A stretch of 63,856 bases of DNA, the filler included, from Octopus bimaculoides (taxonomy: Eukaryota), in NCBI RefSeq assembly GCF_001194135.2. It is 8 parts of 8 records of this genome, joined end to end, with 100 filler letters (N's around TTAATTAATTAA, not from the genome) between each part and the next. Parts side by side here need not be neighbours in the genome. Positions count along the whole stretch, not along the records: positions 1 to 21,334 come from NC_068985.1; 7 more parts are not named here. The stretch is one strand, 5' to 3'. Below the pieces are notes generated by a model. It searched no databases. It saw only the letters and a list, made by a program, of their open reading frames with translations, and was not told where the DNA came from. A program made the translations under genes and the position numbers. This document shows, in pieces, positions 1 to 63,856 of this stretch. Numbering within the stretch: the stretch's first letter is position 1; each line of letters starts with the position of its first letter.

Positions 1-261
1 ATAGCGCTGATAACCTGCTGTAAAATTCTGAAGTACAGTGCCAGAAAAAATGTTCAGGGACACGCAAGTGCTAGCATTCATTTACGGCGTACATGTATAT
101 ACATTCATATATGGTATGTTTTATGGGATAGTGTTCAGACAGTAGTAATGAAATTAATATATTTATGGTGTGCATGCATATATGTATATATGTATGCATC
201 TATGTATGTATGCATATATACATACTCATATGTATGTTGGTATGTATGTATGTATGTATCT

Positions 262-533
262 ATAGCTGTGTGGTAAGAAACTTGTTTCCCAACCACATGG
301 TTCCGGGTTCAGTCCCACTGCGTGGCACCGTGGGAAGGTGTCTTCTACTATACCCTTGGACCGACCAAAGCCTTGTTAGTGGATTAGGTAGACGGAAACT
401 GACAGAAGCCACCTTTTTTAACATTTTTGTCCTTGTTCTTTTGCCACGTCATGTACCCAGTTATGTATCTATATATACATGTGGATGAACGTATATACAT
501 ACATGTACATATATATACATATACTCATATATT

Positions 534-572
<39 letters not shown>

Positions 573-1025
573 NNNNNNNNNNNNNNNNNNNNNNNNNNNN
601 NNNNNNNNNNNNNNNNNNNNNNNNNNNNNNNNNNNNNNNNNNNNNNNNNNNNNNNNNNNNNNNNNNNNNNNNNNNNNNNNNNNNNNNNNNNNNNNNNNNN
701 NNNNNNNNNNNNNNNNNNNNNNNNNNNNNNNNNNNNNNNNNNNNNNNNNNNNNNNNNNNNNNNNTTTGTTGTTGAGTTTGTTTTTCTTTTATCTTCATGT
801 GTTTGTTTTTTATTAACCTTTCAAATCGGGCAACCTTTCTGCCGCACCATGTGTACATATGCATGTATGTATATCTTTGTGTGTTTGTATTTGCTCCCAC
901 CATCGCTTGATAATCAATTGTTGCTGTGTTTACGTCCACGTAACTTAACAAAATAAGTACTAAACTTACAAAAATAAGTCCTGGGGTCTCAAATAACTGC
1001 AACAAGAACAAAAGAATAAAAGAAT
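262..1025 (+). mobile_element. tRNA-derived SINE family A, degenerate copy (head 262-410, microsatellite/gap, body and tail about 878-1025)
   Basis: Head GCTGTGTGGTAAG...GGTTCAGTCCCACTGCGTGGCACC (A/B-box-like) and body CATCGCTTGA...AATAAGTCCTGGGG match the intact copy at 61789-62173. Confidence 0.75.
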
Positions 1026-1331
1026 ATATGTATACATACATACATACATACATACATACATACATGCATGCATACATACATACATACATAACCTAGAATA
1101 CATGCCCAAAGAAGTCGCACGACTCTACCGCAAAGTATCATCACATCAAAAGACGAGCCTATATAAGCAGAAGATGTATCAGTAGAAAACTCCGAGACGA
1201 TAGTAGCATGATCATCAGAGCAGTTTGTCATGGACCAATAGCTGGGTTACTACCTCCCACTTTGAAGAGCATGCGTTTGCGATCCAGGAACAGGAAATAC
1301 CTGATGCACAAAAAGGATAGAGATGCAGGGA

Positions 1332-1536
1332 TAAGCTACTCAGATATCTGGATGGTTGTACACTTACAGATTTTTATTAATATGCCACATGTTTTTATAA
1401 ATTAGCGCTTGCATCTATTCTTGTAGATTCTCCAGATTTAATTTTTCTTGAGAGGATTTGTCTCTTTTTATAGTATTATTGAATGTGTAGGGGTGGAGAG
1501 AGAGATATAGGAGAGTAAAAGAGGGTGAGGAGTGGG

Positions 1537-1612
<76 letters not shown>

Positions 1613-1891
1613 CTCACTCATTGACTAATCACAATATTTCATTATTCTTACTCGTTTACAACTTTGGAACAACAGAGCCTAAAAAAGGCAAGAAACCCAG
1701 ATAGTGGGACATTTTTGTGCAAACTAGAATTGAACCTGGTTAACTTGGTATTCATATTTGTTTCCTTTCTTGTTTGAACTAACCAATTGTATCGATGTAA
1801 ACACAATTCCTTCTTCTTCCTTTCTTCTTTCTTTCCTTCTATTTTCCATGGACACTCCGTGCAGATACACAGGCACACACGCGCACACACA

Positions 1892-1930
<39 letters not shown>

Positions 1931-2412
1931 ACACACACAAGGACACCCACACTCTCCGTCACTGGACAATGGTAACAACTTTTTGAAAAACAACTTTCTT
2001 CCAAACAATGCCCCACCTTAAATAGCCACCTGGTTTTGCCATTTTTGAAGGCCAAGAATCAACTTGTCATTGAAAGCTGTAAACACAATTCCTTCTTCTT
2101 TCTGCTTTCACCTTTCTTTCTCTTTCCTATTGACACTCCTTTCNNNNNNNNNNNNNNNNNNNNNNNNNNNNNNNNNNNNNNNNNNNNNNNNNNNNNNNNN
2201 NNNNNNNNNNNNNNNNNNNNNNNNNNNNNNNNNNNNNNNNNNNNNNNNNNNNNNNNNNNNNNNNATAATACTATAACAAGAGACAAATCCTTTGAAGAAA
2301 AATTAAATCTGGAGAATCTACAAGAATAGATGCAAGCGCTATTTTATAAAAACACGTGACATGTTAATAAAAATCTGTAATTGTACAACCATCCAGATAT
2401 CTGAGTACCTTA
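1332..2412. repeat. Inverted repeat pair (arms 1332-1479 and 2265-2412) around a microsatellite-containing core
   Basis: Right arm is the reverse complement of the left with few mismatches; visible in the ORF track as the same peptide tail EKLNLENLQE on both strands. Confidence 0.85.
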
Positions 2413-2422
2413 TTTTTTTTCT

Positions 2423-2464
<42 letters not shown>

Positions 2465-2487
2465 TATATATGTATATATATATAATT

Positions 2488-2713
2488 AGATCGAACTAGC
2501 AAGGTATCTCAATTTAAGTGCCTAAATCCAATCGAAACTTGATATTTTATATATTTATGTGTGTGTGTGTGTGTCTCTGTGTGTGTGTGAGTGTGTGTGT
2601 GTGGTGTGTGTGAGTGTGTGTTTGTATACATATATATATATATTAATTAATATATATAATCAAGATTCGGTTGAATTAAGTACTTAAATTGTGGCAACTT
2701 GTTAGGCCGATCG
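2488..2713. repeat. Degenerate inverted repeat (2488-2543 / 2659-2713) enclosing (TA)/(TG) microsatellite; old MITE-like element
   Basis: CAATTTAAGTGCCTAAATCCAATCGAAACTTGAT vs revcomp CAATTTAAGTACTTAATTCAACCGAATCTTGAT. Confidence 0.55.
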
Positions 2714-2946
2714 AATTTACACATCCAAAAGTATCAAGTAAATATCAAACTCTGCGCAGAAGGGTCTGCACTTGATATTTTTGCAGTGTATGCAGATAAC
2801 AGGATCCAACTTAGTGAAGAGATCCGTTCTTGGTTGTTCACACATGCAGTTTATATAAAAATACAAAAATATTTTCTGTATAATTTATGAAGTGTAGATG
2901 CAAACAAAGGTAGGTGAATAAAAAATAAATGAGTAACGAAGATGTA

Positions 2947-3184
2947 CAGGTGTCAATTCATTACGGCTGTTTCAAGCGACTCCTTCTGCCAAAAATATTA
3001 CAACAGAATCAACGTAACTATTCGAGCTCCGTTGGTGGTAGGGATATGTTAAAGCAGATGGTTTCTCCTTTGTGTGTGAAGTCTATGCAGACATCTGACG
3101 AAAACGGTTTCTTTGTAATGGTGTAATGTTTTCATTAATCAATTACAGGAGTCACTTGAAACGGCCGTAATGAATTGACACCTG
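2947..3184. mobile_element. Tc1/mariner-type MITE, 37-bp TIRs, TA target duplication
   Basis: TA|CAGGTGTCAATTCATTACGGCTGTTTCAAGCGACTCC ... GGAGTCACTTGAAACGGCCGTAATGAATTGACACCTG|TA (2 mismatches). Confidence 0.85.
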
Positions 3185-3419
3185 TATATCTTTGTTACTC
3201 TTATTTTACACACACACACACACACACATACACACACAGACGCACACACACACATACACACAGAGACACACGCACACACACACTCACANNNNNNNNNNNN
3301 NNNNNNNNNNNNNNNNNNNNNNNNNNNNNNNNNNNNNNNNNNNNNNNNNNNNNNNNNNNNNNNNNGTTAAGAGTGATACAGATGTTAGTGTTTATGTGGG
3401 TTGTTCTTCGGATAAGATT

Positions 3420-3456
<37 letters not shown>

Positions 3457-3626
3457 ATATAATATGCAGTTCAATACTGAGAAAATTCAAGAACTCCAAT
3501 ATCGGCCCACAAAGAGACTAAAATCAGAATACACAAAAGCAGGGAGTAATGCAATCTCAGAGTCAGAGCTGGTGTGCGGCCAGGGAATCCAATCGAGTGA
3601 TGATGCAACATTCCATGTGCATATTA

Positions 3627-4556
3627 TTCGGTTGTCAAGAAAGTTCTTGCGGAATTTTTAATTTTGGTTTTAAATGATGTATTTTCAAATTAATTTACGT
3701 TAAATTACGTTGCCTTTATATATCATTTTAAAGCCCGTTTTTCGCTCTATCTAATCATGTTACTCTTTTTCTTTTTGAATAATTAGGCCATGTTTTCCGG
3801 GACGTTGAATACAACATGGACAAAATGTCAATTCACACAATTTTCTTATTCCAGTTCAAGCTAGACCGAAAAGCTGCTGAAACAGCTTGCAATATCAACA
3901 ATGTGTTTGGCCCAGGAACCACTAATGAACGTACAGCACAATGGTGGTTCAAGAAATTTCGTAGCGGTGATGAGAGTCTTGAAGATGATAAGCGTAGTGG
4001 TTGGCAATCGGATGTTGATAACAATCAACTAAGAGCCTTAGTGGAAGCCAATCCACGCACAACTGTTCGAGAGCTTGCTTCTGAATTAAACGTAACGTAT
4101 ACGATAATTTCCAACCATTTGAAAGAGAGTGGAAAAACAAAAATGGGTGCCGCACAAATTGAACGACAGCCAAACAAAAAAACAAAAAAAAACGCCGTTT
4201 TGAAGTGTTGTCTTCCCTTCTTTTACGCAACAAAAACGACCGGATTATGACTTGCGATGAAAAGTGGATTCTTTACGACAACCGACGATGCTCAGCTCAG
4301 TGGTTGGACGCCGAGAAAGCTCCACGGCACTTCTCGAAGCCAAAGTTGCACCAAAAGAGGTTCATGGTGACTTTGGTGGTCTGCGGCCGGTCTCATCCAT
4401 CACAGCTTTTTGGATCCAGGCGAAACCAGTACGGCGAAGTACTGTCACCAAATGGATGAAATGCATAAGGAATTCCGACAACAGCCAGCATTGGTCAATA
4501 GAAAAGGACCAATTCTTCTCCACGACAACGCTCGGCCAAACGTTGCACAAATGACC
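3627..4556 (+). mobile_element. Mariner (cecropia/Hsmar1-like) transposon, frameshifted and 3'-truncated
   Basis: 5' TIR-like TTCGGTTGTCAAGAAAGTTCTTGCGG after TA; peptides IFLFQFKLDRKAAET, WFKKFRSGDESLED, TCDEKWILYDN, and LHDNARP at about 4519-4540. Confidence 0.92.
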
Positions 4557-4753
4557 CTATAGAGAACTTTCCTTCTCAGTCGTCTGGATTATTGCTCTAC
4601 ACTATGGTCACTGTTTTCTAGTCGCACAAATTGAGGCAATTCAGTGAACGTTACATAAAAGATAAAATTAACAGATGAACTACTGGGAGAAGGTAGAGGA
4701 ATTAAAGCGCTTCATTCTACAGAGAAGGCGTGAAAGACATGCAGTCGTATATA

Positions 4754-4803
<50 letters not shown>

Positions 4804-5448
4804 CCTTGAAGTTCTAGCTCCCAAATTTGTATTTAAAAGCCATACTATCAAAGGGACCGGAGGGCACTNNNNNNNNNNNNNNNNNNNNNNNNNNNNNNNN
4901 NNNNNNNNNNNNNNNNNNNNNNNNNNNNNNNNNNNNNNNNNNNNNNNNNNNNNNNNNNNNNNNNNNNNNNNNNNNNNNNNNNNNNNNNNNNNNNNNNNNN
5001 NNNNNNNNNNNNNNNNNNNNNNNNNNNNNNNNNNNNNNNNNNNNNNNNNNNNNNNNNNNNNNNNNNNNNNNNNNNNNNNNNNNNNNNNNNATATATATAT
5101 ATATATATATACATATATACATACATACATATACATACACACACATATTTGTGTGTGTGTGTGTTTGTGTGTTTGTGTGCGTATCCAACCATCCATCTAT
5201 CCATCCATCCATCCATCTATACACACATACATGCATATACATACATACATACATGTATACAGCCAATTCTACTAGTTGTGAAACATAATCTTCAATATGA
5301 TTCTGCCCATGCCATTTATCAACTAAAACAAATACGGCAACGAAGATAAAATTGGGTCCTTGCTATTTTACTATTTAATGGACTCTCTGGACACTTCTGC
5401 GGGGAGCCATTGATAAATGATACAGATGGTGATTTATAATGTTAGTTC

Positions 5449-5531
<83 letters not shown>

Positions 5532-5592
5532 TATACGATGTATGTATAGCTGAATTTTTGCATACATACTGATACATATATATATATATATA

Positions 5593-5638
<46 letters not shown>

Positions 5639-5682
5639 TATGCATCAGTATGTACATATACACATATTTGTATATATATGCA

Positions 5683-6125
5683 TGGCTAGGGACAGTCGTG
5701 ATAGTATGGGAAAATCTGTTTCCCTACCACATGGAATTTCTCTACCACATGGATTCAGCGCCACTGCGTGGCAACTTAGTCTCGCCATCTACTATAACCT
5801 CGGGCCAATCACTGCCTTGTGAGTGGATCTGGTGAAAAGAAAGTGTATGTATGTATGTACGTACGTATGTATGTATGTACAAGTATATATATATTTATGT
5901 GTATGTGCGTCTCTCTGTCTGTGTTTGTCCCCTCCACCACCACCACCACCACCTAATCACGCGTGTTAGTGTGTCTACGTCCCCGTTATTTAGCGTTTCG
6001 GCCAAAGAGTCTGATAGAATAAGTACAACACTTAAAAACATGTTCTAGGGTCAATTTATTCGACTTAAATTCCTCATGGTGGCACCTCCACATATCCGTA
6101 GTCTAATGAATGAAACAAATAAAAG
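5683..6125 (+). mobile_element. SINE family A, strongly degenerate copy with internal microsatellite
   Basis: CCACTGCGTGGCA...CTACTATAACCTCGGGCC...GTGAGTGGAT head; TACGTCCCCG...GATAGAATAAGTAC body; TGAAACAAATAAAAG tail. Confidence 0.7.
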
Positions 6126-6140
6126 ATTAAAATAATACAT

Positions 6141-6212
<72 letters not shown>

Positions 6213-6885
6213 GCACACACATGTAAAACATAACGCAAAAAATGTGAGGCAGATATATATCTATTCTTCTATATGCTTTCCTTACTGCTACAACTGTTTC
6301 GCAACTTTCGTTATGTAATATTATTAAGTTCACTACGCAAAACTTTTATAAATGAACAACTATTATAAATTAACAACACAGTTGCTTGTATGTGCTTTGG
6401 GATGTATCAATATGTGCAAGAACGTCACTGTAGATATGTGGGTGTATGTAGCTAAAGAAAGGCATACCAGTTGCTTAATCTATGGAGTTTTGTTTTCCGA
6501 ATCGGAAAATAAGTGTTCACCTAATATCTGTGCTACATGGAGATCACGATGCAGGACAATATCGGATACGGAGAAGTGCAGGAAAATAAGGTGAAGTAAA
6601 TGGAAATGTCACCAGGCGACTGTGGGTTTCAGCCAAGTGGCTGCGGTCATGCTGCGGTCATGCTGGAGCACCACATATAATATATAATATGTAACTGGCT
6701 ACATGATGACCAGAATATTTGGAGATTATTTGATATGCTTAGCGACGACCATCGAGAGTACAAATGCTGGGCTATTTATCTCCAGCTACTGCCACTCCAC
6801 AACTCAATACATATAGCGTGGATATTTTACTGTAATCTAGATTTTATATTTCCGATTTTTAGTTAAGTGTATGCACACAAACGAA

Positions 6886-7168
6886 GGCGTTTGGCTTCGT
6901 GGTTAGGGCATTCGGCCCATGATCGTAAGGCCGTGAGTTCAATTCCCAGCGACGCGTTATGTCCTTGAGCAAGACACTTTATTTCACGTTGCTCCAGTCC
7001 ACTCAGCTGGCAGAAATGAGTAGTGCCTGTATTTCAAAGGGCTAACCTTGTCATACTCTGTGTCACGCTGAATCTCCCTGAAAACTACGCTAGGGGTACA
7101 CGTGTCTGTGGAGTGCTCAGCTACTTGCACATTAATTTCACGAGCAGGTTGATCCCTTGATGGTAACC
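6886..7168 (+). mobile_element. tRNA-derived SINE family B (central GTCCTTGAGCAAGACACT...CCAGTCCACTCAGCTG domain)
   Basis: TGGTTAG and GAGTTCAATTCC boxes; matches 61083-61397 (-); 3' half shared with 49669-50050. Confidence 0.8.
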
Positions 7169-8118
7169 GACAGAGTGCTCCTTACACACAAACACGCAGA
7201 TACGAACACACACACAGAAGCACACTCACTCGTATACGCAAAAACATGCACACGCACACACACACACACACAGACGTGCACATACGCACATGCATGCGCA
7301 TGCATACACACACACATGCAAGCACACACCCACACTGAAATACCCACAGTCACACATGTATCCTGGGTATTAATGTGCACTATATATCACTAATATTTAG
7401 AACTGAATTTGTTCCCTTATATTCAAAAGGAGAAAGTTATAAAGTTGTGCGATATATATATATATATTCATGTAACAGACTGAAAACATTTTAAATGAAG
7501 ACAGATAAAGACAAGTAAAATTGTATATACATTGACAGAAAAACATCAATACTGAAGATATTAATTAGCCCTGGGCAAGATAAAATGCGTCAGGTAAAAA
7601 GATAATACCTCTGTATGCATGAGCTCATGTGTATATATATATACATATGCGCATGTGTGTTTGTGTGTGTGTGTATGCGTGAGTGGGTATGTACGTTCTT
7701 ATACTCATTATTTTTTTAATAAGTATCTTGTATTTATCTTTCAAATATACGATGCATTGTGTTCAAAGAATCTTCATGACATCGCTCTGCTGGTAACATG
7801 AGTCAACGGTAGCGCGACTTATTTGATTTAGCTGGAATTTTATCAAAAAACATTTACAGTTTCGTTGTTTAGTGACGTAATTCGGAATTTCTGTCGTTCC
7901 TCTAGAGCAACGCTAGGCATAAAATTTATACACAAAGGTACACAACGCTTCGAAATAACTAAGAGATAACATAACCGATTTGGAAATAGATCGATATTTT
8001 ACAGGTTAAAACAATATCAGGTGTTTTACACTAATGTATATTCACGTATGTCGTATATCTCTCAGTGTTTTGCTTAACTTAGTATATGTATGTATAGTAA
8101 CGGGCACACACACGCACG

Positions 8119-8155
<37 letters not shown>

Positions 8156-8821
8156 GCACGCACATACGTATGTATGTATGCGTATATATATATATAAATA
8201 TATATATACAAATAAATATACATATATACACACACATATGCACACATACACACACGCTCACTATATAAATATATATGTATATGTATATGTATATATATTA
8301 ATGTTTATAGACATAGTTACCATGCCTTATCGCTTGACATTGCTTTGTTTTGAGTAATTCAATATTATTACATAATTCTGTGATAAATCATATTAATACC
8401 ATTATGGTTGACAGCCAATTCGTAGATTGTAAGGTTTCGACATAAAATGTTCTAAAACATCTGAAATCAGCGAAAGACGTCATTGCGATAATACTGTTAT
8501 TAAAACTCTGTAACAATGTACATATGTACGAAGTGGTGTTTTCTAATTAATGAAATCTATAGTAATACAGATATCAACCTAGTAATTTTCAGAATTTTTA
8601 TTGGGGCAAGACTGCAGTGTACATTAAATATATCAGATAATTTCAAGAACGTTATACAAAATTTAACTGTCAAGCAATAATTTTGGTATGTGTAATATTT
8701 AATTTAACTTGAGGTCATTCATATATTCATTTCCTGTATTTAACTAAATCTATTTTTATTCGGTAATATATAATATTGCTTATAGTATGTCATTTAATCT
8801 TATAAATCTAACCAGTGTAAA

Positions 8822-8905
8822 GGTAATTTGTTCCGAAAACATTTCCGGACTGAATCCGGAACCGTGTGTTTGGGAAGCAAACTTCTTAAAACATTGACAT
8901 GCCTG
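8822..8905 (-). mobile_element. SINE family A head fragment
   Basis: GGACTGAATCCGGAACCGTGTGTTTGGGAAGCAAACTTCTTA is the revcomp of the family A head. Confidence 0.55.
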
Positions 8906-8918
8906 CAGTAAATTTATG

Positions 8919-9133
8919 CGAAGGTTTGCTGAAAAGTTCCTGGCTTTAAGGGTATAGCAAAGGGCCTGGTGGAGGCTCAATCTTCTGAGCTCTTTTACAG
9001 GGCTTAGAAAAGCTGAAGGACAGCTGCAATAATTCTGTGAATCTGAGAGAGGAATTTGTTGTATAAAATCATAATTAACTAATCTTCCTTTATATTCTTT
9101 TACTCCAAACCAGAAACCTAACAGCACCCCATC
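8919..9133 (+). mobile_element. Mariner-derived MITE (same family as 17386-17601), degenerate
   Basis: CGAAGGTTTGCTGAAAAGTTCCTGGCTTT ... AAACCAGAAACCTAACAGCACCCC; interior encodes transposase C-terminus-like QGLEKLKDSCNNSVNLREEFVV*. Confidence 0.8.
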
Positions 9134-9429
9134 TTATTATAAATGATAGCGCACACAAGCAGAGATACATGCAAACATCTACACTTATACCTACATACAT
9201 TCTTACAGATATAAATATCCAGTACCACCCTGGAAGGTATGTTTGAGGCTCACTTTACAATTCCCTGATCAATATATTTACAGCCTCAAAGTGTAATCTT
9301 TGTTATTAGGTGTCACCTTTGGAAGTAAAATCCGTTGAAGGTTAACTGATCGATGTCAATAGCATCGGTTGGAAGTGCGACACAATAGCAGCGGTTCTCT
9401 AACACCCATTTTGCGGACCAACTTCCTTC

Positions 9430-9915
9430 CTTAATCATCATCATCATCATCATCATTTGTCTTTTAGCCTTCTCAGGTACCTCAGTCATCCTACTAAGTC
9501 GTTCTCAAATGGAAGTTGATCCTCCTCTTTGGGGACACTTTTGCTGACGAAATCACCAATCTTTAAGTTTTCTTTTAGCACACGTTCTTATATGCACTGT
9601 CCGAATTTTCTACCAACTGACTAACAAATGCATACTGCAGTATCGATACATATTTCTCCTGTTTATCTCCTTCCGTTAACTCTTTATTTCTGCCCCTCTT
9701 GAACTAAAACATGCATACCTACTGTCTTATTTCTCGTACCACTTGCTCACACATATTTTCGCTCACACATACATACTTCAACTTCCACTTCCTGCCTCTA
9801 CACTTTATTCCAATTTTCTCCATCTTTGCGTCTGACCGACAATTACCCTTATCCTTTTCTCTACCGCTACCAGCTTCCGTCGGTCGTTTGATAACCATGC
9901 TTGTACAATAATACA
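9430..9915 (-). mobile_element. Possible 3' end of an RTE-type LINE, heavily decayed
   Basis: Minus-strand peptide KCRGRKWKLKYV resembles the RTE C-terminus; ends in a (GAT)n tail at about 9432-9455. Confidence 0.3.
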
Positions 9916-10371
9916 CAATTTTTTCCTCTAAATCTTTTATATTTCACAATTCATGATAAAGGTCTTCTTACTCGAAACATTGATGACTTTTTTTTCCCCT
10001 TGCGACGCAATACCTTGTTTAATTTTTTTGGTTGCTGTTAATTTATATCATAGTTCTACATATCTGGATTACCTTCACTGACGCAGATCACCACCTTCAT
10101 CCCTCAGATTCTGCATAAATAGAACGATTGGCAGTTGTATATACAGAACAAGAGATAGGTAGTTAGCACACTAGAACATGTGATAGACAGAATCGACAGA
10201 CAGGTAGATTAACAAACATAGGGACGAACAGACAGACATAAGACGATCTGACACGCAGACAAAGATAGATAGAACATTTTACAAATATCTTACAGAAAAG
10301 TGGACAGAAATAAACTAGTATAGCAATACTGATATGGAGAGACAGAATCATACTACACAGAGAGGGAGAGG

Positions 10372-10419
<48 letters not shown>

Positions 10420-11527
10420 GGAGAGTGACACAGAGACAGAGTAGAAGAGAGAGAGAAGAGTGGGAAGGAGAGAGGGAAGGAGGGAGATGCATAAATAGAT
10501 AGAATGAAAGAAACAAAGAAGATTGTGAAGTAGAGGTAGAGGCAATGTGAGAAAAAGTAAAACGTATGACTAAAATGATCACATCCGCGTACAAAGACAG
10601 ACAGTTGTAAAAAAATGAAAAAGGAAATGAAATCCTCGAGATGTTGCTGGAGACAATTTAAGCAGTTGTCAGCAGTAGATGACGACACGAAAGTCACCTA
10701 CCATTCTTCGGAAGAAGATTTCAAAACAAAAAGAGAGAAAAAAAGTAATTAAATTGACATTGTGAACACAAGGGGCGTTTGGTTGTTCAACGTAAAATTT
10801 ATGCATGCTACTTGCACAATAGAAAGGAAATGATATGAACAATTTCCTATCTGACATTTTCTCCATTATTGTTATGTTATTGTAAAGTCAAGAGTTTTTG
10901 TTTTGTTCAATCACCTCTCATTTGTACGGTTTATACAAATATGGCGGAAAAGTAAGAACACTTGCCTTATATTTATTTAATTGTTTTTGAGGGGTGGGAG
11001 AAGAAAAGATGGCCGAAGAGAAGAGTGGTTCGCATCGCAAACAAAATATCAGATGTGATCACAAAGTGTGACTTCTCGAGCAAGTATTAAGTTTTAAAAA
11101 ACTCAGTTCTTGTGAGCATCACTGGGTAGACGGAAACTGCGCAAGTAGTCAGGTGGACTGTACATGCTATTGAATGGACCAGTCTTATAACGGGAGCTCT
11201 GCCTTAGAACTAGTTTCAGAGCACACATGACTACAGTAGTTTAGCTATTCAAACAGCTGGAATACTCTTCCTCAAATCCGACGAAAAACGAGATTTGGCC
11301 TTACTGCTTATCTAACTTAACTCTTTGAAACGCTTAGTTTTAGAATGGTGGCAGCTGATGAAGGAAATGTTCTCTATGTGGCCTGTGTGTTTTCTGTGCT
11401 CTGTTTATGTTCTGTTTCTCATTTTGTCCACATTGTTTTTGTGACGTCCTTTACCCAGATATGCATCTATATATACATGTAGATGTAGGTATGTACGTAT
11501 ATATGCATATACTCACATATTCTTTGT

Positions 11528-11529
11528 AC

Positions 11530-11601
<72 letters not shown>
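11528..11601. repeat. (ATT)n trinucleotide microsatellite running into a gap
   Basis: Direct reading. Confidence 0.95.
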
Positions 11602-11721
11602 NNNNNNNNNNNNNNNNNNNNNNNNNNNNNNNNNNNNNNNNNNNNNNNNNNNNNNNNNNNNNNNNNNNNNNNNNNNNNNNNNNNNNNNNNNNNNNNNNNN
11701 NTATATATATATATATATATC

Positions 11722-11935
11722 ACTTGATTACGTGACCCACCAGGTTGTCTGACGTTGTTACACATCACTGGTTACAATGCGTTTTTGCATTGTTTTAGCC
11801 TGCAAATGACGCCACCACGTTGGCTAGGCGAGCAGGATAACATTACTCGCCCCCGATCCAAGGGGGACAAGAGCAACGTGAAATGATGTGTTTTGCTCAA
11901 GAACACAACGCCCAGATTACAGTGTAGTTCGTAGA
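11722..11935 (-). mobile_element. SINE family B variant (B2), head truncated
   Basis: GAGCAACGTGAAATGATGTGTTTTGCTCAAGAACACAACGC is the revcomp of the family B central domain; tail shared with 49300-49565 (AAATGACGCCACC..TGGCTAGGCGAGCAGG). Confidence 0.6.
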
Positions 11936-12687
11936 ATCCGTGGGCATCGGGTACATCTTCTCATGGATTCATTTCTTCAAGCTGTATAATGGATGTTTAC
12001 TAGAGAGATGTTTATCCCTCTTGACCAGTGCAAAGGTTGGTTAAGTTAACCTAGGTATTTTCTGATATAATTTTCATGATAATTTTTTTTTTCTAATGAC
12101 CCTATTTATTCTAATCCTGCATCTTACACCTAACAACTTCTGTCCTCTCATATTTGTCTTGATCTTCAAACTATATTCTTCACAAAATTAATTCAATTTA
12201 TCACTTATATTAACCTGTCTACTATGATTCTATCATTAGAAGGTATTTGTAAATCCAATTGCTTTTTCCTTATGGATTTTCTTACCTTCTTACCGTTTTG
12301 TATCCTCATACGCTACGTCTCTGCGTACAAGCTGTAGCTATTGTTAGCATTATTACTATTACTCTCTTGTATGCTACATTTGATTTTTAACATTAAAAGA
12401 TATAAAATTCTGATAAAGTGCAAGAGCAAAATAAATAAACAATTTAATCGATCTTGTTTGTGCTGCTGCTCCCAACAGGTTTAATCTGTCATGTTGTATA
12501 TACACACCTTCACTCTGCTCATAACAAACATTCATAACCGTCGCGAAAGAGTACAATATCACATAGCCGGGTGCTAAGAAAACTGCAGCCAACAGAAATT
12601 AGTGGCGTCATCTTGCAGTCCATTGTGATCGAGAGCATAGAAGGAACTGATACTCACACTAACCTCATTATTATCAGTGATAAAAGG

Positions 12688-13384
12688 GATCTATTTTAAA
12701 ACGGGGGCGCCAGTATTTTCTTAACGAAACACTAACGAAACACTTTGAAACTTGGGACACTGGTAGAATGTGTCATATAAAACATCTTTTACTCTTAGTC
12801 TTCTTAACANNNNNNNNNNNNNNNNNNNNNNNNNNNNNNNNNAAAAAAAAAAAAAAAAGGAATTCGCAAGTTATTCCATGTTAAAGTTGTCGTATTTCTG
12901 TAATTTCAACCAATTACTGACGTCTATTCAGCTGAATAGAGTTTACTGCTGGGCGGTCATAAAAATGTTATTCCCTGTGACATATTTCATCCGGTTTAAT
13001 CGTAATTTATACGCATATATTGTTTATATAATAAATTACGCTGTGCGTATCTATGTATGTAACAATTTTAGAGTTCGGATTCTAGAGTTAGGGTTAGTTT
13101 TAGGGTTAGGGTTACGGTTACGATTAACAGTCTAGTTAGGGTTAGGGGATTAATACGATATACACCGTTACAGCGCTAACTGTTTTCAACTGAATAGATG
13201 TCAGTGATTGGTAGAAATTATCGAAATAAGACAATTTTTTACATGAAATAAATTCGAATACAAAAATTTTTTTCTGTTCTATAACACAAAATAGATAAGT
13301 ATACGAAGTTTCAAAGTCTTTCGGTACCAAAAACACTACATAAAACGTAAATGAAAACTGGTGCCCCCGTTTTAAAATAGATGC
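12688..13384. mobile_element. Fold-back / long-TIR non-autonomous DNA element with 9-bp TSD and TTAGGG-rich core
   Basis: ATCTATTTTAAAACGGGGGCGCCAGT ... ACTGGTGCCCCCGTTTTAAAATAGAT; inner arms 12860-12945 / 13165-13260 also complementary; GATAAAAGG at 12679-12687 and 13385-13393. Confidence 0.8.
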
Positions 13385-13944
13385 GATAAAAGGCTTTGTT
13401 CATCATTATAATTGATAAGAAAAAACTGTTATCTTTACTTCACTTCTAATTGCTAGGTGACTAATATCCTTTATATTTATATAATGTTTAAGATAAAAGG
13501 AAAATAATAAATTTAAACATATAGAAGTATTTATTATTATTTTTTATACTTTAAATTTCATACTTTTTAATTAAATTTTATTATCAAACGATTTCAACGT
13601 AATGGATAACGATGACCACTTTATCAATCACAAAATTTAATAAAGCTGATCATTTTTTTCACTAATCTATTTATTGATTTTTCAAAACTTTTACGTATTT
13701 ATATAACCCTTTATACATCAACATTCCGATCCCGCCCTCTCTCTACTCAATCTTCATTCATTTTCTTTGAAAAACTGCCTTACATTAATGAGCTACAGGG
13801 GTTCCTTTATTTAATCCCATACAGTACTGCTCACCCTCTCTCTACATAGATGTCAGCCGCTCTTTATCTCTAATCCTTCCACAAATAAGCTCTTCTATTA
13901 ATTCTAAAGAATTTAAAGCTCATCACATGGTTACAAATAAGAGA

Positions 13945-14060
13945 CAATTGGAACAAGCATCAGGCTTAGAAAGTTAAGTAGAGGCATCAATTCATTCGAC
14001 TGAAACCCTTCGAAGTTGTGCTTCGGCATGGCTGCAGTCCAGTGACTGAAAGAAATAGAT
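13945..14060 (+). mobile_element. SINE family A tail fragment
   Basis: TTCGACTGAA...GGCATGGCTGCAGTCCAGTGACTGAAA. Confidence 0.5.
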
Positions 14061-14269
14061 AAAAACGAAATGATCAAGAAAAGAAAGATAGAAAGAAAGA
14101 AAGAAAAAAGAATGAAAATGAAAGGACAAAGTTAGAAAGAAAGAATTAACAGCCACACTTCCTCACCAAAATTTTACATTATTACACACACACACACGTG
14201 AGATTATCTTATCCTAATATCTTCAGACGAAGTCTATAAGAAGCCAATCTCACTAAGAGCTAGTATTTG

Positions 14270-14306
<37 letters not shown>

Positions 14307-14334
14307 CATTCTGTTACTTTTTATGTTTTTTTGC

Positions 14335-14648
14335 TTTACTAGCATTAGTCATTAGACTGTGGCTGTGCTGAAGAGTTTTTACTCGAATATTTTTTACATG
14401 GTACTTATTCTATCGGTCTTTTTTCCAGAACCGCTAAGTTACAGGAACATAAACGCACCAACACCGATTGACAAGCGGCGCTGGCGGCCCAAAAGCTTCT
14501 TTCAGTTACCGTCTATCAAATCCACTCGCAAGGTTTTGTTTGGCCTGAGGGTACTCTAGATGAAACATGTCCAAAGTGGCACGCAGTGGAACTGAACCCA
14601 GAACCATATGGTAGGGAAGCAAACTTCTTACCACATGGCTACGCTTGA
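14335..14648 (-). mobile_element. SINE family A, near full length, lacking the internal microsatellite
   Basis: Revcomp has head, body and tail in order with only a short GC linker at about 14476-14495. Confidence 0.8.
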
Positions 14649-14884
14649 GCCTATATTTACAATATTGTCATATATACACGCATACATTCGCATATATGTG
14701 TATGCGTGTGTGTGTGTGCGTGCATGTGTGTGTGTGCGTGCATGTGTGTGTGTGCGTGCATGTGTGTGTGTGTGTGAAATTATATGTTTAGAGTATAGGA
14801 GAAACACTAAAAATTTCAACATGTCACATACATATGAAGGCAAATATAACTATAAGTTTTACTAATTGCTGGTAGAGACACCGT

Positions 14885-15228
14885 ATTTCGTTATGCAACC
14901 ATAATATATTACCAAGTATATTAAAGGAATATAATTAATGTATTAAATGTTAATTTATTTCATTTACGAGATTTCCATTCTATAACAGCCATACATTCAC
15001 ACACTCATACATGACTCTCATTTTACTCGGATGGAACCCCATGGCTATTTTAAGTTTAAAATATCCTATTATATTTTTCTAGTTAAATATTATTAGGATT
15101 TGTATTCAAAAATTCTTAAAGTATTTGGGGATTGCAGAAGTATAACCAATTTTGGCACATAAATTTTAACAAAATCTTATTTGGACCCCCATGGGTCAAT
15201 TGCCCCACCCCCCAATTGAGAACCACTA
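14885..15228. mobile_element. hAT-type MITE, one terminus preserved (probably same class as 29054-29493)
   Basis: Ends GGACCCCCATGG...TTGAGAACCACTA, the complement of the CAGTGGTTCTCAA terminus. Confidence 0.45.
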
Positions 15229-15232
15229 CTCG

Positions 15233-15850
15233 AGATTGATCAGTGTGGAGAAAAGCAGTGCATGACGTAAGGAGAGAATGAGGTGGTACTGTGAACATAA
15301 CAAATACTCCTAGTAGTGAAATTTCACCAAACCACAAAATAAAGCCAGTGATGCATTCTGAAATTCTGAAAGGCTTTTATGTTATTAGTAATGAGTTTTA
15401 ACCGAGACAAAGTTGAAGGTCTACACTACTTGTGCATTTTCTTCGTTGCTATATAAGTATGAAACCACCGGCGTCATTTACCAGCGACACGTGAATAAAA
15501 CTGGAACGATTTCACTAAGAGTGCCTTCTACACGTTGAAGCCTTGGATACGCAATCAGTCTAACAGAACAACGTCTTTATCACTTTAGCGCTGATTACGA
15601 TGGGGCAACTATTTGGCCAGAACTGAAGACGATCAAATACCAAAGTAATTTCTGTATGGTAAATTACTGAAAGACCAGAACACAAAATGGAATTAAGGTA
15701 CCAGGAGTGCATCATGATTATACGATTATACTGGAGAAGATCAATGTCTTGGAATATTGATCAGAAAACCTCGCTCCAGATTGATCATCGTGGACAAAAG
15801 CAGTGCACGATGTTTGGAGAGAACTCATTCCTATTCAACATGAAGAGCTC
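15233..15850 (+). mobile_element. RTE (BovB-like) LINE ORF2 3' fragment, pseudogenised
   Basis: Frameshifted peptides ETKLKVYTTCAFSSLLY, LRWGNYLARTEDDQIPK*FLYGKLL resemble RTE C-terminal TKLKVY...LRWAGHVxRM..R.PK. Confidence 0.65.
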
Positions 15851-15929
15851 CAGTGAGCTGTTCATAAGGATCTTGATGTTAAATTGTTTGACTCTCAGAA
15901 CACAGCCCGATTTAAAATGTAACTTGATG

Positions 15930-16403
15930 CAACTCTCAGGCATCATTCTGCCGACCGGCGTCTTTGTCTGTAGTTGTACTGTCACGTGGTGCGTTTTTGT
16001 TTTGCAGTACTTCTCTCCTGTTCATCGATATTTGCGATGGCTGAAACGAAGGAACAGCATGCTTCCGTGAATTTCTGTTTTCTGCTGGAAAAAAAAAACG
16101 GCGGCACAAACAATTGTCATGCTTCAAACAGCTTACAAGGACGCTGCCATGAATAAAACACAAGTTTAAAGTGGTTTCGACGCTTTAGGAATGGCCACTT
16201 TTCGCTTGAAGACCAACCACTTTTAGGACGACCGTCGACCTACTGAACGAATGAAAAAATGAAAATTCATGAACTGACCTTTGAGACCGTCACCGAACAA
16301 TTGACGAACTTCTTGATATGACTGGTGTGTCCTGGAGGTCCTGCCAACGAATTTTGAGCGAGGAATTGCGAATGAAAAGCGTTGCAGCAAAATTTGTGCC
16401 CCG
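15930..16403 (+). mobile_element. Mariner transposase 5' fragment (HTH region), truncated by a microsatellite
   Basis: ATG 16037 MAETKEQHASVNFCFLL; WFRRFRNGHFSLEDQ..GRPST; MTGVSWRSCQRILSEELRMKSVAAKFVPR. Confidence 0.8.
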
Positions 16404-16439
<36 letters not shown>

Positions 16440-16462
16440 GTGTGGTGTGCGCGCGCGTGTTC

Positions 16463-16534
<72 letters not shown>

Positions 16535-17057
16535 AGAAATACATGCATAAATATACATAGGTACGTATAAGTATATATTTATACACATGTTAGTATATAT
16601 GCATATGTATACATATATGCAGACACAAAAATAATGATTAATCATGCGATCAATATTTTCTGCTTATTTTCAAATCATTCGTATTTGCGTTTATTTTTAA
16701 TACAAAAACAAAGGTGAAAAACCATTAAAGGAATTGCTCAGGGAACAAAACATTACCATTTAACGACAAGCAAGAAATATCAGGTAATATTTTTTGAAAT
16801 TCATGTTGCAATTAAGTCAAAGACAATAGTATCATAAATAAATGCGAAGGAGACATTTTGACAGATACACATCAAAATTCGTTGTTTGCTTATTTATATT
16901 GCTCTATCTCCCACTCTGTTTTTCTCTCACGTTCCTTGGTTTTTTAGTATATAATTATAGATGTATAAATTTGGTTACTTCTGAAAAGGTAGTAGCATCT
17001 CTCTTTGCCTCTATTTGTCTTTCTGTTTGCCTGTCTTTGTCTTTCTGTTTCTCTCTC

Positions 17058-17114
<57 letters not shown>

Positions 17115-17294
17115 CACGTGGATTGCTATTTCTTTAGAAAGGAATAACAGCCTTAACTGCTTGAGTTCCTTGTAGATCATTATTAAAAATAAAATATGAA
17201 TGAAACGAATTACAATCATATTTTAAAACACTGCAAGTTGAGGGAAAATGGAAGAAAATATATGGGAAAATGTAAGAGAAGGGGAAAAAGAAAA

Positions 17295-17692
17295 GTTAAA
17301 ATGAATAAAGACAAATATTATGAAAACATGACGTTGGTGGAAAATAAAACATATATAGGATTTAAATTACGCTGATTCTAATATACGAAGGGGTGCTGAA
17401 ATGTTTCTGGCTTTAAGAATATCACGAAAGGCTTGGTCGGAGGCTCAACCATCCGAGCTCTTTTACAGGGCTTAGAATAACTGAAAGGGCTGCTGCAATA
17501 AGTGTGTGAATCAGAAGAAAATAAGCTGAATAAAATTATAATTAACAGTTCCTCCTATATTTTCTTTTACCCAAAGCCAGGAACCTTTCAGCACCCCTTC
17601 GTATATTAGAATCAGCGTAATTTAAATCCTATATATGTTTTATTTTCCACCAACGTCATGTTTTCATAATATTTGTCTTTATTCATTTTAAC
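17295..17692. repeat. Perfect 107-bp inverted repeat (17295-17401 / 17586-17692)
   Basis: Base-by-base check: arms are exact reverse complements. Confidence 0.95.
17386..17601 (+). mobile_element. Mariner-derived MITE, about 28-bp TIR, TA TSD
   Basis: TA|CGAAGGGGTGCTGAAATGTTTCTGGCTTT ... AAAGCCAGGAACCTTTCAGCACCCCTTCG|TA; interior aligns with 8919-9133. Confidence 0.9.
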
Positions 17693-18254
17693 AAAAAAAA
17701 AAAAGTGAAAGCGCAAAGAAGAGTTCTTGATGGTGGTGATTGGCGGAAACGAAAGACTGCAAAGATAATTATTTAATATGTACGCGATTTTAAAGCACCC
17801 ATTTCAGTTTTCTTACAAAATATAATTTGTTAAAGAATATTAATACTTGAACCTATGTCGTTAAGGCACCCTAATGACAAAGAGAAGATTAACAGAACTA
17901 GTATCGAAATTCTCGACAAATTCCGTTGAGGTGAGCTGTGTAGTTTACAAAGCGGTAAGTTTATAAATATATAAATATCTAAAATGCTTGATTGACTAAA
18001 GATGCCTGTGGAAAACTAAGATATAAAATATTATTAAGCTTTTACCATAGTGTCTATAAGAAAACTGATTGTTATAATATATATATACATATGCATACAC
18101 AAGAGTATAATTGTGTGTGTGCAGATCTCTCCAGCATAAACACATACATATGTCAACATCTACGTGCGTGATTGAATGTATGTGCAAACATATATGTAGT
18201 CACACATACACAGACACGCGCGCCCAATACCAAATATATATCTATATATAAGTA

Positions 18255-18300
<46 letters not shown>

Positions 18301-18397
18301 TATATATATATAAAGTTAAAATTTACAGAAAACAAAAACGGAGGTGTATAAACAACAGGCAGGTTTATTAGTTTGACGCTCGGGAAGGTGAGAAAGT

Positions 18398-18433
18398 CTT
18401 TTACGTTTCGAGCCTACGCTCTTCAACTGAAAG
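18398..18433 (-). ncRNA. Degenerate minimal type I hammerhead-ribozyme-like motif
   Basis: Minus strand CTTT-CAGTTGA-A-GAGC-GTAG-GCTC-GAAA-CG-TA-AAAG: stems I, II and palindromic ACGT stem III fit; core has two substitutions relative to CUGANGA. Confidence 0.45.
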
Positions 18434-19116
18434 GAATACAAGGAAATACAGAGAGAGAATGAAAAATCGTTTGGAGAGAATAAAACAATAAAACATATAT
18501 ATATATATAAGTATGCTATCATTTTCTTTGAACATGTGATCTGGTGGATATTTGTGAAGGACGAACCATCAACTAGTGGATCTGTCACTGGCACCCGTTC
18601 TGTGTACCTATTGTTGTTGCTTCTTAGCCCTAGGTTAAGCCTGGTTCATGGTTAAGCATAGGTACCATTATAGAGATTCCAGTCATGAACTTTCCATATA
18701 TACATTTGAGACTCTCAATGTTCAATGTGTCTCTCTGTTGTTTATTCAATTTTAAAAAATCGGTGTGATACTCTGTCCAGTGTAGACTTAGCTATCCACT
18801 GCCAACATACTGAAGAACAGGCCATAGCCTCTGTTACATTTTGGAAATTACAGCATCCTAACAGACGACAAAAGTACCCAGATACATTACATTGTTATTA
18901 TAGGTAAACACACAAAATACAACAAAACACACAAAATTCAATAAAACACAAAAAATTCAATAAAAATGTTGAATGTTATTTCAACAAAGTCAAGCCTTGA
19001 TTCAAAAATGGATCTTAAAAATGAATTCTAGCAAAGTCCTACATAAACCAAGATGAAAATTTGTTGACTACTCAATCCCACCACAGAAAAAACAATTCAA
19101 ACCCAGTCGGCTCATG

Positions 19117-19198
<82 letters not shown>

Positions 19199-19924
19199 TC
19201 TATCTCTCTCTCTCTCTCTTCTCACACACACATACATACATACATGCATACATACATACATGCATACATACATACATGCATACATACATACATACATACA
19301 GACAGACAGACATACGCACGCGTACATGCATGTATACATATATGTTGGTTAAATTACTGGACACATAGTTTTTCAAGAAACCAGTTGATTTAATTCAAAA
19401 CGTAATGTGCTATAGAAAGTTTGAATTTATCCAAAATATAACAAATTTATAAGGCATTATATGAGGATATATGGCCAAACCGTTATAGGATTCAAGCCTC
19501 CCGCGCAAGGATCCTCAATTTAACAGACATTCAGAATGACTAACTTCTTGTAACTACAAAATTTCGAAAATCTGGAGATTTCCAAGCTACCTCTCATTAT
19601 TGATATGTATATTTATGAATGGATTCGTACCGATAATCGCATATCTTTCTTTAACCCTAAGCTAAACCTAAACCTCTTTAAATTCATTACCACCTTAACA
19701 TGCAATAATTTAATTACGCCTAATGGCCAAATTATCTCCCCAAGTTTATCATACTAAATTCACATAACTTAACCAGTCAATTTTGCTCATACTTATTAAC
19801 TTTGCATATTATTATCCATCCTAAAATTAGCTTGAGGCTACATACTGCCGAAGCCAATTAAACTAGTGTTATATTTAGAATGCACGAATATCAGAACCAT
19901 TGAAATATCGGACAGTCCCGGATT

Positions 19925-20010
19925 TTAACGATGTGAGTTCAAATCTTAACTTTGCCTGCTTTCTTCCTGAGGTCGATGTAATAAAGTACCTGTCAAGTAC
20001 TGGTACTTTA
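19925..20010 (+). mobile_element. SINE family C fragment
   Basis: GAGTTCAAATC...TTTGCC...GAGGTCGAT..AATAAAGTACC similar to 40515-40680 and 50745-50942. Confidence 0.4.
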
Positions 20011-21093
20011 TATTAGATGCTGCAATACAGAAAAGGTAGTTAGGTTTGGAATTCCTTTCTTCACACACGGCCAGCTGGTTTAGGATTGATAGTGGCTAAA
20101 TACCAGTAACACCAACATCAACATATATACCTATCTGCATACACACATGCACATATGTATACATACTTATATACATACATACATACATGCATACATACAC
20201 ACGCACATGCATATATATATANNNNNNNNNNNNNNNNNNNNNNNNNNNNNNNNNNNNNNNNNNNNNNNNNNNNNNNNNNNNNNNNNNNNNNNNNNNNNNN
20301 NNNNNNNNNNNNNNNNNNNNNNNNNNNNNNNNNNNNNNNNNNNNNNNNNNNNNNNNNNNNNNNNNNNNNNNNNNNNNNNNNNNNNNNNNNNNNNNNNNNN
20401 NNNNNNNNNNNNNNNNNNNNNNNNNNNNNNNNNNNNNNNNNNNNNNNNNNNNNNNNNNNNNNNNNNNNNNNNNNNNNNNNNNNNNNNNNNNNNNNNNNNN
20501 NNNNNNNNNNNNNNNNNNNNNNNNNNNNNNNNNNNNNNNNNNNNNNNNNNNNNNNNNNNNNNNNNNNNNNNNNNNNNNNNNNNNNNNNNNNNNNNNNNNN
20601 NNNNNNNNNNNNNNNNNNNNNNNNNNNNNNNNNNNNNNNNNNNNNNNNNNNNNNNNNNNNNNNNNNNNNNNNNNNNNNNNNNNNNNNNNNNNNNNNNNNN
20701 NNNNNNNNNNNNNNNNNNNNNNNNNNNNNNNNNNNNNNNNNNNNNNNTATATATATATATATATATACATGCATATATATACATACATATGCAAGGTCTG
20801 TAATATCGTTTCACTGTGAACTTCGTATCTTTACCATAAACAACATAAAAATATATCTGTGAAATCTATCTGAATAACTTTCTCCATAGGTGACACAGAT
20901 GTATTCAATCATTATGTCATTCGTACAGAAACTCTTTTGTCTTTGCAAAAATACTAATACTATATGACACGACATGAAGTCCTTCTTTAGAGTTCTTTCA
21001 GATTTTTCTATTCGCTCGTGCGACAAAGTATACGGCTGTGTGTGCATGTATATGTGAGTCAGTGATTGTGAGAGCGTGTGTGGGTTTGAGTGT

Positions 21094-21151
<58 letters not shown>

Positions 21152-21334
21152 GTGTTAGTGTCCAACATAATTCCAGGAATTTGGCGATGCTCTGCGACGG
21201 AAAAACTTGCTTGGCGAAAATGACAGAAAGTATGAATAATATACTGTCATGACCTTGCTTTATTCTGTGTATCACTTAAACACACACACACACATATATA
21301 TTTCAATACACACACACACACACACACACACACA

Positions 21335-21434
21335 NNNNNNNNNNNNNNNNNNNNNNNNNNNNNNNNNNNNNNNNNNNNTTAATTAATTAANNNNNNNNNN
21401 NNNNNNNNNNNNNNNNNNNNNNNNNNNNNNNNNN
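21335..21434. other. Artificial 100-bp scaffold spacer 44N-TTAATTAATTAA-44N (also at 40931-41030, 44068-44167, 51252-51351, 54302-54401, 59477-59576, 62692-62791)
   Basis: Identical 12-mer centred in N runs seven times; it gives stops in all six frames. Confidence 0.95.
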
Positions 21435-21435
21435 T

Positions 21436-21566
21436 TCTTTGTAAGCCTAGTACTTATCCTGTGTATACCTTAGACCGAACCGTTAAGTTAAGGGGACGTA
21501 AACAGACCAACATGTTTTCAAGCGACGGAGGGGTGGACAAACACAGATATGTGTATCTGTGTTTGT

Positions 21567-21623
<57 letters not shown>

Positions 21624-21783
21624 CGATGGGCATCTTTCAGTTTCCGTCTACGAAAACCACTCAGAAGGATTTGGTCAGCCCGAGGCTATAGTATAAGACA
21701 TTTGCATAAAGTGCCACGCAGTGGGACTGAACGCGGAACCATGTGGTTGGGAAGCAAGTTTGTTAGCACACAGCCACGCCTGG
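21436..21783 (-). mobile_element. SINE family A with internal (CA)n(TA)n
   Basis: Revcomp head, microsatellite and body; tail lost at the scaffold edge. Confidence 0.85.
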
Positions 21784-21816
21784 GCCTATGTATGTAGGTA
21801 TATGTGTATATGTATT

Positions 21817-21853
<37 letters not shown>

Positions 21854-22059
21854 NNNNNNNNNNATATGTATGTATATGTATATATATATGTATATATATA
21901 TATATACATATATATATATGTGTATGTACATACATACCACCATTTACGGGCTTAAATCAGAAAAATAAAGAAACGAGTGACCTTGCCGTGTGAACTATAT
22001 AGAAAGTGTTGACGATCGACCTACAACGATCGTGTCTTTACTTTGATAATTTTGTGTAC

Positions 22060-22945
22060 GACGAGGCTAAGACTACACTAGGTAAGCCCGACCAGAATTA
22101 TCAATATTATTGTAAGCTGAATTGAAAATGCTGCAAGAGAGGAAAGAATCAAACTCATCAGAGACTGATATTGATTTGAAGCACTAGGTGGACTCTACCA
22201 GCCTGAAGAGATATTTACAAGACTACAACAAAATCACTCAAAAATAATACGAAAACACAATGCAAAGAAACTGTAATAGGCTGCAGGCAGGAATAATGAA
22301 CGAGTCTTCGATAAAGGATTTCAAAGAAATTGGGAGTTAGAGAAATAGTGTTATCACTCTAATATGAATTTGTCGAAAGTATATGGTCTCAGATTGTAGA
22401 AAAGTTTTGAAGAGATAGATGGCACAATGTATGTAACTATTCAATGGGATACTGTGGTACTTACCAACATTCAACAAGGGACCTTCAGTTCAATCCTCGA
22501 GGAGATATGGCCGCAGTCTAATGACTGAAACAATTAAAAAAGAAAAAAAAAAGATAAAATTACTCAGCAAAATGTCTTGTCTGGACAATGGAGGCATCAG
22601 CTGTGGCTGGAATTCCAGATGAAATTTGTAAAGTTGGTACACCTAATTTTTGCTTATACAAATGAATTACTAAAGCACAGGAGGGGAGGAGGACCCGATC
22701 GATATTACAAGAATAGAATGTGTCGACATCATCACAATTTGCAAAACGTTGTTGCCAGAACTAAACGTATATATTATAGAAACGTCTCATAACGTCTCAA
22801 CAGCAGCAAAATATTTGCTCGGATCTTTCTCAACAGACTCACTATTCATATTATAGAAGAGATACTACTGGAAACCCAGTGCGATTTTCGACCTTAGTGT
22901 AGCTAGCGCAATTGACATGGTCTTTTGTCTTCATCTACCCCCAGT
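22060..22945 (+). mobile_element. RTE (BovB-like) LINE ORF2 fragment, interrupted by a SINE tail at about 22455-22545
   Basis: AAKIFARIFLNRLTIHIIEEILLETQCDFRP..AIDMVF (about 22805-22930) matches RTE RT motif KILARILLNRL...LPESQCGFRP..STVDMIF. Confidence 0.7.
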
Positions 22946-24440
22946 CGTTATTTTCAGCATTGGCTACAGTAAAGCGAAACCAAAAAACCACTCAGATTCA
23001 CCACTAGGATAAAGCTAAAGACCCCCTTCAGTCATGATATTAAGTGGTGGTGCTTGGGAAGATACGTGATCTAGAAGTCTCTCTAGGATGGAATCGGCTA
23101 AAATGGATTTCTAAAACACTAAATGTCATTTATAAAAAAAAGACAGTGATATAAATATTTATATACGATATTAGACATAACTCACTGATCCTTTTCTTAC
23201 CCTTCCTGATTTTGGACATGAGTTCGGTTTTTGGACAAGATTGTAAACTTGAGCAATGCAATTCATTTCACATTTGTCCAGCCTTCTTAGCTGAAAAATG
23301 AGTTCCAGTGCTGGAGCTGTCCCCTTTCCACCAAGTTATCACATGCTGGATGTTCTATTATGTCGTTGGCGGGAGGTTCAAGGAAGTGTCTGAGTTTGCT
23401 CGTGAATACAAGCTACGAAGACACAGTTATTTTCGAAGATGATGACCACAATTACTGATTACAGCAAGGAATGTCAGAGTGGAAGGCCCAGCACAATTTT
23501 GTCCCCCATTCATCCAATCCACTCGCCACTACAGGCGTATACACTCAAGTATATACACATACGTACTCGGACAAAATTACACATAACACACACATACACA
23601 CGTGCATGCAATACATACACATGAATGCACATACAAACACACCGCACGCGCACACCCGTGATAAATCCAAATTTGTGTTCTGTAATTCCTATAATGTCAT
23701 AGACCAAAAGACTGTCTGCTAAGCATCTCAAAATCTTAGCGAATAAAAGACGAATTGTGCTGATTAAAACTACTCAAAAAATATTAACGAAAAGAAAATC
23801 TGTACATAAGACTTCTTTTCTATAGATTTGAAATAAACCCAAATCTTCCTAAATATATATTTTTTAAAATATTTTTTTTTGTCTGCCGAAAATCTATTCC
23901 AATATACTTATCTACTTATATAAACTCCTTATATGTTCAAATCTACTTCTCATTTTTTTGTTAATATTTTCATTTCCTCTTATAATCTTTTTCCTATTTT
24001 AATGAATTCTGGTTGAATATAATATAATCGGTTAATATAATTATGAAATTCTTTGGAATACTTTGTTCCGATGAAGGCAGAGACTGCTGAAAAAAAAATG
24101 CTTGAAAATATTGAAGGATTAAACGCTCAAATCAAATTAAATGTTAAAAATAACTGTTGAGAAATAAACGTCTTTTTAATTGTTACACAAGGAGGGAACT
24201 TTCTAGCAAATTTTGTCTTCTTATGAAGAATATAGAATACACTTTAAAAAATGAAACTATATATATATATATATATATACACATGCATATACATATATGG
24301 GTGTGTGTGCGTGTTTGTGTGTTTGCGTGTGTCTATGTATGTTAGTGTCTGTGTTTGTTTATCTCCACATACATAGCAACTACATATAGCCGTGTAACGT
24401 TATTGGATATACAAATTTACAATTACATATTAGATACAGC

Positions 24441-24705
24441 AACCGTTCTGCCTGCAACACAAAGACCGAACTGCTGGCCAAGATCAAGGAGGTGTTTGAA
24501 GATTTCCCTGAAACAAACTAAGTAACGGACGCACCAGTTTCTGGAGTCGTCTTGAGGCCCTACTGGAAGCCGATGGTGGCTACTTTCAGTAATATATTCT
24601 ACTTGATAGTTTTTTTTTATTTGTTAAAATACTTTTGTTTTTGGATAGGATATTATGCTTTCTTTTCCTTTTATGCGAACTGTCAAATTTAGCCCGAACA
24701 TCCTG
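24441..24705 (+). mobile_element. DD37D/maT-type transposon 3' fragment with terminal TIR
   Basis: NRSACNTKTELLAKIKEVFEDF...SFWSRLEALLEADGGYFQ*; ends CCCGAACATCCTG|TA. Confidence 0.75.
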
Positions 24706-26049
24706 TACTACTTGTTTTAAACGTTGGCAGATAAACGTTTTAGCATTATTCTAAGGGTTATCTCTTTGAGGACAGCAACTATGAAACGCGTCAGTGGAAG
24801 GAGGATAGTCTTAAACTAAAACAGAGATATATCTTAAATTTACCTACATGTATATAAATACATACATATATACAAATACGCATTATATGCTTGTGTTATG
24901 TCTGTATCTACAAACACGCACGCACGCACACATGCACATGCACACATGCACATGTACACATGCACATGCACACATGCACATGCACACCAAAAAACACATA
25001 TATACATACACATATGTCTTGTCGTTCAATATGTTGTTCAAAGATAACAACCTCAGAAGAAGATTAATTGCGAGAGTATATGCAAGAAACGAGTTACGGA
25101 AATGATAAAGAAATTGAAAATGTACTATGTATAAGATGTGATTGAAGAAAATAAATATTCAGTGATGTTACTATAGTTAGTTATATGTAGGAAAAATATA
25201 CACTGAAGGAAATAATAGATACACAATTGTTCAGAAATACAATATGATGGGTCAAACAAAATTACTATGGAGAAAGGTCATACGTTTTACTGCTACAGTA
25301 GCGGAGTTATTGAGTTTAACTCCGTGAGAAAAGGGCCACTGAATGACCTTATGTTTTGGCTCTTTACCTGGTGTTATATCAAGCACCATTGTCTCAAATG
25401 TTACCTCTCGAGTAACCCGGTGAGTGTCAGAAAGATCTTGCGGCATGACTGCATTGCTCCGAAATACCCTGAATGAGCTTTTAGATATTTCCGGATTATC
25501 CTTAGAGGATTTCATGTAGCGCAATATGTAAACATTACAATATTTTCCGCGATACACAAATAACGTCTTCTGGTTACATTAATATACGGTCAGTCAGTAA
25601 AATAAATTACTCTGCCCAGCTAGTGCACTAAATGCATATACAAATATTTACGCAAGTACTGAGTTCTATGTCTATGTATATAAATAACAGTCTCCCGAAT
25701 TTTTTTTTTTTTCAAGCTGTATCTTCACAGCAAACATAGAAGGAAAATTATTCTACACGTCCTGGTGTACTTACATTATTTGTTTATATACATAGGGTAG
25801 CTACACACACTTAAGTACAAACACCACACACCCACACAAACGCGCGCACACACATACTTACACACTCTCACACGCGCAAACCCATAGTTGATATAAGATG
25901 TGCTAAACTTCTTTGTCCACTCATTTTGGTTATATACATATGTATGTATATATACAAGTATGTACATAAACATAATCGAACACAATCGCACACACACACA
26001 CACACACACATGTAGATATAGATACGTTTATTCTTGATCACAACTGCCC

Positions 26050-26618
26050 GGGGATCGGGAAGTTAAAAATTATCCGCACTTTCGCCATAACATCTTTATT
26101 ATTGTCAGACAGTCTTCTGCACATGCGTGCTTATAGTTGGTACTGTTGTGGTCACGCCATCGAAGTTTGAGCCTGATCACGCCATTTTTCTTTCTTGCTT
26201 TACAAGATAAACATGGCCGCACCACTAGCAATGTGCACCAAAGAAGAGCAAAGAGCAGTGTTCCGATTTCTCTGGTCGGAAGGTGGGTCAGGGACTGAAA
26301 TTCATCGGAAGCCTTTAACACAATACGGGGACAGTGTACGGCCACGTAGAAGTGTCTATGATTAGATCGCGAAGTTTAAAAGTGGCCGGGCAAGCGTGAC
26401 TCCCGAAGAAGGATCAGGGCGCCCGTCAACCTCCACCATCTACAAGAAGATTCAGGAAACAAGAGAGATGGTAGTGGTGAACCGGTTCACCATTACCATC
26501 TCTCGGATCACTGCTCTTTGTTCTTCTTTGGTGCACACTGCTGTGCTTACACTGTGACCACAGTAGTACCAACCATAAGCACGCATGCGTAGAATGCAGT
26601 CTGACAATAGTAAAGATA
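26050..26618. mobile_element. Mariner derivative made of two inverted 5' halves joined at a palindrome
   Basis: + strand MAAPLAMCTKEEQRAVFRFLWSEG...KFKSGRASV..EEGSGRPST; - strand CTKEEQRAVIR copy with the same 5' UTR at 26503-26618. Confidence 0.85.
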
Positions 26619-26791
26619 TGCTTCTGTGTGTGTTAGAATGCAATTATGGCTGTATGCATTAAATATTTATGCACTTCGGTGTATTTATGTTTCTATAAAT
26701 ATATGTTTGTAGGCGTCTGACTACATCTCTCTTAATACATACATGCATACATACATACATACATACATACATACATACATGCATTTACACG

Positions 26792-26827
<36 letters not shown>

Positions 26828-27625
26828 ATGTTAGAATATACATATGTATTTATGTGTATGTATATGTGCATATATGTATGTTTATATATACATATGCATG
26901 CATATANNNNNNNNNNNNNNNNNNNNNNNNNNNNNNNNNNNNNNNNNNNNNNNNNNNNNNNNNNNNNNNNNNNNNNNNNNNNNNNNNNNNNNNNNNNNNN
27001 NNNNNNNNNNNNNNNNNNNNNNNNNNNNNNNNNNNNNNNNNNNNNNNNNNNNNNNNNNNNNNNNNNNNNNNNNNNNNNNNNNNNNNNNNNNNNNNNNNNN
27101 NNNNNNNNNNNNNNNNNNNNNNNNNNNNNNNNNNNNNNNNNNNNNNNNNNNNNNNNNNNNNNNNNNNNNNNNNNNNNNNNNNNNNNNNNNNNNNNNNNNN
27201 NNNNNNNNNNNNNNNNNNNNNNNNNNNNNNNNNNNNNNNNNNNNNNNNNNNNNNNNNNNNNNNNNNNNNNNNNNNNNNNNNNNNNNNNNNNNNNNNNNNN
27301 NNNNNNNNNNNNNNNNNNNNNNNNNNNNNNNNNNNNNNNNNNNNNNNNNNNNNNNNNNNNNNNNNNNNNNNNNNNNNNNNNNNNNNNNNNNNNNNNNNNN
27401 NNNNNNNNNNNNNNNNNNNNNNNNNNNNNNNNNNNNNNNNNNNNNNNNNNNNNNNNNNNNNNNNNNNNNNNNNNNNNNNNNNNNNNNNNNNNNNNNNNNN
27501 NNNNNNNNNNNNNNNNNNNNNNNNNNNNNNNNNNNNNNNNNNNNNNNNNNNNNNNNNNNNNNNNNNNNNNNNNNNNNNNNNNNNNNNNNNNNNNNCATAC
27601 ATACATACATACATGCATTTACACG

Positions 27626-27662
<37 letters not shown>

Positions 27663-28019
27663 GTATGTATATATATATGTACACACAGATACACACACAT
27701 GCTCACACGCGCGCGCAATTACATACACACACACACACACACATATATATATGTATATAAATACACGTACACAGTGACATATACTTGCACATATATGTGT
27801 GTGTGCATGTATGTGTGTGTATGGCGCCTGTGTGTGTGTGTTTGTGCTTTTATGTGTCTGTGTGTCTGTGTGGTGAGAATTGATTAAAGCTTATGAAGAA
27901 ATGAGGAGAAAATGAAATGTTCGAAATCTGAAGAAATCTTTAAATATAAAAGAAAAAAAAATGAGAAGTAAACAGAAAAGATAAAAATTTAATTCCTGAA
28001 ATAGAATCGAAAACCAAAA

Positions 28020-28580
28020 TGAATATCAGAAACAACAACAAAATTAACAACATCAACTACAGTAGCAACATCAACAACAATTACAATTGCAACCTTCCTC
28101 CCCCCTCCACTGTCTCAACCACACCGTCACCCACACCGATTACACAATTTTCATCGCCAACACCTAAACTGTTATTTTACCATCTCCACCATCAAGACTC
28201 TCGCATCATCCAAATCACATCGTTATTCTCAGCCCACCATCATCTCCACATCTCCATCATTCTTGCTTCCTCTACCTGCCCAACCCTCATAACACTCCCA
28301 TTCTTTTCCCGCCATTCTCCTATACCAACTTTTTACACTATCTTCAAAACCGCCACCATCTTCGCAGGATATCATATTTCTCACTTTACCACTGTCGTCC
28401 CACCACCACCACCACCACCACTTCCACCACTACCACCACCACTATCATACTCACCACAACCTCAAACCCTTCCACACCACAACCCTCATCAGAACTACTA
28501 AACTACCATACCACTCCCATACATACCCATCGCATTTATTACTATAATCACCAGCACCATCGCCGCCACACCGTTCATAC
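28020..28580. repeat. Cryptic (CAA)/(CAC)/(CCA) low-complexity tract
   Basis: Degenerate triplet repeats; explains the N/T/P/H-rich ORF 28019-28501. Confidence 0.8.
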
Positions 28581-28799
28581 GAAATACATTTTAGAAGTTT
28601 TGAGATTTTTAGCAGAGGCAGTTAGTTATAACTGTCCTGGGTTACTGTAATTTTAGTATATCTTTACAATATATCTAATAAGCTAACATACCAACTAAAG
28701 TTATTCCAGATTGAAAGAGATGGTTGTAACAGCACTTTGAACACATCCTACTAAGCACTGCTTGTCAGAATTCCATCCTTGCAACCAACTATTTGATAG

Positions 28800-29030
28800 G
28801 GGTGGGCATCAAAACTTTTCTTCACCCTCCCTACAGTTTTGACTATATATTATGTGAATTTTGGTCGTCAAGCTCAAAAAGGAGATGAAGGAAGCTCTGA
28901 GTAGGGTCTTAGACATCTTCACTTTGGAGGACTTCCATTGAGGCCTTCATGAAATGGCTGGAGGTCTACAAACAAGCGCATTGATGTCAGTCGATCCTAT
29001 TTTGAGGTAGATTAGAGTGCTGTACACGTT
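28800..29030 (+). mobile_element. Mariner transposase 3' fragment, decayed
   Basis: GIKTFLHPPYS then EMKEALSRVLDIFTLEDFH..FMKWLEVY resemble HPPYSPDL...WxxRxxKCI. Confidence 0.6.
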
Positions 29031-29053
29031 TCTACTCTTATGATTATCTAAAA

Positions 29054-29493
29054 CAGTGGTTCTCAACCATGATTCATCCATAGATACCATTTCTTAGTAT
29101 TTTATTCTGGCGGACCCCCTTCGCCATTCGATGTTTAACAACTAGTTTTCCAGAAACTTCTTTCAAAATTCCTATTTTGTTTTTCACACATTAACTTGTA
29201 TAGGTTGAACTGTGTAAAATGTTTGAGAAAGAAACCCAGATGTTTCTTGCAATACATACCAATAATTACAACTAAAACAGGTTTTTTACCATGTTTTGTC
29301 TATGTATCCTTTTGGTTACTATATTATTCTGCACCAATACATGCATCTAAAGCACAATTCTTTCGAGAGCCCTTACAATACTCAAGTGAATACCAAATTT
29401 ACTATTTTGTTGCATGACCCCCCCCCCNNNNNNNNNNNNNNAATTCTTATATAGACCCTCAAGAACCATATAGATCCCGGTTGAGGGCCACTT
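29054..29493. mobile_element. hAT-type MITE with 8-bp TSD
   Basis: ATCTAAAA|CAGTGGTTCTCAACC ... GGTTGAGGGCCACTT|ATCTAAAA. Confidence 0.85.
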
Positions 29494-29769
29494 ATCTAAA
29501 ACAATACATCGTACTTGAACTAATGAGGTTCTAAGGTAATTTTACCCACTTATCTGCCGTAGGGTTTATTTCCCTAATTAAGCGAAAATTAAGAAGAAAA
29601 AAATGTACAGGTGGAGCAAATAAATATCAATAAGACTAATTAAGGTGTTGATTTTCATATTTGATTTGTTACTTAATAACAAGAATTATCCATTAGTAAA
29701 ATTTATATCACCACATCACTATTATTATATCACTGAAAATGCAAATTTTAGGTTTTACACGAATATAAT

Positions 29770-30115
29770 AGTTCGTAATTACGGTAATTAATAATTACAA
29801 TACAAGTACATAATTAACAATATGATAATTAATATTTACAATAACAAACATTTGCATAATGATCGCATAATTAAGTACGTAATTGCATAATTAATTACAT
29901 GAAAATTACGTGATTACATGATCGACAAATACAAAATGATGACATAATTAATATGCCCAAGCGCCTTTTAATTACATAATAATTGTGCATTAATTGTATC
30001 ATAATCGCACAATAATTACATGCATGGTAATTATATGATTAATAATAACATTAATTAATAATTATCCAGAGGGCAATTATCAGGATCAATTATACCTGGG
30101 CAATTGTCAAGAGCG
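29770..30115. repeat. TAATTA/ATAATT cryptically simple tract ending in GGGCAATT(A/G)TC repeats
   Basis: Dense recurrence of TAATTA-type hexamers; GGGCAATTATC and GGGCAATTGTC at about 30070-30110. Confidence 0.55.
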
Positions 30116-30664
30116 AGTAGTTGTGTGTGCGTTTGTTTGCGTATGTATGGAGTGTTGTTGCTGGGGAGGGGACACAGTTTTCCTGCAACTCATCAATACC
30201 ATCCCCTATATTCCATGATTACATTAGACCACCGTCACGCCGTCAATATGACACTACGAACATCATATGCAGCAACGTCGGTTCAATACCAGTACACCAA
30301 TAACAATACACCAGTATACCGATATCATCAGCGCTACATCATCTCATCATCACCATGTAAAAACCTGATTAATAAGCCCAGGGCTGATGTGAAATCTAGG
30401 TGTCATTTATATTGATAATCGACTCAGGCAAGATGAGAAATTTCGGGTCTATCTTAAACTGGTTATCGTATATCTTTGTAATCAATGCTGGATATATATA
30501 TATATTAAATATAAGCGTAATGGGGGTCTCCCTAAGACAAGAAGCTATCTTGTCGTTTCTTCCGTTTGCTCCCGAATGTTCGAGGAGCCGGTGCTGTTCC
30601 TTTCATGACCAGAAAACCTCCAAGGAACATGCTACTCTCTCTCCTTCTCTCTCACTCCCTCCCC

Positions 30665-30700
<36 letters not shown>

Positions 30701-31294
30701 TTTGTTCAGCGTCTGGCAATCGTCTTAGAGGCGCCCTGTGTCAAAAAACATTCACGCGCGCCTGACCCGGGCTATGATCATAAACATTAGAAGTAATGCA
30801 AATACAATGTTTTCTTGAAACAATTAATTTCTATAGAGATGAGGATTTAAATTCCAATCTATGAAAAGTTTCCGTTCTAAAATATTCTTAAAGGAACGAA
30901 AAATTACTTAGGAACTCGGGTTAATACGAACGAGCCTGATAGGTATAAAAGACTAACTAGCATCTCCTGTCAAGAGTACAGGCAACAGTCAGATCGCTGA
31001 TGTTTGTTGTGCACTCCTATCACCATCACACATAGATAGGAACAGATATATATCAAACTCATAGATCCAACTTCTTTGCTTGTTTTTTAAGTTTCTATTA
31101 TTTTTTCTCTGCACTGATGAATATTTTGATATTTACAAATTGTAAAATGAATTTATATCTTTGTACGAAACGGTTGTATGCATGAATAAACTTCTTACAA
31201 CATTTTAACATCTTATCTCTTCCCTTTTTGACAAATATGATTGGATTTGTAGAACTTCATTCCATTATAACGTCATACACTTAATATATATAGT

Positions 31295-31367
<73 letters not shown>

Positions 31368-31477
31368 NNNNNNNNNNNNNNNNNNNNNNNNNNNNNNNNN
31401 NNNNNNNNNNNNNNNNNNNNNNNNNNNNNNNNNNNNNNNNNNNNNNNNNNNNNNNNNNNNNNNNNNNNNNNNNNNNN

Positions 31478-31525
<48 letters not shown>

Positions 31526-31789
31526 TGTCTGTGTCTGTGTGTGTATGCATTTGGACCACGATAGATCGAGGAAGAAAATTTAATTATTTGATCAAGTGAA
31601 TCTACTTGCACCTGAACTAACGCGTAGGCGGCTGAATATTCCGCAGACATCTCAATTCTGAAAGTAATTCTAACGCAGAATAAGCATAAAGCAGGGTATG
31701 TGTGTGTCATAAAGTACCCTTTACCACGTGATTTAAAAGTACAAACTGCCAGGCGCACATCTAAACAGATTCCGTCGACCCAATTTCAT

Positions 31790-31882
31790 TCATAAGAAAG
31801 GAGCTGACTTTCAACCAAGATGCCAAGCTGTAGGATCGAGCCAAGGACTTTATGGTTGCGAGCGAACTACTTAATCATTCAT
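31790..31882 (-). mobile_element. SINE family A head, degenerate
   Basis: Revcomp TGATTAAGTAGTTCGCTCGCAACCATAAAGTCCTTGGCTCGATCCTACAGCTTGGCATCTTGG. Confidence 0.5.
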
Positions 31883-32074
31883 CCAAACCAGACAGACGAA
31901 CGCACATTCACATACATAAATAAACACATCATACATACGCGGACACCGCAATCAGGAAAGGCATCACCGCCGCCACAGTGAAGGATATGGTAAATAACAT
32001 AATAAACACCCAGTACATTATAACAATAACACTTAATGACAATGGGATAATAACACTGTAAAACAATACTGCAA

Positions 32075-32160
32075 CAATAATAATGTAATAATAATAATAA
32101 TAATGATGATGATGATGATGACGATGACGACGATGATGATGATGATGATGATGACAATCG
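32075..32160. repeat. Compound (AAT)n(GAT)n(GAC)n microsatellite
   Basis: Direct reading. Confidence 0.9.
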
Positions 32161-33231
32161 TTTCATTAATAATAATGACCAACCGCAAAAATGACAGCGA
32201 CAGAGTCTGAACAAAGTAAAAAACAGCGAAATAACAACTGTTAGAACAATAGTTGGGGAAAGTAAANNNNNNNNNNNNNNNNNNNNNNNNNNNNNNNNNN
32301 NNNNNNNNNNNNNNNNNNNNNNNNNNNNNNNNNNNNNNNNNNNNNNNNNNNNNNNNNNNNNNNNNNNNNNNNNNNNNNNNNNNNNNNNNNNNNNNNNNNN
32401 NNNNNNNNNNNNNNNNNNNNNNNNNNNNNNNNNNNNNNNNNNNNNNNNNNNNNNNNNNNNNNNNNNNNNNNNNNNNNNNNNNNNNNNNNNNNNNNNNNNN
32501 NNNNNNNNNNNNNNNNNNNNNNNNNNNNNNNNNNNNNNNNNNNNNNNNNNNNNNNNNNNNNNNNNNNNNNNNNNNNNNNNNNNNNNNNNNNNNNNNNNNN
32601 NNNNNNNNNNNNNNNNNNNNNNNNNNNNNNNNNNNNNNNNNNNNNNNNNNNNNNNNNNNNNNNNNNNNNNNNNNNNNNNNNNNNNNNNNNNNNNNNNTAT
32701 ATATATATATATATATGCATATATATATATATACATACAGATAGATAGATATAGTTATAAATACATATGCATATACATATACAGACATAAGCATTTATAT
32801 GTATATACGTTCGAATATACCCATACATAGGTATACATGTCTGTGTGTGTATGTCTGTTTGTATACATATATGTATATATGTGTGTGTATGTGTACACAT
32901 GTGTGTATGTGTACATATGTATGTGTATATATATATATGTATATATACATATATAGTCAAATCAAATAAACAAATAATATCAACAATAACAAACAATAAG
33001 AGGACGTGCACAAGGAAGGTAATGTATTATTTCCACACACACACACGCGCGCGCGCATATACGTGCATATATATATATAATTTTATTGATCATGACTGCA
33101 AAATTTCACCATTTTTTTGTCTTGACTGACGGAAGCTAGTACTCACGAATCTTCGAAGTCACTCTCGTTCAAACTAGTAAAAAGATCTGAGACTGCACTT
33201 GTAGTGCGAGTTCGCTTAATTACTTAACAAT

Positions 33232-33395
33232 GTTGTGGCTGTGTGGTAAGAAGCCCGCTTCTCAACCACATGGTTCCGGGTTCAGCCCCACTGCGTGTTG
33301 ACTTGGGTAACTGTCTTCTACTATATCCTCGGGCCGACAAAAGTCTCGTTAGTGGATTTGGTAGTGTATTTAGAAGACGGAAACTGAAAGATCAT
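33232..33395 (+). mobile_element. SINE family A head followed by (TA)n, body missing
   Basis: GTGGCTGTGTGGTAAG...GGTTCAGCCCCACTGCG...GACGGAAACTGAAAG. Confidence 0.85.
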
Positions 33396-33629
33396 GTGTG
33401 TATGTATATATATATATATGTTTATATATATATGTATGTGTGTATATATGCATATATATATTATTTATATTATTATTTAATTGAACGCCAAATAGGTTGA
33501 TCTTAACCTTTTTGATGCGATTCTACTCTATACTGTTTTCTCTCCCATCCTTCTCTAATTCCCTGTTTCTCCCCTTCACCGCTTTCTATCTTTCTCTCTT
33601 TCGCCCTTCCCTCTTTCTATTTTTCTCTC

Positions 33630-47593: not shown

Positions 47594-47822
47594 TGTATGT
47601 GTGTGTATATGTTTGTGTGTCTGTGTTTGTCCTCTCCACCATCGCTTGACAGCCGATGGTGGTGTGTTTACGTCCCAGTAACTTAGCGGTTCGGCAAAAA
47701 GAGACCGATAGAAATAAGTACTAGGCTTACAAAGAATAAGTCCTGGGGTCGATTTGCTCGACTAAAAGGCGGTGCTCCAGCATGGCTGCAGTCAAATGAC
47801 TGAAACAAGTAAAAGAGTAAAG
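46575..47822 (+). mobile_element. SINE family A whose internal microsatellite spans a 790-N gap
   Basis: Head 46575-46740, (TA)n on both sides of gap 46762-47551, body and tail 47605-47822. Confidence 0.85.
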
Positions 47823-48476
47823 AGATGACCTGACCATCTAAGTTGTATATAGACACACACACACACACACACTTATGTGAAGGGAAATATGCTGCCTTGT
47901 CGTAGTATCAAAAACTAACATCATTGTCACACATTGTGCTGTTTATGTTTGATAGACTATGGGAAATATTACATTGCTTCCAAAACAAGTTAGGATTGGT
48001 GACAGTAAAGGCATCCAACCACAGAAAATAAACCTCAATAAAATTTTGTAGTAGTACATTTGTCATAAATTGTTTCTACCTATTTCCTGCTATGACATCA
48101 TACTACCCAGTTGACTATCACATTTAGGGTTTTGTTGTCTTTTTTTGCATTTACCCATATCTTTTCATTTTTTAATATCTTCTTTTCTGTTTTGTTTTTT
48201 TGTTTTTTTCACCAGCTTAGATTAAGAGCTAATGGTTTGTTGGAACCATGCATGCAAAGTCTGAGAATTATGAAGTACTTTTGTCCCTTGAGTTACAGGG
48301 AACATACATAGATCAGAAGACTTGAAGATGATGGGAGCATGACATAATCAAAGAATTTGGGCCCAAATTCAAGAAATGGGCACAATCAAATGAAGAATGG
48401 AAGTACGTTGTGGTTAGCTATGTATAAAGACATCTGAAAGTTTGGTTGATAGAACAATGGACCAATATATATGTGC

Positions 48477-48512
<36 letters not shown>

Positions 48513-49041
48513 GTCTATCTATCTATCTATATATATATATATATATATATATANNNNNNNNNNNNNNNNNNNNNNNNNNNNNNNNNNNNNNNNNNNNNNN
48601 NNNNNNNNNNNNNNNNNNNNNNNNNNNNNNNNNNNNNNNNNNNNNNNNNNNNNNNNNNNNNNNNNNNNNNNNNNNNNNNNNNNNNNNNNNNNNNNNNNNN
48701 NNNNNNNNNNNNNNNNNNNNNNNNNNNNNNNNNNNNNNNNNNNNNNNNNNNNNNNNNNNNNNNNNNNNNNNNNNNNNNNNNNNNNNNNNNNNNNNNNNNN
48801 NNNNNNNNNNNNNNNNNNNNNNNNNNNNNNNNNNNNNNNNNNNNNNNNNNNNNNNNNNNNNNNNNNNNNNNNNNNNNNNNNNNNNNNNNNNNNNNNNNNN
48901 NNNNNNNNNNNNNNNNNNNNNNNNNNNNNNNNNNNNNNNNNNNNNNNNNNNNNNNNNNNNNNNNNNNNNNNNNNNNNNNNNNNNNNNNNNNNNNNNNNNN
49001 NNNNNNNNNNNNNNNNNNNNNNNNNNNNNNNNNNNNNNNNN

Positions 49042-49106
<65 letters not shown>

Positions 49107-49299
49107 TGTATAACAAAGTGTAAGCGCTAAGCAGTGTTTAGGCCTGAGTAGAATTTAGTTGAAATATGATTGCGATGACACATACACTGCAGTTACCATA
49201 GAGAATATATCTCTCTTATGGTAAAAAGGTGTGAAAACACCCACTTCGTTCAGTATCACCATCTGTTAGGAATCCCAGGCACCAGTGTTTCACCCTATT

Positions 49300-49565
49300 G
49301 GACATTGTTATACAATGCTGGCCACACTGTACTTTGAATTATTTCTTAGCTTTCAAATGATGCGACTCCACTGGCTAGGCAAGTAGGCCAATATCCCCCT
49401 TGATGAGAAGGTTAGTTTGTCATGGTGGTGACTGACTTACGACTGAGAGGAGTGGAACAACATGAACTGAAGGGTTTTGCTCAATAACACATCACACAGC
49501 CAGTCTTGGAATTGAAACTGCAATTTTGCAATCATGCGTACAACACACCTAACCACTAGGCCACA
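49300..49565 (-). mobile_element. SINE family B variant (B2)
   Basis: Revcomp GGCCTAGTGGTTAGG head; TTTTGCTCAATAACAC core; tail shared with 11722-11935. Confidence 0.55.
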
Positions 49566-49668
49566 CACACACACACACACAAATACATAAACATGTATGT
49601 ATATATATATATGTGTGTGTGTACGTATATATGTGTGTATGTATGTATGTGTGTATGTATATGTGTGT

Positions 49669-50050
49669 GGAGGTGCAATGGCCCAGTGGTTAGGGCAGCG
49701 GACTCGCGGTCATAGGATCGTGGTTTCCATTCTCAGACCAGGCGTAGTGAGTATTTATTGAGCGAAAACACCTAAAGCTCCACGAGACTCCGGCAGGGGA
49801 TGGTGGCGAACCCTGCTGTACTCTTCCACCATAACTTTCTCTCACTCTTACTCCCTGTTTCTGTTGTTCCTGTAATTCAAAGGGTCAGCCTTGTCACAAT
49901 GTGTCACGCTGAATATCCCCGAGAACTACGTTAAGGGTACACGTGTCTGTGGAGTGCTCAGCCACTTGCACGTTAATTTCACGAGCAGGCTGTTCCGTTG
50001 ATCGGATTAACTGGAACCCTTGACGTTGTAAGCGACGGAGTGCCAACAAC
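49669..50050 (+). mobile_element. tRNA-derived SINE with family B 3' half but a different central domain (B3)
   Basis: GGCCCAGTGGTTAGGGC head; TGTGTCACGCTGAAT...GGGTACACGTGTCTGTGGAGTGCTCAGC shared with 6886-7168. Confidence 0.8.
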
Positions 50051-50367
50051 ATGTATATGTGTAGGTGTGTGTCTGTGTGTGTGCCTGTATGTAAACAGGA
50101 ATTTATATTGCTTACATTATAAGAATTTAAAAACCTTAAGTGACATGGAAGGAATTAATTTTAATGGTGGAACTTGGAGTAAAGCTATAAGTAATAGCAT
50201 GGAAATATTTGGTTAAAATCCTGCTTGAATTGAAGGCACCTTTTGACTTTTACCATCCAATGGTGTTTTTTAAGTCAATGTTTGCATACCATTATTTATA
50301 GCTCTATCTACTTCAAGTTTCGCCTTTAAAAGCAATTTATAAATATATGATTTATAAATATACAATT

Positions 50368-50424
<57 letters not shown>

Positions 50425-50744
50425 TATATACTTTTTATTAAAGCCAAAAACATCTTCACACAGTTTTAATAAAAAACATATTACTTGGCTTTTAGTATTC
50501 AAGTACTAATTTTTTCAACCTTGTTTTGCATTTATGGGCTTACTGGTGTGTGTGTGTGTGTGTGTGTGTGCATGTGTAATATATTAAGATTCAGGTGAAT
50601 AAGGCATTTAAATGGTAAAGCACCAGGTCAGGTCAAAATTAAAATGCATACACAGCAACTATAGATGACTGTAAACATTGGCACTGAAGTACAGGCAGAA
50701 AGATATTCAAATTATGTATACAATTAATTGAACCCAACTGAGCA

Positions 50745-51058
50745 TATTCTTTTCTATTCTAGGCACAAGGGCCGAAATTTTGGGGGAGGGGGCCAGTCGA
50801 TTAGATCGACTCCAGTACACAACTGGTACTTAATTTATCGATCCCAAAAGAATGAAAGGCAAAGCTGATGTCGGTGGAATTTGAACACAGAACGTAAAGA
50901 CAGACGAAATAGCACTAAGTATTTCACCCGGTGTGCTAATGTTTCTCATTTCTTTATTGCCCACAAGGGGCTAAACATAGAGGGGACAAACAAGGACAGA
51001 CAAACGGATTAAGTCAATTATATCGACCCCAATGCGTAACTGGTACTTATTTAATCAA
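50745..51058 (-). mobile_element. Two adjacent SINE family C-type copies (50745-50942 and a partial one at 50943-51058)
   Basis: Both have AACTGGTACTTA; first has GAAAGGCAAAG...GAATTTGAAC, the revcomp of the family C head. Confidence 0.7.
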
Positions 51059-51060
51059 CT

Positions 51061-51251
51061 AAGGTCGTTGAAAGGCCAGGCAACCCTATCAAATCCCTTG
51101 TCAGTAGAACATACCCTTTTAGTAGAACCCCTTGCACTGATAGGAACTGTACTGTATCTAGATTTAGCCCACAAACAAACTGTAAAACCAGAAATGTGGT
51201 CTTTAGTATAAGATGTACAGAGGGACGATGCAGTAACAAGACAACGACGTA
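51061..51251 (+). mobile_element. Penelope-like element fragment (Cys linker and start of GIY-YIG domain)
   Basis: KVVERPGNPIKSLVSRTYPFSRTPCTDRNCTVSRFSPQTNCKTRNVVFSIRCTEGRC resembles the PLE linker (C..C...NVVY.I.C..C) preceding GIY-YIG. Confidence 0.6.
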
Positions 51252-51691
51252 NNNNNNNNNNNNNNNNNNNNNNNNNNNNNNNNNNNNNNNNNNNNTTAAT
51301 TAATTAANNNNNNNNNNNNNNNNNNNNNNNNNNNNNNNNNNNNNNNNNNNNTATATATCTGTATGTATATATATATATATGTTATATATACATATATATC
51401 TATATGTATATATATATATATATTATATATACGTGTGTGTGTCTCTCTAACAAATTTCTGACGGTGAATGGCTACAACGTCTTAGATACATGCAAACAAA
51501 CTTATCTATACTTACGTACAAGCACACACAATCATATAAACACATATATACACTCACATATATATGTATAACCTTAAAGTATACACATATATATGCTTAT
51601 CCATCTACACATATACATGTCACTATTTCCGCAGACAATGGTTAAAAGTGAAAAATATTTTATACATACATACATACATACATACATACAA

Positions 51692-52389
51692 CCCAGAGTA
51701 ATGTGGTGGTGGAACAAGGAAGTAGACAGGGCTATTAGACAAAAGAAACAGGCTTGGAAGGACTGGAAAAACGGTGGTAGCAGGGAATTGTACCAATCTG
51801 CCAGAAGGGAAGCTAGGCGACAGGTTTATTTACCCAGTGGGGAAGCAGATAAGAAAAGTTTGCCAATGTTCTGTACCGTAAGGACCAAAGACTTGAGGTA
51901 TTTCGTGTTGCAAGACTGTGTAGGAGAGAGAATAGTGATGTCGTAGGAGAGAAATGTGTTCGCATGGATGATGGTACGCTTGCACTAAATGAGTCTGCAA
52001 AGAAAGAGGTCTGGAGATACCACTACGATAGATTGCTCAACAAAGAGAATGAATGGGAGAAAGAGAGTCTGCCGTATGTCGACACAACAGAAGGACCAGC
52101 TATCCGAGCTGACAGTACCATGGTAGATAAAGCAATTAAGAGTATGAAGACAGGGAAAGCCCCCGACCCATCAGGAATCACTGTAGAGATGCTCAAAATA
52201 TCTGGCAGTGTCAGCTATAGCCTAGTCATCCGTATTACGAACCAGGTGATACACGAAGGATCCATACCCAATGACTGGTGTAGCAGCACCATAGTCAACT
52301 GCTACAAAGGTAAAGGTGATGCTTTAGATACAAATAATTACAGAGATATCAAACTGTTAGATCAGGTAATGAAAGTCACGGAGAAGGTC
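51692..52389 (+). mobile_element. RTE-clade LINE ORF2 fragment (linker and RT N-terminus)
   Basis: WWNKEVDRAIRQKK; AIKSMKTGKAPDPSGITVEMLK; IPNDWCSSTIVNCYKGKGDALDTNNYRDIKLL. Confidence 0.9.
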
Positions 52390-52420
<31 letters not shown>

Positions 52421-52743
52421 CTATATTTATTTATAATATACTATACGTATATATACTATATACATGTAGTATATATATGTTTATATATATATATATGGTA
52501 TGTACAATATATATATATNNNNNNNNNNNNNNNNNNNNNNNNNNNNNNNNNNNNNNNNNNNNNNNNNNNNNNNNNNNNNNNNNNNNNNNNNNNNNNNNNN
52601 NNNNNNNNNNNNNNNNNNNNNNNNNNNNNNNNNNNNNNNNNNNNNNNNNNNNNNNNNNNNNNNNNNNNNNNNNNNNNNNNNNNNNNNNNNNNNNNNNNNN
52701 NNNNNNNNNNNNNNNNNNNNNNNNNNNNNNNNNNNNNNNNNNN

Positions 52744-52760
52744 CGACGCTCTTCCGATCT
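52744..52760 (+). other. Illumina adapter remnant
   Basis: CGACGCTCTTCCGATCT at a contig edge equals the 3' end of the TruSeq read-1 primer; TCCGATCT also at contig edge 44168-44175. Confidence 0.9.
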
Positions 52761-52889
52761 ATATATATATATAAATGTAATTAAAAGAAAAGTTCATAAT
52801 TGTTTCTTACTGGTGTCAACAGAGTCCACATGGAAGCGTTTTATTTGTGGGGACATAGTGGTTGTCTTGTGCATTGACTTGAATCTTTG

Positions 52890-53021
52890 GCTGTAGTAGT
52901 AGCAGTAGTAGTGACCATGTTGGTAGCGGTAAACGAGAGTGACCGCTATCCGTGACAGCAGCAGTAGTTAATTGGCCGTAGTAGTAGAGGTAGCAATAGC
53001 AGCAGCTGTAGTATCAGCAGC

Positions 53022-53052
<31 letters not shown>

Positions 53053-53160
53053 ACCGTCGGTTGTTTTAGCAGTAGTAGCAGAGACCGTTGGTCTTAGTAG
53101 TATTAGTAGTAGTAGCAGGGACCATTGTTTGCAGTAGTAGTAGTTATCGTGGCTGTGGTG
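52890..53160. repeat. Degenerate (TAG)/(CAG) trinucleotide tract
   Basis: Direct reading. Confidence 0.9.
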
Positions 53161-53213
53161 GTGGAGTTGTAGAATTCTTTTTTTCCGTTTTTTTGGATAA
53201 CCAATATATGGTT

Positions 53214-54301
53214 TTAATGTTCCTGGCCCAGGGTGTTTAAACTTGGTCCGAATTTTCTAATAAAATGAAGCTCTTTGTTTTGACGTTGGATGAAGGTTGC
53301 GTTGTCATTGAATTGGTAAAGTGGGAAGTTTGTAAACTTTGGATTTTTATTCGGTGAACATTTGTCTATGTGGCCACTGTCAGGTATTTTCCTGTATTCA
53401 GGATTCCTAATTTGGGATTTATGTACTGCCTTCCTTTTTCGTAGGTTGTTTTTTGTATTGCCTATATGTTGCCTGTTGCATCCTGCGCATGTTATCACAT
53501 AAATTAAGTTTTTTCCGATGCACAGGTGAAGTTTGTTCTGATAGTGAAATGATGGCCTTCTTCTAATGTGTATTCCGAAACTTCTACTAAAATGATACAA
53601 ATCCCGCAGTTGGGCCTTCCACACTTTTTAACTGTTGGCTTTGTGGTTGTTATTGGGTGCAGTTTAGCCTGGGTTAAAATCTTCTTTAAGGATTTTGGTT
53701 GCCGTTTACTTTTTATGATGGTGTACGTTTGGAGGATTTGGTTCATCATTGGATCTTTCTTGAGTAGGGCTGTGCTTTGGAGTATGGTGTTGAAGGCCTC
53801 ATTGTTAAGTGGGTGTAGAGATGTAAGGTAGGGTTTTTAAATTTTCATCCTCTTTTGGTTTTGGTTGTCTCAGGTTTTCTATATTTAATTTAAGTGCTCG
53901 TTGGATTTTATTGTCCATTAGGGGTTGTGGATAATTCCTATTTATGAGTGTAGTTCTGAGTTCCTGGAGATGTGTGTGTCGGGTGTTTGTGTCTGATTGT
54001 ATGGTGCAAATCCTTTTGGCTAAACAGAAAGGGATGTTCATTCTTGTGTGTCTAGGGTGGCACGAGTCAAATGGTAGGTACTGCTTTAAGACTGTTAGTT
54101 TATAATAGATATCCGTCTCTATTTTGTTGCCGACTTTCTTTATGAGGATATCTAAAAATGGTAGTTTTTCCTGGTTATGTTCTATCGTGAATTAGATGTT
54201 TTCATAAATTCCATTTAGTAGTATTTTAAATTCCTCAAGTTTTTCTATGCATTCATCCCAGAGGATGAAGCAGTCGTCGAGATATCTTTTCCAGTTGTTC
54301 T
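53214..54301 (-). mobile_element. Penelope-like retroelement, RT C-terminal half plus GIY-YIG endonuclease, frameshifted
   Basis: WKRYLDDCFILW (YLDD 54273-54284); LPFLDILI; NIPFCLAKRICTI; CGRPNCGIC; NLIYVITCAGCNRQHIGNT...LRKR. Confidence 0.92.
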
Positions 54302-54932
54302 NNNNNNNNNNNNNNNNNNNNNNNNNNNNNNNNNNNNNNNNNNNNTTAATTAATTAANNNNNNNNNNNNNNNNNNNNNNNNNNNNNNNNNNNNNNNNNNN
54401 NATTAGATTTATAGTGAAGCTCCTGCTGTTTTGAATCATTGAACCATCGCGCTCAGGTTCCCCAGCTCAGGACCATGGCCTACAAATACCGCCATAAAGG
54501 ACAAGTCTAGTAATGAAAAATTATTTCTGCTACCATATAAGTCATTAACACTTACGCGAACACGGCTCAACCAATCAAATCGCTTGGTGTGTAACACCCA
54601 GTGAGCTCAAATCTTCCCGCCAAATAGTCTGGTCCATGTTGCCCTGCTCTGTGAAATGGGTTTTTTTTACCCTCTTCTGCTATTCCTTACAGAACAACTT
54701 ATGACACTATTTCTGCTCATGATCGGAGATGCACGTATCGTCAGCCACTAAGGGAGATGCTCAAGTGGTTAAGGTCAAACAACTGACAAGCAAGTTTGTG
54801 GTATTGAGCAGAATATTTGCTATAGTCCATCTTTCATACGAAGGCAAAACATATACATGATAACAGTTCTAATCAGTTAGTATCAGAAGCCATAAGAGCC
54901 AGTGCTTGGTACAGCATCAGGGTATATACTGC

Positions 54933-54934
<2 letters not shown>

Positions 54935-55028
<94 letters not shown>

Positions 55029-55033
55029 TATCA

Positions 55034-55063
<30 letters not shown>
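54935..55063. repeat. Compound (ATT)n(CAT)n(ATT)n microsatellite
   Basis: Direct reading. Confidence 0.95.
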
Positions 55064-55064
<1 letters not shown>

Positions 55065-55793
55065 GCAGTCACGCAAATTTGGTGCTCCGTAAGTTGAAGA
55101 AGTGTTTGTAATATTTGCAGCCTTCTAAGTCCCCGTCTTTTCATTTCTATTGTTACTATTACATTTCTGAGATTGTCTGGACTGCGCAGATAGTACTTTT
55201 GTGTAGAAACACTCCCTGTTTTGCAGGGGGAGGTGGGGTGCTTCAATAATTTTTGAATTTCAACTGCTTTCGGCAAAAACAAATATTTTGTAATTTTCTG
55301 TAATTATTTAAAGATGGCTGATAAAGAAGCTATCATAATGTTCGTCAAAGGAACGCGCTTCAACAAAAACAACAAGAACAAGATGAACAACTTTAAAAAT
55401 AGTAATATCATTAACATCTGCATGAAATCACAGAAACAACCAATTACAGAACTTCAAAAATATTCATCAAACTGTTGACGAAATGTATCCATCAATTTCA
55501 CTGTTGTAAACAAGTGCAACAATGAATTGATGGACTTTGTAAGTCAAAAAAACAATAACAAAATAGAGACAGAGGGAAAGGAATTTGAGGATTTCATCCT
55601 CAAAACGTCGTCGGACGTTTATAGAATTATAAGAGAAAAATTCTCGTGGAATGTGGGGATTTAAAAAAGATTTGTTGGTAAAAGGCTGTTTGAAGGGTCT
55701 TTTAAAACACTTTCGCCAGTAGAGAGGCCCGGAACTTCTGAGCTTCTCGAAAATCAAGGTGAGTAACCTCCTCGGTTTCTTTCTCCAACTAGC

Positions 55794-58700
55794 ATGGCTG
55801 AGCTAAGAATAGGGTGTGTGAATGTGAGTGGCCTGGGATCAGCTTAGAGGCAAGGTCACTTGCTCAATGATCTCAGGTCACTTGATTTGGATGTAGCCAT
55901 TGGTGAAATAAGGATCTCCGGAAAACACGCTCTAGCATTCATTTTCGAGGACTATAATTATTTTGTGGTCTATCGGGAGCGGGTAGCGGTGTAGCAATGC
56001 TACTCAGGAAATTCTTAGATCTCCAAGTACAGGCTATCTTCCTGGACCCAGGTGGTAGGGTGGTGGCTCTGGACATGAATGGCAGCGAAGGTAACGCCTT
56101 TAAACTGGTGGCGGTTTATGCCCCCAACAGGGGCTGGAAGGCCAGATTTCTTCAAGCGTCTGAAAACATTCTTGGGAACGTCTCGCACTTTAGTACTAGT
56201 AGGGGACTGGAACAGTATTTTGGACGCACGGAAGGACTGTATGAGTTTAATACATAGTAGCAGGGAGTGTAAAAGCCTCGCAAACCTGCTCAGGACTTTC
56301 CAGCTTTCAGACGAGTACCGACTGGATTTCTCTGATGTGCCAGTGTGGACATGGAGCAACCACAGCGGGTCATCCAGATCGTATTTAGATAGAGTATTTG
56401 TTAGGTCAGAGGATAGGGATAGCATAGGTTATCCACAATTTAAATTGGTCGGCTAATCAGATCACAAATTTGTGATATGCTCAGTCGATTTAGATATGGC
56501 CCGTTGACAGGGGCCTGATTCCTGGAAGTTGAATGCGTCCTTACCGGCTCGCAAAGACTACAGGGACCGGATTAGCGAACTGGTTTAGCGGCAGTTGACA
56601 GGGGCTATTGTCAACAACCGGTGGTGGATCGCTCTAAAGAGACCGATTAGAGTAGAATCGATAGCGTTTAGCAAAGATTTAGCAATAGAAAGAAATAGAT
56701 TAGAGGGAAAACTAGTTAGTAAACTAAAAAGAGGCATCACTACCGACGTGTTAGTGGCGAGAATGGCCCTTGACCATTTCTTTGAGGCGAAACACGAAGG
56801 GTGCATTGTCAGAGCCCGTACGCTAAAACACGAAGGAACTAAAGCCGTTCTATGGGCCCGAATGGTAGAGGCGACGTAGAAACAAAACCACGATCAAGTC
56901 TTTGACGGATCAGGACGGACGAGGGCTACTCGGTTCTGAGANNNNNNNNNNNNNNNNNNNNNNNNNNNNNNNNNNNNNNNNNNNNNNNNNNNNNNNNNNN
57001 NNNNNNNNNNNNNNNNNNNNNNNNNNNNNNNNNNNNNNNNNNGTAGCGAACTTTACTTCGTACCTAGACGGCCTACCACAGCTCTCGATGACGGACGCGA
57101 GATTCTGCGAAAAGCCGTTTACAGCCTCTGAAATACGGGAGGCGATGAGTGATTGCACAAGTTACAAATCACCCGGTTTGGATAGTCTGACCTACGAATT
57201 CTATGTTTTCATGCCAGATTTGTTTGACAGCTTCTTGGCAGATGTCTACAGTAACTGGCAGCAAAACGGAAGAATTTCTAGTGCTGTTAGCCGGGGTGTG
57301 GTAACACTGCCGAGAAGGGACGCTAACAATGGGGACGTGATAGGCAATTTTCGGCCCATAACTCTGCTAAACACAGAGTTTAAGATTTTGACCAAGATGT
57401 TATCGAAAAGGTTGGCGCTTGTCGTTGATAGTCTGGTCGGGGAGGCACAAATGTGTGCAATTCTGAGCAGGTATATCCACGACAACCTCCACCTTATGAG
57501 ATACATCGTAGAGAGGTTTGGAACTAAAGCTGGCTTCGATGGGGCCCTGATAAATTTAGATCAGTCGATAGGGTAGACCATCGCTACTTGGAAGCCGCCC
57601 TTTAAGCGGCCGGTTTCAGACCCGTTTTCAGAGACTAGATTGCTGCAATGCACAGCGGCACCTGTTCGGTGGTCAAAGTAAATGGCCACCTATCCGAGCC
57701 GTTTAATATCGCACGTTCGGTCCGTCAAGTCTGTCCGCTGTCACCTCTTCTATATGTGCTGACTCTCGATCCACTGCTGCGGAAGTTGGAGCAGTTAGTT
57801 AAGTGGCCTCCCTTTCAAAATCGAACTCGGGAGGGCAATATCTGCATACGCGGACGGCGTCACCGCCATGGTGTCGGACACCTCCAAAGTGAAGGCGGTC
57901 GGTTCCATTGTAAAGGAATATGAGTCGGCTGCAGGGGCTAAAATCAATGCCGACAAGTAGGCGGCATTGTGACTTGGGCATCTGGAGAGGCAGATCGATG
58001 CTATCGGATGGCGTCATCGGACGCTGGACTGACGGACCAGTTAAACTGCTTGGGGTTTGGTTTTGTCCCGTCCTCCAGGTGGATAAGAATTGAGAAGAGG
58101 TGACGAACAGGGTGACCTTTCTTACCCAGAAATGGGTAGAGAGGAAGTTGTCCATGAATAGTCGGACAGAGGTGGTGAATGCCTACAACGCCTCTGTCAT
58201 TATTTATCGTCTGACGGTTGTGCCTTGGTTCAGTTACTGCTTGATTAGATTGGAGCGTATCCTGTTTACTTTCTTGTGGAAGGGCGCGTTTCAATGGTCA
58301 TGTGGTCGGTCTGCTGCCAACTCCCTTTGCATGGCGGCTTAGGCATTCCATGGCTTTTAATGCACAGACACGCAATCAGGTTGCGCCACCTGCAGCGATT
58401 TTTAGAAGGTGAACGTGTGTGAGCTCCGTTTGTGAGACACGCCTTACCGCAGCTCGTCTCCTTGATGGAGCTGCAGTCCTGGGTAAAGGATAAGCCGAGA
58501 CTGGGCACTTAGAATGTCGTCAGGCGCTGACTGTCCTCTACAAGTTGGACAATAAGATCAGTGGATGTTCCACTTTAGATATTTAAAGGGGATTAGTAAC
58601 TGGGAAGTGAGACGGCATCCTCGACGAAGACGAACTGGCAAGTCTATTCTGGAGTACTTTCTGGTCGGGGACTGTTATGGATAATTTCCAGATGTCTTTG

Positions 58701-59426
58701 GCCTGGCAGTGCTACCAGAAGGCGCTACCGGTTCGAGATAAACTTTACAGGCACAGATCTGCTGTCAGACGGGCTTGTCCGAGGTGCTCACAGAGCAACG
58801 AAACCGTTCTGCATGCTCTCGTTCAGTGTCCAGGCATTGCTGACTTGTGGATTTATGTCGAACAGCTGCTCTCGCATGTAGGACAGGTCCATTTATCAGT
58901 CGATTCCATAATGATGATTGCCCCGCCGCCCTCCTTTAATCGGGCTGGCAAGGCAGTTTTCCTTTGTCTGGTGGCTGTGGCGAAAAAGGCTATCTGGTGG
59001 ACGAGGCTGAAAGGAATGAGGACAGAAACGTTCCTCTTTGATAAAGCCATCAACGACTTTTTTCAAGTTTCATTTGAAAAGGAAAGTGAGGGTTGAGAGG
59101 GAGGTGCTGTCCTCGAGAGAATTTATGAAAAGGTGGGTGAAAGTTGCGAAAATCGCAAGAGTGGATGGTACCACTCTCAGTGTAGACCTGGGAACCAGAA
59201 GAAAGAAGTTAGAGAGAGCTCTCGTCCTTGGTACTCGGGGTGATCTTGTGTGGTGGAGTTCCTTGGCTATCCCTAGAGGTCCTCCTGTATTAGAGGGATC
59301 CTATCACAATCACTCCCCACTCTTTTTCTAGTGTCGTACATTATGTATACTTCCCTTCTTCTAATGTATACCGTGTATACTTTTTTTTATTTTATCATTC
59401 CATTATATGTAAAAAAAAAAAAAAAA
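55794..59426 (+). mobile_element. Tx1/L1-clade LINE, near-complete ORF2 (APE endonuclease, RT, Zn-binding C-terminus), pseudogenised, poly(A) tail
   Basis: MAELRIGCVNV; LVAVYAPN; LVGDWN; WTWSN...SYLDRVF; WKLNAS; KSPGLD; NFRPITLLNTEFKIL; RQVCPLSP; YADG at 57847-57858; CPRCSQSNETVLHALVQC; A16 at 59411-59426. Confidence 0.92.
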
Positions 59427-59576
59427 CACACACACACACACACACTTTATGTCTGTCTTTGTATTGTCTCCCTCATNNNNNNNNNNNNNNNNNNNNNNNN
59501 NNNNNNNNNNNNNNNNNNNNTTAATTAATTAANNNNNNNNNNNNNNNNNNNNNNNNNNNNNNNNNNNNNNNNNNNN

Positions 59577-59850
59577 CGGGCAGGCCCTGTTGACGGCACT
59601 TCCATGTCGGTAGAGTTTATCTCGAACAGGTAGCGCACCTCGGTAGCACTGCCAGGCGAGGGACCTTTGGAAATTATCCATGGGCCCCGGCCCGAAAGTT
59701 CTCCTGAACAGACTGCTTAGCTGATTATCCTCGACGCCTAGAGTTTCCCCGAGAACGTCGTCGCACTTTTCTCCCACTAACCCTCTATAGAACGCTAGAG
59801 TGGAGCTACTACCGATCGCACTGCCCGCCTGACTGAGGGCGGTGAGAGCT
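59577..59850 (-). mobile_element. Second copy (3' fragment) of the same Tx1-type LINE family
   Basis: MDNFQRSLAWQCYRGALPVRDKLYRHGSAVNRACP vs MDNFQMSLAWQCYQKALPVRDKLYRHRSAVRRACP at 58677. Confidence 0.85.
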
Positions 59851-60011
59851 TGGCGGCACTCGAATAATAATAATAATGATAATTGTGACTGTACTCACTT
59901 AAGAATCACTTTTTCAATCCTCGAAATGTAATGTGTATATCTACAAACACGTTAATATGTATATTATAAGAGAAGGGAGAGAGAGAGAGAGATACAGACA
60001 GACAGACAGAG

Positions 60012-60080
<69 letters not shown>

Positions 60081-60932
60081 GTTTCAAAAACAATGACTGA
60101 ATGAAGAATGACATCTTGAATTGTAATTAAATTTCNNNNNNNNNNNNNNNNNNNNNNNNNNNNNNNNNNNNNNNNNNNNNNNNNNNNNNNNNNNNNNNNN
60201 NNNNNNNNNNNNNNNNNNNNNNNNNNNNNNNNNNNNNNNNNNNNNNNNNNNNNNNNNNNNNNNNNNNNNNNNNNNNNNNNNNNNNNNNNNNNNNNNNNNN
60301 NNNNNNNNNNNNNNNNNNNNNNNNNNNNNNNNNNNNNNNNNNNNNNNNNNNNNNNNNNNNNNNNNNNNNNNNNNNNNNNNNNNNNNNNNNNNNNNNNNNN
60401 NNNNNNNNNNNNNNNNNNNNNNNNNNNNNNNNNNNNNNNNNNNNNNNNNNNNNNNNNNNNNNNNNNNNNNNNNNNNNNNNNNNNNNNNNNNNNNNNNNNN
60501 NNNNNNNNNNNNNNNNNNNNNNNNNNNNNNNNNNNNNNNNNNNNNNNNNNNNNNNNNNNNNNNNNNNNNNNNNNNNNNNNNNNNNNNNNNNNNNNNNNNN
60601 NNNNNNNNNNNNNNNNNNNNNNNNNNNNNNNNNNNNNNNNNNNNNNNNNNNNNNNNNNNNNNNNNNNNNNNNNNNNNNNNNNNNNNNNNNNNNNNNNNNN
60701 NNNNNNNNNNNNNNNNNNNNNNNNNNNNNNNNNNNNNNNNNNNNNNNNNNNNNNNNNNNNNNNNNNNNNNNNNNNNNNNNNNNNNNNNNNNNNNNNNNNN
60801 NNNNNNNNNNNNNNNNNNNNNNNNNNNNNNNNNNNNNNNNNNNNNNNNNNNNNNNNNNNNNNNNNNNNNNNNNNNNNNNNNNNNNNNNNNNNNNNNNNNN
60901 NNNNNNNNNNNNNNNNNNNNNNNNNNNNNNNN

Positions 60933-60993
<61 letters not shown>

Positions 60994-61082
60994 GTCTTCA
61001 ACAATCAAAGAGGTTAGAGAATTACTATTACTAAGTGTTTCGAAACCTTCACCTCCTATACCCAGGTTATAAATTCACATTT

Positions 61083-61397
61083 GGTTTGGCCTTCCATCGG
61101 GTACGACGAAAAGTGTTCCAGTTGATCCGACCAACGGAACAGGCTGCTATTGTACTTAACGTGCAAGTGGCTGAGCACTCCACAGACTCGCGTACCTTTA
61201 ATGTAATTCTCAGGGAGATTCAGCGTGACGCAGAATGTAACAAAGCTGGCCCTTTTGAATTAAAGGTACTCCTCATCTTTGCGAGCTGAGTGGACTTGAA
61301 ACAACGTGAAATAAAGTATTTTGCTCAAGGACTCAATGCGCCGCCGGGAATCGAACTCACGACCTAACGATCGTGAGCCAAAGAGCCTAATCACTTG
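61083..61397 (-). mobile_element. SINE family B, full length
   Basis: Revcomp collinear with 6886-7168, with the longer tail seen in 49669-50050. Confidence 0.8.
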
Positions 61398-61788
61398 ATT
61401 TTTGTGACTTGATCTCTAAGTTCCAATCTGGAAAAGCTAGGATTTTCAGGAAAAGAAATCAACCAGCTAACACTCAAAAATTGCAAAGACAATTTGTAAG
61501 TGGAACAGTAAAACTATACTGTTATCTACACCACAACGGTGAAGGTTAGTGTCTTTGTTAGATACCAGCTCCTTCCTCACAGGAAAACTTCAAATAATTA
61601 AGAATAGAAGAGAACATACAGATGCTCACACGCAAATATACACACAAGTCTCGAGACGGGTTTCCGTTCACCAAATTACACAGAACATTGATCAACCCGA
61701 TGTTATTATTAGTGCCGTCTTACATGGGCACAATAGGTAGTTACCCAAAGACCCCTGAGGGATCCAATTCTGATCTATGAATTTCGTG

Positions 61789-62173
61789 GGAGTGACTGTG
61801 TGGTAAGTAGCTTGCTTACCAACCACATGGTTCCGGGTTCAGTACCACTGCGTGGCACCTTGGGCAAGTGTCTTCTAATATCGCCTCGGGCCGATCAAAG
61901 CCTTGTGAGTGGATTTGGTAGATGGAAACTGAAAGAAGCCCGTCGTATATATGTATATATATATGTGTGTGTTTGTGTGTCTGTGTTTGTTCCCCCAACA
62001 TCGCTTGACAACCGATGCTGGTGTGTTTACGTCCCCGTAATTTAGCGGTTCGGCAAAAGAGACCGATAGAATAAGTACTAGGCTTACAAAGAATAAGTCC
62101 TGGGGTCGATTTGCTCGACTAAAGGCGGTGCTCCAGCATGGCCGCAGTCAAATGACTGAAACAAGTAAAAAAG
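61789..62173 (+). mobile_element. SINE family A, best-preserved full-length copy
   Basis: tRNA-like head, CACCTTGGGCAAGTGTCTTC (CORE-like) segment, short (TA)(TG) tract, body, TGAAACAAGTAAAA tail. Confidence 0.9.
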
Positions 62174-62229
62174 TACTATAAGGCCCAAATCATTGATTTA
62201 GCCGGGGACCTAAAATGTTGTCAAGACGA

Positions 62230-62340
62230 CCTAGGCAATAGTAGAAGACATTCGCTCAAAGTACAGCGCCCAGTAATAGGCGTCAAATCCAACGCCAGAC
62301 GGTTGTAAACAGGCTCCTTAACCATAACAGCCATGCCTAC
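62230..62340 (-). mobile_element. SINE family A head, degenerate
   Basis: GGCAATAGTAGAAGACATTCGCTCAAAGT...CTTAACCATAACAGCCATGCC. Confidence 0.45.
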
Positions 62341-62944
62341 GTTTGACTTGTAAACGAATGCAAGTCTAGAGTTGGCTGAGTTTTTCGTGAAACGAACATT
62401 TCTAAAAGTGATGAACGGCGTTAAGTTGCCTGTTACAACAGAGACAAATGGACATACCGACAGATTTACGGTCCGCCTTCTCTAACTAATGGCTGTGACG
62501 ATTAAGTAATAATCTGGATAGATGCTTTGTCTGTCATTATATACATCACTTTGGACATGGAAATAAACTAGTCGAGACTATTGAATTACTGTAATGGCCC
62601 AAGATAGTGTCATATCGTTTAGATTGATGCATGTACGCGTGTGCGTGAGTATATATGTGTGTATATGTATATATATATATATATATATATANNNNNNNNN
62701 NNNNNNNNNNNNNNNNNNNNNNNNNNNNNNNNNNNTTAATTAATTAANNNNNNNNNNNNNNNNNNNNNNNNNNNNNNNNNNNNNNNNNNNNATATAGCAT
62801 GCCCAGCTGACAACAAGGTATGCGATAAGGAAGACTGAAAATGCCTCATTGATAAGAACTTATTGGCTTTGAAACTAAGAAACCTTTGAAAGTTGATTCT
62901 GGTTTGGACCTGAAAGTTTTATCACTTAAAAATGTATTTAAATG

Positions 62945-63856
62945 CTTTAAAAAATGGTAGTCAGGGGCGAAAGATTAGGAGAATATGGAGGATGCGGTAA
63001 AGTCTCGTATCCTAAGTCTGTGAGTTTCTGCAGCATCATTCTTGCAACATGTGGCTTTGCATTATCGTGGAGCAGAATTGGGTCATATCGATTCACCAAT
63101 GCAAGTTTCGTTTTTTTGCAAGTGAGTATGTATTTCAGCGAGTTGATTGCAGTAAACCTCTGCTGTAATGCTCTGATTGGCTTCCAGAAAGCTGTAATGG
63201 ACAACACCAATTGCAGATCACCCGACAGTCACCATAATCTTTTGCTGATGCAACTTTGGCTTTGGGAAATGTTTGGGGGACTCATTACAATCAAGCCATT
63301 GACCTGATTATTTAAAGTCATCATAAAGGATCTGCTTTTCGTCACAAGTGCCTATTCGGTCAAGAAAAAGATCTTTGGTGTTTCGTAGAGAGAGCATCGA
63401 GCACACTTCAAAACACAGAACAGTTTTGATTTTCATTGAGCTCATACGGTACCCATTTATTGAACTTTATCACCTTACCAATCTTCTTCAGATTGTGTGT
63501 GATTGTTGCAATACTGATACCAAGTGCCTGAGACATTTCTCTGACACTTTGACGTGGGTTTTGTTCAACAATTGCTTTCAGTTGTTCATTGTCAAGACTG
63601 CATGACTGTCCGCTACCTTCTTCATCTTCAAGGCTCTCATCACCACTATGGAATTTCTGAAACCACCTTCGTACTGTGCGATCACTTGTGGACCCTCTCC
63701 CCATGCTCTGTTGATAATGACAGCAGTTTGGAAGGCATTGTGCCCAAGCTTAAATTCATGCAAGAAAAGTAAGCAAAGGTCCTTTTTTGTCATGTCAATA
63801 ATTAAGGGTGCCTACGCTTCAAGAATGTTTTCTGTCTGTAATAAGTAGAAAATTAT
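62945..63856 (-). mobile_element. Mariner (cecropia-type) transposon, frameshifted, truncated just after the third catalytic Asp region
   Basis: ATG 63793 MTKKDLCLLFLHEFKLGHNA; WFQKFHSGDESLED; KWVPYEL; PILLHDNAKPH; LPHPPYSPNLS; DYHFFK at about 62947-62965. Confidence 0.92.

What the first reader, a model, noticed from the sequence alone, without database searches (positions are those of the whole stretch)
17295..17692. Perfect 107-bp inverted repeat that overruns a MITE by 91 bp of flank
Seen: 17295-17401 and 17586-17692 are exact reverse complements. Only 16 bp of each arm is MITE TIR; the inner TIR still has mismatches, the sister copy at 8919 lacks these flanks, and an A-run follows the right arm. 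Established: quasi-palindrome template switching can copy one arm onto the other. Inference: the MITE hairpin seeded a recent fold-back that rewrote the right flank, creating a new long-TIR unit or hairpin-RNA source. An assembler error at the TIR is the alternative.
Basis: partly seen in the sequence, partly recalled or inferred. Interest (0 to 1): 0.7.

Follow-up and report, generated by a model that had tools for sequence, protein, structure and literature searches.

The report
Perfect inverted flank copy around octopus MITE
In a stretch of octopus DNA, a small mariner-type mobile element is bracketed by two letter-perfect, mirror-image copies of 89 bases of neighbouring sequence. This most likely records one recent fold-back copying accident seeded by the element's own inverted ends, but a sequencing or assembly artefact, or an insertion into an older palindrome, cannot be excluded without reads or a second genome.

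Summary
17295-17401 is the exact reverse complement of 17586-17692, and the repeat runs on to 120 nt at 98%. A 216-bp, TA-flanked, mariner-type MITE (17386-17601) sits exactly in the middle. Its sister copy (8919-9134, about 80% identical) has no such flanks. The window is octopus DNA from a gapped short-read scaffold.

With the MITE and one TA removed, the two flanks form a loop-less, perfect 180-bp palindrome. The MITE sits at the central one of its 25 TA sites. A fold-back primed on the MITE's terminal inverted repeats (TIRs) predicts exactly this geometry. The mechanism could be an intrastrand template switch or snap-back synthesis at a break.

Strand composition weakly suggests that the left arm is native and the right arm is the inverted copy.

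I could not obtain reads, an orthologous locus or a genome-wide copy number. No second copy of the arm was found, but the searches had almost no power.

Rivals that remain:
- a library or assembly fold-back artefact;
- MITE insertion at the centre of a young palindromic element (octopus DNA does hold such elements).

The mechanism is a known kind, and no function is shown. Interest is modest.

The parts
17285..17294 (+). A-rich left border (AAAAAGAAAA) just outside the left arm
   Evidence: Matches the first 10 bases after the right arm at 9/10. It could be a degenerate target-site duplication or simply A-rich context.
17295..17383 (+). Left arm, 89-nt flank part; probably the native sequence
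   Evidence: Exact reverse complement of 17604-17692. The 91-nt span 17295-17385 (this part plus the TA) has purine fraction 0.63, and its outer 56 nt 0.70, like the outer flanks at 0.74 and 0.67.
17384..17385 (.). TA target-site duplication, left
   Evidence: TA is on both sides of the element, as expected for Tc1/mariner.
17386..17601 (+). 216-bp mariner-type MITE. TIRs are 17386-17414 and 17573-17601 (27/29 complementary; the outer 16 nt are perfect).
   Evidence: About 80% identical to 8919-9134. The TIR motif GGTGCTGAAARGTTYCTGG occurs only at the four ends of the two copies. It has no long ORF.
17602..17603 (.). TA target-site duplication, right
17604..17692 (-). Right arm, 89-nt flank part; probably the inverted copy of 17295-17383
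   Evidence: Exact reverse complement of the left arm. The 91-nt span 17602-17692 (TA plus this part) has purine fraction 0.37 and lies next to a purine-rich right flank.
17693..17704 (+). A12 run at the outer junction of the right arm
   Evidence: This junction (17692/17693) most needs read support.
8919..9134 (+). Sister MITE copy without inverted flanks (TG on the left, TA on the right)

Best explanation
This is a real and evolutionarily very recent inverted duplication of flank, primed by the MITE's own terminal inverted repeats.

Proposed steps (inferred):
1. A mariner-type MITE had inserted at a TA in a purine-rich intergenic tract of an octopus genome.
2. Later a 3' end lying in the right TIR folded back and paired with the left TIR. 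That end was either a nascent strand during replication or a resected end at a break beside the element.
3. The folded end was extended outward, copying TA plus 89 nt of the left flank in reverse complement.
4. The extended end rejoined the original right flank at what is now the A12 run.

The product is a 398-bp unit with 120-nt arms (107 perfect) and a 158-nt loop.

Shown: the anatomy. Inferred: the order of events, the direction (left = template, right = copy) and the enzymology. No function is implied. If transcribed it would be a long hairpin RNA, and as DNA it could extrude a cruciform.
For: - Perfect 107-nt arms, with the MITE's inner TIR differences retained.
- With the MITE and one TA removed, the flanks form a perfect loop-less 180-bp palindrome. 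The MITE is at the central one of 25 TA sites. A fold-back from the TIR predicts this with certainty; a random nested insertion predicts it about 1 time in 25.
- The outer boundaries are abrupt, as for a single copying event.
- The sister copy has ordinary, unrelated flanks.
- Purine fractions are: left flank 0.74, left arm 0.63, right arm 0.37, right flank 0.67. Only the right arm breaks the local strand bias.
- The arm has no relative above shuffled background in the rest of the window or in 97 kb of fetched loci: about 77 kb of octopus chromosome DNA (L001, L002) plus 20 kb of an unidentified ENA contig (L003).
- The mechanism is established elsewhere. Template switching makes perfect hairpins in one event (PMC8794818, PMC10710096) and expands inverted repeats (PMC13100816). 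Fold-back templated inverted insertions occur at breaks (PMC11724301, PMC2943611, PMC5728401).
Against: - No ancestral or empty state, and no reads.
- 89-91 nt is long for this class. The expected copied length used for great-ape template switches is about 10 nt (PMC7954356), and yeast fold-back insertions are mostly 5-34 bp.
- No microhomology explains the return junction.
- A-rich sequence on both outer borders (AAAAAGAAAA / A12) is not predicted and resembles a degenerate target-site duplication of a larger inserted unit.
- The direction argument rests on a weak compositional signal. A motif-continuity test across 17295 failed.
Confidence: 0.45

Rival explanations
1. Technical artefact. The right arm does not exist in the animal. 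A fold-back chimera formed at the MITE's inverted ends during library preparation, or a gap-closing or contig-placement step reused the left-flank contig in reverse on the other side of the MITE. The piece was then joined to the true right flank at the A-run.
For: - The piece is a short-read style scaffold with 7 N gaps of 33-526 bp in 21 kb, like the O. bimaculoides chromosome record L001.
- Identity is exactly 100%, and the pivot is an inverted repeat.
- The outer junction falls at a homopolymer.
- The perfect arm (107 nt) is about one short read long.
- Inverted-repeat chimeric reads from sonicated libraries and foldback artefacts in long reads are documented (PMC10908179; PMC12870357).
Against: - The two MITE ends share only 16 perfect nt (18 with TA). 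From general knowledge, this is shorter than the k-mers normally used for large genomes.
- Their inner differences are preserved, so the ends were not collapsed.
- Chimeric reads are a minority class and should lose to true reads.
- No other duplicated segment of at least 95% identity exists in the piece, so duplication errors are not systematic here.
- A diverged long inverted repeat (94%) in the same piece shows that real long inverted repeats are assembled.
Confidence: 0.25
2. Nested insertion. The two 89-nt arms are the halves of a young palindromic (foldback, long-TIR) element of about 180 bp that had inserted in an A-run. The mariner-type MITE then landed on the TA at its exact centre, perhaps favoured by a cruciform tip. 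A variant: an older imperfect palindrome was later homogenised by quasi-palindrome correction.
For: - Octopus DNA holds such elements. About 77 kb showed a 122-bp loop-less palindrome with 2 mismatches (L001 11825-11946), a 298-bp foldback with 136-nt arms (L002 11263-11560), and a full-length mariner nested off-centre in an imperfect inverted-repeat element (L001 45723-47285).
- The A-rich borders could be a 9-10 bp target-site duplication at 9/10, or AAAA at 4/4.
- The central site AATA-TA-TATT is the AT-rich palindromic kind of target that Tc1/mariner elements prefer (from general knowledge).
- Those control elements are also single-copy in the sample, so 'no second copy of the arm' carries little weight.
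Against: - It needs two recent events and an exactly central hit (1 of 25 TA sites).
- It needs a host that is palindromic through its very centre with 0/182 arm differences, whereas the palindromic elements seen are 82-97%.
- A mismatch in the putative duplication sits badly with perfect arms.
- The outer ends (GTTAAAATG...) match no superfamily terminus that I recognise.
- The purine bias of the left arm would be a coincidence.
Confidence: 0.2
3. A composite long-TIR element that moves, or was retro-copied, as a 398-bp unit. The fold-back happened elsewhere, and this is a daughter copy, with the A-run as a tail or target duplication.
For: There are A-rich borders and an A12 run directly after the unit.
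Against: - No second copy anywhere searched.
- The only recognisable transposase-binding ends are internal.
- No clear duplication follows the A-run.
Confidence: 0.05

Closest known systems
Short-range template-switch mutations, quasi-palindrome correction and inverted-repeat expansion (Ripley model; PMC8794818, PMC10710096, PMC13100816, PMC7954356)
   Same: One event writes the reverse complement of adjacent sequence, gives perfect pairing, can start from an existing imperfect inverted repeat and lengthens it outward.
   Different: The copied tract here (89-91 nt, 107 with the TIR) is far longer than typical events. The seed is a transposon's TIR pair separated by a 158-nt loop. The ancestral state, which defines such calls, is not available.
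Fold-back (snap-back) templated inverted insertions at double-strand breaks: SD-MMEJ and Pol-delta/NHEJ hybrid repair (PMC2943611, PMC5728401, PMC11724301)
   Same: A 3' end pairs with nearby complementary sequence on its own strand and is extended. The result is an inverted duplication joined to the other end without a need for homology. A transposase nick or cut at the MITE end would supply the break.
   Different: Reported insertions are mostly 5-34 bp and primed by microhomology of a few nt. Here priming would be by a 16-29 nt TIR and extension by about 90 nt. No break is documented.
Nested DNA-transposon insertion in a foldback or long-TIR MITE
   Same: A Tc1/mariner-type element is bracketed by inverted-repeat sequence that is not its own.
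   Different: In the L001 example the arms are imperfect and the insertion is off-centre by about 55 bp. Here the arms are perfect and the insertion is exactly central.
Tc7-type hitch-hiker elements with long TIRs (C. elegans; recalled from memory, not checked here)
   Same: A short non-autonomous unit with TIRs of a hundred or more nt, part of which is a Tc1/mariner end.
   Different: In Tc7 the transposase-recognised sequence is at the outer tip of the long TIR. Here it is at the inner end, so the outer unit is not an evident substrate.
Inverted-repeat chimeric reads and foldback artefacts of sequencing libraries (PMC10908179, PMC12870357)
   Same: They give the same product on paper: flank, inverted repeat, then the reverse complement of the same flank.
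   Different: They are read-level, minority events. Getting one into a consensus assembly needs an extra failure of the true path.

Membership tests
Tc1/mariner-derived MITE (inner element 17386-17601) | TA target-site duplication | tested here: met
   TA at 17384-17385 and 17602-17603. The sister copy has TG on the left and TA on the right.
Tc1/mariner-derived MITE (inner element 17386-17601) | Terminal inverted repeats resembling a mariner end | tested here: inconclusive
   The 29-nt TIRs are 27/29 complementary. They share AAAGTTC(T/C)TG with the TIR of the octopus mariner (TTAGGTTGTCAAGAAAGTTCTTG) but are only about 60% alike overall by my hand alignment. No autonomous partner with matching ends was found.
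Tc1/mariner-derived MITE (inner element 17386-17601) | Short, non-coding, more than one copy at unrelated sites | tested here: met
   216 bp, ORFs of at most 35 aa. Two copies with unrelated flanks are in the window. No further copy in the 97 kb of fetched loci (about 77 kb of it octopus).
Template-switch / fold-back inverted duplication | The new sequence is the exact reverse complement of adjacent sequence, with sharp ends | tested here: met
   107/107, with no complementarity beyond 17295 or 17692.
Template-switch / fold-back inverted duplication | An ancestral or allelic state lacking the copy | not testable with these tools
   No orthologous locus could be fetched.
Foldback / long-TIR transposon (outer 398-bp or 180-bp unit) | Multiple copies in the genome | tested here: inconclusive
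   No second copy was found in the window, the 97 kb of fetched loci, JGI metagenome contigs, viral contigs or predicted proteins. Clear foldback elements used as controls are also single-copy in the sample.
Foldback / long-TIR transposon (outer 398-bp or 180-bp unit) | Target-site duplication flanking the whole unit | tested here: inconclusive
   AAAAAGAAAA versus AAAAAAAAAA matches 9/10, and AAAA matches 4/4. This is low-complexity sequence in A-rich flanks.
Assembly or library artefact | Junctions unsupported by reads, and depth on the arms not doubled | not testable with these tools
   No reads are available. Indirect evidence only: a gapped scaffold and no other near-perfect duplication in the piece.
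Known structured RNA family (miRNA or other hairpin RNA) | Match to an Rfam covariance model | tested here: not met
   No match at gathering thresholds over the piece, and none at E <= 1 over 17150-17850.

The most novel reading that the evidence does not exclude
TIR-primed fold-back is a recurrent route in cephalopod genomes. By it, ordinary short-TIR MITEs would acquire long perfect arms made of host flank in a single step. This would create new long-hairpin loci (substrates for small-RNA or ADAR pathways if transcribed) and seed the palindromic and foldback elements that are frequent in octopus DNA.
Probability: 0.1. Interest if true: 0.6.

Novelty: new member of a known kind. Interest (0 to 1): 0.3.

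Why it matters
If real, this is an unusually clean and unusually long natural example of an inverted repeat being extended in one step from a transposon's own ends. It would link two literatures: template-switch or fold-back mutagenesis, and the origin of long-TIR or foldback elements and hairpin-RNA loci. It would also give a simple genome-wide search rule: TIR elements whose flanks are perfect mirror images. If it is an artefact, it flags a class of assembly error at MITEs in short-read invertebrate genomes. As it stands it is one locus, with no evidence of function and no proof of reality.

Tried and rejected
- **Arm as a multi-copy element.** I ran BLAST and nhmmer of the 91-nt arm against the masked window and the 97 kb of fetched loci (about 77 kb octopus, 20 kb unidentified). 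There were no hits above shuffled controls. A 22-mer from the arm gave 0 hits in JGI metagenome contigs and in viral contigs. Both arm reading frames gave no candidate against 5.8 billion proteins. All of these are low-power.
- **MITE core elsewhere.** A 23-mer gave 0 hits in metagenome, viral and prokaryote genome contigs. Its translation gave no protein hit.
- **Independent assembly of the locus.** Exact-product look-ups of six window ORFs, including two that cover the arms and two next to the locus, found nothing on record.
- **Species and orthologue.** The mariner ORF search identified octopus and gave three loci. None is orthologous, and none holds the MITE or the arm.
- **Continuity of a degenerate motif (GGGAAAATG.AAGA.A) from the left flank into the left arm.** The arm copy does not meet the pattern, so I dropped the argument.
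- **'Outer 16 nt of the TIR were converted'.** Rejected. The 17-kb copy's outer TIR equals the consensus of the four ends, so it may simply be intact.
- **Rfam.** No match.
- **Pfam on ten ORFs.** Only the degraded mariner transposase matched, and there is no host gene.
- **Paper on the O. bimaculoides assembly method.** Not held in the library.

Full report
**Observation.** The claimed repeat is present exactly as described. 17295-17401 is the perfect reverse complement of 17586-17692, 107/107. The repeat finder extends it to 120 nt at 98% (17295-17414 / 17573-17692), with 158 nt between the arms. The two mismatches lie at 17402/17585 and 17406/17581. Further inward complementarity decays, and outward of 17295 and 17692 there is none. 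It is the only non-low-complexity repeat of at least 95% identity in the 21.3-kb piece. As single-stranded DNA the 421-nt region folds into one long hairpin at -143 kcal/mol, against -35 +/- 4 for shuffles, z = -25.8. Chance is not an issue.

**The inner element.** A second copy lies at 8919-9134. It aligns to 17382-17604 at 79.6%, or 175/219 in a global alignment (alignment). Homology ends at CGAAGG... on the left and ...CCTTCG on the right. That sets the element at 17386-17601 (216 bp), flanked by TA on both sides. The sister copy has TG and TA. The ends form 29-nt terminal inverted repeats (27/29 complementary). The motif GGTGCTGAAARGTTYCTGG occurs only at the four ends of the two copies. 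There is no ORF above 35 aa. This is a Tc1/mariner-type MITE. Its TIR shares AAAGTTC(T/C)TG with the TIR of the mariner family present in the window and in other octopus loci (TTAGGTTGTCAAGAAAGTTCTTG), but it is not the same sequence. The sister copy's flanks are unrelated to these and are not inverted repeats of each other.

**Context.**
- The piece is AT-rich animal DNA crowded with microsatellites.
- It contains seven N gaps of 33-526 bp, so it is a scaffold built from short contigs.
- A frameshifted, 3'-truncated mariner transposase lies at about 3625-4558, with HTH_48 and Transposase_1 domains.
- Its best protein relatives are SETMAR-like or mariner proteins of Octopus sinensis and O. bimaculoides.
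- Three loci were fetched through these hits: O. bimaculoides CM046601.1 (L001), O. sinensis CM016859.1 (L002) and an ENA contig (L003).
- The two octopus loci share the mariner (85-86% nucleotide identity) and several SINE-like repeats (72-88%) with the window. The window is therefore octopus, species undetermined.
- L001 has the same style of variable N gaps.
- No host gene, Pfam domain or Rfam family is found at or near the locus.

**What the geometry says.** Removing the MITE and one TA leaves a perfect, loop-less 180-bp palindrome. The MITE occupies the central one of its 25 TA dinucleotides. A fold-back primed by pairing of the two TIRs produces this symmetry automatically. The 3' end in the right TIR pairs with the left TIR and is extended outward. 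It copies TA and then the left flank in reverse complement. The perfect identity and the abrupt outer boundary fit one copying event.

Strand composition gives a weak direction. On the + strand the purine fraction is 0.74 in the left flank, 0.63 in the left arm (0.70 in its outer 56 nt), 0.37 in the right arm and 0.67 in the right flank. Only the right arm breaks the local bias, which suggests it is the inverted copy. A second argument, continuity of a degenerate motif from the left flank into the left arm, did not hold up. The idea that the outer 16 nt of the TIR had been 'corrected' also fails, because these 16 nt equal the family consensus anyway.

**Mechanism and precedents.** Intrastrand or interstrand template switching is known to create perfect hairpins in a single event (PMC8794818; PMC10710096). 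It is also known to homogenise and expand inverted repeats (PMC13100816). Fold-back synthesis at double-strand breaks gives templated inverted insertions (PMC11724301; PMC2943611 and PMC5728401). The present case would be a long example. The model for great-ape events uses an expected copied length of about 10 nt (PMC7954356), and the yeast fold-back insertions are mostly 5-34 bp. A pre-formed 16-29 nt TIR pairing could plausibly support a longer extension, but that is inference. No microhomology explains the return junction at 17692/17693.

**Rival 1: artefact.**
- For: this is a gapped short-read scaffold, identity is exactly 100%, the pivot is an inverted repeat, the outer junction is a homopolymer and the arm is about one read long. 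Inverted-repeat chimeric reads are documented in sonicated libraries (PMC10908179), and foldback artefacts in long reads (PMC12870357).
- Against: the two MITE ends share only 16-18 perfect nt and their inner differences are kept, so a graph collapse at usual k-mer sizes is unlikely (the k-mer point is general knowledge, not tested). Chimeras are minority reads. The piece shows no other near-perfect duplication.
- I put this at about 0.25.

**Rival 2: nested insertion into a palindromic element.** This gained weight during the work. In only about 77 kb of other octopus DNA I found three relevant structures:
- a 122-bp loop-less palindrome with two mismatches (L001 11825-11946);
- a 298-bp foldback element with 136-nt arms (L002 11263-11560);
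- a full-length mariner sitting inside an imperfect inverted-repeat element (L001 45723-47285).

The window itself has a 149-nt, 94% inverted repeat at 1331-1479 / 2265-2413. The A-rich borders of the 398-bp unit (AAAAAGAAAA on the left, A12 on the right) could be a degenerate target-site duplication.

Against it: this reading needs two recent events and an exactly central hit (1 in 25 if TA sites are used at random). It also needs a host with 0 differences in 182 nt, while the observed palindromic elements are 82-97%. I put it at about 0.2. A mobile or retro-copied composite unit gets about 0.05.

**Power of the negative searches.** No second copy of the arm was found in any of these:
- the window and the 97 kb of fetched loci, of which about 77 kb is octopus;
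- JGI metagenome contigs;
- viral contigs;
- predicted proteins.

The MITE core was also absent from all public collections scanned. The clear foldback elements used as controls are likewise single-copy in the sample. These negatives therefore say almost nothing about copy number in a genome of gigabases. Exact-product look-ups of six window ORFs, meant to reach an independent assembly of the locus, found nothing.

**Verdict.** Nothing indicates function. The mariner-type ends are internal, so the larger unit is not an evident transposon. It would be a new example of a known mutational process, notable mainly for its length and for the transposon seed. Reads across the two junctions, the orthologous locus and the genome-wide copy number of the arm would settle it.

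Noticed in passing
window 1331-1479 and 2265-2413: A second long inverted repeat: 149-nt arms, 94% complementary, 785 nt apart. The right arm starts directly after the N gap 2144-2264, so the arms may be longer. The spacer holds (GA)n/(GT)n and (CA)n arrays. It may be a long-TIR element.
   Followed up: partly
window 3625-4558: A degraded, 3'-truncated mariner (Mos1/SETMAR-like) copy. HTH_48 and Transposase_1 pieces lie in three different frames. It is 85-86% identical in nucleotides to full-length 1273-1293-bp copies in O. sinensis (L002 9812-11084) and O. bimaculoides (L001 45896-47188).
   Followed up: yes
window about 16040-16410: Translated fragments (MAETKEQHASVNFCFLLEKK..., ...DRHRTIDELLDMTGVSWRSCQRILSEELRMKSVAAKFVPRF) look by eye like the N-terminal part of a second, different mariner-type transposase. 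The piece is cut off by a (TA)n array. Pfam gave no hit.
   Followed up: partly
window 262-410, 5750-6135, 14387-14666 and 8849-8888: Copies of SINE-like repeats shared at 72-88% identity with several places in the O. bimaculoides and O. sinensis loci. One fragment lies just upstream of the sister MITE.
   Followed up: partly
L001 11825-11946 (O. bimaculoides CM046601.1): A 122-bp palindrome with no loop and only two mismatches, next to a (TA)n array. It is single-copy in the sampled DNA and its origin is unknown.
   Followed up: partly
L001 45723-45840 and 47191-47285: The full-length mariner at 45896-47188 sits inside an imperfect inverted-repeat element, about 55 bp off its centre. This is a natural example of a mariner nested in a hairpin-forming element.
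   Followed up: partly
L002 11263-11560 (O. sinensis CM016859.1): A 298-bp foldback-type element with 136-nt arms at 82% and a 26-nt loop, from a gap-free (apparently long-read) assembly.
   Followed up: no
window, whole piece: Very high microsatellite density (61 tandem-repeat rows in 21 kb). Most of the seven N gaps abut TA, AC or TAT arrays, so the assembly broke at simple repeats.
   Followed up: no
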